DNA of 64,000 nt from the NCBI GenBank assembly GCA_050729795.1, contig JBOHME010000003.1, positions 19,846 to 83,845 on the forward strand. Reading direction: 5' to 3'. Below the pieces are notes generated by a model. The model made no database searches and was not told where the DNA came from. It was given only the letters and a program-made list of their open reading frames with translations. This document shows positions 1 to 64,000 of the stretch, one piece after another. The position numbers and the translations under genes are program-made. Every line of letters begins with the position of its first letter. The first letter of the stretch is position 1. Origin of the DNA: Stellaceae bacterium (lineage in GTDB: Bacteria; Pseudomonadota; Alphaproteobacteria; ATCC43930; CGMCC-115725).

Positions 1-41
1 CGCCTATGATCCGCCAACAGCGATTTTGCGGGGTGATCACG

Positions 42-767
42 ATGGTCGATTTTGCCGGCAGCCATGTCGTCGTGACCGGCGGCACCGGGGCCCTCGGCCG
101 CGCGGTCGTCGCCGCGCTGCGCGCCACCGGGGCGGTGTGCCATCTGACCAATCTGGTCGACGCCGAACTCGACGGTTTTCCGCATCGGCACGATGCCGGG
201 GTGCACATCACGCATGATATCGATGTCGCCGACGAGACCGCGGTGCACCGCTTTTATCAGAGCCTGCCGCCGCTCTGGGCGTCGATCCATCTCGCCGGCG
301 GGTTTGCGATGGCCCCGATCGGCGAGATGTCCGCAGCCGATTTCATGGCCCAGTTTCGGATGAACGCGCTCTCCTCGTTTTTGTGCTCGGCAGCGGCGAT
401 CGGCGCCTTCCGGCGGCGGCCGAGTCCCGGCCCGGGCGGCGCGCGCGGCGGCCGGATTGTCAATATTGCGGCCCGCCCGGCCTTGGAGCCGCGGCATGGC
501 GCCGGCATGGTCGCCTACGCCGCGGCAAAATCGGCGGTCGCCACCCTGACCCAGGCGCTGGCCGAAGAGACCGTCGCTGAGGAAATCTGGATCAATGCCA
601 TCGCTCCGTCGATCCTCGATACGCCCGCGAACCGTGGCGCGATGCCAAATGCCGATTACGGCCGCTGGGTGGCGCCCGCCGCGGCTGCCGAGCTGATCGC
701 GTTTCTCGCGTCGCCGCAGAACCGGGTGACGCGCGGTGCGGTGATCCCGGTCTATGGTGGATCCTAA
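42..767 (+). CDS. SDR-family short-chain dehydrogenase/reductase
   Basis: ORF 6..767. Rossmann motif VVVTGGTGALGRAV follows the internal ATG at 42, and a YAAAKSAV (YxxxK) segment is present. A start at 6 is also possible. Confidence 0.8.
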   Translation: MVDFAGSHVVVTGGTGALGRAVVAALRATGAVCHLTNLVDAELDGFPHRHDAGVHITHDIDVADETAVHRFYQSLPPLWASIHLAGGFAMAPIGEMSAADFMAQFRMNALSSFLCSAAAIGAFRRRPSPGPGGARGGRIVNIAARPALEPRHGAGMVAYAAAKSAVATLTQALAEETVAEEIWINAIAPSILDTPANRGAMPNADYGRWVAPAAAAELIAFLASPQNRVTRGAVIPVYGGS

Positions 768-1099
768 GCATCGCCGCCCGCTCGTCAGCGGTCGCGGTCG
801 CGGACGGGACAGCAGCCCGACCGGGGCGCCGCAGCGCCTGGCGGGTCGCAGGCAGTCCGGGCCGGGCGATCAGCAAAGGTTCTCGACTGATCGAGCGGCG
901 CACTGCACCCGCGGTCTCAGCGCGGACCGGCGGGCGGCCTGTAGTGTCTCTCGACCCGGTAATCTATTGCCACAACAACATCATGTTAACAGTCGCCTGA
1001 GTGCTGTTATAAGACCTATTCCAAATTTGCATTTTGCACTGCAGCAGGATCGCCCTATCTGTGCCGCAGCGGATAGCGAATTTGGATGCGGGGTCGCCG

Positions 1100-1303
1100 A
1101 TGAAGCACAGCGCAGGACGTCTCGACCGGATTACCAGCGAGATGAACGCGTGGCTGTTGGCGATCGCCATCGGTCTCGGGATGCTCGATCTGACCGTGCT
1201 GGTGGCCAAGGCCATGCCGGCGCTGCCGCAATTGCCGGCCGCAGCCGCCAGCCAGACGACTTCGCCAAGCCCTGCGGCGGTTTCTCCAGCAACCCGCGGC
1301 TGA
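1100..1303 (+). CDS. hypothetical small membrane protein (67 aa)
   Basis: Internal ATG of ORF 1034..1303. One hydrophobic helix (WLLAIAIGLGMLDLTVLVA) and an AT-richer promoter-like region upstream. No family recognised. Confidence 0.3.
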   Translation: MKHSAGRLDRITSEMNAWLLAIAIGLGMLDLTVLVAKAMPALPQLPAAAASQTTSPSPAAVSPATRG

Positions 1304-1401
1304 GAATTTTTTTGCAGGTGCATCGGCCCGCTTGAGGCCGAATTCGTCCCCAGCCGAGCCTGGGCAAGCCCGCTGCTTGGATTGCTGCACAGACCCGGAT
1401 C

Positions 1402-1611
1402 TCAGCGGCGCAGTTCGCTCCCGCCGACCATAGCGCGCACCCGGCGACGGTGGCGCAGGCTTTCGGTTTCGGACGCGCGCTGCTGCAGCGCCTGCCGGTC
1501 GGCATGGCTGACGTTGCCCTGAGTCCGCACGACACAAGCGGTCGGGCAGCGCGTGACGCCGTTGTCACGAATAAAGGCGGCGATAGCGGCTTCGTATTCG
1601 CTGTCGGGCAT
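1402..1611 (-). CDS. hypothetical small protein (69 aa, Cys-x4-Cys, basic C-terminus)
   Basis: C-terminal part of ORF 1402..2364, starting at MPDSEYEAAIAAFIRDNGVTRCPTAC (ATG at 1609-1611). The composition is coding-like, whereas the upstream part of the long ORF is Arg/Gly-rich noise antisense to nadE. Confidence 0.5.
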   Translation of the reverse strand: MPDSEYEAAIAAFIRDNGVTRCPTACVVRTQGNVSHADRQALQQRASETESLRHRRRVRAMVGGSELRR

Positions 1612-1689
1612 GGCCTCGATCCCAAGATAGCTGGTCGTTGTCGCGGTCGAATCTAAGCGGAAGAGCCCGAAATACAGCACAGAATTGTT

Positions 1690-1723
1690 GGTTAAATTTG
1701 CCGTATTGATGGTTAAATTAACC
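1690..1723 (-). promoter_or_regulatory. operator-like repeats upstream of the 69-aa gene (two GGTTAAATT copies; 13-nt palindrome GGTTAA-A-TTAACC; TTAACCAT on the minus strand)
   Basis: GGTTAAATT occurs at 1690-1698 and again at 1711-1719. Positions 1711-1723 form a perfect palindrome. Read on the minus strand the site gives TTAACCAT and TTAACCAA, which resemble CtrA half-sites. Confidence 0.25.
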
Positions 1724-1787
1724 TCCAGCGCGCCGCATTTGTGCGGTCCTCGCGCTTGACCTGGCTGGCGCCTCGTTCTCGCGAGAC

Positions 1788-3839
1788 CTACCCTTCCTCG
1801 GGAATTCCGGCTTCGAGCTCGGCGAGCCAAACCTCGGCATTCGCATCCGACGGGGCGCGCCAATCGCTGCGCGGCGACAGCGAGCCGCCCGACGAGATTT
1901 TTGGGCCGTTGGGCAGCGCCGAGCGCTTGAACTGGCTCTGCTGGTAAAAGCGCCGCACAAACACGCGCAGCCAGTGCTTGATCTCGGCGAGGCTGTATGC
2001 CCGCCGTGCTGTTTGCGGCGTGTTGACGGGCCACGCCCCGCGCTCGGCATCGGCCCAGGCGCTCCACGACAGATACGCGATCTTGGACGGGCTGAACCCC
2101 CATCGCGTCGCGTAATAGAGATTGAAATCCTGCAATGCATAGGGGCCGACAATGCTCTCGGTCGATTGCATCAGGCCATCGGCACCGGGCGGCACCAGCT
2201 CCGGCGAGATCTCGGTTGCGAGGATCGCCTCGAGGATCGGCGCCGTTTCCGCACCCAGATCGCCCGACGCCGCGACAAAGCGGATCAGATGCTGGATCAG
2301 CGTCTTGGCGACCGAGGCATTGGGGTTGTAATGCGACATCTGGTCGCCGACCCCGTAGGTGCACCAGCCGAGCCCGAGCTCGGACAAATCGCCGGTGCCG
2401 ACCACCAGACCGCCATTGTGGTTGGCGAGCCGGAACAGATAATCGGTGCGCAACCCGGCCTGGACGTTCTCGAAGGTCACATCGTAATGCGCCGCCCCGC
2501 GGGCCGAGGCGTGACCGAGGTCGTCGAGCATCTGGCGCGCTGCCGGGCGGATGTCGATTTCGGCACCGCTGACGCCGAGCGCCCGCATCAGCTTCCAGGC
2601 ATTCTCTTTGGTCGCCTCGCCGGTGGCAAAGCCGGGCAGCGTATAGGCGAGGATGTTGGTGCGCGGCAGCCCGAGCCGGTCGATCGCGCGCACCGCGACG
2701 ATCAGCGCCTGGGTCGAATCGAGCCCGCCGGAGACACCGATCACAAGCTTTTCGAGCCCGGTCGCCGCGAGCCGCTGGGCCAGCCCCTGGACCTGGATGT
2801 TGTAGGCCTCGTAACAGTTTTCGCGCAGCATCGCCGGGTCAGACGGCACATAGGGAAACCGCTCGACCTCGCGGCGCAGTGCGAGTCGTTCGCCGGGTGC
2901 CGCAAAGGCGAAATCGATCGTGCGGAACGCGGGCAGCGAATTCGTAGCGGCGCGCGCGCAATCGCCAAAGGTGTTGATGCGCATCCGCTCCTGCCGGATC
3001 CGGTCGAGATCGACATCGGCCGTGGCCATTTCCGGGTTCGAAGAAAACCGCTCGGTCTCGGCCAGCCCCTCGCCCAATTCAAAGATGCCGGCCTGGCCGT
3101 CCCAGGCGAGATCGGTCGTCGATTCGCCAGCACCGGCTGCGGAATAGGCGTAAGCGGCGAGGCAGCGCGCCGATTGCCCGGCGCAGAGAAGGCGGCGCCT
3201 CTGCGCCTTGCCGATCGTGATGTTGCTGGCGGACAGGTTCAGCAGGATCTCTGCCCCGCAGAGTGCCGCCGCGGTGCTCGGCGGCTGCGGCACCCACAGA
3301 TCCTCGCAGATCTCGACATGAAAGGTGAACCCGGTCGCCTCGCCGGCGGCAAAGATCAGATCGCTGCCAAACGGCACCCGCTCTGCGGCGACGACGATCG
3401 ACCGGCCGCCGGTCCCCTCGCCCGAGGTAAAATGCCGGCGCTCGTAGAATTCACGATAATTCGGCAGATAAATCTTCGGCACGACACCCAGCAGCCGACC
3501 CCGATGGATCACCGCCCCACAGTTATAAAGATGTCCCTGGCGGCGCAGCGGGGCGCCGACGACAAAGACCGGAAACCGCTCGCGGCTCGCCTGGACCAGC
3601 CGACCGAGCTCCTCCTCGACCGCGTCGAGCACCGCGCCCTGAAACAGCAGGTCGTCGATCGCATAAGCCGACAGGCACAGCTCGGGGAACACCATCAGCG
3701 CGACCCGCGCCGTGTCGCCGGCGGCGAGCAGAGCCTCGACCGCTCGCGAGTTGCTGCGCGGCTCGGCGATGCGAACCTGCGGCACGCAGGCGGCGACGCG
3801 CAGGAACTGATGGCGGTACGGCGAAAAAAACGATGACAT
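1788..3839 (-). CDS. nadE: glutamine-dependent NAD+ synthetase
   Basis: Starts at [18 protein letters not shown] (ATG 3837-3839) inside ORF 1788..4499. N-terminal C-N hydrolase domain (FPELCLSAY) plus PP-loop [12 protein letters not shown]. Length 683 aa. Confidence 0.93.
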
Positions 3840-3928
3840 CGGAAAATGGCGCTCGCAGCATCGGCTGATCCCGTCAATCTGGGCAGCCGCAACTCTTTGT
3901 GGAAGGGCGGAACCGGGGTGGCTTCGGA

Positions 3929-4549
3929 TCAGCGCCGCCGCTGCCGCGCGCGCAGCAATGCCCACACCATGCTGCCGATCCCGAACAGCGTGAACCCGGC
4001 CAATACCAATATGGCGAAATTGGTGGCGCCGATCAGCCGCTGACCGATCCGGCCGACCGCATCGCCGGCAAAGAGCAGCATCGGCGCCCATACCAGGGCC
4101 GAGGTGACGTTGGCGACCCAGAAGCCCCGGGGCGACATCTGCATGATGCCGGCCGCGAGCGGGATCACCGCACGCACCGGGCCAAAGAAACGGCCGATAA
4201 ACACGCTGATCCCGCCGTACCGGGCAAAAAACCGGATGCCGCCCGGCAATAGGTCGGGATGCCGGGTGAACGGCCACACGCGGGCAAGGCCGCCGCCGAA
4301 CCGGCGCCCAATCCAATACGAGATCGAATCGCCGAGCACCGCACCGAGGATCGCCCCCACCAGCACCGGCAGGTATGGCAAGGTCCCGCTCGCCATCAGC
4401 GCACCGGCGGCGATCAACAGCGAGGTTCCCGGAAACAACAGGCTGACAAAGGCGAAGGATTCGCCAAAGGCGGTGACGAACATGATCGCGAACGCCCACC
4501 CGGCATGCGCGGCGATAAAGGCGAGCGTCGGCTGGACCAGATGCTCCAT
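3929..4549 (-). CDS. DedA-family inner membrane protein
   Basis: 206 aa and multi-pass. Typical DedA segments FGESFAFVSLLFPG and LGDSISYWIGRRFG. Confidence 0.85.
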   Translation of the reverse strand: MEHLVQPTLAFIAAHAGWAFAIMFVTAFGESFAFVSLLFPGTSLLIAAGALMASGTLPYLPVLVGAILGAVLGDSISYWIGRRFGGGLARVWPFTRHPDLLPGGIRFFARYGGISVFIGRFFGPVRAVIPLAAGIMQMSPRGFWVANVTSALVWAPMLLFAGDAVGRIGQRLIGATNFAILVLAGFTLFGIGSMVWALLRARQRRR

Positions 4550-4750
4550 CGTTTAGACATGAGACATTATGCGCGCGCGGGATGCCTGGATAGCATCACG
4601 CCCTTAAGCTAGCCTGACCGAGCCGAGGCCACCCCGATCCGGTCGTCGCGGCGAGCCGGACGGGACCGGCCCAGCGTCGGCCGGTTGGCGCAGCACTCTG
4701 CGAACAGCCGCAGCGATGGGTCGCCGACATCTCGGAACCTGAGGGAAAAC

Positions 4751-5386
4751 ATGGCTCACCCGATCGTTTATGGCCCTCCCGGCAGCACCTATGTGTGGAG
4801 CGCACGGCTCGCGCTGGCCGAGAAGGGTGTCACCCACGAACTGGTCGAGCTGTCGTTTGGTGCCCACAAGGAAGAGCCGCATCTATCGCGCCAGCCTTTC
4901 GCCAGGGTCCCCGCCTTCGAGCATGACGGGTTCGCGCTCTACGAAACCCAGGCGATCATGCGCTATGTCGACGAGCGCTTTCCGGGCGCCCCGCTGCAGC
5001 CCGAGGATGTGCACCAATGGTCGCGGATGAACCAGATCATCGGCATCGTCGATGCCTATGCGTGGCCCAGCATCGCCGCCACGATCCTCTATAACCGCAT
5101 GCTGGTGCCGCGCCTTGGCGCCACCCCGGACGAAGCAGCGATCGCCGCGGCTCTGCCGCGCGCGCAACTGTGCCTGGCCGAGATCAACCGGCTGATGGAG
5201 GATCACGCGTTTCTCGCCGCCGATTTTGTCAGCCTCGCCGATCTGATGGTGATCCCGCTCCTACATTATTTTGCCAATGTGCCGGACGGTCGCGAACCCT
5301 TGTCGCGCCACCCGAAGCTGCGCGATTGGATCGGCCGGATGGAGACCCGGCAGAGCTTTCAGGTGACCAAGCCGCCGCTGCCCTAG
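4751..5386 (+). CDS. glutathione S-transferase family protein
   Basis: ATG at 4751 preceded by GAGGGA. The N-terminal thioredoxin-like and C-terminal helical GST pattern runs MAHPIVYGPPGSTYVWSARLALAEKGV...VPAFEHDGFALYETQAIMRY. Confidence 0.85.
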   Translation: MAHPIVYGPPGSTYVWSARLALAEKGVTHELVELSFGAHKEEPHLSRQPFARVPAFEHDGFALYETQAIMRYVDERFPGAPLQPEDVHQWSRMNQIIGIVDAYAWPSIAATILYNRMLVPRLGATPDEAAIAAALPRAQLCLAEINRLMEDHAFLAADFVSLADLMVIPLLHYFANVPDGREPLSRHPKLRDWIGRMETRQSFQVTKPPLP

Positions 5387-5434
5387 CTAGGGTGCGGCGA
5401 AAGGCTGGCCTTCTCCGGTCCGCCGTGGCACCGG

Positions 5435-5653
5435 TTATTTCCGGTAGGGGTTGACGAGACCGGCGACAATCGCCGCTAGCACGTCGCGCAGCTGGCGTTC
5501 GTCCGCACCCATCAGCACTGCGTCTTCGAGCGCCTCCTGCGCCAGCTCGCGCAATTCTGCGAGGTTTTCGTTCAGCATCTTGATCTTTTCGACACAGGAC
5601 ACCGGTTCGCCCTCGGGTGTCCGCCATACCGGAAACTCGCTCGGTTTGCTCAT
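5435..5653 (-). CDS. hypothetical small acidic protein (72 aa)
   Basis: Clean ORF with coding-like composition, lying immediately downstream of mlaD on the same strand. No family recognised. Confidence 0.55.
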   Translation of the reverse strand: MSKPSEFPVWRTPEGEPVSCVEKIKMLNENLAELRELAQEALEDAVLMGADERQLRDVLAAIVAGLVNPYRK

Positions 5654-5670
5654 CGCCCGTGATCTCCCGG

Positions 5671-6180
5671 CTATTTGAGCTCGTCGCCGGCCCCTGCCGC
5701 CGGCGCCGCTGCACCGCCGGCGCCCGGCTTCTTCTGCCCGTTCGGCTGCGAAAAGATCATCTGCCCGATCAGGTTTTCGAGGCTGACCGCAGACTGCGTG
5801 TATTTGATCCGGCCCCCTGGCGCGATGTTCTTATCCGAGCCGCCAGGAACCAACGAAACAATCTTATCAGCGAGCAGGCTTGGCGAGCTGATCTCGGCAA
5901 CGGTGTCGTCGGGCAATCTATACTCGGGATTGATACTCATATTGAGCGTAGCGACGAAGGTCTTAGGGTCGAGGGTTTCGGCGGTCACCGAGCCGACCTT
6001 GACCCCGCCGATGCGCACATCGCTGCCGTCGCGAATACCGTCGACGTCCTGGAACTGTGCCGTCACCCGGTAGCCGCCGACCGCCCGCACCTCGCTTGTC
6101 GAATAGGCGAAGAACAGAAACAGCGCGGCGATCACGAGGACGACCGCGCCCATGACCGTCTCGATCACATTGCCGCGCAT
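5671..6180 (-). CDS. mlaD: MlaD-family (MCE domain) outer-membrane lipid asymmetry protein
   Basis: Start at MRGNVIETVMGAVVLVIAALF (ATG 6178-6180). The MCE core is GIRDGSDVRIGGVKVGSVT. Confidence 0.85.
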   Translation of the reverse strand: MRGNVIETVMGAVVLVIAALFLFFAYSTSEVRAVGGYRVTAQFQDVDGIRDGSDVRIGGVKVGSVTAETLDPKTFVATLNMSINPEYRLPDDTVAEISSPSLLADKIVSLVPGGSDKNIAPGGRIKYTQSAVSLENLIGQMIFSQPNGQKKPGAGGAAAPAAGAGDELK

Positions 6181-6232
6181 CGCCCCGATCCCTCGCGGCC
6201 GCCGCTCGATTGCCGCCGACATCGCTCCCGGC

Positions 6233-6610
6233 CTATTCGGGGGTCCACGGCTCGTAATCGCCGGTCGTTTGCGCCCGCCGCCCGCCGCGCAGGATCGAGC
6301 CCGGCGGACGGTAGGCAAAGGGTGTGCCGGTCATGTTCGGCTGATGCTCCTTTTCCCAGGGATAGCGGGTGCGCATTCCTGGATGCGGCACCTCGTCCAC
6401 CGTGTGGTGCAGCCATGCATGCCATTCAGACGGCACCTTCGAGCCCTCCGGCTCGCCCATATAGATGACCCAGCGCTTCTCGCGGCTGGCGCGTCCGCCA
6501 CCGCGCGGCAGATCCCGCCGCCCCTTCTCGCGGTAATAGCGGTTGCCGAGGCTGTCGGTGCCGACATAGTCGCCGCGCAGCAAGGTCAACAGGCGCGTGC
6601 CGAGGCTCAT
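6233..6610 (-). CDS. NADH:ubiquinone oxidoreductase subunit NDUFA12-family protein
   Basis: The segment LGNRYYREK...WHAWLHHTVDEVP...YEPWTP is characteristic of the NDUFA12/B17.2 family. Confidence 0.85.
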   Translation of the reverse strand: MSLGTRLLTLLRGDYVGTDSLGNRYYREKGRRDLPRGGGRASREKRWVIYMGEPEGSKVPSEWHAWLHHTVDEVPHPGMRTRYPWEKEHQPNMTGTPFAYRPPGSILRGGRRAQTTGDYEPWTPE

Positions 6611-6725
6611 CGCTCCATCCATTGGCTCACTACCGGCGGCTGGACCGCGCGGCGGCGCGCTTTATCGCACCAGCGGTGCGGCGGCGTAAAGTTCAAACCG
6701 CTTGACCCCACCCGTCGCCTGCATC

Positions 6726-6758
6726 ATCTTGTGTTTCATATCGGGGGAAACGCAAGAT
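6726..6758 (+). promoter_or_regulatory. inverted repeat in the nrdJ leader
   Basis: ATCTTGTGTTT (6726-6736) pairs with AAACGCAAGAT (6748-6758), 10 of 11 complementary, with an 11-nt spacer. It ends 13 nt before the nrdJ ATG. Confidence 0.2.
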
Positions 6759-6771
6759 ATTGGGGGCTCTC

Positions 6772-9700
6772 ATGCAAATCGAGCGACGCTTCACTCAGCC
6801 GGGCGAGGACCCGTATGCCGCGGTGCCGTTCCGCAACGCGGCCAGCGAGATTCGCAACCCCGATGGCTCGGTCGTGTTCCAGGCCGAGGATATCGCGGTG
6901 CCGGCCGAATGGAGCCAGGTCGCCTGCGACATCCTTGCCCAGAAATATTTCCGCAAGGCCGGGGTGCCGGCCTCTGTGGCAGCGGTGCCCGAAGACGGCG
7001 TCCCGGCCTGGCTGTGGCGGCGCACCCCCGATCCGGATGCGGCCGCCGCACTGCCGGAAAGCGAGCGGCTCGGTGCCGAGAGCGATGCTCGTCAGGTGTT
7101 CGACCGGATGGCCGGGACCTGGACCTACTGGGGCTGGAAGGGCGGCTATTTTAATACCGAGGAGGACGCGCAGGCGTTCTGCGACGAGATCCGGCTGATG
7201 CTGGCGCGGCAGATCGCGGCGCCAAACTCGCCGCAATGGTTCAACACCGGGTTGCACTGGGCCTATGGCATCGACGGGCCGGCGCAGGGACACCATTACG
7301 TCGATTATAAGAGCGGCGCGCTGATGACCTCGGCGAGCGCCTACGAGCACCCGCAGCCGCACGCCTGCTTTATCCAGTCGGTCGCCGACGATCTCGTCAA
7401 CGAGGGCGGGATCATGGACCTCTGGGTGCGCGAGGCGCGCATCTTCAAATACGGCTCGGGCTCGGGCTCGAATTTCTCGAAAGTGCGCGGCGATGGCGAG
7501 CGGCTTTCCGGGGGTGGCCGGTCCTCGGGGCTGATGAGCTTTCTGCGCATCGGCGACCGGGCGGCGGGTGCCATCAAATCCGGCGGCACGACACGGCGCG
7601 CGGCCAAGATGGTCATCGTCGATGTCGATCATCCGGATGTCGAGGCGTTTATCGACTGGAAGGTGGTCGAGGAGCAGAAGGTCGCTTCCCTCGTCGCCGG
7701 CTCGAAACTGATCCGGCGTCATCTCGGCCGGGTCATGGCCGCCTGCCGGGAAGCCGCACGGCAGGGTCTCGAAGCGGCTTGCGACCCGGCGCGCAACCTG
7801 GCATTGCAACGCGAGATTCGCGCCGCCCGGCGTGCGCTGGTCCCGGAAAACTGCATCGCGCGGGTGATCCAGTTCGCTCGCCAGGGTTTCACTGCGATCG
7901 ACTTCCGCACCTATGACACCGACTGGGATTCCGAAGCCTATCTGACCGTCGCCGGGCAGAATGCGAACAATTCGGTGCGGGTCTCGAACGATTTTCTCGA
8001 GCGCGTCGCGGCCGGCGGGAGCTGGGAGCTGATCCGCCGCACCGACGGCAAGGTGGCGAAGACCTTGCCGGCTAAGGCGCTCTGGGACCGCATCGGGCAG
8101 GCCGCCTGGGCCTCGGCCGATCCCGGACTGCAGTTCGACACGACGATCAACGACTGGCACACCTGTCCCGCGAGCGGCCGGATCAACGCGTCGAACCCGT
8201 GCTCCGAATACAATTTTCTCGACGATACCGCCTGCAACCTCGCCTCGCTGAACCTGATGGCCTTCCGCCGGGACGCCGGCAAGTTTGACAGCGAAGCCTT
8301 TGCACATGCGGTGCGGCTGTGGACGATCGTCCTCGAAATCTCGGTTATGATGGCGCAGTTCCCGTCTGCCGAGATCGCGCGCCGTTCCTATGCCTATCGC
8401 ACCTTGGGGCTCGGCTACGCCAATCTCGGCGGGCTCCTGATGGCGATGGGCATCGCCTATGACAGCGCCGCGGGCCGGGCCTTTGCCGCGGCGGTCACCG
8501 CGTTGCTGACCGGGGCGAGCTATGCCGCCTCGGCCGAGATGGCCGGCGATCCCGGATTGGTCCCGCAGGGGCCCTTCCCGGGCTATGCGCCCAATCGCGA
8601 CGCGATGCTGCGCGTTATTCGCAACCACCGCCGCGCCGCGCATGGCCATAGTGCCGGATATGAAGAGCTGGCGATTGCGCCGGTGCCGCTCGACGCCGCG
8701 AACTGCCCCGACCCGCTTCTGGTTGCCGCCGCCCGCAGCACCTGGGACAGCGCGCTCAAACTCGGCGAACAGCACGGCTTCCGCAATGCCCAGGCGACGG
8801 TCATCGCGCCCACCGGGACGATCGGGCTCGTCATGGATTGCGATACGACCGGCATCGAGCCCGATTTCGCGCTCGTCAAATTCAAAAAGCTCGCCGGCGG
8901 CGGCTATTTCAAGATCATCAACCGCGCAGTGCCGCAGGCGCTCGCCGCCCTCGGCTATGATACCGCCGAGAGCGCCGCAATCGAGCGCTATGCGCTGGGC
9001 CATGGCAGTCTCGCCGGCGCGCCCGCGATCGATCACCACAGCCTGCGCGCCAAGGGATTTGACGACCGAGCGCTCGCCGCCGCCGAAGCCGCGCTCGCCA
9101 CCGCCTTCGACATCAAGTTCGCCTTTAACAAATGGACCCTCGGTGAGGAGTTCTGCACCCAACGCCTCGGTCTTGCGCCGGCGGCGCTCGACGCACCGGG
9201 CTTCGATTTGTTGGCCGCGATCGGTTTCAGCCGGGCCGAGATCGACGCCGCCAATACCTGGTGCTGCGGGGCGATGACGCTCGAAGGGGCGCCGCATCTG
9301 CAGCCCGAGCACCTGCCGGTGTTCGACTGCGCCTCCCCGTGCGGCCGCATTGGCACGCGCGCGCTCTCGGCCGAGAGCCACATCCGCATGATGGCGGCGG
9401 CCCAGCCCTTTATCTCGGGCGCTATCTCGAAGACGATCAACATGCCGAACGCGGCGACGATCGAGGACTGCAAGGAGGCCTATTGGCTCTCCTGGCGGCT
9501 GGGGCTCAAGGCGACCGCACTCTATCGCGACGGCTCGAAACTGTCGCAGCCCTTGGCGGCGAGCCTCTTTGGCGATGACGAGGAGGCAGAGGATCGCGCC
9601 GCCGAACTCTATGAGCGCTCGCCGGCCGAGCGCGCCCCGATCGTCGCCGAGCGCATTGTCGAACGCGTGGTCGAGCGTGTCGTCGAAAAAATCGTGCAGC

Positions 9701-10479
9701 GCGGCGAGCGCCGCCGCCTGCCCAACCGGCGCAAGGGCTACACGCAAAAGGCCACGGTCGGCGGCCACAAGGTCTATCTGAGAACCGGCGAGCACGAGGA
9801 TGGCCGGCTCGCCGAAGTCTTTATCGATATGCACAAGGAAGGCTCAGCGTTCCGCTCGCTGATGCACAATTTCGCGATCGCGATCTCGATGGGGCTGCAA
9901 TACGGCGTGCCGCTCGAAGAGTTTGTCGAGAGCTTTACGTTCAGCCGGTTCGAGCCGTCCGGCATTGTCGAGGGCAACGATGCGATCAAGATGGCGACCA
10001 GCATCCTCGACTACATCTTTCGCGAATTGGCGATCTCCTATCTCGGCCGCGGTGACCTCGCCCATGCCGAGCCCGGCGATTTGTTGCCCGACACGGTCGG
10101 GCGCGGCGAATCCCAGTCGAGCCTGCGCGGCGGCGGCGACGGCCGCCCGCAGCCCACCCCTGCCCCTGCGCTAGATCCCGACATCGAGCCGCGGGTTGCC
10201 GCAATGATGCAGCGCGACGTGTCGAACGGCTTTGTCCGCAACAAGCTGACCGTCCTGCATGGTGGCGCCAGCCGCAACGCCTCGGTCGCCCTCGCCGATT
10301 CCGACTCCGCAGAGGCGACCGAGAACGCCCCGCTGGCGCTGCGCCTGGAACGCGTCCGCGCCGCCCGCATCCGCGGCTACGAAGGCGACAGCTGCACCGA
10401 ATGCGGCAACTTCACCCTCATTCGCAACGGCACCTGCCTCAAATGCGACACCTGCGGCGCGACCTCAGGATGTTCTTAA
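6772..10479 (+). CDS. nrdJ: vitamin B12-dependent (class II) ribonucleotide reductase
   Basis: 1235 aa starting at [15 protein letters not shown]. Active-site region [21 protein letters not shown] and C-terminal Cys-rich tail [22 protein letters not shown]. Confidence 0.95.
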
Positions 10480-11219
10480 ATAGGGCGGCCGGACGGTGCG
10501 GCTCTGCGGTCATCTCCGTGGAGACCAAGGACGTCGAAGACCTCCCTAAGCTGGGCTTGGTTAGTTGAACGGTTCCGCCTCAACGGTATCCCACCTTCCT
10601 GGATCAATAGCTGATTCCCCTCTCTGGCTCCGTTCATATCATCATACAGAGCCACAAAAAGCGGCTTATTCATGCTAAGCGTGGAGTATCCAGCGTTTAG
10701 AGTACCACCTCTTTCCCTCGCTTCCAGAACGATGACCACCTCACTAAGCGCAACGATAACCTTATTTCGTTCCATTGCACGATCCGCCCTCCATATAGCC
10801 CTTCTTGGGAATTGGCTTAGCACGAGCACACGTTCCCAATCCCACGCTTCCACAATATTTTTCTTTATACGAAAATAGTCGATACCTTCAGGAAGAACCA
10901 CGATTGTCTTTCCGCCACCCTTCAACGCAGCATTGTGAGATGCCATGTCAACGCCTGGGGCATACCCGGAAACAACCGTCACACCAGCAGCGCTCAGTTG
11001 TGAGGCGCAGTCGGCAGCTATCTGAAGTCCGTACTCGCTTGCATTTCGAGAGCCGCAGAATCCAACAGCTTTTGCATTAACAAGATCGATATTACCTAGA
11101 TACCAAATTTCAGGGGAGACCAGTGCACCGAATACCGGGCGCAGGGACGGTGGATAAACCACGTCGTCGGAGGTTATGCGCCTCGGATCAGTCTTCATTG
11201 ATTGTCCGTGTTGCGCCAT
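10476..11219 (-). CDS. DprA/Smf-like Rossmann (SLOG superfamily) protein, short stand-alone form
   Basis: Matches the DprA core pattern over [62 protein letters not shown]...[28 protein letters not shown]. The alternative ATG at 11196-11198 gives an ATGA overlap with the upstream PRTase stop. There is no SAM or winged-helix extension. Confidence 0.8.
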
Positions 11220-12206
11220 GTTTTGACGCAGAACAGCCCATTGACCTCAACCGCCCCTGCTCGATAGAGCTCAGATGCTAAGAAATTTGCGGTAATTCCG
11301 GATTGGTATTTGTCATCGATCAAGATGATCTTCTTGCCATCAACTCTGTTATCCACCGACAACCGCGCCGCTTCCAGCGCCGCCCACTTCTCGTCCACTG
11401 GAAGCGCCTTGATACTCTCCTTTTCAGCATTGAATTTCACCCAGGCCGCGAGATGTAACTTTCGGGATCTCTTGGCAACCAGCGCGGACAATTCTGTGGG
11501 CAGATCCCAACCCTTACTTGGCGACGGCGGAAACGCAGCAAACTGCATCACAGTCAGAATAAAAAGTAACGGTCGAAATTGCCCGAACACATGCGATCGC
11601 TAACCTATCGATCGCGGTCGCATCTCGTTTGGTCTTGGCGTTATGCTCGGCCAACCCTAATTCCGTATACGTGCGGTCGCTCGCAAAATTGTAATCGAGG
11701 GCAATGGAGAGGTCCAGCTTGTCCCGCAAAAAAATGAATTCTTTATGCCTATCTTGCCATTCGATGGCACGTCGAATCTCTGCTTCGTCCGTTAAGTAAC
11801 CGTATGGCCCATACGGCCCAAGGGACAGCATAATACCGGTGTCATGCCTGAATAGTAGGCCGAGGCTCTGCAACTGCAGGCTTACCATATATCGTCCATC
11901 TGGTCTTGGACACACAACGGGATGATCTAAAAATCTCCGGAGGGTCGGTTTGAGGATGCTAACTTGTTCAACGTCTTCCTTGGTAATTTTCTTACGTAGC
12001 GGGCGCACGAGATTCTCCGATGCAATGAAGGATACCAGTGGACGTCGGGTCAACCCAAGATCTGGTTGTCCGCTGACATATCCCCGATATTCTCCTAACT
12101 CCCTGTGAACGAAATTTAAAAGTGTGGATAACTCCCGCGGAAATCCTCCAGCGAGCGCGGTGGCTAATATTATATGAAGAACATACCGGGAATCAAGAAG
12201 TGCCTA
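10480..12206. other. AT-richer genomic islet (probable horizontally acquired insert) without integrase or transposase
   Basis: Hand counts of 60-nt lines give about 43-45% G+C (lines 10621 and 11701) against about 62% just outside (line 10381). Composition changes abruptly near 10.50 kb and 12.20 kb. Confidence 0.75.
11195..12053 (-). pseudogene. ComF-like phosphoribosyltransferase with unknown N-terminal domain, split by a 1-nt frameshift
   Basis: ORF 11514..12053 (TTG start) ends ...FYSDCDAVCCV-SAVAK*. ORF 11195..11590 in another frame continues PPSPSKGWDLP...GKKIILIDDKYQSGITANFLASELYRAGAVEV, which contains the PRPP-binding loop. Dropping one T of the TTT run (plus strand aaa, 11531-11533) restores D-A-V-C-C-V-P-P-S, the ComF-type motif. 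Confidence 0.7.
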
Positions 12207-12361
12207 TGGCGTGCGCCGGGGGGCTACGCCCACCATGGTAGTCGTCTGCCATGCGATGGGCTTGGGATTTCGGCATGGTCGGGCGACCGGCCGAACACTT
12301 TCATCGTTCGCCGAAGCTGCGTCCCCTATCCGTCGGTTGCCGGTACGGCTGGCTACGTAAA

Positions 12362-12376
12362 GCCCGCGCCGCGGGC
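12362..12376 (-). terminator. weak hairpin downstream of the 64-aa gene
   Basis: The minus strand reads GCCCGC-GGC-GCGGGC followed by TTTAC. The T-tract is short. Confidence 0.25.
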
Positions 12377-12384
12377 CGGGCGGA

Positions 12385-12579
12385 TTAATGCGCGTCCAAT
12401 TGGGTTTCGCGGACCATTCGCTCGTGTCCGTCGACGGTGTTCTTGACGCGGTACTGTGGCGTGCCGGCCTCGAGCGGAAGCAGGCGGACGATCGTGTAGC
12501 GGCCTCGGCTGGCCCGATCGACGCCCGGATCCGGCATGAATTGGACAGCCTGGCCGACGCGGAATTTGTGCTCTGACAT
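12385..12579 (-). CDS. hypothetical small protein (64 aa)
   Basis: Starts at MSEHKFRVGQAVQFMPDPG (ATG 12577-12579) inside ORF 12385..12630. Coding-like composition, no family recognised. Confidence 0.5.
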   Translation of the reverse strand: MSEHKFRVGQAVQFMPDPGVDRASRGRYTIVRLLPLEAGTPQYRVKNTVDGHERMVRETQLDAH

Positions 12580-12639
12580 CGCGACCTTCCAAAAGCGCGG
12601 CACGGGCGCCGCCACCGGCGCCGCCCGCACCCGGTTACG

Positions 12640-12846
12640 TTACGCGGCTTGGAGATCGACCGCCGAGGTCTTGCCCTGCTGGCCCCGTTCCAGCTGATAG
12701 CTGATCCGCTGGCCTTCGGTGAGATGGCCCAGACCCGAACGCTCGACGGCTGAGATATGGACAAACACGTCCTTTGAGCCGTCTTCGGGCTGGATGAATC
12801 CATAGCCCTTTTGTGTATTAAACCATTTCACGGTGCCGATCGTCAT
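12640..12846 (-). CDS. cspA: cold-shock protein (CspA family)
   Basis: RNP1 motif KGYGFI and RNP2 motif VFVHIS. 68 aa, with a long AT-richer leader upstream (12847 to about 13010). Confidence 0.95.
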   Translation of the reverse strand: MTIGTVKWFNTQKGYGFIQPEDGSKDVFVHISAVERSGLGHLTEGQRISYQLERGQQGKTSAVDLQAA

Positions 12847-13302
12847 CGAGCTTCCTTAAGAAAAATCCTGAATCGGCGCCCTCGCCGAGCCAGATCACAT
12901 TTCAATTTCGGGAGGCGCTGTTCGGCTTGCTCGAGGGCACACCGCATAGAACCGTGCCCAGATCGAAACACGACTTCCCTCATATGTGAGTTTGAGTGTC
13001 AATGGTCAAATGATTCTTTTCTGTTGCGCAGCCGGATCGCCCGCGCTGTCGGGCTGTGAGCGCTGCGCGACACCGGTCATCGCTGGCCAGGCTGGCTCTG
13101 CTGGTCGTGGTATTGCCCAACAGCAGCCGCCCCTCCTGCGCGATCACTGCTGCCGGTGCTCCCATCCTGCTCGACGGGAGCGCCGCCCGAGAACGACGGT
13201 GGTCTTGGCACCCCACCCTCACGCAAACGGACGGCTCGGCGACCGATGCCGATGCCCGGCGGCCTTCGACCGCCCTCGGCCGGGCGCTCGGATCAGCTCC
13301 GC

Positions 13303-14967
13303 TCACGCCTCGCCGTAATGGACACGGCGGAACTGGCGGGTCGGGATCAGATCGTCGATATGCACGTCCCACAGCGTGGCGCCGGGTTGCTGCTGGTGCT
13401 CGCTGAAGAGCTGCGCAAAGCGGCCGAGCTCGGTTACCCGGGCACCGTTGAGGCCAAAGCCGCGGGCGGTGGCGGCGAGATCGCCGCGGCCGTGCACGGC
13501 ATGGCTCGGGTCGCCGCCATGGGCGCGGAACTTGTGCGATTCGGCGCCATAGCCGCCATCGTTCAGGATCGCGATCAGCAATTTAAGACCGTGGCGGCGC
13601 ACCGTCTCCAATTCCTGGATGTGCTGATAGAGGCTGCCGTCGCCGTCGATCAGCAGGATCTTGTCGCTGCCGCGCGCGACCGCAACGCCGATCGCCGCCG
13701 ACAGCCCCGAGCCGATCGCGCCAAAATCGAGCGGCGTGTGGTACTTGCCGGCCGGCCGGCCCTTCAGCTGGGTCATGCCAAAGCCGAAGCAGTGCCCGCC
13801 GGCGACGATGATGTCCCAATCCTTGGGGATTGTCGCGTCGAGCTCGCGCACCACCGGGCGCGGATCGAGCGTGCCCGGCGTCGGCTGGTATTCCTTCGCA
13901 TCGGGCACATCGGCCGCGATCCGGTCGGCGACGGTGTTGCTGCGCCAGCCCGGCCGGCGGATGCCGCGCTCGACGAGCTGGCGGGTGATCGCCTCGGCGG
14001 TGGCGCGGGCGTCGGCGCGGATGTGCAGGTCGGCGGTCTTCAGCCCCTGCCATAGCCCCTTCGGGTTTACGTCGATCTGCACGACCTTGGCGTTCGGATA
14101 GAGATAGCCGCCCTCGGTCGTGTAATGGCCGAGCCCGGCGCCGGCAGCGATCACGAGGTCGCTCTCGGCAAAAAACTCGCGGGCGAGATCGCTCGAAAAG
14201 GTGCCGGCGATGTCGAGCGCAAACGGGTTGCCGTCGAACAGCCCCTTGCCGAGCAGCGTCGTCGCCAGCAACGCGCCGCTGTGCTCGGCCAAGGCTTCGA
14301 GCGCCGCCTTGGCGCCCGACCAGACGGCACCCCGGCCGCCGATCACGACCGGCCGCTCGGCCTCGGCGATCATCCCGGCGACCTCCTCGACCAGCGCCGG
14401 GTCGGGCATTGCCACCTGCCGGCGCGGCACCAGCCCGGTCGAGGGCGCGTAATCGGGCAGAAACGGAAACGCCTCCTGCTGCAGGTCGAGCGGCACACTC
14501 AATACCACCGGGCGGCGCTCGGCGCGGGCGACGTAAAACGCTTCGCGGACATCGTCGAGCGCCCGGTCGATCGTGCGGATCGGCACGAAATGGGCCCCGC
14601 TGGCGAGCGCCAGCGGCGCCTGATCGATCTCCTGCATGTACCAGGAGGCACCCACCGGGGCATCGCCGGCAAACACGACGACGGGCGCATTGCCGCGCGC
14701 CGCCATGACGAGTGCCGTCATGATCTGGGTGTAGCCGGGGCCGCAGGTGACCGCGGCGACGCCGACATTGCCCGAGGCGCGGGCATAGGCGTCGGCCATC
14801 GCCACCGCGCAATGCTCGTGCCGGGCATGGATCAGGCGCACGCCTTCGTTGTCGGCCATCGCCGCCGACCAGTACATGTTGGCATCGCCCATCAGCGTGA
14901 ACAGCGTGTTGACCCCCTCGGCGGCAAACGCCCGCGCTAAGACATCGCAAACCTTGTTGTCGCTCAT
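13303..14967 (-). CDS. thiamine pyrophosphate-dependent enzyme (acetolactate synthase-like family)
   Basis: Starts at MSDNKVCDVLARAFAAEGVNTLF (ATG 14965-14967). The TPP-binding motif is IDGDGSLYQH...ILNDGGYG. Confidence 0.85.
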   Translation of the reverse strand: MSDNKVCDVLARAFAAEGVNTLFTLMGDANMYWSAAMADNEGVRLIHARHEHCAVAMADAYARASGNVGVAAVTCGPGYTQIMTALVMAARGNAPVVVFAGDAPVGASWYMQEIDQAPLALASGAHFVPIRTIDRALDDVREAFYVARAERRPVVLSVPLDLQQEAFPFLPDYAPSTGLVPRRQVAMPDPALVEEVAGMIAEAERPVVIGGRGAVWSGAKAALEALAEHSGALLATTLLGKGLFDGNPFALDIAGTFSSDLAREFFAESDLVIAAGAGLGHYTTEGGYLYPNAKVVQIDVNPKGLWQGLKTADLHIRADARATAEAITRQLVERGIRRPGWRSNTVADRIAADVPDAKEYQPTPGTLDPRPVVRELDATIPKDWDIIVAGGHCFGFGMTQLKGRPAGKYHTPLDFGAIGSGLSAAIGVAVARGSDKILLIDGDGSLYQHIQELETVRRHGLKLLIAILNDGGYGAESHKFRAHGGDPSHAVHGRGDLAATARGFGLNGARVTELGRFAQLFSEHQQQPGATLWDVHIDDLIPTRQFRRVHYGEA

Positions 14968-15635
14968 TGGGTATTTCCTTTGGGGTTTTTTCCTTTGGCG
15001 AAAAACATCTGTCGCAACCAGCCGAGCAACGCCCGCCACAACAGCGCACCACCGTGCAATTCCGCGGCAGCCGGAACCGGCCGAACATCCGCGCCGGTGC
15101 CCTGAGCCTGCCGCAACGAGGACGCCGGATCGGCGGTGCCGGTAATGTCGGGGGCGGGCTCGGAAAGGGCGACCAGCGCCGCCCGCTCGGCGGCGAGGCG
15201 GGCGAGATTGCCGGCAAACTCGGCCAAGAGCGCCCGGGCGAGATGGACCCCGCCGGCATTGGCGAAAGTTTCAAGCGGGCCCGTGACCGTGAAATTGCCG
15301 TTGCAAGCAAGCGTCGTCGCCGCGGTCCCGCTCGTTTCGTTCGCCGTTACCACCCCCGACGCCACGGCCCGCGAGGCGCCGCGCCCATCGATGCCGCGAC
15401 CTTCGATTTTGCAGCACCGGGCGTCATCGTCATAAGCGAGCTTTGCTTCGCCGCGAAAGATCGCGACGGTCGGCCCGAACTTGACCCTGACCGTGCCCTG
15501 ATAGGCGCCGTCCTCGCCGGCAGCGGTGAGCGTCGCGCCCGGAATGCACGACGCGACCAGCGCCGGGTCGCGCAGCAATGGCCACACGGTCGCGGGCGGC
15601 GCTGCGATCGTGACCACTTCCTTCAGCGAGATCAT
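14964..15635 (-). CDS. SRPBCC-fold CoxG-like protein
   Basis: CoxG-like N-terminus (VTIAAPPATVWPLLRDPALVASCIPG) and a C-terminal amphipathic/hydrophobic tail. The stop overlaps the TPP-enzyme start as ATGA. Confidence 0.7.
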   Translation of the reverse strand: MISLKEVVTIAAPPATVWPLLRDPALVASCIPGATLTAAGEDGAYQGTVRVKFGPTVAIFRGEAKLAYDDDARCCKIEGRGIDGRGASRAVASGVVTANETSGTAATTLACNGNFTVTGPLETFANAGGVHLARALLAEFAGNLARLAAERAALVALSEPAPDITGTADPASSLRQAQGTGADVRPVPAAAELHGGALLWRALLGWLRQMFFAKGKNPKGNTQ

Positions 15636-15757
15636 GCCGGCAGGCTAATCGAGATCGGCGGGGCTTGTCGATCGTCGCGCTCGGGGGGGATCTGGTGCTT
15701 GACCGAGATTGCGCCGTGTAACACACTCGCCCCCACACTCATGGAGCATTATCCCCA

Positions 15758-16342
15758 ATGATCTTCTATCCAGAAGAAAGGATCGCCATATTCATCGATG
15801 GCGCGAACCTATACTCGGCAGCTAGAGGCCTCGCCTTCGATATCGATTACAAGCGTCTCCTCGATCTGTTCAGCACCAAGGGGCGGCTGATCCGCGCATT
15901 CTATTATACCGCGCTGATAGAAGACCAGGAATATTCACCAATACGGCCGCTCGTCGATTGGCTCGACTATAACGGCTACGCGATGGTCACCAAGCCGACC
16001 CGGGAGTTCACCGACGCGATGGGCCGGCGGCGGATCAAGGGCAACATGGATATCGAGCTGGCGATCGACATGCTCGAAATGGCGCAATATATCGATCACG
16101 CGATCCTGTTTTCCGGCGACGGCGATTTCCGCCGCCTGGTCGAGGCGGTGCAGCGCCGCGGGGTGCGCGTGTCGGTGGTCTCGACCATCCGCTCCTCGCC
16201 GCCGATGGTGTCGGACGATCTGCGCCGCCAAGCCGACAATTTCATCGAGCTGCAGGAGCTCGCGCCAAACATCATGCGCAATCATCCGGCCCGCGACGAC
16301 ATACAGCGGGGACGGCCGGGCGAGCCCGTGGACGAGGCGTGA
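15758..16342 (+). CDS. NYN-domain (LabA/DUF88-like) protein
   Basis: The pattern IAIFIDGANLY...GNMDIELAIDML...ILFSGDGDFRRLVEAVQRRGVRVSVV is typical of NYN/LabA ribonuclease-fold proteins. Confidence 0.8.
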   Translation: MIFYPEERIAIFIDGANLYSAARGLAFDIDYKRLLDLFSTKGRLIRAFYYTALIEDQEYSPIRPLVDWLDYNGYAMVTKPTREFTDAMGRRRIKGNMDIELAIDMLEMAQYIDHAILFSGDGDFRRLVEAVQRRGVRVSVVSTIRSSPPMVSDDLRRQADNFIELQELAPNIMRNHPARDDIQRGRPGEPVDEA

Positions 16343-16998
16343 GGTCTCCATCGGCACCGGACGATCTTATCCTGCCGGCTCGCGACTGCCCGCTCTGCCC
16401 GCGGCTCGCGGCCTTCCGCACGGCGCAGCAAAGCGCACACCCGGATTGGTTCAACGCGCCGGTGCCGCCATTTGGCGACCACCGTGCCGAATTGCTGATC
16501 GTCGGCCTGGCGCCGGGGCTGCGCGGCGCCAACCGGACCGGCCGACCGTTCACCGGCGACCATGCCGGCGGGCTCCTTTATGCGACGTTGAAGAAGTTCG
16601 CCCTCGCCGACGGCGATTACGATGCGCGCGCCGATGACGGTCTCACCCTGGTCCGGGCGCGCATCACCAATGCGGTGCGCTGCGTGCCGCCACAAAACCG
16701 GCCGGGGTCGGGCGAGATCGCCGCTTGCCGCGGGTTTCTCTCGGCCGAGATCGCAGCGCTGCCCGACCTGCGGGCGATGCTGGCCCTCGGCTCGATCGCC
16801 CACAACGCGGTGCTGGCGGCACAAGGCCTGCGCCGCGGGCGATATCCGTTTGGCCACGGTGCGCTCCATCTCCTGCCCGACGGCAAGCTTTTGGCCGACA
16901 GCTATCATTGCTCGCGGCTCAACACCAACACAGGCCGGCTGACCGCGGCGATGTTTGAGGCGGTGTTCGCAGCATTGCTCGACCGTCTCGCTCACTGA
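16339..16998 (+). CDS. uracil-DNA glycosylase superfamily protein (family 4/5 type)
   Basis: Motifs CPLCPRL, GLAPGLRGANRTGRPFTGD and HCSRLNTNTG. The GTG start overlaps the NYN gene stop (GTGA). Confidence 0.8.
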   Translation: MRSPSAPDDLILPARDCPLCPRLAAFRTAQQSAHPDWFNAPVPPFGDHRAELLIVGLAPGLRGANRTGRPFTGDHAGGLLYATLKKFALADGDYDARADDGLTLVRARITNAVRCVPPQNRPGSGEIAACRGFLSAEIAALPDLRAMLALGSIAHNAVLAAQGLRRGRYPFGHGALHLLPDGKLLADSYHCSRLNTNTGRLTAAMFEAVFAALLDRLAH

Positions 16999-17045
16999 GC
17001 TTGACCGGCGGGAGCCGCCGACGCGCGCAACCGGCGCAGCGACCC

Positions 17046-17100
17046 GCTCCCAGCGATGCGCTCCCAGCGATGCGCTCCCAGCGATGCGCTCCGTGCATGC
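17046..17100. repeat. 14-bp tandem repeat, 3 perfect copies plus 1 degenerate
   Basis: GCTCCCAGCGATGC occurs at 17046, 17060 and 17074, followed by GCTCCGTGCATGC. Intergenic, upstream of the cupredoxin-FTR1 pair. Confidence 0.9.
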
Positions 17101-17124
17101 CTCAGCGGCAAACATGCCGGCATT

Positions 17125-17141
17125 TTGCGATTGATTCGCAA
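17125..17141 (+). promoter_or_regulatory. palindromic operator candidate TTGCGA-TTGAT-TCGCAA upstream of the iron-uptake pair
   Basis: Perfect 6-bp arms about 60 nt upstream of the cupredoxin ATG. The position is compatible with a metal-responsive repressor site. The family is not assignable by eye. Confidence 0.3.
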
Positions 17142-17199
17142 GGCTAGCCCGGCGATGGTGCGAAGGGTTCGCATTTGCATGTCGTCGGAGGGGTTGTCG

Positions 17200-17523
17200 A
17201 TGCGCCGAATCGCCTGGGTCGCGGCATTTCTGGTCTTTATCGCGGGGCCTGCTCTCGCCGATCCACCGAGCTTCACCATCACTCTCAAAAGCGGCCAGTT
17301 TGTGCCGGGACAGCTGCAAATCCCGGCCAAGACCAAAGTCAAGCTCGTCGTGCACAACGAAAACTCGACACCCTCCGAATTCGAAAGCCACCAATTTCAT
17401 CGCGAAAAAGTCGTGCCGGCCGGCCAGCAAGTCGTCGTCTTTGTGGGACCGCTCGATCCGGGCACGTATGAGTTCTTTGATGATTTTCATCCGCAGACCC
17501 GCGGCCATCTGATCGTCAAGTAG
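17200..17523 (+). CDS. periplasmic cupredoxin-like protein associated with an FTR1 permease
   Basis: ATG at 17200 after GGAGGGG. Signal peptide MRRIAWVAAFLVFIAGPALA and a small beta-sandwich-like body ending GTYEFFDDFHPQTRGHLIV. Confidence 0.75.
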   Translation: MRRIAWVAAFLVFIAGPALADPPSFTITLKSGQFVPGQLQIPAKTKVKLVVHNENSTPSEFESHQFHREKVVPAGQQVVVFVGPLDPGTYEFFDDFHPQTRGHLIVK

Positions 17524-17534
17524 CGGGTGCGGAT

Positions 17535-18380
17535 ATGTTCGCGACGGCAATCATCGTCTTTCGCGAAGTCCTCGAAGCGGCGCTCGTCGTCGGCATCGTG
17601 CTGGCTGCGGCCCGCGGCGTGTCCGGACGGGGTCTCTGGGTGACCGCCGGAATCGCCGGAGGGGTTCTCGGTGCCGGGCTCGTCGCGGGCTGCGCCGGAG
17701 CGATCGCCGCGGCGGTCAACGGCGTCGGCCAGGAATTGTTCAACGCGGCAATCCTGTTCACCGCGGTCACGATGCTGGGCTGGCACAATGTGTGGATGAA
17801 CCGGCACGGGCGGGAATTGGCTTCTGCCGCGAGCGCGCTCGGCCAGGCGGTGGTAGGCGGCAGCCGGCCGCTCTACGCGCTGGCGCTCGTCGTCGGCATC
17901 GCGGTGCTGCGCGAAGGCTCGGAGATCGTGCTGTTTTTGTATGGCATCGCGATCGCCTCGGGTGCCAGCGGGCTCGCCATGCTGGCGGGCGGGATTGTCG
18001 GGCTGATCGCCGGTGTCGCGGTCGGTGCGGTGATCTATCTGGGCCTGCTGGCGGTGCCGCTGCGCCGGCTGTTCACGGTGACGAGTTGGCTGATCCTGCT
18101 CTTGGCGGCCGGCATGGCCTCACAGGGCGCGGCCTTTCTGATGCAGGCGAATCTGTTGCCGGCGCTCGGCAACGATGTGTGGAACACCTCCTGGCTATTG
18201 ACCGAAAACAGCATGCTCGGGCTGCTGCTGCACGTGCTGATCGGCTATTCGGCGGAGCCTGCCGGCATCCAGGTGGTGTTTTATCTCGCCACCATCCTGG
18301 TGATCGGCATCTTGATGCGATTGCTCGGACGCGCGCCGGCCGCCAAATCCGGTCGATCGGCGGCCCCGGCCTCGATCTGA
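17535..18380 (+). CDS. FTR1-family high-affinity iron permease
   Basis: Two RExxE motifs (FREVLEA and LREGSEI) in a multi-pass membrane protein. Confidence 0.88.
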   Translation: MFATAIIVFREVLEAALVVGIVLAAARGVSGRGLWVTAGIAGGVLGAGLVAGCAGAIAAAVNGVGQELFNAAILFTAVTMLGWHNVWMNRHGRELASAASALGQAVVGGSRPLYALALVVGIAVLREGSEIVLFLYGIAIASGASGLAMLAGGIVGLIAGVAVGAVIYLGLLAVPLRRLFTVTSWLILLLAAGMASQGAAFLMQANLLPALGNDVWNTSWLLTENSMLGLLLHVLIGYSAEPAGIQVVFYLATILVIGILMRLLGRAPAAKSGRSAAPASI

Positions 18381-18471
18381 CCCCGTCGGTTTCGCGGGAG
18401 CCGCGCTGCGCCGGCTGACACTGATCGACTTGGCGTCAGGCGGGGCGTTCGCTGCCACGACCAGAGGCTGC

Positions 18472-19545
18472 TCACACATCCGGCAGGGTGAAGACGGCAC
18501 AGGGTGCGGCGATGCCGCGCAGCATGTGCTCGCCGAGCGGCACCAGCGGTATGGTGATCGCGGCCGCGACCGCGCCCGAGATCAGCACCGACCGGCCCAG
18601 CGGCCGGCACAGCCCTTCCAGCCGGCTGACCAGATTGACCGCAGGACCGATCGCGGTGAAGTCCAGCCGGTCGGCGGCACCAATATTGCCCCACAGCATC
18701 TTCCCGAGATGCAGCGCCGCCCCGAAGGGTAAGGGCGGCAGGCCCTGCGCGCGCCGTACCGCATCGAGATGGGCCATGCCGGCGCGGGCCGCGGCCACTG
18801 CGCGCAGCGCCGCCGTGCAAGCCTCGGCCGGAGTAGCGGTGACCGGAAAAATCGCCAGCACACCGTCGCCAATGAATTTCAACACCTCGCCGTCGAAGGC
18901 GTGCACTGCACCGGCGACGCGGTCGAACCAGGCGTCGAGGGCGGCGATCATTGCCGCGGGCTCGGTCGCCTCGGAGAGGGCGGTAAAGTCGCGCAGGTCA
19001 GCCGAGAGCAGGGCCGCGCGGATCGTCTCCCCGGTGCCGCGCCGCAGCGCACCGGCCTGCACCCGGGCGGCGCTGCGGCGGCCGAGATAGGCTTCGAGCA
19101 GGGCTGCGAGCGCGGCCCGCGCGGCGAGTGCCGCCAACGGTGCGCAAGCAAAGCGCGCGACCTCGCGCAACAGGTGGGCCTCGGCGGTGCCGAACGACCG
19201 GGTCCCGGCCCAGCCCAGCACGACATTGTCCGCGTCCGGACTGTCCGGTCTTGGGCGGGCCGTGTCCTGCTGCACCGGGCCGAGCGCGGCCAGCCATCGA
19301 TACCCGGGTCGGTCGGACGGATCCCCGGCGAAGCTCAGCGCCTCGATCACCGCCCGGGTTTGCGCCCGCCACAGCCAGGTCCGGCGGGCGATGATCGGAT
19401 GCGGCACCGCGAGGCTGAGCGCACCGCCGGCGAGCGGCAGGCCATCGGCCAGCAGCCGCCCGCCGAGTTCAGCGAGGAACCGGTCGGGACCTGACACGCG
19501 GCCGGCTTCGTCCACAAGCCACGCGAAGAGCGCCGGCAAATCCAT
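18472..19545 (-). CDS. class III adenylate/guanylate cyclase domain protein
   Basis: The C-terminal catalytic domain reads ALLSADLRDFTALSE...VLKFIGDGVLAIFPV...GNIGA..RLDFTAIGPAVNLVSRLE. The N-terminal domain is unrecognised. Confidence 0.85.
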   Translation of the reverse strand: MDLPALFAWLVDEAGRVSGPDRFLAELGGRLLADGLPLAGGALSLAVPHPIIARRTWLWRAQTRAVIEALSFAGDPSDRPGYRWLAALGPVQQDTARPRPDSPDADNVVLGWAGTRSFGTAEAHLLREVARFACAPLAALAARAALAALLEAYLGRRSAARVQAGALRRGTGETIRAALLSADLRDFTALSEATEPAAMIAALDAWFDRVAGAVHAFDGEVLKFIGDGVLAIFPVTATPAEACTAALRAVAAARAGMAHLDAVRRAQGLPPLPFGAALHLGKMLWGNIGAADRLDFTAIGPAVNLVSRLEGLCRPLGRSVLISGAVAAAITIPLVPLGEHMLRGIAAPCAVFTLPDV

Positions 19546-19704
19546 GGCTACGATAATGCCGCCACGGCCGCTCTCCTGTCACCCGGGCCGCGGCGATGAC
19601 GCCGCCCGCCCCGCCGGTCTATCCTGCGGGCTCAGACCGCGGACCCCGGCGCCAGTCCGACCGCCGCCGCAAGGGGCGGATTATCGCAATCATGGGAGAG
19701 ACCG

Positions 19705-20163
19705 ATGCAACAGGCTCTTGTCGTCCGCCGCGAGACGCACATCCCGGCCCCGCCCGCCGCCGTTTTCGCCTTGCTGACCGACCCGGAGAAGATCCTCGGC
19801 TGGATGGGAACCGAGGCGCAGGTCGAGCCGCATCCGGGCGGGCTCTATCTGGTCAATGTCACCGGCGCGCGCTGCGCCCGCGGCTCGTTTCGCGAGGTGG
19901 TTCCGGTGCACCGCCTCGCCTACAGCTTTGGCTGGGAGGGCAGCGAGGCCGTGCCGCCGGGCTCGAGCCTGGTCGAGATCGACCTGGTCGAAGAGCCTCC
20001 GGACGGAACCTTGCTGCGCCTGACCCATACCGGCCTGCCCAGCATCGAGCAGTGCAACGGCCATGCCGAGGGCTGGGGCCATTATCTCGGCCGGCTGGCC
20101 GAATTTGCCGCCGGGCGCGACCCGGGCCCCGACCCCTGGCACGGCCGCACCGTCGTGGCGTGA
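19705..20163 (+). CDS. SRPBCC-family (AHSA1-like) protein
   Basis: 152 aa with IPAPPAAVFALLTDPEKILGWMG and a typical Aha1/START-like layout. Confidence 0.75.
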   Translation: MQQALVVRRETHIPAPPAAVFALLTDPEKILGWMGTEAQVEPHPGGLYLVNVTGARCARGSFREVVPVHRLAYSFGWEGSEAVPPGSSLVEIDLVEEPPDGTLLRLTHTGLPSIEQCNGHAEGWGHYLGRLAEFAAGRDPGPDPWHGRTVVA

Positions 20164-20302
20164 TCGCTTTCAGCTTTCGATGGCGCCGCAGGTGCGCCGC
20201 CCCCGGGTTGTGGCGAACAGGCACGCAGGGAAGAGCGCAGAGTGGTCGTCGTGAAGGCGGGCGGTGCGATGACCAGCCAGGCGCGATTTCCGCCAGACAG
20301 CT

Positions 20303-21496
20303 CTAGCCGGGCGCGGCCCCCTGGATGTTGACGAGAAGCCCGTAGAGCGATTGCGAGGCGGCCATGAACAGGTAGTTGCGCTTCGGCCCGCCAAAGGCGA
20401 GGTTGGCGCAGATTTCCGGCAGGCGGATGCGGCCGATCAGCTTGCCTTCCTTGTTCCACACGGTCACCCCGCAATAACCCAAGGGCGCGTTCGAGCCGAC
20501 CCACAGATTGCCGGCGCGGTCGGCGCGCATGCCGTCAGGGCCGCAATGCACGCCGTCCACCATGCAGTCGGCGAAGCGGCGCATATTGGCGAGCTTTTGG
20601 CCCTTGACATCAAAAGCGTAGATGACTCCTTTGCCGCCGGTCGTCTGGCCCGGCCCCGGCCCGGTGCTGATCAGATAAAGCGTCTTGTAGTCGGGCGAGA
20701 AGCAGATGCCGTTCGGGTCGGGAACCTGGTCGGCGCCGACCACCACGTCGAGTTTTCCGCTCGGGTCCCAGCGGTAGGTGTTGGTCGGCAATTCGCCTTT
20801 GAGCCCGCCGATCAGCCCGACACCGTGATCGCCGAGATTGGGGTTGTAGACCCCGTCCGGGTTCGCCCGACCGCCAGCTACATCGGGGTGGCCCTCGGTC
20901 AGCTGCGCGCCATAGGGCGGGTCGGTGAACCAGATGCTGCCATCCGGGTGCGGTATCAAATCATTCGGCGAATTCAGCGGCTTGCCCTGATAGGAATCGG
21001 CAATGACAGTCATCGAGCCGTCGGGCTCCCAGCGCACGACCCGGCGGAAGAAATCCTGGGTCGACAGCTGGCGGCCCTGGAAATCGAACGAGTTCCCGTT
21101 GCTGTTGAAGGATGGCCGGCGATAGACGCTGACGCGGCGGGTTTCCCAGGTGTAGCGGTGCTGCGTGTCGCCCTTGACGTCGCTGAAGACGAGATAGTTG
21201 CCCTCGCCGGACCAGGCCGGACCTTCGGCCCAGGCGGCCCCGGTCCAAAGGCGATGCAGCCCGGCGAGCCCAACGACGTACTGGTGGAAGGACGGATCGA
21301 CGATCACGATGTCGGGATCGGGATAGATGTCGGGCGGGGCGAGCCGGCCCCATTGCCGCGGCGGCTGGCTGATCACGGTCGGTGGATGGCCGAGTTCGGC
21401 CTTTGTCTGGCCATGCGCCAATGTGGGGACCAGTGCGGCTGCGCCGGCGAGCAGGCCGCGCCGGGTCAGCCGGCCGCCATCGAACGATCCCATCAT
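20303..21496 (-). CDS. SMP-30/gluconolactonase/LRE-family protein with Tat-type signal
   Basis: Twin-arginine leader GGRLTRRGLLAGAAALVPTLAHG. Beta-propeller-like repeats (GPAWSGEGNYLVFSDV and PNDLIPHPDGSIWFTDP). The start is chosen at MMGSF; the ORF extends to 21547. Confidence 0.8.
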   Translation of the reverse strand: MMGSFDGGRLTRRGLLAGAAALVPTLAHGQTKAELGHPPTVISQPPRQWGRLAPPDIYPDPDIVIVDPSFHQYVVGLAGLHRLWTGAAWAEGPAWSGEGNYLVFSDVKGDTQHRYTWETRRVSVYRRPSFNSNGNSFDFQGRQLSTQDFFRRVVRWEPDGSMTVIADSYQGKPLNSPNDLIPHPDGSIWFTDPPYGAQLTEGHPDVAGGRANPDGVYNPNLGDHGVGLIGGLKGELPTNTYRWDPSGKLDVVVGADQVPDPNGICFSPDYKTLYLISTGPGPGQTTGGKGVIYAFDVKGQKLANMRRFADCMVDGVHCGPDGMRADRAGNLWVGSNAPLGYCGVTVWNKEGKLIGRIRLPEICANLAFGGPKRNYLFMAASQSLYGLLVNIQGAAPG

Positions 21497-21564
21497 CCCC
21501 GTTCCTCCCCCGAATGTTGGATCGATGCCGCCGCAAGAATGTGGCACCGCGATTTCCGCAAATC

Positions 21565-22029
21565 TCAGGCGTTGCGCTCGCGCAGAATGCGGGCGCGGCT
21601 CCTCTGCCAGTCGCGCGCCTTATCGGCTTCGCGCTTGTCGGCCTTGCGCTTGCCGCGGGCGAGGCCGAGCGCGATCTTGGCCCGGCCCCGCTCGTTGAAA
21701 TAAATCGACAACGGCACCACCGTCACCCCCTCGCGGCGGATCGCGCCCAGGAGCCGGTTCATTTCCTTGCGGTGCAGCAAGAGCTTTCGCGGCCGCCGCG
21801 GCTCATGATTGAAATGGGCCGACGCCGCATATTCCGGAATGTTCGCGTTGACCAGAAACAACTCGCCGCCGCTCTCGTCGGCATAGGCCTCGGTGATGCT
21901 CGCCTGCCCCTTGCGCAGCACCTTGACCTCGGTGCCGTGCAGCACAAGCCCGGCTTCGAGCGTGTCCTCGATCAGATAGTCGTGCCGCGCGCGCCGGTTC
22001 TGCGCAACGTAATGGTCGGTGGCCCGCAT
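21565..22029 (-). CDS. smpB: SsrA-binding protein
   Basis: [32 protein letters not shown]...[11 protein letters not shown], with a basic C-terminal tail. Confidence 0.95.
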
Positions 22030-22042
22030 CGCGTGGCCGGGC

Positions 22043-22918
22043 TCAGTTCAACAGGCCGGCGCCGCGCATCGCCCGCGCCACCCGTTCCTGCGTCTCGGAC
22101 GTGGTCTGCCACAGCGGCAGCCGCACCGTCGGCTCGCATTTGCCGAGCAGCGAGGCGGCATATTTGACCGGAGCGGGGCTGGTTTCGGCGAACAGCGCGT
22201 CGTGCAGCGGGACGAGCCGCTCGTTGATGCGCCGCACCGCCGCGACATCACCCTTCTGCCACGCCTCGTGCATCTCGGCGAGCAGTCGCGGCGCCACATT
22301 GGCGGTAACCGAAATGCAGCCGTCGCCGCCCTGCGCCAGATAGGCGACCGCGGTCGCGTCCTCGCCGGACAGCATCGAGAATTCGCCATCGATGTCGATC
22401 CGCAGGCGCAGCGGCCGGGCGAGATCGTTGGTCGCGTCCTTGACCCCGACGATGTTCGGCAATTTGGCGAGCCGGGCCATCGTCGCGTTCGACATGTCCA
22501 CCGACGAGCGGCCGGGAATGTTGTAGATCACGATCGGCAGATCGACCGCATCGTGCACCGCCTTGAAATGCTGGTAGAGCCCCTCCTGGGTCGGCTTGTT
22601 GTAATAGGGGCAGACGACGAGTGCCGCATCGGCGCCGGCTTCCTTGGCCGCTCGTGTCAGCGCGATCGTATGATCGGTCGAATTGGTGCCGGTGCCGGCG
22701 ATGACCGGAACCCTGCGGTCGGCCGCCTCGGCGCACAGGCTCACGACCCGGCGATGCTCATCGTCATGGAGCGATGGCGACTCGCCGGTGGTGCCGCACG
22801 GCACGAGACCATGTGTGCCTTGCGCGATCTGCCACGCCACCAGCTCCTGAAACGCACCCTCATCGACGCCCCCGTTACGGAAGGGCGTGATCAGCGCGAC
22901 GAGCGATCCCTTGAACAT
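22043..22918 (-). CDS. dapA: 4-hydroxy-tetrahydrodipicolinate synthase
   Basis: [13 protein letters not shown]..., the GTTGESPSL motif and [10 protein letters not shown]. 291 aa. Confidence 0.95.
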
Positions 22919-23107
22919 CGACTCCTCCCCGGATAGGCGTTCAATAAGGAACGACGATAATCCGCGCCGCTCCAGCCTTCAACAGCGCCGCCAACAACGC
23001 CGCACCCCTCGGACCGGGACGGATGAGGCGGCGGGCTTGCCGCGCTCGGCAAAACTCCGTAATGGTCCCTGCCTCACCTTTGACGCGGCAAGGAAGGGGG
23101 GCCAACC

Positions 23108-25072
23108 TTGCTCTGGCTGAGCCGCCTGGTGCTGGCGCTGGTCATGGTCGGTTTGGCGACCGGCCGGGCGCGTGCCCAAGGACTTGTGGGTTCGGGGCCG
23201 GCCGACCCCGGTCTCGCGGCGGCGCGTGCCGTGTTCGCCGCAGCGCGGGCTGGCGATTGGAGCCGGGCCTATGCGGGGGTGGCGGCGATCAAGGATCCGC
23301 TGCTGCTGAAGATGCTGCACTGGGAGGATTACGCCAGCCCCGGCGCCCCCGGCAGCTTTGCCGAGATCGCGGACTTCATCACAAAGAACCCGGACTGGCC
23401 GCATCAGGCGGCGTTGCGCAAGCACGCCGAAGAAGCACTGGCTGGCGAGAGCGATGCCGTCGCCGCCGCGTGGCTCGAGCGCTATCCGCCGCTCAGCGCC
23501 GCCGGGCTGGTCCGCGCCGCCGAGATAAAGCTCGACGCGGGTAATGTCGCCACCGGCACCGCGGCACTGCGCGCGGCGTGGATTGGATGCGATTTCAACG
23601 CGCTCGACGAGAAGGCTTTTCTCGCCAAGCACGGCGACATGATCCGCCCGGCGGATGACGAAGCCAGGCTCGATCGTCTCCTGTGGGTGGGCAGGGTCGA
23701 GGAGGCACGGCGGATGCTCGCCCGGGTTCCGCCCGACCGGCGTGAGCTGGCCGAGGCGCGCTTGGCGCTGGCGGTAGAGGCCCCGGCAGCGCCGCTGCTG
23801 GTCGCCGAGGTTCCAGTCGCGCTGCGCACCAATCCCGGCTTACGCTACGAAGAGCTGCGTTGGCAGCGTGAAAAGGGCACGACCGACGCTGCGGTCGCGA
23901 TCCTCGAAGCCGATCCCGGCGACCCGGCGCACCCCGCCGCATGGTGGCACGAGCGCCAGATCATCGCGCGCCGGCTGCTCGCCGCCGGCCATCCCGACCG
24001 CGCCTATCGCATTGCCGAGCATCATGGCGTGCTCGCTGGCGACGACGGCTCGAGCGCCGATTTTCTGCTCGGCTACATCGCGCTCCGCTATATGAAAAAT
24101 CCGGCGCTGGCGTTTGATTACTTCTCCCAAATCCTCGCCCGTGCCGACACGCCCTATGCAAAGGCGCGCGCCGGCTATTGGGGCGGACGGGCGGCAGAAG
24201 CCGAGGCGAAATCGGCGCTCGCGAAAAAATGGTATGCCGCCGGGGCCGCGCATATGGCGACCTTCTACGGTCAGCTCGCGGCGCATGAGCTCGGCAACGA
24301 CGCGCCGCCCCACCCGGTCGCCGAACCGGTTCCCACCGCGGCCGAGCGCACCGCGTTCGACGCTGAGGAGCTGGTGCGCGCCGCCCGGATGTTCTTTGCC
24401 CTCGGCGATCGCCGCGACGGCAAGGTGCTCCTGCTGCACCTCGCCGATCACGCGCATACGCCGACCGAGTTCGCGATGCTCGCGGCACTTGCCGAAGAAA
24501 ACAGGCGCATCGACCTGTCGATCGCTGTCGCCAAGCGGGCGATCGTCGCCGGAACGCCGCTGATGATCCACGGCTACCCGGTGGTTGCGCTGCCGAGCGG
24601 CGGCGATGTCGAGCCCGCGCTGATTTTTGCGATCGTGCGTCAGGAGAGCGCCTTCGACACTGCGGCGGTCAGCCCGGCGGGGGCGCTCGGACTGATGCAG
24701 CTGATGCCGGCGACCGCGATCTCTATGGCCGACAAGCTGTCACTGCCCTTCTCGATCCCGCGATTGACGCTGGACGCGATGTACAACCTGAGCTTGGGGC
24801 GCGGCTATCTGGAGCATCTGATCGACGATTTCGGCGGCTCCTATGCGCTGGCGATCGCCGCCTACAACGCCGGACCGAGCCGGGTGCGGCAGTGGCTCAC
24901 CGAATATGGCGACCCGCGCGGCGGCGATGTCGATATGGTCGATTGGATCGAGACCATCCCGATCGACGAAACCCGGCGCTATGTCCAGCGAGTGCTCGAA
25001 AATCTGCAGGTCTATCGGGGCCAGGAGAGCCGCAACTCGGCCTTCTCGCTGGTCAGCGATCTCGCCCGCTGA
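23108..25072 (+). CDS. slt: soluble lytic murein transglycosylase (Slt70-like)
   Basis: TTG start and signal peptide. Long helical superhelix domain, then an SLT catalytic domain (VRQESAFDTAAVSPAGALGLMQLMPAT and AYNAGPSRV). Confidence 0.9.
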   Translation: MLWLSRLVLALVMVGLATGRARAQGLVGSGPADPGLAAARAVFAAARAGDWSRAYAGVAAIKDPLLLKMLHWEDYASPGAPGSFAEIADFITKNPDWPHQAALRKHAEEALAGESDAVAAAWLERYPPLSAAGLVRAAEIKLDAGNVATGTAALRAAWIGCDFNALDEKAFLAKHGDMIRPADDEARLDRLLWVGRVEEARRMLARVPPDRRELAEARLALAVEAPAAPLLVAEVPVALRTNPGLRYEELRWQREKGTTDAAVAILEADPGDPAHPAAWWHERQIIARRLLAAGHPDRAYRIAEHHGVLAGDDGSSADFLLGYIALRYMKNPALAFDYFSQILARADTPYAKARAGYWGGRAAEAEAKSALAKKWYAAGAAHMATFYGQLAAHELGNDAPPHPVAEPVPTAAERTAFDAEELVRAARMFFALGDRRDGKVLLLHLADHAHTPTEFAMLAALAEENRRIDLSIAVAKRAIVAGTPLMIHGYPVVALPSGGDVEPALIFAIVRQESAFDTAAVSPAGALGLMQLMPATAISMADKLSLPFSIPRLTLDAMYNLSLGRGYLEHLIDDFGGSYALAIAAYNAGPSRVRQWLTEYGDPRGGDVDMVDWIETIPIDETRRYVQRVLENLQVYRGQESRNSAFSLVSDLAR

Positions 25073-25090
25073 CCTCCCGGTGCAGCGCCG

Positions 25091-25177
25091 GCCGGATGTG
25101 GGTCTCAGGCCGATGCGGGCCTCAGGCCGATGCGGGCCTCAGGCCGATGCGGGCCTCAGGCCGATGCGGGCCTCAGG
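25091..25177. repeat. 17-bp tandem repeat, 4 perfect copies with degenerate flanking copies
   Basis: CTCAGGCCGATGCGGGC occurs at 25104, 25121, 25138 and 25155, with partial copies on both sides. Intergenic between slt and the amidohydrolase gene. Confidence 0.92.
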
Positions 25178-25280
25178 GTTGAGCAGTCCGCATCGGAGAC
25201 CTGCGCAGAACGGCTTAGGCGGGGTCTTGAACCGCGCCTAGAGTTTCCTCGCAGAACCCAACTGACCGGAGGTGTGCGCC

Positions 25281-26429
25281 ATGCAGTACCGGCGAATCTC
25301 GGCCGATTGTCATCTCGACATGCTCTGGCTGCCGCCTGAGCTGTTCACCGCGAACGCGTCGAGCAAAATGAAGGACCTGATGCCGTATGTCGCCGAGAAT
25401 TCGGACGGCGTAAAGCGCTGGACCGACAATAACGGCGCCGAGTACGGCCTTTGCGGCGGCGTCGGCGCCACGGGCTCGCCGTGGGTCAAGGGCAAGCAGC
25501 TGCGGGCCGACAAGATGGCCGAGGCGGGCCTCTATGACGACTACTTTAAGAAAGGGTTGCGCCGGCCCGGCGACCCGCATCTCCGCGTCAAGGATATGGA
25601 CCGCGACGGCGTCGACGCCGAGGTCATCTATGGCATTCTCGCCGCCTGCTCGAAGATGAAGGACCCCGAAGCAGCCGACGAGATGCTGCGCATTTATAAC
25701 GACTTCATGCACGCCTTTTCCGGCACCTATCCCGACCGCATGATCGGGCTGGCCTGCCTGCCATACAGCAATATTGAAGGCGCCGCGAGGGAAGTCCGCC
25801 GGGTCGCCAAGATGGGCATGAAGGGTGTCGAGCTTTCGTGCTCTTGGCATATGACGCCGATGTGGCACCCGACCTGGGACCCACTGTGGGAAGCGGTCAA
25901 CGAGACGCAACTACCGCTGCACTTCCATACCTTCCCGGCGACCGACCCCGAGCTGCGCAAATCGCTCGAGCCAACGATCGCGCGGCGCATGAGCTATAGC
26001 GGGCTGTGCCGGTTCCAGATGACGCTCGCGACGATCTTGACCGACCTGATGGGTGCCGCGGTGTTCGAGCGCTTTCCGAACATCCGCATGGTGTTGGGCG
26101 AAAGCGGCATCGGCTGGATTCCCTATGTGCTCGACCGCATGGATTTCGAGTTCAAGGACCAGTACCAGGACCTCAAGCTCAAAAAGCTGCCGAGCGAATA
26201 TTGGCGCAACCAATGCCGGGCGACGTTCCAATACGACCGCGTCGGCACCAAGCTGATCGAGGAGATGGGCGTCGAGACGCTGATGTGGGGCTCAGACTTC
26301 CCGCATCCGGATGGGGTGTGGCCCGAATCGAAAAAATACATCGAGGACCAGTTCAGCCATCTGCCGGGCGAGATCACCTTCAAGATGACCTGCGAGAACG
26401 CCGGCAAGTTCTACGGGCTGATCAACTGA
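25281..26429 (+). CDS. amidohydrolase-2 (ACMSD-like metal-dependent hydrolase/decarboxylase) family protein
   Basis: ATG at 25281 after GGAGG. ISADCHLD at the N-terminus, plus HFHTF and MWGSDFPHPDG. Confidence 0.8.
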   Translation: MQYRRISADCHLDMLWLPPELFTANASSKMKDLMPYVAENSDGVKRWTDNNGAEYGLCGGVGATGSPWVKGKQLRADKMAEAGLYDDYFKKGLRRPGDPHLRVKDMDRDGVDAEVIYGILAACSKMKDPEAADEMLRIYNDFMHAFSGTYPDRMIGLACLPYSNIEGAAREVRRVAKMGMKGVELSCSWHMTPMWHPTWDPLWEAVNETQLPLHFHTFPATDPELRKSLEPTIARRMSYSGLCRFQMTLATILTDLMGAAVFERFPNIRMVLGESGIGWIPYVLDRMDFEFKDQYQDLKLKKLPSEYWRNQCRATFQYDRVGTKLIEEMGVETLMWGSDFPHPDGVWPESKKYIEDQFSHLPGEITFKMTCENAGKFYGLIN

Positions 26430-26496
26430 CCAACAACAAAGCTCTCCCGGCCGATCGGTCGCCGGGCGGAGCATAAGAGACCGAAACGAACCTCGC

Positions 26497-26525
26497 GAAG
26501 GGCGGCTGCGGCCGCCCTTTTTTTC
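26497..26525 (+). terminator. rho-independent terminator after the amidohydrolase gene
   Basis: GGGCGGC-TGCG-GCCGCCC followed by TTTTTTT. Confidence 0.85.
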
Positions 26526-26748
26526 TGCGGCGGACGCGGCCACGATGCCTCTGCATGGAGCAGGAGTTGCCCGCCGCATTGGCCACCCGAGGAGCCCTAC
26601 CCTTTTCTCTCCCGAGGGGGTGAGAGGGCGCTCGGTCATTTTTCACTTTTTTGCCCTCGCGTGCTTTCGGATGGTCGCTGATGATCCCCGCGCGACGGCG
26701 ACGATGATCCGCGACGCGCCGGAACCATTTTTGGGTGACACAGCGGCG

Positions 26749-27381
26749 ATGAGCAGCGACAACGAAGAGCCGGGCTTATGGTTGTGGCATGGCGCGGAGC
26801 CATCAAAGAGCGAGGAGCCGGCGCAGGGTGCGGCGCCAGCCAAACGCGAGGCGCCATCCGAAATGACACCCGGTGCGTCCCCATCGCGTGTCGAACGGAT
26901 CGCGGATCGCCTCCGCTCCGCCATGGGGCGTGCCGGGTGGATCGCACCGCCAGGCGCGATGGCGCTCCTTGCGCTTGCTGCGCTGGCGGCGGCTCAGCTG
27001 CTGCCAAACGGTGGGCCTCGATCACCGAATACCGCAACCGTTCAATCTCAACGACCCCGATCGACGAGCGTTGGGCGCCGTTCCACTCCCATGCCGCCCA
27101 TTGCGAAACTGGAACAAGTAGCGATACCGCTGCCCGCATTGCCGGTATTGCCCGCGCCGCACCTCGAACCGGTTCCGCTGGAGCCGCTATCGGCGACCCA
27201 GCCGGCCGCCGGCCGCGCCGTGCACAAAACGCTCGAAAGGCGGGTGGCGCACCGCTCGCGGCGTGCCGCGCGAAGAGTGCACGCGTCGCTTGCTCACCGG
27301 CCGAAACCCATGCTTTGGGCCGATTGCCGCTATCGGTGCGGCTGGATGGAGCCGATGACATGGCACGGCGGGGGCTACTAG
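26749..27381 (+). CDS. hypothetical membrane-anchored Pro/Ala-rich protein
   Basis: Part of ORF 26545..27381. The tentative start is MSSDNEEPGLW. One TM-like segment (GAMALLALAALAAAQLL) and a Cys/Trp-rich end CRYRCGWMEPMTWHGGGY. No family recognised. Confidence 0.4.
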   Translation: MSSDNEEPGLWLWHGAEPSKSEEPAQGAAPAKREAPSEMTPGASPSRVERIADRLRSAMGRAGWIAPPGAMALLALAALAAAQLLPNGGPRSPNTATVQSQRPRSTSVGRRSTPMPPIAKLEQVAIPLPALPVLPAPHLEPVPLEPLSATQPAAGRAVHKTLERRVAHRSRRAARRVHASLAHRPKPMLWADCRYRCGWMEPMTWHGGGY

Positions 27382-27412
27382 CCTGACCGCGGCTTCCCGA
27401 CGGCGGCCCCGG

Positions 27413-27438
27413 CAGACGATGGGGGCAGGCGATGGGGG
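27413..27438. repeat. 13-bp direct tandem duplication
   Basis: CAGACGATGGGGG is followed directly by CAGGCGATGGGGG. Confidence 0.8.
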
Positions 27439-27488
27439 CGGGAGGCGTTGACTGGCGCGGACTTCCGTCCAAATGCACGGTTCCTGCG

Positions 27489-27522
27489 CCAAAGAAAAAT
27501 GGCCCCGGGAAAACCCGAGGCC
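27489..27522 (-). terminator. rho-independent terminator (minus strand)
   Basis: The minus strand reads GGCCUCGGG-UUUU-CCCGGGGCC, a 9-bp stem with one G-U pair, followed by AUUUUUCUUUGG. Confidence 0.75.
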
Positions 27523-27660
27523 AAGTTTGAACAGGGAGGCTTCACGTCTGGGAGACGTAAGGGTCCTAAGACCCTCTTCCCGGGAGCAAGTCCCGGGAAC
27601 CCGTATTGGCGAAACACTCGCCAAAAGCTCGTTGCGATGTGGCATCGCGTGGTTGGAAAA
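27492..27660 (-). ncRNA. candidate trans-acting sRNA (AbcR/alpha-r15-like), 5' end uncertain
   Basis: The 400-bp gap has no credible ORF. It holds six consecutive perfect short hairpins: 27501-22, 27544-58, 27561-74, 27578-98, 27606-24 and 27634-48. On the minus strand the array ends in a strong intrinsic terminator. The minus strand also exposes CUCCCA in a hairpin loop and CCUCCC in the single-stranded stretch before the terminator. The locus sits beside a LysR gene adjacent to trxB. Confidence 0.45.
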
Positions 27661-27710
27661 TGGTCGCTTCGATGCCGCGTTACCAACAGGAATTGGTTCT
27701 GGCTCGTCTG

Positions 27711-27732
27711 CAAAAACCGCAATCCTCTGCGG
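27711..27732 (-). terminator. probable terminator of the LysR gene
   Basis: The minus strand reads CCGCA-GAGGAT-TGCGG followed by TTTTTG, about 45 nt after the LysR stop. Confidence 0.5.
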
Positions 27733-27774
27733 TCCGAGAAAGTTCGATTTGCCCGTCGGTCGATTCCATCCGGC

Positions 27775-28668
27775 TTATCCGAGTCGGGTTTCGGCGACCT
27801 TGCGCAGCAAAAAGTCGCGGAACACGCTGATCCGCTTCGACGCCCGCAATTCTTCCGGGTAGACGAAATAAGCCTCGACCGGCGGCCCGGCCAGCTCGGG
27901 CAGAACCCGCACCAGCTCCGCTTGCTCGCCCGCGATAAAGTCGGACATCGCGGCGATCCCGAGCCCGCTGATCACCGCGCGCAGCATCGCATAGAAATTG
28001 TTGACCGCGAGGATCGGCTGGCGCTCCTGCCCCGGCTTGGCGCCGGCGTCGAGCAGCCAGTTGACATTGGTCACCGGCGGGCGCGCATCCTCGCCGTAGA
28101 TGATCAGCCGGTGCTTGTCGAGATCCTCGGCGCGCTGCGGCATGCCGTGCTTTTTGATATAGTCGGGTGCGGCATAGACATGGCTCGGCACGCTGAGCAG
28201 GTGACGCTGGATCAGATCCGGCTGGCGCGGCGGCGACATGCGAATCGCCACATCGGCCTCGCGCATCGACAGGTCGAGCTCGGTATCGTCGATCACCAGC
28301 GCCACCTGAATTTCCGGGTAGAGATCGAGAAACTCGCGGATCCGCGGGGTCAGCCAGGTCGAGCCGAACGCCACCGTCGTCGTGATCTTGAGCGGGCCCT
28401 TGGGCCGGTCCTTCGATTCGGAAATCAACCCCTCGGCCATGGACAATTTGGCAAAGACTTCGCGCGCGGTGCGAAACAGCAGCTCGCCCTGCTCGGTCAG
28501 GATCAGGCCACGGGCATGGCGATGAAACAGCGGCACGCTCAAGCTCTCCTCGAGCGCGCTGATCTGCCGGCTGACCGCCGACTGGCTCAGGTTCAGCGAT
28601 TCGCCGGCATGGGTGAAGCTGCCGGCCTCGGCAACCGCATGGAACACCCGCAACTTGTCCCAATCCAT
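27775..28668 (-). CDS. LysR-family transcriptional regulator (LsrB/VtlR-like by position next to trxB)
   Basis: HTH segment MDWDKLRVFHAVAEAGSFTHAGESLNLSQSAVSRQISALE. 297 aa, directly downstream of trxB on the same strand. Confidence 0.9.
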   Translation of the reverse strand: MDWDKLRVFHAVAEAGSFTHAGESLNLSQSAVSRQISALEESLSVPLFHRHARGLILTEQGELLFRTAREVFAKLSMAEGLISESKDRPKGPLKITTTVAFGSTWLTPRIREFLDLYPEIQVALVIDDTELDLSMREADVAIRMSPPRQPDLIQRHLLSVPSHVYAAPDYIKKHGMPQRAEDLDKHRLIIYGEDARPPVTNVNWLLDAGAKPGQERQPILAVNNFYAMLRAVISGLGIAAMSDFIAGEQAELVRVLPELAGPPVEAYFVYPEELRASKRISVFRDFLLRKVAETRLG

Positions 28669-28714
28669 CCCGCTTCCCCCGACATCGCCGGCCGCACAGT
28701 GGGCGCCGGCCCCG

Positions 28715-29686
28715 TCACTCGGCCGCGCGCATCGTCGCGGCTTCCTCCTGCGCCGCGAGAAACTTCTCCGCCTCGAGCGCGGCCATGCAACCCAGCCCAG
28801 CCGCGGTTACGGCTTGGCGAAAGACCTTATCCTTGACATCGCCCGCTGCAAACACCCCGGCAATGCCGGTCTCGGCCGAGTCGGGCCGGGTAACCACGTA
28901 CCCGTCGCGATCGAGTGGGAGCTGACCGGCAACGAGCCCGGTAACCGGGGTATGGCCGATCGCGATAAACACACCGTCGCAGGGGTGATCGGACAAGAGG
29001 CCCGTGCGCAGGTTGCGCAAACGCACGCCGCTGACCTGCGGCGGCTCCGGCTGGCCGAGGATCTCCTCGACGACGCTATCCCAGACGATGTCGATCTTTG
29101 GGCTGCGGAACAGCCGCTGCTGCAGGATCTTTTCGGCGCGCAGCGCGTCACGGCGGTGGATCAGGGTCACCCGTCGCGCATGATTGGTCAGATAGAGCGC
29201 CTCCTCGACCGCTGTGTTGCCGCCGCCGACAACGACGACCTCCTTGCCGCGGAAGAAGAACCCGTCGCAGGTGGCGCAGGCCGAGACCCCGAAGCCGCGA
29301 AAGGTGTCCTCGCTCGGCAGCCCCAGCCAGCGCGCCTGTGCGCCGGTCGCCAGGATCACCGTGTCACCGAGATAGACATCCCCCGAATCGCCGGTCGCGA
29401 CAAAGGGGCGCTGGCCCAGATCGAGCGATTCAATGAGATCGACAATGATCCGGGTGCCGACATGCCGGGCCTGCTGCTGCATCTGCTCCATCAGCCACGG
29501 ACCCTGAACGATATCGGCAAACCCAGGGTAATTCTCGACATCGGTCGTAATCATCAGCTGGCCGCCCGGCTGCAACCCGGTCACCATGAGCGGATCGAGA
29601 TTGGCGCGCGCGGCATAGATCGCCGCGGTATAGCCAGCCGGACCGGCCCCGATGATCAGAACTTTGCCGTGGTGGCGTTCGGACAT
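28715..29686 (-). CDS. trxB: thioredoxin-disulfide reductase
   Basis: FAD motif LIIGAGPAGYTAAIYAAR, redox centre CATCDG and NADPH motif VVGGGNTAVEEALYL. Confidence 0.95.
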   Translation of the reverse strand: MSERHHGKVLIIGAGPAGYTAAIYAARANLDPLMVTGLQPGGQLMITTDVENYPGFADIVQGPWLMEQMQQQARHVGTRIIVDLIESLDLGQRPFVATGDSGDVYLGDTVILATGAQARWLGLPSEDTFRGFGVSACATCDGFFFRGKEVVVVGGGNTAVEEALYLTNHARRVTLIHRRDALRAEKILQQRLFRSPKIDIVWDSVVEEILGQPEPPQVSGVRLRNLRTGLLSDHPCDGVFIAIGHTPVTGLVAGQLPLDRDGYVVTRPDSAETGIAGVFAAGDVKDKVFRQAVTAAGLGCMAALEAEKFLAAQEEAATMRAAE

Positions 29687-29761
29687 GTTGCAAAATTCCA
29701 GTCGCTGCGGACGCTTACTATATTATTCGCCCGGTCCGCAACTTTAAGCTGGCGCGGCCCG

Positions 29762-31690
29762 CTAAAACCCGAACATGTGGTCGAGGCTGAACGCGCCATC
29801 GGCACCGACAAGGCCGTGATAGCCAAACAGCCGGCAGGTACGATCGCGGATGATCGCGTAGGCGCCGCCACCGGCGCGGGCGCGCGTCGCCGCGTCGAAC
29901 AATTGATGGTAGCACCAGAGCCGCGATCCCGAGCACGCGATCGCCATGCGGGTGCGGGCGATCTCGCGACCGCCGCCATCGCACAAGATGATCTCGGTCG
30001 CGCTCTTCGGGCGCCAAGGCTGCGAGGCCGGGTAGATCAGGTGGCATAGCGTGTCGTAGCCGCCCGCGCCGAGCCGCAGAAAGAGCCGGGTCGTCAGCCC
30101 CGGCGGGCGGCCCTGATAGGATTGCGGCTCGCCGCGATAAGTCAGCATGGTGTTGAAGACATGCGCGCCAAAACTGGTTTCGGCGGCATGCCCGCTCGCC
30201 CGATGGTGGTAGCGAAAGATCGCGTGCAGCCAGCCATCGGCCGCACCACCGGCCGACAGGTCGTAGGCGAGCTCGACATGACCATAGCCATCGCCCAACG
30301 CCGCCAGCTCCGCCACCTCGTCGAGATCAAGCGCGCATCGATGCCCGCGCGGCAGGCGCCCGAGCGAGCGGCGCCAGACCTCGTTCCCCGCCGAATCGTA
30401 AACGAGGGCCATGATCGGCAGCTCCGCCTGGCAAATCGCCATCGGTGTCGGCAGCACGCTGGTGCGCCAAACGGCATAGGGCAGCACCGGCGCCGGCAGC
30501 AGATAGCCCTTGCCGAGCGTGCCGCCGAACCCGGGCAGGCCGGGGTCGGGTAAGAGGTCGGCCCGTTCGACATTGACATGAGCGATCCGGCGGCGGCGCT
30601 GCGCGATCACCTCGTAGCGCGGGCGCACCATGTGCTTGCCGGCCCTGAGCTCGATCTGCGCCGGCCAGGCGAGACCCGGCAGCACCGCCGCGACATCGAT
30701 GGCGCGGCTGGCAAACGGGGCGATCGGCTCGAGGATCGGGGCCACCCGGTCGTCGCCCATCGGGTTGAGGCCGATGCCGCCCGCGGGGATCGCGATCGGA
30801 TGGCTGTTTTGCACCCACAGCACGACCTGCTCGCCAGCGGCGGGTGCCGGCAGCCCGGCATAGCGGTCGGCCGGCCAGGCATTGGCGTCATGGGTTGCCG
30901 ACAGCGAGCGTTCGCCCTCGCCTCTCGGATCGATGCCGCCGTCGCCGATGATGTCGAGCGCGTATTTGACGATGTCGTGCCCGGCCGCACCGACCACGTG
31001 GAGAAACAGCTGGCCGCAGAATTCGGGGAGGCCAAAGCGGGCACGCAGCTTGCGGCTATCGAGGATGATGCTGCCCGCCGCCGGGCCGCAGCTTTCGCAC
31101 CACTCGGCCAGCACCGCGCCATCGCCGTCGAACAGCGTCAGCCAGCAAGTGACCGGGCCGCCGCCATAGCTCGACCAATAGTTAGCGGTGGCGATTCGCG
31201 TGTGCAGCTGATCCGTGTCGCGAAAAAAGGCGAAGTTGGTCGCGAAATTGAGCGGATCGAGATAATGCCGGCGATTGGTCAGGCGCTCGGACGGGATCCG
31301 CATTGCGTCGAGGCTGAACCGGCGTGCATCGGGCGGCAGCGCAGCTTCGAGCTGGGCGAACAGGCGTTCGCTGTCAAAGGCGGCGACAAACACGGCGCGC
31401 GCCGGCGACCGGCCGAGCGCGGTCACCGGCTCCGCCCGACGGCCCAGAACCTCGCTGCCCAGACGCTCGACCTCTTGCACATAGACCCCGGCGATCTCGA
31501 TCCCGGCAAGGCCGAACAGCTCGGCGAACGGGGCGGCGGCACCCTCGGGATCGACGATCGCGAGAGGGCCATTTGCCGCGAGATCGGCCAGCAGGGCGCC
31601 AGCGGGCCGCGCCGCGCTTGGATGGGTTAACGCCTTGTAGAGGGTGTTGCCCCCGGTAACGTTGTCAAACGTCTCGATCCGCAGCGCCAT
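29762..31690 (-). CDS. conserved-looking hypothetical protein (642 aa), no recognisable domain, apparent internal repeats
   Basis: Long ORF with coding-like composition and no signal peptide. The start overlaps the end of the upstream PAP2 gene by 26 nt. Confidence 0.7.
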   Translation of the reverse strand: MALRIETFDNVTGGNTLYKALTHPSAARPAGALLADLAANGPLAIVDPEGAAAPFAELFGLAGIEIAGVYVQEVERLGSEVLGRRAEPVTALGRSPARAVFVAAFDSERLFAQLEAALPPDARRFSLDAMRIPSERLTNRRHYLDPLNFATNFAFFRDTDQLHTRIATANYWSSYGGGPVTCWLTLFDGDGAVLAEWCESCGPAAGSIILDSRKLRARFGLPEFCGQLFLHVVGAAGHDIVKYALDIIGDGGIDPRGEGERSLSATHDANAWPADRYAGLPAPAAGEQVVLWVQNSHPIAIPAGGIGLNPMGDDRVAPILEPIAPFASRAIDVAAVLPGLAWPAQIELRAGKHMVRPRYEVIAQRRRRIAHVNVERADLLPDPGLPGFGGTLGKGYLLPAPVLPYAVWRTSVLPTPMAICQAELPIMALVYDSAGNEVWRRSLGRLPRGHRCALDLDEVAELAALGDGYGHVELAYDLSAGGAADGWLHAIFRYHHRASGHAAETSFGAHVFNTMLTYRGEPQSYQGRPPGLTTRLFLRLGAGGYDTLCHLIYPASQPWRPKSATEIILCDGGGREIARTRMAIACSGSRLWCYHQLFDAATRARAGGGAYAIIRDRTCRLFGYHGLVGADGAFSLDHMFGF

Positions 31691-33236
31691 GGTGGCGAGC
31701 CGATACTACACCCCCCTCGGCTGGTGCAAGCGGCCTGCCGGCGCGCCGCTGCCGCGTCTGGCGCCACAGCGCCGAGGCGCGAATCAGCAGCACGGTGCCG
31801 CGCCGACAGGGCCAGGGCAGCGTCGGACCGGCACCGCTCGGAGGCGGGTCTGACATCGCCGGTGCCACCCCCCAGCGGGCGAACATCAGCGCCACCTGGC
31901 GCGTCGTCAGCACTGCGATCAGTGCTCCGGCCAACACATCGCTCGGATAATGCGCGCCGACGACGACCCGGCTCCCGGCGACGATCGCCGCGGCCAGGAG
32001 GTAGAACAGCAGGTGCTGCGGCCAGCGCCACCACAGCGCCGTCACCAATGCGACAAAGGTGGCGGTGTGACCCGACGGAAACGACCAGTGGTCGGGGCGC
32101 CAGCCAAGCCAGGTGAAACCATAGAGGCCGGCGCTGAACAGCAGCTTGGGCCGCAGCCGGCCAAACCCGATCTTCATCAGATCGACGATCAGACCCGAGG
32201 CGGCGATTGCTGTGAAGATAAAGGCGGGCATCACCGACAGCGCGCGCATTTTCAGGGCGAACCGACGCAGCCGCGGCAGCTCGCCGCCCCAATGCAGCAC
32301 CGCAAACGCCAGCGCGAACAGCACGAGCCAGCCCCATCCCTCGCCGAGCTCGCTCGCCTCCCCGAACAGCGCATGCAGATCGGGACCGCGGGCATGCACA
32401 TAAAGAGCGAGCGGGCGATCGACAAACGCGATCGACAACATGACGAGAACAGTCGTGCTGACCACCGCGAGACCGATTCGCATTCCGGGTCGAGGCCAGC
32501 TGTGGCATGTCAGCCGCCATCCGGAAGCGGCGAAATCCCCAACCCCTGAATAGAGCCATCGCAGCGGCGGGGCTGCGAGCCCGTCGAGGTCGACGACCCA
32601 CCAATAAAGCAGCGCCGTCGTGCCATAGACCAGAAGGCCGGCAAAAACGACGTCCGACAGGAAATGGCCCCCTTGGGCGATGCGCACGAGGCCAATGAGC
32701 CCGCCGCAGACGAGAGCTGCGCCGATCGCGTGCCGGCGCCGGCGCCCGGGCGGCAGCAGCATCGCAAAGGCAACCAGCGAAAAGCCGAGTGCTGCATGGC
32801 CGGAGACAAACGAGCAGTTGGTCGCGCATTCTCTCGCCGGCAGCGGTGCCGGGGTGAAACGATGAATTCCGCCGAATGCCGCGATCTGCACCGGTCTCGC
32901 TCGCCCCCAGTGATCCTTGAGGACGGTGTTGGCCAGCAATCCCGGACCGAGTGCGGTCGACAGCGCGACAAAGACGAGCGCCTTGCGGTCGAGCCGCCAC
33001 AATGGCCGACCGGTCAGAAACAACCAGGCGGCGGCCGCGACGACCAGGATTACGATCCCCCGCGCGATCCACGGAACCGCGTCGAACACGACGAGAATGG
33101 GCGGCCAATGGGCCAGCACAAAGCCGCGGCCGCGGACATAAAACAGCCCGCTCGTCCAGAGATCGACCTGCGGCAGAAAGAGAAACAGCGCCACCGCCGC
33201 GGCGACTAGACCGGCGTAGATCGCGGCCCCCTTCAT
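31665..33236 (-). CDS. membrane protein with two tandem PAP2 (acid phosphatase / lipid phosphatase) domains
   Basis: Starts at MKGAAIYAGLV (ATG 33234-33236). Domain 1 has KDHWGRARP, SFVSGH and RIAQGGHFLSDV. Domain 2 has KIGFGRLRP, SFPSGH and SRVVVGAHYPSDV. Confidence 0.85.
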   Translation of the reverse strand: MKGAAIYAGLVAAAVALFLFLPQVDLWTSGLFYVRGRGFVLAHWPPILVVFDAVPWIARGIVILVVAAAAWLFLTGRPLWRLDRKALVFVALSTALGPGLLANTVLKDHWGRARPVQIAAFGGIHRFTPAPLPARECATNCSFVSGHAALGFSLVAFAMLLPPGRRRRHAIGAALVCGGLIGLVRIAQGGHFLSDVVFAGLLVYGTTALLYWWVVDLDGLAAPPLRWLYSGVGDFAASGWRLTCHSWPRPGMRIGLAVVSTTVLVMLSIAFVDRPLALYVHARGPDLHALFGEASELGEGWGWLVLFALAFAVLHWGGELPRLRRFALKMRALSVMPAFIFTAIAASGLIVDLMKIGFGRLRPKLLFSAGLYGFTWLGWRPDHWSFPSGHTATFVALVTALWWRWPQHLLFYLLAAAIVAGSRVVVGAHYPSDVLAGALIAVLTTRQVALMFARWGVAPAMSDPPPSGAGPTLPWPCRRGTVLLIRASALWRQTRQRRAGRPLAPAEGGVVSARHHGAADRDV

Positions 33237-34234
33237 GCCCGGCGGCGCTGCTCGAAGCGGCGCAATACCAGGGCGCGCAGCGCCGCCCCGGCCCGCGCTG
33301 TGTCGTCCGGCACCGGGTAGGACCATTCCTCGATCCGGCCGACGAATGGACGGGTGATGGCGGCATCCTGCATCGATCGGTGAAAGCGAGCGAATTTGGC
33401 GTTGCCGCCGTCAAGGTCGAGAATGTGGACGGGCTTGCCGGTGGCCGCAGCCTCGCTGATCATCGACACCGAATCGGCGGTGACCAGAAATGCGTCGGCG
33501 AGTGCCAGATAGGCGAAATACGGGTTCTCGCCGGATCCGTCCCAGATCGCTGCCGGCAACCCCGCCAGACCCCGTTGCAGCAGCGCCAATCCCCGAGCGC
33601 CGGTCCGCCGCGACGGGGTCACGAGAGCCGAGCCACCGCGCTCACCCAGCAGTGCCGCCACCGCGTCGGCAATCTCGGCGACCCGCCCGAGACCCAGCCG
33701 ATAGACCTTGCTGCTGCCGCCGATCAGCACCGTGAGGATCGGCCGCGGCATCGCCACCAGCGCCCCAAAGCGCGAGCGCGCGGCCGCGAGCCGGGCGAGG
33801 GTCACGCGATGCACGGCACCGAGGGTCACGATTACATGCGGGCCGCGCAGCCGGTCGTGCGCGGGCACAATCGCCAAATCGAATTCGCCGCGTCCGGTTC
33901 CGGGATCCTGGATCTGCGCGGCCAGGGTCCGCCCGCCGCTCGCCCGCCGGATCGCCAGGGCCGGCTTCACCGTGTTGCGGCCGCAGCCGATCACGAGATC
34001 GGGCCAGGGTGGCACGAGCCGAACGCCGCCGGGTCCCGGCGCAGCCAGCGGCCGCAGCCAAAGGGCGGGCGGCAGCCAGACCCAGGGCAGGCGGATCGAG
34101 AGGCGATGCTCGACGAACGGAAAACCTGTCGCCTCGGCTAGGCCGAGCGCTTGGCTCGCCATGCCCGGCTTACCGTCATGCAAAACCCAGACGAGCGGCT
34201 CGGATGGATCGAGCAGGAGCGGGACCGCGGCCAT
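33233..34234 (-). CDS. ELM1/DUF1022-family protein (predicted glycosyltransferase-like fold)
   Basis: Starts at MAAVPLLLDPSEPLVWVLHDGKPGMASQALGLAEA (ATG 34232-34234). The stop overlaps the PAP2 start as ATGA. The family call is from N-terminal pattern memory only. Confidence 0.6.
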   Translation of the reverse strand: MAAVPLLLDPSEPLVWVLHDGKPGMASQALGLAEATGFPFVEHRLSIRLPWVWLPPALWLRPLAAPGPGGVRLVPPWPDLVIGCGRNTVKPALAIRRASGGRTLAAQIQDPGTGRGEFDLAIVPAHDRLRGPHVIVTLGAVHRVTLARLAAARSRFGALVAMPRPILTVLIGGSSKVYRLGLGRVAEIADAVAALLGERGGSALVTPSRRTGARGLALLQRGLAGLPAAIWDGSGENPYFAYLALADAFLVTADSVSMISEAAATGKPVHILDLDGGNAKFARFHRSMQDAAITRPFVGRIEEWSYPVPDDTARAGAALRALVLRRFEQRRRA

Positions 34235-34341
34235 GGCACGGTTTACGGAATCGCTCCGAAGCCGACAAGCGAGCCGATACCGCAACCGCTGCACCCCGGT
34301 CTGATATATTCGCCCTTCACGATGACAGGAGGGGTAATCAC

Positions 34342-35325
34342 ATGCTCCGTCGAAAGCTGGTGACATTGGCGGCATCGGCGCTTGCTGTTCCGGCGGTGAT
34401 CGGCACCCTCACGGGGAAGGGCTGGGCCGATGGCTCCAGCGCTGGCGGTCTCGGCCAGGCGCTTCGGAAGTTTCTGAAGCTCCCCGGCAAAAAGAGCTAT
34501 CTGCTGCATGTCGGCGACGACCCGACGACCGGATGGTACGCCTATCAGCCGAACCTGCTGCTGTTCACCGCCAGTGCTTTCAAGACCTTCGTACTAGCGC
34601 AATATCTGCGCGACGTTGAAGCAGGAAGATTGTTGGAGGATCAGGAACTGCCGATCGACGACAGCGTCCGCACCCTCGGTAGCCCGGTTTTTCTCGACCT
34701 CACCGGCACGACAATGGCGCGCGTGGTGCTCGAAGCGATGATCACGCACAGCGACAACACGGCGACGGACTTGGCGATGCTGAAGGCCGGCGTCGGGGCG
34801 GTGCGGGCGCTGATCGCGAAGGCCGGTCTCAGATCCATCCGCATACCCGATTCGACACGGATCTTCGCCTCATACATCTTGGGCGCGCCAGCAGGTGTCG
34901 ATCTGGGCTGGCCCGGGATCCTCGATGCCGCCAAACATCCGCCCGGACCGACGCGGCCATTGCTGAACCCGGTCGTGACGCTCGCCGGTACGGCGCGCGA
35001 TTTCGTCTCCTGGTATGAGCAGGCGCTCGCCGGGGTATTTTTCGCGAAGCCCGAGACCTTGGTCGAGTTCAAGCGCATTCAGGCAATGTCGGATCAAATC
35101 GTCAAAACCGTGCCGGCGAACACGCCCGCCTGGGCCAAGGGCGGCGAGGTTGGCAACTTCAACGGCTCCAATGCAAAAAGCTTTGCCGGACAGATGCTGG
35201 CCCGCGGGAACACGCCGGTGACGTTCTGCTTCATTGTCAATTGGACGAGCTCGCAAAACGATTTCCCGGCGGTCGAGGCCGAATTCTTTGCGGCGATCGC
35301 CCGGGTTCTGATAGCTGTCGGCTAG
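34342..35325 (+). CDS. class A beta-lactamase-related serine hydrolase with signal peptide
   Basis: ATG at 34342 after AGGAGGGG. SxxK motif (TASAFKT) and SDN motif (THSDNTATD). Confidence 0.8.
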   Translation: MLRRKLVTLAASALAVPAVIGTLTGKGWADGSSAGGLGQALRKFLKLPGKKSYLLHVGDDPTTGWYAYQPNLLLFTASAFKTFVLAQYLRDVEAGRLLEDQELPIDDSVRTLGSPVFLDLTGTTMARVVLEAMITHSDNTATDLAMLKAGVGAVRALIAKAGLRSIRIPDSTRIFASYILGAPAGVDLGWPGILDAAKHPPGPTRPLLNPVVTLAGTARDFVSWYEQALAGVFFAKPETLVEFKRIQAMSDQIVKTVPANTPAWAKGGEVGNFNGSNAKSFAGQMLARGNTPVTFCFIVNWTSSQNDFPAVEAEFFAAIARVLIAVG

Positions 35326-35382
35326 GCCGCTTGCGCAACAAAATTACGGGAATATGATCGGCCGCAAGGGAAAGGAAGGTTT

Positions 35383-35892
35383 ATGCGGCGGATAAGGCTC
35401 GACCGGATCGACCGCCGGATTCTGCGCAACCTGCAGGCGGAGGGGCGGATCACCAATGTGGAGCTGGCCCGCCGCGCCGGCATTTCGGCACCGCCATGCC
35501 TGCGCCGGGTGCGCGCGCTGGAACAGGCCGGGATCATCCGCGGCTATCATGCCGATCTGGCGGCCGACGTGCTTGGCTATAGCGTGACGGTGTTCGCCCA
35601 GGTCGGGCTGGCGAGCCAGGCCGAGGCCGATCTCCACGCATTCGAGGAGCTGGTCGCGACCTGGCCCGAGGTCCGCGAGGCGCACATGCTGGCCGGCGAA
35701 GCCGATTTTCTCTTAAAGATCGTCGCTGCCGATTGGGACAGCTACCAGCGGTTCCTTAGCACCCGGCTGACCTCGGCCCCCAATGTCAGCCATGTCAAAT
35801 CGGCGCTGACCCTGCGCGTATCGAAGGACGAGCCCGGCATCCCGATCGCCGCGGACCCCCCTTTTGCTGCCGATGAGGCTGTGCCGGGCTGA
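35383..35892 (+). CDS. Lrp/AsnC-family transcriptional regulator
   Basis: [41 protein letters not shown] plus a C-terminal RAM-like domain. Confidence 0.92.
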
Positions 35893-35909
35893 CCGGCACT
35901 CCGGACGCG

Positions 35910-37115
35910 ATGGCTCCGCTGCGATCTGAGATTGGCTCCCAGCTGCGCGGGTTTTTCGCGCTCGAAGCGGCCGCGGGGATCGTTCTTTGCGCCGCCGCGG
36001 CGTTGGCGCTGATCGTCGCGAACTCGCCCTTGGGCAAGCCCTATGTGCAGTTGTGGAATGTGCCGCTCGCGGTGCAGATCGGCGGTCTCGTGATCGCGAA
36101 GCCGCTGCTGCCATGGATCGATGACGGGCTGATGGCACTGTTCTTCCTGCTGGTCGGGCTCGAAATCCAGCGTGCCGTGCGCGAGGGCGGGCGCTCGCAG
36201 CGGAGCGGTGCGATCCTGCCGGTCGCCGCAGCACTGGGTGGGATGGCCGTGCCCGCCCTCGTTTATGCGCTGTGCAACTGGGGCGACCCGACCGCAATGC
36301 GGGGCTGGGCGATCCCGACCGCGACCGATATCGCCTTTGCGCTCGGGGTGCTGGCTTTGCTCGGGCCACGAGTGCCGGCTTCGCTCAAGCTCTTCCTGCT
36401 GACGGTCGCGATCATCGATGATCTCGGCGCGATCATCATCATCGCGCTGTTCTATACCGCCGAGCTGTCCGCGCCCGCGCTGGTTCTCGCCGGTATCGGG
36501 GTAGCGGCGCTGCTGGCGCTCAATCTCTGCGGCGTCGAGCGCCGCGCGCCCTATTTTCTGGTTGGCATCTTTTTGTGGGTGTGCGTCCTTAAATCGGGCG
36601 TTCATGCGACGATCGCCGGGGTCGTTGTCGGGCTTGCGATCCCGCTGCGCGCCGGCGATCGCACCTCGCCGCTCGGCCGCCTCGAGCACGATCTGCATCC
36701 CTGGGTCGCCTTCGGGGTGCTGCCGCTGTTCGCGTTTGCCAATGCCGGTGTGCGGCTCGCCGGCATCGACGCGGCGATCTTGCTGCACCCGGTCCAGCTC
36801 GGGGTTGTGCTCGGATTGCTGGTCGGCAAACCGCTCGGCGTGCTCGGGGCGATCTGGGCGGCGGTTCGCTGCCACGTGGCGGCGCTGCCCGAAGGAGCGG
36901 GATGGCGGCAGGTTCGGGGCTTGGCGCTGCTGACCGGGATCGGCTTTACGATGAGCCTCTTTATCGGCACGCTCGCGTTTCCGGCCGAGGGCTACGATGT
37001 CGATGTCCGAATCGCGGTGCTGCTCGCCTCGATAATCTGCGCGATCTGCGGCTATCTCTCGCTGCGGACCGCCTCGCGCGGGGCTCAGCCAAAATCGACG
37101 GTCACGACCTCGTAG
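35910..37115 (+). CDS. nhaA: Na+/H+ antiporter NhaA
   Basis: [20 protein letters not shown] and [16 protein letters not shown]. 401 aa. Confidence 0.93.
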
Positions 37116-37558
37116 GATTTGGCGCCGCGGGGGGTCGTGACCTCGACGCTGTCACCCTTGCCCTTGCCGATCAGCGCGCGCGCCAGAGGCGAGGTCACCG
37201 AAAGCCGGCCGCGGCTGACATCGGCCTCGTCCTCGCCGACGATCTGAAAGGTCTGCTCCTCGTCGCTCTCCTCCTCGGCGAGCGTCACCCGCGCGCCGAA
37301 TTTGACGACCGAGCCCGACAGCTTGGACACATCGATGACCTCGGCGCGCGCGACCTTGTCTTCGAGCTCGATGACCCGGCCTTCGATAAAGCTCTGCCGG
37401 TCGCGCGCCGCATGATATTCGGCGTTCTCGGCGAGGTCGCCGTGGTCGCGCGCCTCGGCGATGGCCCGGATGATTGCCGGCCGCTCGACGGATTTCAGCT
37501 GTTTCAGCTCTTCGCGGAGCCGATTGTAGCCATCGGCCGTCATCGGAATCTTGTTCAT
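37085..37558 (-). CDS. greA: transcription elongation factor GreA
   Basis: Starts at [22 protein letters not shown] (ATG 37556-37558). [17 protein letters not shown] is present. 157 aa. Confidence 0.95.
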
Positions 37559-37611
37559 CGAAGACGGTTTCGCATCCTGTTGTCGAACGCGGCGGCCTAA
37601 CCGCGGGGCAT

Positions 37612-40873
<3,262 letters not shown>

Positions 40874-40881
<8 letters not shown>

Positions 40882-42034
40882 TCGCCGCCATCAGCGTGAC
40901 AAAGCGTTCGAACAGATAGTGGCTGTCCTGCGGGCCGGGGCTCGCCTCGGGATGGTACTGGACCGTGAACACCGGCTTGCCGGTGATGCGCATGCCCTCG
41001 TTGGTGCTGTCGAACAGCGACACATGCGTGACCTCGACACCGCCGGGCAGGCTGTCGGGATCGACGATAAAACCATGGTTCTGGCTGGTGATCTCGACGG
41101 TACCGGTGGCGAGGTCCTTGACCGGGTGGTTGGCGCCGCGATGCCCTTGCGGCAACCGGCAGGTCCGGCCCCCGAGTGCCAGCGCCATCAGCTGATGGCC
41201 GAGACAGATCCCAAAGATCGGGATGCCGACCCGGACCAGCTCGCGCAACACCGGAGCGGCGTATTGCGCGGTCGCCGCGGGGTCGCCCGGCCCGTTCGAC
41301 AGAAAGACGCCGTCCGGGCGATGCCGCAGGATGTGCTCGGCCGAGGCGCTGGCCGGAACGACCGTGACCCGGCAGCCATGCTGGGCGAGCATCCGCAAAA
41401 TGTTGTGCTTGATACCATAATCGACCGCGACGACGTGCCATTGCGGCGCCGCCAGAAGGCCAAACCCATGCCCGTGCCGCCACGCGGTCTCGGTCCACTC
41501 ATAGGTCTGCCGGCAGGTCACTTCGAGGGCGAGATCCATGCCGTCGATGCCCGGCCACGCGCATGCTGCCGATCGCATCTCCGCCGGGTCGAGCGGTGTT
41601 GTGGGATCGTATCCGACCGCCCCATTCGGTGGCCCGCCATCGCGGATGTGCCGAACCAGCCGCCGCGTATCGATCCCCGAGATGCCGATCAGCCTGCGCT
41701 GTTGGAGCCAGACGTCGAGCGATTGGGTGGCCCGCCAGTTGGCCGGTCCGGTGATGCCGCTGTGGACCACGAGGCCGCGCGCCGTCGGGGTCACGGTTTC
41801 GCGGTCGTCGGGATTGGTTCCGACGTTGCCGATATGGGGAAAGGTGAAGGTAATGATCTGCGCGGCATAAGAGGGATCGGTCAGAATCTCCTGATAGCCG
41901 GTCATCGCGGTGTTGAAGCAGACCTCGCCGACCGCTGCGCCGCGAGCGCCAAAGCCACGGCCCCAAAACACCGTCCCATCCGCGAGAACGAGTGCGGCGT
42001 TGCAGTCGGGCGGTTGCAGCGTCGGGTCGCGCAT
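40874..42034 (-). CDS. carA: carbamoyl-phosphate synthase small subunit
   Basis: The start is chosen at [25 protein letters not shown] (ATG 42032-42034). The GATase triad region is [15 protein letters not shown]. The stop overlaps the carB start. Confidence 0.95.
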
Positions 42035-42242
42035 CTGGGGCAATTCCGCTGGCAGGCCACGCACCGCCCGGTATCGACGATCAAGCGCTGGCCGGAGCCC
42101 ATAGAGATAACCGGTCGCCGTCCCGGGGTCAACCCACCGCCAACCGGAACCTTTCGCGGTTTCAAGCACTTAGAATTGGATGCGCAGAATTGCCGCGAGC
42201 AGGGAAACAGCGTAGTCTCGCGGCCGCCGGGGGAACAGGACC

Positions 42243-42719
42243 ATGCCGATGCTGCGTCAGGCCTTTAGCGACCGGCTCAAAGCGGCGATGAAGGCGCGCG
42301 ACAGCCGCACGCTTGGGACCGTTCGGCTGATCTTGGCGGGACTCAAGGAGCGCGACATCGAGGCGCGCACTCTCGGCAACCGTGAACCGGGCAACGCTGG
42401 CAGCCTCACCGACCCCGAGATCGCCCGGATGCTGCAGGGGATGATCAAGCAGCGGCGCGAATCGATTGGGCTTTACGAAGCCGGAAACCGCGCCGACCTC
42501 GCCCGGCAGGAGCGCGAGGAGATCGCAGTGATCGAAAGCTTTCTGCCGCGCCAGCTGAACGAGGGCGAGATCGAGGTGGCGGTGCGGGCGGCAATCGCCG
42601 AGAGTGCTGCGTCGAGCCTCAAGGATATGGGCAAGGTCATGACGACACTGCGCCAACGGCATGCCGGCAGCCTCGATCTCGGTCGCGCCGGGGCGATCGT
42701 CAAGCGGCTGCTCGGGTGA
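42243..42719 (+). CDS. GatB/YqeY domain-containing protein
   Basis: RLKAAMKARDSRTLGTVRLILAGLKERDIE...MGKVMTTL is the typical YqeY layout. Confidence 0.85.
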   Translation: MPMLRQAFSDRLKAAMKARDSRTLGTVRLILAGLKERDIEARTLGNREPGNAGSLTDPEIARMLQGMIKQRRESIGLYEAGNRADLARQEREEIAVIESFLPRQLNEGEIEVAVRAAIAESAASSLKDMGKVMTTLRQRHAGSLDLGRAGAIVKRLLG

Positions 42720-42852
42720 CTAGCCGGGATCCGACAGGCGCCATGCGCGCGCTCGCGCGCGACCGCCGGGCGCCGGCCGCCGCGTCGGCGGCTGACGGCG
42801 CAGATCGCCAGCGCGGGCCCGGCCACGGCGCGATCCCGGCCCGGCAAGACTG

Positions 42853-44661
42853 ATGGCCTTCCCGCCGGGCTTTCTCGACGAATTGCGCGGCCGCGTGCCG
42901 CTCAGCGACCTCGTCGGCCGCACCGTCAAGCTGACCCGACGCGGGCGGGAGTTTGCCGGCCTCTGCCCGTTTCACCACGAGAAGACACCATCCTTCTACG
43001 TCGTCGCCGACAAGAATTTCTTTCATTGCTTCGGCTGTGGCGCCCATGGCGATGCGATCGGCTTTGTCATGCGCGCCGATCACCTCGATTTTCTCGAAGC
43101 GGTCGAGAAGCTGGCCGGCGAAGCCGGGCTCGCGGTGCCGCAAGCGAGCCCGCAGGAACGTGAGCGGGCACAGCGGCAGAAGACCCTGCTCGAAGCCCTC
43201 GAAGCCGCTGCGGCCTTTTACGAGACGCGGCTGTGGGCGCCGGTGGGCCGCCAGGCTCGCGACTATCTGCGGACCCGCGGCCTCGACCTCGAAACCATCC
43301 GACGCTTCCGCCTCGGTTGGGCTCCCTCAGGTGCCGACGGTGCGGACCGGCAGGGGCTGCACCGCGCGCTCGCCGGCGATTTCCCGGAACCGCTCCTGAT
43401 CGAGGCAGGGCTGCTGCATCGGCCCGAAGAGGGCGACAGCTTCGACTATTTCCGCACCCGGGTGATGTTCCCGATCGGCGACCGTGCGGGAAGAGTGATC
43501 GCGTTTGGCGGTCGTGTGCTCGATGAGAGGCAGCCCAAATATCTGAACTCGCCCGACACGCCAGTCTTCATCAAGGGCCAATCGCTCTATGGCTGGTCGG
43601 CGGCGCGCGCGGCGGGTGCCGATCGCAGCAACCCGATTGTCACCGAAGGCTATCTCGACGTGATCGCGCTGCAGCGCGCCGGGTTCGGCTCGGCGGTGGC
43701 GCCGCTCGGCACCGCGTTGAGCGAATTTCAGCTGCAGGAATTGTGGCGGCTCGGACCGGAGCCGATCCTGTGCTTTGATGGCGATAGCGCGGGTGCACGC
43801 GCCGGCGCGCGCGCCTTGCGCCGGGCTTTGCCGCTGCTGCGCCCGGGCCACAGCCTGCGGTTTGCCGAGCTGCCCGCGGGCGAGGACCCGGATTCGCTGC
43901 TGCGCACCGCCGGACCCGGCGCGATCGAGCAGGTTCTCGCCGCCGCCCGGCCGCTGTCGCGGCTGCTGTGGGAACTCGAGCTCGGTATCGGGCCCGCGGA
44001 CACGCCGGAGCGGCGCGCCGATCTCGAACGACGCCTGATGGACGCGGTCGGGTCGATCGGCGAGCGCATGGTGCAGGCCGAATATCGCCGCTTCGTGCGG
44101 CAGAAGCTGTACGAAACCGGCCGCGTGGCGGGTGCCCCGATGCGCCGCCCGGAACCGGCGCGCCCGACTTTTGTCAGCGACCGCCCGGCGCCACCGCGTC
44201 GTTCGGCGGCCCGCGTGCAGCGCGAAATCCTGCTGCGCATCCTGCTGCGCACCCCGGCGTTGATCGACGAGGTCGCCGAAGAATTGGCCGCTCTGGACAT
44301 TCCGGAAGCAGCGCTTGACAAGCTTCGCCATGAGATTTTAGAGATCGGCGCTTTGCGGCCTGGGCTTGACGCTTCGGCGCTCCGACAACACCTTCTCAAG
44401 GACGGGTTTGCGGCGACCGTGGATACGCTCCTCTCGCCTTCGGTCGATTCGGGCTTTCTGGTCCGGCGCTCGGATTCGTGGGCCACGGCACGCGAGGAGT
44501 GGGCCCATGTGACCGGAATGCTGATGGGAGGTCACCGGTCGGCCTTGGCCGAAGCCAGCAACCACTTGAGCGACGAGGTCTCGGCCGCGAGCTGGGAGCG
44601 CTTTCTGGCGGCGCGCGAAGCAATGCTGCGGGACGGTCGGATCGATGAGGAGCCGGCGTGA
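42853..44661 (+). CDS. dnaG: DNA primase
   Basis: Zinc ribbon CPFHHEKTPSFYVVADKNFFHCFGCGAHGD and a TOPRIM region (VTEGYLDVIAL, FDGDSAG). Confidence 0.96.
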   Translation: MAFPPGFLDELRGRVPLSDLVGRTVKLTRRGREFAGLCPFHHEKTPSFYVVADKNFFHCFGCGAHGDAIGFVMRADHLDFLEAVEKLAGEAGLAVPQASPQERERAQRQKTLLEALEAAAAFYETRLWAPVGRQARDYLRTRGLDLETIRRFRLGWAPSGADGADRQGLHRALAGDFPEPLLIEAGLLHRPEEGDSFDYFRTRVMFPIGDRAGRVIAFGGRVLDERQPKYLNSPDTPVFIKGQSLYGWSAARAAGADRSNPIVTEGYLDVIALQRAGFGSAVAPLGTALSEFQLQELWRLGPEPILCFDGDSAGARAGARALRRALPLLRPGHSLRFAELPAGEDPDSLLRTAGPGAIEQVLAAARPLSRLLWELELGIGPADTPERRADLERRLMDAVGSIGERMVQAEYRRFVRQKLYETGRVAGAPMRRPEPARPTFVSDRPAPPRRSAARVQREILLRILLRTPALIDEVAEELAALDIPEAALDKLRHEILEIGALRPGLDASALRQHLLKDGFAATVDTLLSPSVDSGFLVRRSDSWATAREEWAHVTGMLMGGHRSALAEASNHLSDEVSAASWERFLAAREAMLRDGRIDEEPA

Positions 44662-44796
44662 CACTGGGCGTAACCCGCGGATCCGCCGGTGAGCGCGCCA
44701 CCCGTGGCGTTGCAGCACGGGAAATTCTTGTCTCCGGTATTGGCCCAGCCTGGGGTATTGGCCCATCCGGGGCGAAACCTGTCTAGGGATGGTGGA

Positions 44797-46755
<1,959 letters not shown>

Positions 46756-46881
46756 CCCGGCAGGCTCTGTCCTCCTGGCCGGGGCCGGCAAATTTCCCAA
46801 GCGAATTTTCTGCATCCAGCAGCGGCGAGGATCGGGGTGAGGGGCGACAGCCTCTGTGCACTGTCGTATCCTTTCTGCCGC

Positions 46882-46958
46882 GGGCCCGTAGTTCAGCTGG
46901 TCAGAACGCGCCGCTCATAACGGTGTAGTCGCAGGTTCGAATCCTGCCGGGCCTACCA
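46882..46958 (+). tRNA. tRNA with CAT anticodon (elongator Met or, more likely, lysidine-type Ile2)
   Basis: The cloverleaf folds by hand: acceptor GGGCCCG/CGGGCCU (G1-U72), D arm GUUC/GAAC, anticodon stem CGCCG/CGGUG with loop CUCAUAA, T arm GCAGG-UUCGAAU-CCUGC, and an encoded CCA. The C4-G69 and C5-G68 pairs resemble the E. coli tRNA-Ile2 determinants for TilS. It is not initiator-like. Confidence 0.9.
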
Positions 46959-47005
46959 TCGTCGGGCGGTACTGGCGCCGACACGCCGCAGCGGGGAGGC
47001 CGGCC

Positions 47006-48070
47006 ATGAGCGCAAACCACGCCACACATCCGATCGTGCATTTTGTCGGCAGCGTCTCGCTGCCCGATGCCGAAACCGTGTTTCGGACGCTCGCGGCAGC
47101 GACAGGGCCGCACCTGCTTCGCCTGCCCGATGGCGAGACCGGCATCCGCAAGACCTGGATCCGGTTTTTGCAGCAGGTGCTGGCCGACAACCCGGCGATC
47201 GAGGTCGCGAGCGACGTGCCACCGTTCAGATTTACGCAATGGGACGGAAAGCTGCTGCGCGAAATTCCTCGCCTTCGCCTGCGCCGGAACGCCACACTCG
47301 ATCCCGCAACGTTTGTCACCGGCTATGCCGATATGGCGATCGCCTCCTGGCATCTGTTCGAGCGTTTGCAGGCGGAAGGCGTCATTCCGCCCGGCGTCAA
47401 GTTCCAGGTATCGCTGCCGACGCCGGTCGCTCCCGTCTACAACAACATGGTCCCGGCGGACCGGGCAGCACTGCTGCCGGCGCTGACGGAGCATCTTCTC
47501 GGCGAGGTCGCGAAGATTGTTGCTGCCGTGCCAAACGATCGCCTCGCGCTGCAATGGGATGTGTGCCAGGAGGTGTTGGCCTGGGAAGGGTATTACGAGC
47601 CGGGTCCGGTTGATTTTCGCACCGAGACGATCGATGTCCTGACGCGGATCGGCGACGCGGTGCCCGCCGCGATCGAGCTTGGCTACCATCTCTGCTACGG
47701 CAGCCCCGCCGACCAGCACTGTGTGCAGCCGAAGGACATGGCGATCATGGTCGAGATGACCAATGCGGTCGTCGCCGGCATCACCCGGACGATCCAGTTC
47801 TTTCATATGCCGGTGCCAAAGGATCGCATCGACGACGCCTATTTCGCCCCGCTCGAAAAGCTGCGCCTCGATCCGGCAACCGAGCTCTATCTTGGCCTCG
47901 TCCATTACGATGATGCGGCCGGCGACCTAGCGCGGCTCGCCGCGGCGCGCCGCCACGCCCGGGTGGACGGTGTCGCCACCGAATGCGGCATGGCGCGCGG
48001 CGACCCGGCGCGGATGCCGGCGCTGCTCGCCGCGCATGTCCACGTCGCGCAGCTCGCGGCGGATCGGTAG
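47006..48070 (+). CDS. hypothetical protein (354 aa)
   Basis: ATG at 47006 preceded by GGGGAGG. Coding-like composition throughout. No motif I can assign (a vague MetE/UROD-like impression only). Confidence 0.65.
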   Translation: MSANHATHPIVHFVGSVSLPDAETVFRTLAAATGPHLLRLPDGETGIRKTWIRFLQQVLADNPAIEVASDVPPFRFTQWDGKLLREIPRLRLRRNATLDPATFVTGYADMAIASWHLFERLQAEGVIPPGVKFQVSLPTPVAPVYNNMVPADRAALLPALTEHLLGEVAKIVAAVPNDRLALQWDVCQEVLAWEGYYEPGPVDFRTETIDVLTRIGDAVPAAIELGYHLCYGSPADQHCVQPKDMAIMVEMTNAVVAGITRTIQFFHMPVPKDRIDDAYFAPLEKLRLDPATELYLGLVHYDDAAGDLARLAAARRHARVDGVATECGMARGDPARMPALLAAHVHVAQLAADR

Positions 48071-48087
48071 CTACGGACGCCGCCCAC

Positions 48088-51000
48088 CTAAGACACCTGC
48101 GCGAGCTCCTTCGTCCGGGTCGATTGCACAGCGGCGAGGTGATCCTTGGCCAGGACGGTATAGACCGCGGGCAACACGAACAATGTAAAGAGCGTGCCGA
48201 TCGACATGCCGGCGACGACGACAATGCCGATCGAGAACCGGCTCGCCGCCCCGGCCCCGCTCGCCGCCAGCAGCGGCACGAGCCCGACCACCATCGCCGC
48301 CGTCGTCATCAGGATCGGGCGCAGCCGGACGCGCGCCGCCTCGATGATCGCGCGCCGCCGGTCGAGCTGTTCGCTGATCTGCAATTCGTTGGCAAAGGCG
48401 ACCATCAGGATGCCGTGCTTGCTGATCAGCCCGATCAGGGTCACCAGCCCGACCTGGGTATAGATGTTCATCGTCGCCAGGCCGAAGAACAGCGGCATCA
48501 TCGCGCCGCAGATCGACAGCGGCACGCTGACGAGGATCACCAGCGGGTCACGCAGGCTCTCGAACAATGCCGCCAGCACCAGGAAGATGATGATCAGCGC
48601 GAACACGAATGTGACCGCGAGCCGGTTGCCCTCGCGCACATAGAGCCGCGTATCCGACAAATAATCGTGGCTGAAGCCGACCGGCAGCTTTTTCGCCTGA
48701 GCTTCGAGGAAATCGACGGCCTCTCCGGTCGTGACCCCCGGCATCGGCACTGCCTGGAATGTTGCCGAGTTCAGCTGGTTGTACTGGGTCAGCGCGTTGG
48801 GCTCGGTGTCCATGCTCAGGCTGACAAGGTTCGACAGCGGCACCGGCTGTCCCGCGGCCGATTTGACGTAATAGCGGCTCAGGGTCTGCGCATTGAGGCG
48901 GTCGGACCGCGGCACCTGCGGGATCACCTCATAGGAACGGCCGTTCAAGTTGAAGCGATTGACGTAATTTTCGCCGACCAATAGCGCCAGCGTGTCGCCG
49001 ATCGACTGCATCGTGACACCGAGCTCGTTGGCTTTGGAGCGGTCGATATCGACGTGGATCACCGGCTGGTCGAAATCGAGATCGCTGTCGACAACGATGA
49101 ACATGCCGCTCTTGCGCGCCGCCTCCTTGATTTTCTCCATCTGCAGATAGACCGATTTGTAGTCCGCCGGCGAATAGATCACCATCTGGATCGGCAAGCC
49201 GCCGATCGTCGCCGGCAATGGCGGCAGGTTGAAGACAAAGGCACGCAGCCCCGGAACTGCATTGACCTTTTTCTGGAGCAGCGGCTGCAGCTGCTGCGCC
49301 GAGCGCGACCGCTCGTCCCACGGCTTCAGGATCACACCGGCGATGCCCTGGTTCGGTCCCAGATTACCATTGACGATAAAGCGCAGATAGGTCTCAGGAA
49401 ACGAGGCCAATGCGTGATCGAGCTGATGATCGTAAGCTTCCGAATAGTCGAGATTGGAATATTGTGGCGATTTGGTCAGCGCGAACAGCACCCCTTGGTC
49501 CTCCGGAGGCGCCAGCTCGGCCGGGGTGTGGAGATACATGAACACAATGCTCGCCAGCACCGCGGCGCCAAACAGGGCGGTGACCGGGCGGTAATCGAGC
49601 GAGCGTTCGAGGCGGCGGCCGTACCAGCCGGAAAGGCGCGAGAAGGCGCGGTCGATCACCCGCACAAAGCGCCCGTGCAGCATCTCGCGGGAGAGCAGCA
49701 ATGAGCACATCATCGGCGACAAGGTCACCGCGACGATGCCCGAGATGATCACCGCACCGGCGAGGGTAAACGCGAACTCGCGAAACAGCGCGCCGGTGAC
49801 CCCGCCGAGAAACCCGATCGGTGCATAGACGGCCGCCAAGGTCAGGGTCATCGAGATGACCGGAGTGGCGATCTCGCGGGCGCCGATCAACGCTGCTTGC
49901 GTCGGCGTTCGGCCTTGCTCGATATGACGATAGACGTTTTCGACGACGACGATCGCGTCGTCGACGACGAGCCCGATCGCCAGCACCATGGCCAGCAAGG
50001 TCAACAGGTTCAGGCTGAACCCGAGCGCCGCCATGATGATCCCGGCGCCAACCAGCGACAGCGGGATGGTCACGATCGGGATCAGCACCGAACGCAGGCT
50101 GCCGAGGAACAGAAAGATCACCGCGATGACGATGATGACAGCCGAGCCGAGCGAGGATTCGACCTCGTTGATCGAGGCCTGGATGAATTTGGTCGAATCG
50201 TAAGCGACCCGCATCTCGACCGAGGCCGGCAGATTGCGCTTGATCTGCGGCAGCAATGCGCGCACGCCCTTGACCAAGGTCAGCGGGTTGCCCGACGGTG
50301 TCGCCTGGATGCCGATGAACACGGCCTGCCGCCCGTTCATCATCACGCTCGACGTCCAGCTCTGCGCTGCGAGCTTGACGGTAGCAATATCGCGCATCCG
50401 CACGACGGCGCCGTTCTTGACCTTGACCACCATGTTCTCGAATTGAGAGACATCGGTAAGCCCGGTGTTGGCGCTGACATTGGTAACGGTGAAGTAGCCT
50501 TTGGCCTGGCCAGGCGCTGATTGGTAGTTGTTGGCCTGGATCGCAGCGGCGACATCGCTGGCCGAGATGCCGCGCGCCGCCATCCGCGCCGGGTCGAGCC
50601 ATAGCCGCATCGCAAAGGTCTGACCGCCGAGGATATCGGCCGAGGCCACGCCATTGACCGTGTCGAGCAGCGGCTGCACCACCCGCGTCAAGTAGTCCGA
50701 AATCGCCGCGCTCGAGATCTCGCTGCTCGAAAAGCCGATATACATGACCGCCGTGGTCTGGCCGGTGGCCTTGACGATGATCGGGTCCTCGGATCCGATC
50801 GGCAGCAGGTATTTGACCTGCTGGACCTTGGCCATGACCTCGGTCAGCGCCTTGTCCGGGTCGTAATTGAGCTCGATGTAGGCGACGATTGTGCTCGTCC
50901 CCTGGACCGAGGCCGAGGTCATGTAGTCGATGCCCTCGGCCGTCGCCACCGCCTGGGCGATTGGCGTCGCGATAAAGCCCTGCATCAACTCGGGCGAGGC

Positions 51001-51159
51001 GCCGGGATAGAGCGTGGTGATCGTGATCGTAGTGTTCGACAGCTTCGGGTATTGCCGGACCGGCAGCCCCAGCATCGCCCGCAGCCCGATCAGCAGGATC
51101 AGGAGGCTGACCACCAGCGCCAGCACCGGCCGGCGGATAAAGATGTCGGTGAACGACAT
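48088..51159 (-). CDS. RND-family multidrug efflux permease (AcrB/MdtB-like)
   Basis: Starts at MSFTDIFIRRPVLALVVSLLILLIGL (ATG 51157-51159). About 1020 aa with a 12-TM RND layout. Confidence 0.93.
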   Translation of the reverse strand: MSFTDIFIRRPVLALVVSLLILLIGLRAMLGLPVRQYPKLSNTTITITTLYPGASPELMQGFIATPIAQAVATAEGIDYMTSASVQGTSTIVAYIELNYDPDKALTEVMAKVQQVKYLLPIGSEDPIIVKATGQTTAVMYIGFSSSEISSAAISDYLTRVVQPLLDTVNGVASADILGGQTFAMRLWLDPARMAARGISASDVAAAIQANNYQSAPGQAKGYFTVTNVSANTGLTDVSQFENMVVKVKNGAVVRMRDIATVKLAAQSWTSSVMMNGRQAVFIGIQATPSGNPLTLVKGVRALLPQIKRNLPASVEMRVAYDSTKFIQASINEVESSLGSAVIIVIAVIFLFLGSLRSVLIPIVTIPLSLVGAGIIMAALGFSLNLLTLLAMVLAIGLVVDDAIVVVENVYRHIEQGRTPTQAALIGAREIATPVISMTLTLAAVYAPIGFLGGVTGALFREFAFTLAGAVIISGIVAVTLSPMMCSLLLSREMLHGRFVRVIDRAFSRLSGWYGRRLERSLDYRPVTALFGAAVLASIVFMYLHTPAELAPPEDQGVLFALTKSPQYSNLDYSEAYDHQLDHALASFPETYLRFIVNGNLGPNQGIAGVILKPWDERSRSAQQLQPLLQKKVNAVPGLRAFVFNLPPLPATIGGLPIQMVIYSPADYKSVYLQMEKIKEAARKSGMFIVVDSDLDFDQPVIHVDIDRSKANELGVTMQSIGDTLALLVGENYVNRFNLNGRSYEVIPQVPRSDRLNAQTLSRYYVKSAAGQPVPLSNLVSLSMDTEPNALTQYNQLNSATFQAVPMPGVTTGEAVDFLEAQAKKLPVGFSHDYLSDTRLYVREGNRLAVTFVFALIIIFLVLAALFESLRDPLVILVSVPLSICGAMMPLFFGLATMNIYTQVGLVTLIGLISKHGILMVAFANELQISEQLDRRRAIIEAARVRLRPILMTTAAMVVGLVPLLAASGAGAASRFSIGIVVVAGMSIGTLFTLFVLPAVYTVLAKDHLAAVQSTRTKELAQVS

Positions 51160-51187
51160 GGTCTGGGCGCGCCCGTGAGATCGCCGC

Positions 51188-52420
51188 TCAATGCAGGGTC
51201 GGATAAGCCGGCGCCTGCAGCGGCGGCGAGCCACTGACCGCGACCTCGGTCCCGTTCTGCAATTTGATCTGGCCCGCCGCGACGACCTCCTCGCCGGGCT
51301 TGAGCCCGCTCAGGATCGCCACCTTGCCGCCCCAGCGCGTTCCGGTCTTGACCGGGGTGCGCACCGCCTTGAGGATCGGCTTGCCCTTGGCGTCCTTGCC
51401 GCTCTGGCGGATTACATAGACGCTGTCGCCGTAGAGCGTGTAGTCGACCGCAGTCTCCGGCACGACCATGACGTCGGGCTGCGGCGGCAACACGATTGCG
51501 GCATTGACAAACATCCCCGGCAGTAGCGCGTCATCGGAATTGGGCATCGTCGCCTGGACCTCGATGGTCCGCGTGTCGGGGCTGAGCTGGGGCTCGATGG
51601 TGGTCAGCTTGGCCATGAACACCCGGCCGGGATAGGCGTCGGAGGTGACCCGAACTTCCTGGCCGACCGCGATTTCCGAGCGCTGCTGCGATGGCAGCGT
51701 GAAATTGACATAGAGCATAGACAGGTCGGTCAGGGTCACGATCGGCGCGCCGGCGGTCAGATATTGCCCAAGATCGATCTGGCGCAGCCCGAGCTGTCCG
51801 GAAAACGGCGCGCGAATCAACTTTTGTGCGATGATCGCCTGCGTCTTTTCAATCATTGCATTCGCCTGAGCGAGCTGGCTCTGGTCCTGGTCGACGGTCT
51901 GCTGCGGGGTGAAGTGCTGTTTAACCAGTTGCTTCGAGCGCGCCAGCGTGATCTCGGCGAGCCGCGCCTGCGCCTCGTAATTGGCAAGGTCGCCGCGGTC
52001 CGGCGCGTCGTTGAGCTGCACCAGCGGATCACCGGCCTTCACCTTTTCACCCGGCTGGAAAAAGATCTTGGTGACACGCCCGGCGACCTCGGGATTGACC
52101 GTGACCTGATTGACCGCGACGAGCGAGCCGATGCCGGGGGCAAAGCGCGGGACCGATTGGGTGGTGACGATCACCGCGCTGATCTCGGCCGGTGGCGGTT
52201 TGTTGTGCGCGAAGAAATTGGCGATCGCGTGGGCGCGGAAGCGGTTGAACTCGTAGAGGCCGCCGAGCACGATCACGAGCAGCAGCCCGACGATGACAAA
52301 CCAGCGCACCACGTGCGGCCGCGACGGAGCCGTGCGGTCGCCCTCGCCGCGCCCGCCTACCGCCCGGTTTGTGGTCACCGTGCGTGCCGGGGGCTGCGGC
52401 GGCAGGGGATCACCGTCCAT
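51188..52420 (-). CDS. RND efflux periplasmic adaptor (membrane fusion protein)
   Basis: The start is chosen at MDGDPLPPQPP (ATG 52418-52420). TM anchor VVRWFVIVGLLLVIVLGG, followed by lipoyl/beta-barrel adaptor motifs (GRVTKIFFQPGEKVKAGDPLVQL). Confidence 0.88.
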   Translation of the reverse strand: MDGDPLPPQPPARTVTTNRAVGGRGEGDRTAPSRPHVVRWFVIVGLLLVIVLGGLYEFNRFRAHAIANFFAHNKPPPAEISAVIVTTQSVPRFAPGIGSLVAVNQVTVNPEVAGRVTKIFFQPGEKVKAGDPLVQLNDAPDRGDLANYEAQARLAEITLARSKQLVKQHFTPQQTVDQDQSQLAQANAMIEKTQAIIAQKLIRAPFSGQLGLRQIDLGQYLTAGAPIVTLTDLSMLYVNFTLPSQQRSEIAVGQEVRVTSDAYPGRVFMAKLTTIEPQLSPDTRTIEVQATMPNSDDALLPGMFVNAAIVLPPQPDVMVVPETAVDYTLYGDSVYVIRQSGKDAKGKPILKAVRTPVKTGTRWGGKVAILSGLKPGEEVVAAGQIKLQNGTEVAVSGSPPLQAPAYPTLH

Positions 52421-53201
52421 CGGCGGCCTCTCGATCGGCGGACCCCATATCGGCCGCCCCCTTATCGGCCGCCCCCATATCGGCCGCCCCCATATCGGCC
52501 GCCCCCATATCGGCGACGGCGAATTCGAGCGGATGACAGGCACTGGCGGGCAGAGCCGCGGCGATCGCAGCAGCACTCAGGCCGAAGCCGCGCAGGATGA
52601 ACCACACGGTCTCTTCGGCCACCCCCGCCATCGTCCCCTGATAGGTCAGGCAGGCGCGCGCCGGCAGCAGCACGAACGCCATCATTGCCGCCAGATGATG
52701 GCCGAACCAGAAGCGATTGGCCGAGGCGATCGGACCCGGCGCCATGTCGCCGGCGGCGACCGCTGCCTCGATCGAGGCGGCGAACAACGGATGAACCCGA
52801 GAGAAGATCGTGTCGAACAGCTCGCGCGCGTACTCGCCATCCTCGAGAAAGCTGTGCAGCACCAGCCGCAGCCGGGAGTCGCGCTCGGTGCGGTCGGCAT
52901 CGCCGGCGAGCAGAAAATAGCGCACCATGTAATCGATCATGCGGACCAGTGTCGCGGTCGAGGCTTCGAGCGTTGCCAGCCTTTCGAGCGCCGGGTCACC
53001 CTCGCAGCCGAGCCGTAGGATTTCGCCATAGAGATGCTTTTTGCTCGGAAAGTGGCGGAACAGCAGGGCCTCGGAGATGTTCGCCGCCTCGGCGAGCTCG
53101 CGCGTCGTCGTGCCGGCAAAGCCCTTGCGCGCAAACAACGGGAGGGCGGCGGTGACGATCGCCTTGTGGCGCTCGTCGCTATCCAGTCGTGTCAGAGCCA
53201 T
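52410..53201 (-). CDS. TetR/AcrR-family transcriptional repressor with repetitive C-terminal tail
   Basis: The start is chosen at MALTRLDSDERHKAIV (ATG 53199-53201). HTH segment TTTRELAEAANISEALLFRHFPSK. The tail reads VADMGAADMGAADMGAADKGAADMGSADREAADGR. The stop overlaps the adaptor start by 11 nt. Confidence 0.88.
   Translation of the reverse strand: MALTRLDSDERHKAIVTAALPLFARKGFAGTTTRELAEAANISEALLFRHFPSKKHLYGEILRLGCEGDPALERLATLEASTATLVRMIDYMVRYFLLAGDADRTERDSRLRLVLHSFLEDGEYARELFDTIFSRVHPLFAASIEAAVAAGDMAPGPIASANRFWFGHHLAAMMAFVLLPARACLTYQGTMAGVAEETVWFILRGFGLSAAAIAAALPASACHPLEFAVADMGAADMGAADMGAADKGAADMGSADREAADGR
52416..52520. repeat. 15-bp tandem repeat (about 7 units, 3 perfect plus one 1-mismatch copy) inside coding sequence
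   Basis: CATATCGGCCGCCCC occurs at 52446, 52476 and 52491. CTTATCGGCCGCCCC is at 52461. Degenerate units lie at 52416, 52431 and 52506. In the TetR frame the array encodes D-x-G-A-A pentapeptides. Confidence 0.92.
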
Positions 53202-53549
53202 CGCGCCGAGAAAGTAAGCGTTCACTTACCAGTGGTCAAGAGTAGCCACCGTGCCGTGCGCAGCTGCCGATGTGAGAAAATCGCACCAACACCGTGGTCC
53301 AGGGCGAGCCGCGCGGGGCAGCAACGCGCTGCCGGGGCCCGGCCGGGCGGGCGCCATCCGCTATGATCCCAGGCGCACGATCCGGAAGCCTCCGCTACAG
53401 CCGGCCCGATCGGAAGAGCGTGAGCCCGGACAGGGGGCGCGCGTGTCTCTACGAAAGATCGACTTCTTCGGGTCAACAAGCTTGACCCGCCGACCGCGGC
53501 AACCTACCTCGCACACCCTACGAAGGCATTCAAAAACAGGCCCAACGCG

Positions 53550-55232
<1,683 letters not shown>

Positions 55233-55300
55233 TCGCCGCGCAGGTAATCTTGGCGCCGGCCTTTCAGCCTGCCGGCCTTTCAGCCTGCCGCCCTTGCAGC

Positions 55301-55921
55301 CTAGTGCAAGCCGGCGCTTTCGATCTTTTGCCGCAGTGCCGTGATCAGCCCTTCGACTTGCCCGCCATGGCGCTGGATCACCGAGGCGAATTCGGAACGC
55401 TGGGTTACCGCCATGCTGACCCCTTCGACAATCACGTCGTTGATCCTGTAGGTGCCGGCGTGGGGCGTCAGCAGCCAGTCAATCTTGGCCGGCGGCGCCC
55501 CGTTCGGGCGCACGATCTCGCTCGATACCAGCGACCCGTTCGGCGCCGCGCGGCTGCCGGTCACCTTCAGGCGCTCGCCACTGTATTCGGCGAGCCGGTT
55601 GCTGTAGGCGAGCGCGATGTAATCGGTGAACAGCCGGATGAATTCCTGCTGCTGTTGCGGCGTAGCGACATTCCAGTAGCGGCCGAGGACGAAGCGCGCG
55701 ATCCCCGGCACGTCGAAATCGGTGCTGAACAGCTGGCGGAACCGGGCGACGCGGGTGTTGGGATCAACGTTCTTGCCCAGCACCTCGAGCGCCTGGTTGC
55801 CGAGATCGGTGATCACCGCGGCCGGGTCCGCAGCCGCGACAGCCGGTCGCGACGGCATCGCGAGGCTGAGACCGCAAACAAGGCAGCAGCAGACCGCAAT
55901 CAGAACACAGCGTCTCGTCAT
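55301..55921 (-). CDS. mlaC: MlaC/Ttg2D-family phospholipid-binding periplasmic protein
   Basis: Signal peptide, plus FDVPGIARFVLGRYW and INDVIVEGVSMAVTQRSEF. Confidence 0.85.
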   Translation of the reverse strand: MTRRCVLIAVCCCLVCGLSLAMPSRPAVAAADPAAVITDLGNQALEVLGKNVDPNTRVARFRQLFSTDFDVPGIARFVLGRYWNVATPQQQQEFIRLFTDYIALAYSNRLAEYSGERLKVTGSRAAPNGSLVSSEIVRPNGAPPAKIDWLLTPHAGTYRINDVIVEGVSMAVTQRSEFASVIQRHGGQVEGLITALRQKIESAGLH

Positions 55922-56832
55922 CAGCGGGGGTCCCCCGAAGGATTTTGCATGGCAGCGGCGATCGTCGGAGCCGCCGGCGCGGGCCGGCCAATTTCGCTGA
56001 AGCCCGCCGGCGGCGGCAGGTTCTTATGCTCGCCGCGGATCAATGCCGCGCGTCTCTGCCGATAGAGCGAGCGGATCGTCGCATAATAGTCGAGCGAGGT
56101 GCGCTCGATATCGGCCAGCGTGTCGAGATATCGCGCCCGCTGGTCGACCCCCGAGACCCCGCCGCGCACAAACGGGATCCAATAGAGGGTCCAGGGATGG
56201 CCGGTGACGAGCAGGTTCCACGGATCGCCAAACCCCTCCGCGGCCTGACCGCCGAGATCGCGCGGATCGGACGGGCCGAGGATCGGCACGACCAGATAGG
56301 GACCGGCCGGCACCCCCCAAACACCGAGCGTCACCCCCAGATCCTGCTCGTGATAGGGGATGCCCCAGCGCCCGGCGACATCGACGATCCCGGCCATGCC
56401 GATCGTCGAATCGAGGACAAAGCGTACAGCCGTGTCTTTGGCGCGCCCGAAATCGCCTTGCAGCGTGTCGTTGGCGAAGATCAGCGGCGCCGCCAGATTG
56501 TTCAGAAAGTCGCGCAGCGAGTTGCGCACCGGCTGCGCCAGCGATGCGCGATAGGCCTTCGCGACCGGCACCAGGACGGCGCGGTCGATGGCCTGATTAA
56601 AGGCGAAAATCTTGCGATTGGTGTTCTCGAACGGGTCGTGAAAATCCTCCCCCGCGATCGCCGATGGCGACGACGCGGGCGGCTGTGTGGCACATCCCGA
56701 AGCGATCGCCGCGAAGATCGCCATCAGCCCGGCGCAGCCGAGCCGTCGCCGCCGGTCGCGGCGCCCGGATCGACCGCGCGGGCCAGCCGAGCCGAGGGTC
56801 GGAGCAGAAGGGTTCATCGAACAGACTGGCAT
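55921..56832 (-). CDS. mlaA: MlaA/VacJ-family lipoprotein
   Basis: Lipobox AAIASGC, plus DPFENTNRKIFAFN and GPYLVVPILGPSDPRD. The start could be a few codons downstream. The stop abuts the mlaC start. Confidence 0.88.
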   Translation of the reverse strand: MPVCSMNPSAPTLGSAGPRGRSGRRDRRRRLGCAGLMAIFAAIASGCATQPPASSPSAIAGEDFHDPFENTNRKIFAFNQAIDRAVLVPVAKAYRASLAQPVRNSLRDFLNNLAAPLIFANDTLQGDFGRAKDTAVRFVLDSTIGMAGIVDVAGRWGIPYHEQDLGVTLGVWGVPAGPYLVVPILGPSDPRDLGGQAAEGFGDPWNLLVTGHPWTLYWIPFVRGGVSGVDQRARYLDTLADIERTSLDYYATIRSLYRQRRAALIRGEHKNLPPPAGFSEIGRPAPAAPTIAAAMQNPSGDPR

Positions 56833-56969
56833 CGTGCGGCTCTATCTCCTCGGGCGTGCAATGTTTGCGGGAAATCCGCGGATGCGGCAAGGGGTTGCGG
56901 ACACGAGCGCGCGGCGCCGGGTGAGTGGCGTTGGGCAAGCCGCGGGGAACGGGGCAAAATTGCTTGCGG

Positions 56970-56992
56970 ACATATAGATATCTGCATATGTT
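56970..56992 (+). promoter_or_regulatory. AT-rich near-palindrome upstream of the ArsR-methyltransferase gene
   Basis: ACATAT-AGATATCT-GC-ATATGT. The inner AGATATCT is a perfect palindrome. It lies about 30 nt before the start codon, in an otherwise GC-rich context. Confidence 0.3.
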
Positions 56993-57024
56993 GCTGTCCT
57001 CAAACGAGCGAGGACCGGATCGTG

Positions 57025-58967
<1,943 letters not shown>

Positions 58968-58970
58968 GAG

Positions 58971-61900
58971 ATGGCGCATTTTCTGGACTATCTCGCCGAC
59001 CGAGTCGTGTTGTGCGACGGCGCGATGGGGACCCAGGTGCAGGCGCGCAACCTCGATATCGCGCGCGATTTTCTTGGCCATGAGAATTGCACCGAGATCG
59101 TCTGCGAGAGCCGCCCCGACCTGATCCGCGAGATCCATCGCGGCTATCTCGCGGCCGGCTGCGATGCGATCCAGACCAACAGCTTTGGCGGGTCGCCGAT
59201 CACCTTGGGCGAGTTCGGGCTCGCCGATCAGGCCTTTGCGCTGAACCGGCTGTCTGCCGAGCTCGCGCGCGAAACTGTGGCCGAGTTCGCGCATGACGGG
59301 CGCACGCGGTTTGTGCTCGGCTCGGTTGGGCCGGGCACCCGCCTGCCCTCGCTCGGCCATATCGGCTACCAGGAGCTCGAAGACGCGCTCGCCGTGCAAT
59401 GCGCCGGGCTCCTCGCCGGCGAGGTCGATGCGATCATCATCGAGACCTGCCAGGACCCGCTGCAGATCAAGGCCGCGGTCAACGGTGCCAAACGCGCCCG
59501 CGAGGAGGCGCGCAAGGACATCCCGATCCTGGTCCAGGTCACGGTCGAGACCACCGGCACATTGCTGGTCGGCGCCGACATCGCCGCCGCCGCAACGATC
59601 ATCGAAGCGCTCGACGTGGCGATGATCGGGCTGAATTGCGCGACCGGTCCGCGCGAGATGGCCGAGCACGTCAAATGGCTCGGCGAGAACTGGCCGGGAC
59701 TGATCTCGGTTCAGCCCAATGCCGGTCTGCCGGAGCTGGTCGCTGGGCGCGCCCAATACCCGCTTGGTGCGGCAGAACTGGCGCAGTGGCTCGAACGCTT
59801 TGTCGTCGAGGACGGGGTCAACATGGTGGGCGGCTGTTGCGGCACCGACGTGCCGCATATCGCAGCGCTCGACGCAATGCTGCGCCGCCTCGGCCAAGAC
59901 CGGCCACGGCCCGCCCCGCGCACGCGCGGCGCGGTGTGGACCCCCGCTCTCGCCTCGCTCTATGGCCAGGTGGCGCTGCGCCAGGAGAATGCGTGGCTGT
60001 CGATCGGCGAGCGCTGCAACGCCAATGGCTCACGCAAATTCCGCCAGCTCCAGGAGCAGGGCGACTGGGACGGCTGCGTCGAGATGGGCCGCGAGCAGGT
60101 GCGCGAAGGCTCGCACACGCTCGATCTGTGCACCGCGTTTGTCGGCCGCGACGAGGTGGCCGACATGACCCAGGCGGTGACCCGGCTGCGCGGCGCGGTC
60201 AACGCGGCGCTCGTCATCGATTCGACCGAGTACCCGGTGCTCGAAGCCGCACTCCAGCTCTATGGCGGCAAGCCGGTCATCAACTCGATCAATTTCGAGG
60301 ATGGCGAAGACGCCGCCGAGCGGCGCCTGAAGCTCGCCCGCCGGTTTGGCGCCGCGGTCATCGCGCTGACCATCGACGAAACCGGAATGGCGAAGGAAGC
60401 CGCGAACAAGCTCGCGCTCGCCCGCCGGCTCCACGATTTCGCCTGCAATCGGCACGGGCTGAGGCCTTCGGATCTGCTGTTCGATCCGCTGACCTTTACG
60501 ATCTGCACCGGCAACGCCGACGACCGCCGGCTCGGCCTCGAAACCCTGGACGCGATCGAGCAGATTTCCGGCGCGATGCCCGAATGCCAGATCATTCTCG
60601 GCCTTTCCAACATCTCGTTCGGCCTCAACCCTCAGGCGCGACAGATCCTGAACTCGGTGTTTCTCGATCACGCGCTGCGCCGCGGGCTGACCGGGGCGAT
60701 CGTGCATTTCTCGCGTATCGTGCCGCTGCACCGCATCCCGGCGCAGGAGCGCGAGACCGCCGAGGATCTGATCTTCGATCGCCGCCGCGACGGCTACGAC
60801 CCGCTGCACGCCTTTATCGCTCTGTTCGAAAACCGCACCGCAGAACAGCGCGAGAAGCGGGAACGTCCCGAAAAGGTCGAGGACCGGCTCGCCCGGCGCA
60901 TCGTCGACGGCGATCGGCAGGGTCTCGAAGCCGATCTCGACCTGGCGATGCAGAGCTGGAAGCCGCTCGACATCATCAATGAGATTCTGCTCGGCGGCAT
61001 GAAGACGGTCGGCGAATTGTTTGGCGCCGGCAAGATGCAGCTGCCGTTTGTGCTGCTATCGGCCGAGACGATGAAAGCCGCGGTTCGCTTTCTCGAGCCG
61101 CACATGGAGCGCGTCGAGGGCCAGGAGAAAGGCACGGTGGTGCTGGCGACGGTGCGCGGCGACGTGCACGATATCGGCAAGAACCTCGTCGACATCATCC
61201 TCACCAATAACGGCTACCGGGTTGTCAATCTCGGCATCAAGCAGCCGATCGGGGTGATTCTCGAAGCCGCCGCCACGCACAAAGCCGCTGCGGTCGGGAT
61301 GTCCGGGCTGTTGGTCAAATCGACCGTGGTCATGCGCGAAAATCTCGAAGAGATGAGCCGGCAGGGGCTCGATCTGCCGGTCATGCTCGGCGGTGCCGCG
61401 CTGACCCGGCGCTATGTCGAGGAGGATTGCGTCAAAGCCTACGCGGCTGGCCGCGTCGCCTATGCCCGCGATGCGTTCGACGGGCTCGCCCTGATGGACA
61501 AGATCGTCAACGGCGGGTTTGATGCGCATCTCGCGGAGGTCCGGGCAAGAAGCGAGAGCCGCACCGTCAAGCCGTCGCGCAAGCTTGGCCGTGCCGCCGA
61601 TCCGCGGCCGCTGCGACCGCTCGATCTTGACGAGATCCGTCTGCGTCGCGCCGAACTCAGCCAAAACACCCCGGTGCCGGCGCCGCCGTTCTGGGGACCG
61701 CGGACGATCGAGCGGGTCTCGCCGAAAGCGATAGCACCCTACCTCAACGAGCGGATGCTGTACCAGTTCCAGTGGGGTTACCGCAAAGACGGCAAGAGCC
61801 TCGCCGAATACCGCGAATGGGCCAAGGACGAATTGCGGCCGGTGTTGCGGCGCATCCTCGAGATCGCGATCCGCGAAGAGATCCTGGTGCCGCAGGCTGC

Positions 61901-62465
61901 ATACGGTTATTGGCCCTGCGCCGCGGACGGCAATGACGTGGTCCTATTCGACCCCGATCGGGGGCACGAGCTCACCCGCTTTTCGTTTCCACGGCAGAAC
62001 AAGGCAGGCGGGTTGTGCATCGCCGATTTCTTCCGTGATCTGAGCACCGGGGAGCGGGACGTGATCGGGCTGCAGGTCGTGACGATGGGCCGCCGCGCCT
62101 CCGCAACAACGCGCGAATGGTTCGCCCAGAACCGCTATCAGGATTATCTCTATCTGCACGGGCTGACGGTGGAGATGGCCGAAGCGCTGGCCGAATATGT
62201 GCACCAGCGCGTTCGCGGCGAACTCGGTTTCGCCGCCGACGAATCGCGTGACCCGGACGCGATGCTGGCGCAAGGCTATCGCGGCAGCCGCTATTCGTTC
62301 GGCTATCCGGCCTGCCCGAACCTCGCCGACCAGAAGCAGCTGCTCGAATTGCTGCGCGCGCAGGAGATCGAGATAACCCTGTCTGAAGAAGACCAGCTCG
62401 ACCCCGAACAATCGACCTCAGCGATCATCGTCCATCATCCGCAGGCGAAATACTTCTCGGTGTGA
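58971..62465 (+). CDS. metH: cobalamin-dependent methionine synthase
   Basis: Hcy-binding, pterin-binding, B12-binding (GDVHDIGKN, DxHxxG) and AdoMet-activation modules are all present. 1164 aa. Confidence 0.96.
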   Translation: MAHFLDYLADRVVLCDGAMGTQVQARNLDIARDFLGHENCTEIVCESRPDLIREIHRGYLAAGCDAIQTNSFGGSPITLGEFGLADQAFALNRLSAELARETVAEFAHDGRTRFVLGSVGPGTRLPSLGHIGYQELEDALAVQCAGLLAGEVDAIIIETCQDPLQIKAAVNGAKRAREEARKDIPILVQVTVETTGTLLVGADIAAAATIIEALDVAMIGLNCATGPREMAEHVKWLGENWPGLISVQPNAGLPELVAGRAQYPLGAAELAQWLERFVVEDGVNMVGGCCGTDVPHIAALDAMLRRLGQDRPRPAPRTRGAVWTPALASLYGQVALRQENAWLSIGERCNANGSRKFRQLQEQGDWDGCVEMGREQVREGSHTLDLCTAFVGRDEVADMTQAVTRLRGAVNAALVIDSTEYPVLEAALQLYGGKPVINSINFEDGEDAAERRLKLARRFGAAVIALTIDETGMAKEAANKLALARRLHDFACNRHGLRPSDLLFDPLTFTICTGNADDRRLGLETLDAIEQISGAMPECQIILGLSNISFGLNPQARQILNSVFLDHALRRGLTGAIVHFSRIVPLHRIPAQERETAEDLIFDRRRDGYDPLHAFIALFENRTAEQREKRERPEKVEDRLARRIVDGDRQGLEADLDLAMQSWKPLDIINEILLGGMKTVGELFGAGKMQLPFVLLSAETMKAAVRFLEPHMERVEGQEKGTVVLATVRGDVHDIGKNLVDIILTNNGYRVVNLGIKQPIGVILEAAATHKAAAVGMSGLLVKSTVVMRENLEEMSRQGLDLPVMLGGAALTRRYVEEDCVKAYAAGRVAYARDAFDGLALMDKIVNGGFDAHLAEVRARSESRTVKPSRKLGRAADPRPLRPLDLDEIRLRRAELSQNTPVPAPPFWGPRTIERVSPKAIAPYLNERMLYQFQWGYRKDGKSLAEYREWAKDELRPVLRRILEIAIREEILVPQAAYGYWPCAADGNDVVLFDPDRGHELTRFSFPRQNKAGGLCIADFFRDLSTGERDVIGLQVVTMGRRASATTREWFAQNRYQDYLYLHGLTVEMAEALAEYVHQRVRGELGFAADESRDPDAMLAQGYRGSRYSFGYPACPNLADQKQLLELLRAQEIEITLSEEDQLDPEQSTSAIIVHHPQAKYFSV

Positions 62466-62548
62466 GGGCGGGTGGTCGGTGTGAGGGCACTGGCAAACCG
62501 AGACAGAAGAGCGACCGCCGAACAGTACCTCGCCGCGTGCGACATTGC

Positions 62549-63235
62549 TTACCCGCACGGAACACGGCGCGGGCGGCGGCGCGCGCGCAGAAAGCTCGGG
62601 CTGCGCCCGGCGGCTCGGGCCTTCTCCTCGTAGCGGGTCGGCGGCCAGTCGGGCGGCCGCACCCGCCAATCGGCGCTGCGGCGAGCGAGCCATTCGAAGT
62701 CGCCGTGCGCGGTCACCACCGCGAGCATCGTCGCGAAATAGTCGGAATCGTCAGTGGCGAGCCGCAGCTCCGCCCCATCGGTCATGATCCGAGCCAAGCC
62801 GCAGAGGGTTTCGGCAGAGACGATCCGGCGCTTCTTGTGACGTGCTTTTGGCCAGGGATCGGGAAACAGGATGAAGATGCGCGCGATCGAGGCCGGCGCC
62901 AACGCCGCGATCAACAGGCGTGCGTCATCGGTAAACAGGCGCACATTCGCGAGATCACGGCGCGAGATCTCGCCGAGCAGCTTGGCGATGCCGTTTTCAT
63001 AGACCTCGCAGCCGATAAAGCCGACCTGCGGAAAGCCTTCCGCAAACGCTGCCAAATGTTCGCCGCCGCCAAAGCCGATCTCGAGCCAGATGGCGCCCGG
63101 CGCGCCGGTGAACAATGCCGTGGGATCGAGCCCGCCTTCGGCCGGCAGAGTGAAAGCGAGACGCGGCTCCAGCTCGGCAACCGTGTCCCGCTGGCCCGCT
63201 CGCAGGGGCCGGCCGCGCCGACGTCCATAGAGCAC
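62549..63235 (-). CDS. trmB: tRNA (guanine46-N7)-methyltransferase
   Basis: LEIGFGGGEHL and FPDPWPKARHKKRR. Confidence 0.92.
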   Translation of the reverse strand: MLYGRRRGRPLRAGQRDTVAELEPRLAFTLPAEGGLDPTALFTGAPGAIWLEIGFGGGEHLAAFAEGFPQVGFIGCEVYENGIAKLLGEISRRDLANVRLFTDDARLLIAALAPASIARIFILFPDPWPKARHKKRRIVSAETLCGLARIMTDGAELRLATDDSDYFATMLAVVTAHGDFEWLARRSADWRVRPPDWPPTRYEEKARAAGRSPSFLRARRRPRRVPCG

Positions 63236-63288
63236 CGGGCGCCGCAGCTGTGCTGCGGCCGCGCCCCGGTCAAGGTCGGAAGGCAGGG

Positions 63289-64000
63289 TCAGAAGGCGCG
63301 GCGCAGCTCGTCCACGAGCCCGGTGCGCTCCCAGGAAAACACACCGCTCGGCTCGGGCTCGCGGCCAAAATGACCATAGGAGGAGGTCGGCGTATAGATC
63401 GGCCGGTTCAGACCGAGATGGGTGCGGATGCCGCGTGGCGACAAATCCATCAGCTCGTTCAGCACCCGTGCGAGCTTGCCCTCATCGACCGCACCCCCGG
63501 TCGTGACGTAAAACGACAGCGGCTTGGCGACACCGATCGCGTAGGCGACCTGGATCGTGCAATGCTTGGCGAGCCCGGCGGCGACGACATTCTTGGCCAG
63601 ATAGCGGGCGGCATAGGCCGCTGACCGATCGACCTTGGTCGGATCCTTGCCGGAAAAAGCACCGCCGCCATGTGGCGCCCAGCCGCCATAGGTATCGACG
63701 ATGATCTTGCGCCCGGTCACTCCGGCATCGCCGTCGGGTCCGCCGATCACAAACCGGCCGGTCGGATTAACGAGAAAATTCCCCTCTTCGCACATCCAGC
63801 CGTCGGGCAGCGAGCCGACCACATAAGGCCGGATGAGCTCGCGGACCTGGCGGTCGTCGATCTGGTCGGAATGCTGGATCGAGACGACGAGCTTGGCGAC
63901 CTGCACCGGTTTGTCATCGGCATATTGCAATGTCACCTGGCTCTTCGAATCGGGCCCCAGTTGCGGCGTCAAACCGGCATGGCGGGCCTCGGACAATGCC
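63289..64000 (-). CDS. metK: S-adenosylmethionine synthase (C-terminal part; the gene runs off the window)
   Basis: [21 protein letters not shown] and [23 protein letters not shown]. The listed M at 63996 is internal. Confidence 0.93.

Follow-up and report, generated by a model that had tools for sequence, protein, structure and literature searches.

The window analysed here, a contiguous stretch of 64 kb, contains an islet of foreign composition that is probably an acquired PRTase/DprA-like putative toxin-antitoxin module akin to ShosTA and PsyrTA (RqlHI), the copy found here being most likely inactivated. It carries only two genes, both on the minus strand, as had been noted from the sequence. 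The features of the islet and its core flanks are as follows.

6760-10479 (+), nrdJ, class II ribonucleotide reductase, left core flank (ORF list)
10481-12334 (no strand), foreign low-G+C insert of about 1.85 kb, limits taken from the synteny break in blastn against contigs L046, L047 and L048
10476-11198 (-), intact DprA-like gene, 240 aa, putative antitoxin; 247 aa if started from the alternative ATG, at 11219
11195-11198 (-), ATGA overlap of PRTase stop and DprA-like start (translational coupling), read from the sequence
11195-12008 (-), PRTase pseudogene (putative toxin), about 270 aa after repair; N-terminal domain about 11664-12008, PRTase domain 11195-11663
11531-11533 (-), frameshift site; a run of T has one T too many between the V (gtt) and P (ccg) codons in the conserved motif 'AVPPSP' (three-frame translation)
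12169-12196 (-), promoter-like site, TTGATT-16 nt-TATAAT, 10/12 matches in a consensus scan; a consensus match only
12385-12630 (-), small gene downstream of csp, and 12640-12846 (-), csp, right core flank (ORF list)

Composition and chromosomal slot of the insert

The G+C content of positions 10476-12206 is 51.0%, against 66.6% in the left flank and 66.7% in the right flank. The mean over the 64-kb window is 65.9% (400-nt windows, sd 3.9), and the islet is the only extended stretch that falls below 57%. GC3 in the two islet genes is 0.50-0.61; nrdJ reaches 0.83 and the TPP-enzyme gene 0.86. The preliminary description had estimated 43-45% for the islet and 62% upstream; the contrast of about 15 points was right, and each absolute value was too low. 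It had also placed the islet at 10476-12206, between nrdJ and the csp-linked small gene. The position agrees with the ORF list and the islet is real; its extent by synteny, 10481-12334, is slightly longer.

These limits were obtained by blastn against L046-L048, in which homology of 86.7% stops at 10480, the nrdJ stop, and returns (90.5%) at 12335. Synteny is thus regained 50 nt beyond the csp-linked small gene in relatives with 86-90% identical flanks. The slot is bordered by nrdJ on one side and by the csp operon on the other, core genes in convergent orientation. The nrdJ orthologue in L046 contains the Pfam domains Ribonuc_red_2_N, Ribonuc_red_lgC and TSCPD; the Csp protein, with a CSD Pfam domain, is identical across L046-L048. 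At the left junction the stop codons of nrdJ and of the DprA-like gene overlap in TTAA (10476-10479).

A comparison of the nrdJ-csp interval among close relatives had been suggested from the sequence, and it proved informative: L046-L048 lack the pair and carry in the same slot a gene for a 395-aa DUF4062 protein (G+C 0.52), a single alternative cargo seen on three contigs that are near-identical over the compared flanks. DUF4062 has recently been reported to be an anti-phage family (10.64898/2026.05.01.722283, as an NADase family; 10.64898/2026.06.25.731849). A different defence-type gene thus occupies the same chromosomal position in relatives and, as far as one alternative cargo goes, this marks the interval as a place where this lineage exchanges defence genes. 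Horizontal acquisition, proposed earlier from composition, is supported by both the G+C contrast and the synteny break, because the relatives break homology at the nrdJ stop and hold another low-G+C gene there. The islet is accordingly regarded as horizontally acquired cargo of a variable slot between nrdJ and the csp operon.

As previously stated, no integrase, transposase or meaningful flanking repeat was found at the islet, nor was a tRNA or terminator. The repeat search of the borders gave only short repeats at chance level, and therefore no integration mechanism can be proposed. The Rfam search of the whole window returned one tRNA-Met only, far from the islet. An exact look-up of the 64-aa small protein, aimed at further versions of the slot, gave no record, the probable reason being a different start chosen by gene callers. 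A metagenome scan with the 3' end of nrdJ produced at least 120 matching stretches, from which 80 loci were listed. Among these 80, long alignments show nrdJ identities of only 67-84%, the homology shared with the window reaches at most about 24 nt beyond the nrdJ stop, and none has csp, the PRTase/DprA-like pair or DUF4062 downstream of nrdJ; the scan therefore yielded no 'empty site' and no intact allele. The proximity of a homologous pair to nrdJ in an Afipia locus (L051) was rejected as meaningful, the pair being on the opposite side of nrdJ. The promoter-like site lies within the insert, upstream of the PRTase gene.

DprA-like gene

The DprA-like ORF had been described as encoding 240-247 aa, which was confirmed; it spans 10476-11198 (240 aa) or 10476-11219 (247 aa). 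Its product matches DNA_processg_A (1.5e-42) and SLOG LDcluster4 (4.7e-6) in Pfam, and SAM and winged-helix domains flanking the DprA core are absent in the same search; the protein is a bare DprA Rossmann core. Among the PADLOC profiles PsyrA is the higher-scoring match (8e-43), covering profile positions 97-304 of 398 with the terminal regions, HTH part included, missing; ShosA (PDLC03961) follows with 4.9e-34. The scores for NCBIfam dprA TIGR00732 (128.4 against a cut-off of 191.15) and PRK10736 (93.5 against 495) are below threshold. Matches in the PDB are S. pneumoniae DprA (3uqz, 2e-19) and ShosA (9vzo, 1.2e-10). The partner genes of loci L003 and L004 encode proteins that are 72-76% identical over the full length. 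The scores of the window protein against true DprA (TIGR00732, 128 bits; 3uqz, 2e-19) and against ShosA are about equally good.

PRTase gene and frameshift

The PRTase gene is present as two ORFs, 11514-12053 (179 aa) and 11195-11590 (131 aa), with GTG at 12008, preceded by GGAGA, as the likely start. The same single extra T occurs in two further assemblies, L001 (GCA_973421735.1) and L002 (Logan SRR27067711), each 100% identical to the window. After repair, the protein can be aligned over its entire length with 75 homologues (about 268 aa; best identity 58%), and no gap marks the junction in the family alignment (A1). A search of a collection of 5.8 billion protein clusters gave no intact allele above 58% identity. 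Since the toxin gene is frameshifted, the window copy probably no longer functions. Most likely it is the remnant of a module that lost its activity not long ago, in which the toxin gene has been split by a one-base insertion and the antitoxin gene is intact. Recent inactivation is suggested by the retention in the window protein of all 28 invariant columns of alignment A1, which includes the repaired window protein as a row.

The PRPP-binding loop seen in this gene at the outset, IILIDDKYQSGIT, is present, and at the sequence level the family alignment shows no variation at D246 and D247 of the DDKYQSG loop. The ComF-type motif, earlier assigned to the C-terminal end, exists as 'DAVCCVPPS' after frame correction only; it lies in the middle of the protein, where the PRTase core begins. 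The ATGA overlap with the DprA-like gene stands as first described.

PADLOC searches with the repaired protein matched PsyrT (4e-8, profile positions 538-684 of 689) and ShosT (PDLC03962, 4.2e-6, positions 81-211 of 237); intact relatives reach 1.6e-11 (PsyrT) and 1.4e-9 (ShosT). The AF2 model of the repaired protein has a pLDDT of 92. The best Foldseek matches of the model are ShosT (8zvb/8zvd/8zvc, 1.6e-4 to 4.8e-4; TM about 0.37 for 8zvb) and H. pylori ComF (7p0h), ShosT being the closest solved structure. A PDB sequence search with the family profile gave PRPP loops of ordinary PRTases only (E >= 0.03) and no ShosT; the link to ShosT therefore rests on PADLOC and Foldseek. No helicase Pfam match was found in the repaired protein of about 270 aa, and the family alignments have no cysteine at any invariant or near-invariant column. 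The NCBIfam comF model TIGR00201 scores 22.9 bits (6.9e-5) against a cut-off of 233.55. On the toxin side, PADLOC similarity is weak and confined to the PRTase core.

The N-terminal domain is family-specific, comprises about 115-130 residues and contains the conserved motif W...FLRDxLDxSIALDxN; in the model it is an alpha/beta domain packed on a ComF/ShosT-like PRTase core. The statement that the N-terminal part resembles nothing recognised holds insofar as it has no solved homologue; the length given for it, 170-220 residues, was too great. Foldseek with the domain alone against the PDB gave nothing better than E = 0.46, with no ShosT among the 50 best listed matches. Weak matches to MotA, aIF1 and acylphosphatase-like structures (E >= 0.46) were rejected as meaningless. 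The domain is neither the pyrophosphatase domain of ShosT nor the helicase of PsyrT; the sensor or effector role suggested for it from the sequence is putative.

Distribution and context of the gene pair

The PRTase family comprises about 214 clusters at 50% identity from several phyla. A DprA-like gene lies directly downstream of the PRTase gene in 42 of 43 loci, again from several phyla, and the 4-nt overlap is identical in the homologous pairs of L049, L051 and L055. PRTase/DprA-like fusion proteins are found in L041 and P0113. These features speak for a functional link between the two genes. The G+C content of the pair is below that of its flanks in 23 of 24 loci. Genomic surroundings vary: the pair of L053 lies between a type III R-M system with GmrSD and UvrD and SIR2 genes, that of L059 adjoins a RES toxin, two integrases and AbiE, and those of L049 and L055 are found among ordinary metabolic genes. 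One homologue (P0050), located in a conjugative element, has no DprA-like gene next to it. The PRTase gene is a single uninterrupted reading frame in most genome loci; a split PRTase gene beside an intact DprA-like gene occurs also in L009, L034 and L044, and the present locus shows the same pattern of toxin-first decay.

Alternative explanations

The extra T may be an assembly or sequencing error in an intact, active module, in other words a working PRTase/DprA-like defence pair. This could be so because the three identical assemblies carrying it may share reads or derive from one read set, and the family-invariant residues are all kept on both sides of the break, with no other mark of decay. 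A T-run just three long is, however, an unlikely error site. The NCBI MAG and the Logan contig, two other assemblies, agree fully with the window, the search of the protein collection gave no intact allele above 58% identity, and other loci likewise have a split toxin gene next to an intact DprA-like gene; an error is given only a slim chance. Much less probable still is a functional split, by a programmed +1 ribosomal frameshift at GUU-U-CCG or by fragments (about 164 and 117 aa) that reassemble into an attenuated toxin. It would fit the ATG of the downstream fragment (11548), the prediction of both pieces by gene callers and the lack of further lesions. Programmed frameshifting was rejected on the ground that almost every homologue is a single ORF: all full-length homologues from the protein search are, and most genome loci have one frame. 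Moreover, no slippery or stalling context is seen at the site, and the break falls inside the PRTase core, adjoining the PPi-loop motif.

Inactivation of an acquired toxin-antitoxin-type module remains the preferred reading of the locus. With the same toxin-antitoxin biochemistry, the pair could be a selfish addiction cassette that stabilises mobile DNA without a role in phage defence. Members in a conjugative element, beside integrases and other TA pairs, agree with this, as do copies in plain metabolic neighbourhoods, and first decay of the toxin gene is typical for any TA pair. Such a cassette is nevertheless accorded a small probability, as phage protection is provided by both related architectures, ShosTA and PsyrTA (10.1101/2022.05.11.491447; PMC11961720), a defence-family gene occupies the same slot in relatives, and L053 is a typical defence island. 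That the genes are instead the housekeeping competence pair comFC/dprA, serving DNA uptake and RecA loading, is suggested by the ComF-like PRTase core (TIGR00201, 6.9e-5; Foldseek 7p0h) and the DprA Rossmann domain of the partner. The preliminary description had dismissed this, and it was right to do so. Both proteins score far under the NCBIfam cut-offs (TIGR00201, TIGR00732), no cysteine is invariant or near-invariant, the SAM and winged-helix flanks are lacking, the islet has a foreign composition, and the pair is missing from relatives whose flanks are 86-90% identical. The competence reading is already contradicted on these grounds and its probability is close to negligible.

Proposed mode of action

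Composition, synteny polymorphism, homology, conserved pairing and the frameshift are observed at the sequence level; toxicity, neutralisation and phage defence are attributed to the family by analogy with ShosTA and PsyrTA (RqlHI). In intact copies the PRTase would bind PRPP via the invariant DDKYQSG loop and then either phosphoribosylate some acceptor or drain PRPP. Nucleotide metabolism and DNA replication would be disturbed and growth would stop. The equivalent acidic pair of the PRPP loop, D331/D332, is required for ShosT toxicity (PMC11961720), and D663 is required in RqlH (PMC4670107). The DprA-like partner might offset the damage through an ssDNA/RecA-linked activity or by direct contact, and phage infection might shift the balance toward the toxin, leading to abortive infection. 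The mechanism of DprA-PRTase pairs had been called unresolved beforehand; for ShosTA this is no longer wholly so (PMC11961720, PMC12961424).

It is conceivable, if rather doubtful, that the intact relatives constitute a separate, third class among PRTase/DprA-like immune modules, with the N-terminal domain acting as a PRTase 'hood' that selects an acceptor other than that of ShosT or PsyrT. A hood of this kind would imply that the toxic product or target differs, and perhaps the phage trigger as well. In such a class the fusion proteins would point to direct contact between toxin and antitoxin, in contrast to ShosTA, for which type IV behaviour is reported. As the window copy is probably dead, its value is that of a pointer to the family, not of a working system.

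Comparison with known systems

The kinship with defence pairs surmised earlier is supported by the PADLOC matches to PsyrA, ShosA, PsyrT and ShosT and by ShosT as best solved-structure match. Like ShosTA, the module is a two-gene operon with the PRTase toxin gene upstream and the DprA-like antitoxin gene downstream in the same direction; both share the acidic pair in the PRPP loop and mobile or defence contexts, and the antitoxin matches the ShosA profile (4.9e-34). E. coli ShosT comprises 424 aa, its N-terminal Rossmann domain (residues 1-164; PMC11961720) being pyrophosphatase-like, whereas the toxin here has about 270 aa with 115 unrelated N-terminal residues that have no PDB match; its ShosT profile match is weak (4.2e-6), with no PDB match at the sequence level. 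ShosA has 331 aa including an extra N-terminal part, against 240 aa for the antitoxin here.

With PsyrTA/RqlHI the module shares the top PADLOC matches for both proteins (PsyrA, and PsyrT in its C-terminal PRTase domain). The genotoxicity of RqlH resides in its PRTase domain and is counteracted by the DprA-like RqlI (PMC4670107). The toxin here differs in the absence of a RecQ-like helicase and is under half as long, and the antitoxin lacks about 96 N-terminal and about 90 C-terminal positions of the PsyrA profile, the latter being the HTH region in RqlI.

ComFC and DprA have in common with the pair a ComF-type PRTase core, the 'VPPSP..K' PPi-loop region, the DD PRPP loop and a DprA Rossmann/SLOG domain. 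ComFC has an N-terminal zinc-finger; the conserved cysteines needed by a finger of this type are absent from the present family. The pair differs further in scores below both family cut-offs, a DprA-like protein without SAM and winged-helix domains, foreign composition, presence/absence polymorphism and a fixed gene order with overlapping ORFs. Retron PRTase effectors also employ a PRTase domain for abortive infection, as cited in 10.1101/2022.05.11.491447; at the islet there is no reverse transcriptase and no msr/msd RNA, and the partner is a DprA-like protein.

PRTase/DprA-like pairing is a proven, poorly understood defence principle. The family appears to be a third architecture of this known toxin-antitoxin defence kind, with a putative defence role and a decaying copy in the window. 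Beside ShosTA and PsyrTA, its compact architecture offers a simpler, independent handle on the phosphoribosylation targets of the toxin and on DprA-like neutralisation.

Composition and borders of the islet

The islet between nrdJ and a small csp-linked gene has a G+C content of 51.0% (10476-12206), whereas its left and right flanks have 66.6% and 66.7% and the 64 kb as a whole averages 65.9% (standard deviation 3.9, 400-nt windows); it is the sole extended stretch below 57% there at the same window size. Third-codon-position G+C is 0.50-0.61 in both islet genes, compared with 0.83 in nrdJ and 0.86 in a TPP-enzyme gene. ORF search confirms the pair of minus-strand genes given in the preliminary description, and computed G+C confirms the drop in composition; the hand counts there (43-45% versus 62%) captured the contrast of about 15 points, but both absolute values were too low. 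As had also been stated there, no integrase, transposase or convincing flanking repeat is present at the islet borders; tRNA and terminator are absent too. nrdJ and the DprA-like gene converge, and their stop codons overlap in a palindromic TTAA at 10476-10479; the synteny break lies exactly there. Lesser G+C dips (0.55-0.56) occur at 12701-13100, spanning the csp upstream region, and at 15601-16100, past the 5' end of the minus-strand ORF 14964-15635 and reaching a few hundred bases beyond it.

Gene features

The features of the islet are as follows.

10476-11198, minus strand: DprA-like gene, 240 aa, intact; an alternative upstream ATG at 11219 gives 247 aa
11514-12053 (179 aa) and 11195-11590 (131 aa), minus strand: PRTase gene, split in two frames (ORF list)
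11531-11533: T-run at the frameshift; dropping one T joins both PRTase pieces into one protein
12008, minus strand: likely GTG start of the PRTase, preceded by GGAGA, placed by comparison with homologues, which begin M-P-x-K-x-I-T
12196-12169: promoter-like TTGATT-16-TATAAT within the insert, a consensus match only

The ATGA overlap of the two genes at 11195-11198 and the PRPP loop IILIDDKYQSGIT were read from the sequence as claimed.

The DprA-like protein consists of a Rossmann core and a short tail only. It matches Pfam DNA_processg_A (1.5e-42), PADLOC PsyrA (8e-43) and ShosA (4.9e-34), and SLOG cluster 4 barely above the cut-off. Its PDB matches include S. pneumoniae DprA (2e-19) and ShosA (1.2e-10).

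Starting at GTG 12008, the repaired PRTase has about 270 aa and aligns without gaps over the junction with the family consensus D.ICAVPPSP.K.WDLPTE (family alignment A1). It matches PADLOC PsyrT (4e-8, profile positions 538-684 of 689) and ShosT (4.2e-6, 81-211 of 237); intact relatives score somewhat better (1.6e-11 and 1.4e-9). An AlphaFold model built from 24 homologues (pLDDT 92, pTM 0.88) has as top PDB matches ShosT 8zvb, 8zvd and 8zvc (1.6e-4 to 4.8e-4) together with H. pylori ComF; ordinary type I PRTases rank next.

A structure search with the N-terminal domain of about 115 residues, modelled alone, gave nothing below E = 0.46, so it is neither the ShosT pyrophosphatase-like domain nor a helicase. 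Confidence falls in its last strands when it is modelled alone, and the full-length model is one rigid body, from which we infer that the domain would pack onto the PRTase core; in such a model it is possibly an acceptor-selecting hood. When 1.84 billion representatives were searched with a profile of the domain, 214 clusters matched at E of 0.001 or lower. Full-length matches are mostly of 260-300 aa with the domain N-terminal, and shorter ones look like fragments; judged by these sequences, the domain appears specific to the PRTase toxin family.

Reality and age of the frameshift

The PRTase gene is also called as two pieces in the NCBI MAG contig GCA_973421735.1 (100% identity with the window, 5858 bases) and in a Logan contig of SRR27067711 (100%, 2645 bases), and the run at the frameshift is only three T long. 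Although the window and the two identical assemblies might share reads, the frameshift is very probably real. The closest intact relative in a protein search of a 5.8-billion-cluster collection is 58% identical, so no intact allele of the window lineage was found. All 28 columns reported as invariant in A1 include the repaired window protein, itself one row of that alignment; because it keeps them all, the lesion looks recent. The PRTase toxin of this genome is most likely inactive.

A broken PRTase gene beside an intact DprA-like gene is also present at three other loci (L009, L034, L044), and decay of the PRTase first is the order that would be expected if it is the toxin. Frameshifted or remnant PRTase genes occur in L011, L043 and L045 as well; the DprA-like gene is truncated too in L011 and L043 and absent in L045. 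The assembly of L011, a Microflora Danica (MFD) MAG, is presumably long-read, in which case its frameshift could be an artefact.

Distribution and genomic context of the pair

Among 185,579 species genomes scanned, 43 loci were recovered, from Alpha-, Gamma- and Deltaproteobacteria, Acidobacteriota, Nitrospirota, Dehalococcoidia and others. The DprA-like gene lies directly downstream on the same strand in 42 of them, with gaps of 0-110 nt; a 4-nt overlap is common to close relatives. At 23 of 24 loci the G+C content of the pair lies below that of the flanking DNA (mean difference 10 points). A single ORF at L041:161-1654 encodes an N-domain-PRTase-DprA fusion of 497 aa, and P0113 (958 aa) carries a DprA-like part, about 450 unassigned residues and then N-domain-PRTase. 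These fusions suggest that the two proteins may act together or touch. Identity between the window and L003/L004 is 72-76% for the DprA-like protein versus 55-56% for the PRTase; the higher conservation of the former would fit an antitoxin working on conserved host machinery.

The surroundings differ between loci: L053 clearly represents a defence island (type III R-M, GmrSD, UvrD, SIR2) and L059 a mobile island (RES toxin, two integrases, AbiE); at L049 and L055 the pair lies amid plain metabolic genes. The family member P0050 (L057:8001-8774), located in a conjugative-element backbone (ArdC, ParB, DUF2958, SLT, TraF-like peptidase, DUF4238), has no adjoining DprA-like gene and is an apparent orphan toxin homologue. 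In a Dehalococcoidia MAG, an uninterrupted reading frame of 917 codons from stop to stop (L023:3847-6600) contains an FRG domain (match to PADLOC candidate PDC-S15), about 12 TPR repeats and a C-terminal PRTase core, and is followed by a DprA-like gene.

Probable exchange slot between nrdJ and csp

The Csp protein of the window has an identical sequence on three further contigs (L046-L048), whose flanks share 86-90% identity with the window. Their homology to the window stops at the nrdJ stop (10480) and restarts at 12335, 50 nt past the stop codon of the csp-linked small gene; the junction sequence is sharp. In the slot these relatives have 1.36 kb of other DNA with one gene, likewise of low G+C (0.52), encoding a 395-aa DUF4062 protein with no match in PADLOC 2023.

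L046:8603-9790, also in L047 and L048: DUF4062 gene, counterpart of window slot 10481-12334

Two 2026 preprints (10.64898/2026.05.01.722283; 10.64898/2026.06.25.731849) report that DUF4062 (Swarozyc / Evangelion / NIR) is a family of TIR-like NADases active against phage. Since the relatives carry other low-G+C cargo of a defence family, the interval where nrdJ and the csp operon converge looks like an exchange slot for alternative defence-type cargo in this lineage. The sharp synteny break and the different low-G+C cargo at the same position support the horizontal acquisition proposed earlier. When metagenomes were scanned with the nrdJ 3' end, the matches listed were remoter relatives with unrelated downstream regions, and there was no empty site among them.

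The surroundings of nrdJ are variable in an Afipia MAG too (L051:987-2476): a DUF4238 protein gene (PADLOC DUF4238-Pers, 5.9e-8) lies directly downstream of nrdJ, followed by a Gp49/HigB-like and HI1420-type pair, and the PRTase/DprA-like pair is found about 1.8 kb beyond the opposite end of nrdJ.

Comparison with known systems

The competence pair comF/dprA was rejected outright, in agreement with the preliminary description: the DprA-like protein reaches 128 bits against the NCBIfam dprA cut-off of 191, and the repaired PRTase is far under the comF cut-off (6.9e-5). The PsyrA/ShosA and PsyrT/ShosT matches in PADLOC and ShosT as top PDB match support, with caveats, the proposed defence-type PRTase/DprA-like module, of which the copy here is broken.

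The mechanism of such pairs, earlier called unresolved, is by now partly known for ShosTA (PMC11961720, PMC12961424). ShosT is toxic only if it can bind PRPP (D331/D332), and it upsets DNA replication as well as purine metabolism. ShosA, a binder of RecA and ssDNA, neutralises the toxin, to which it does not bind, and the toxin is released by host shut-off or phage ssDNA (PMC11961720, PMC12961424). The genotoxic part of RqlHI is the PRTase domain (PMC4670107). By analogy, intact family members would be PRPP-dependent PRTase toxins restrained by the DprA-like partner, and infection would release the toxin from this control.

Current defence HMMs already detect the similarity of the islet pair to known systems. 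Despite the broken local copy, the unique N-terminal domain of the family and the defence-gene exchange slot are worth noting. The module may work like ShosTA and PsyrTA, but its PRTase lacks the pyrophosphatase-like domain of ShosT (PMC11961720) and the helicase of PsyrTA; it is best filed as a different architecture of the known PRTase/DprA-like pair type, present here as a decaying copy.
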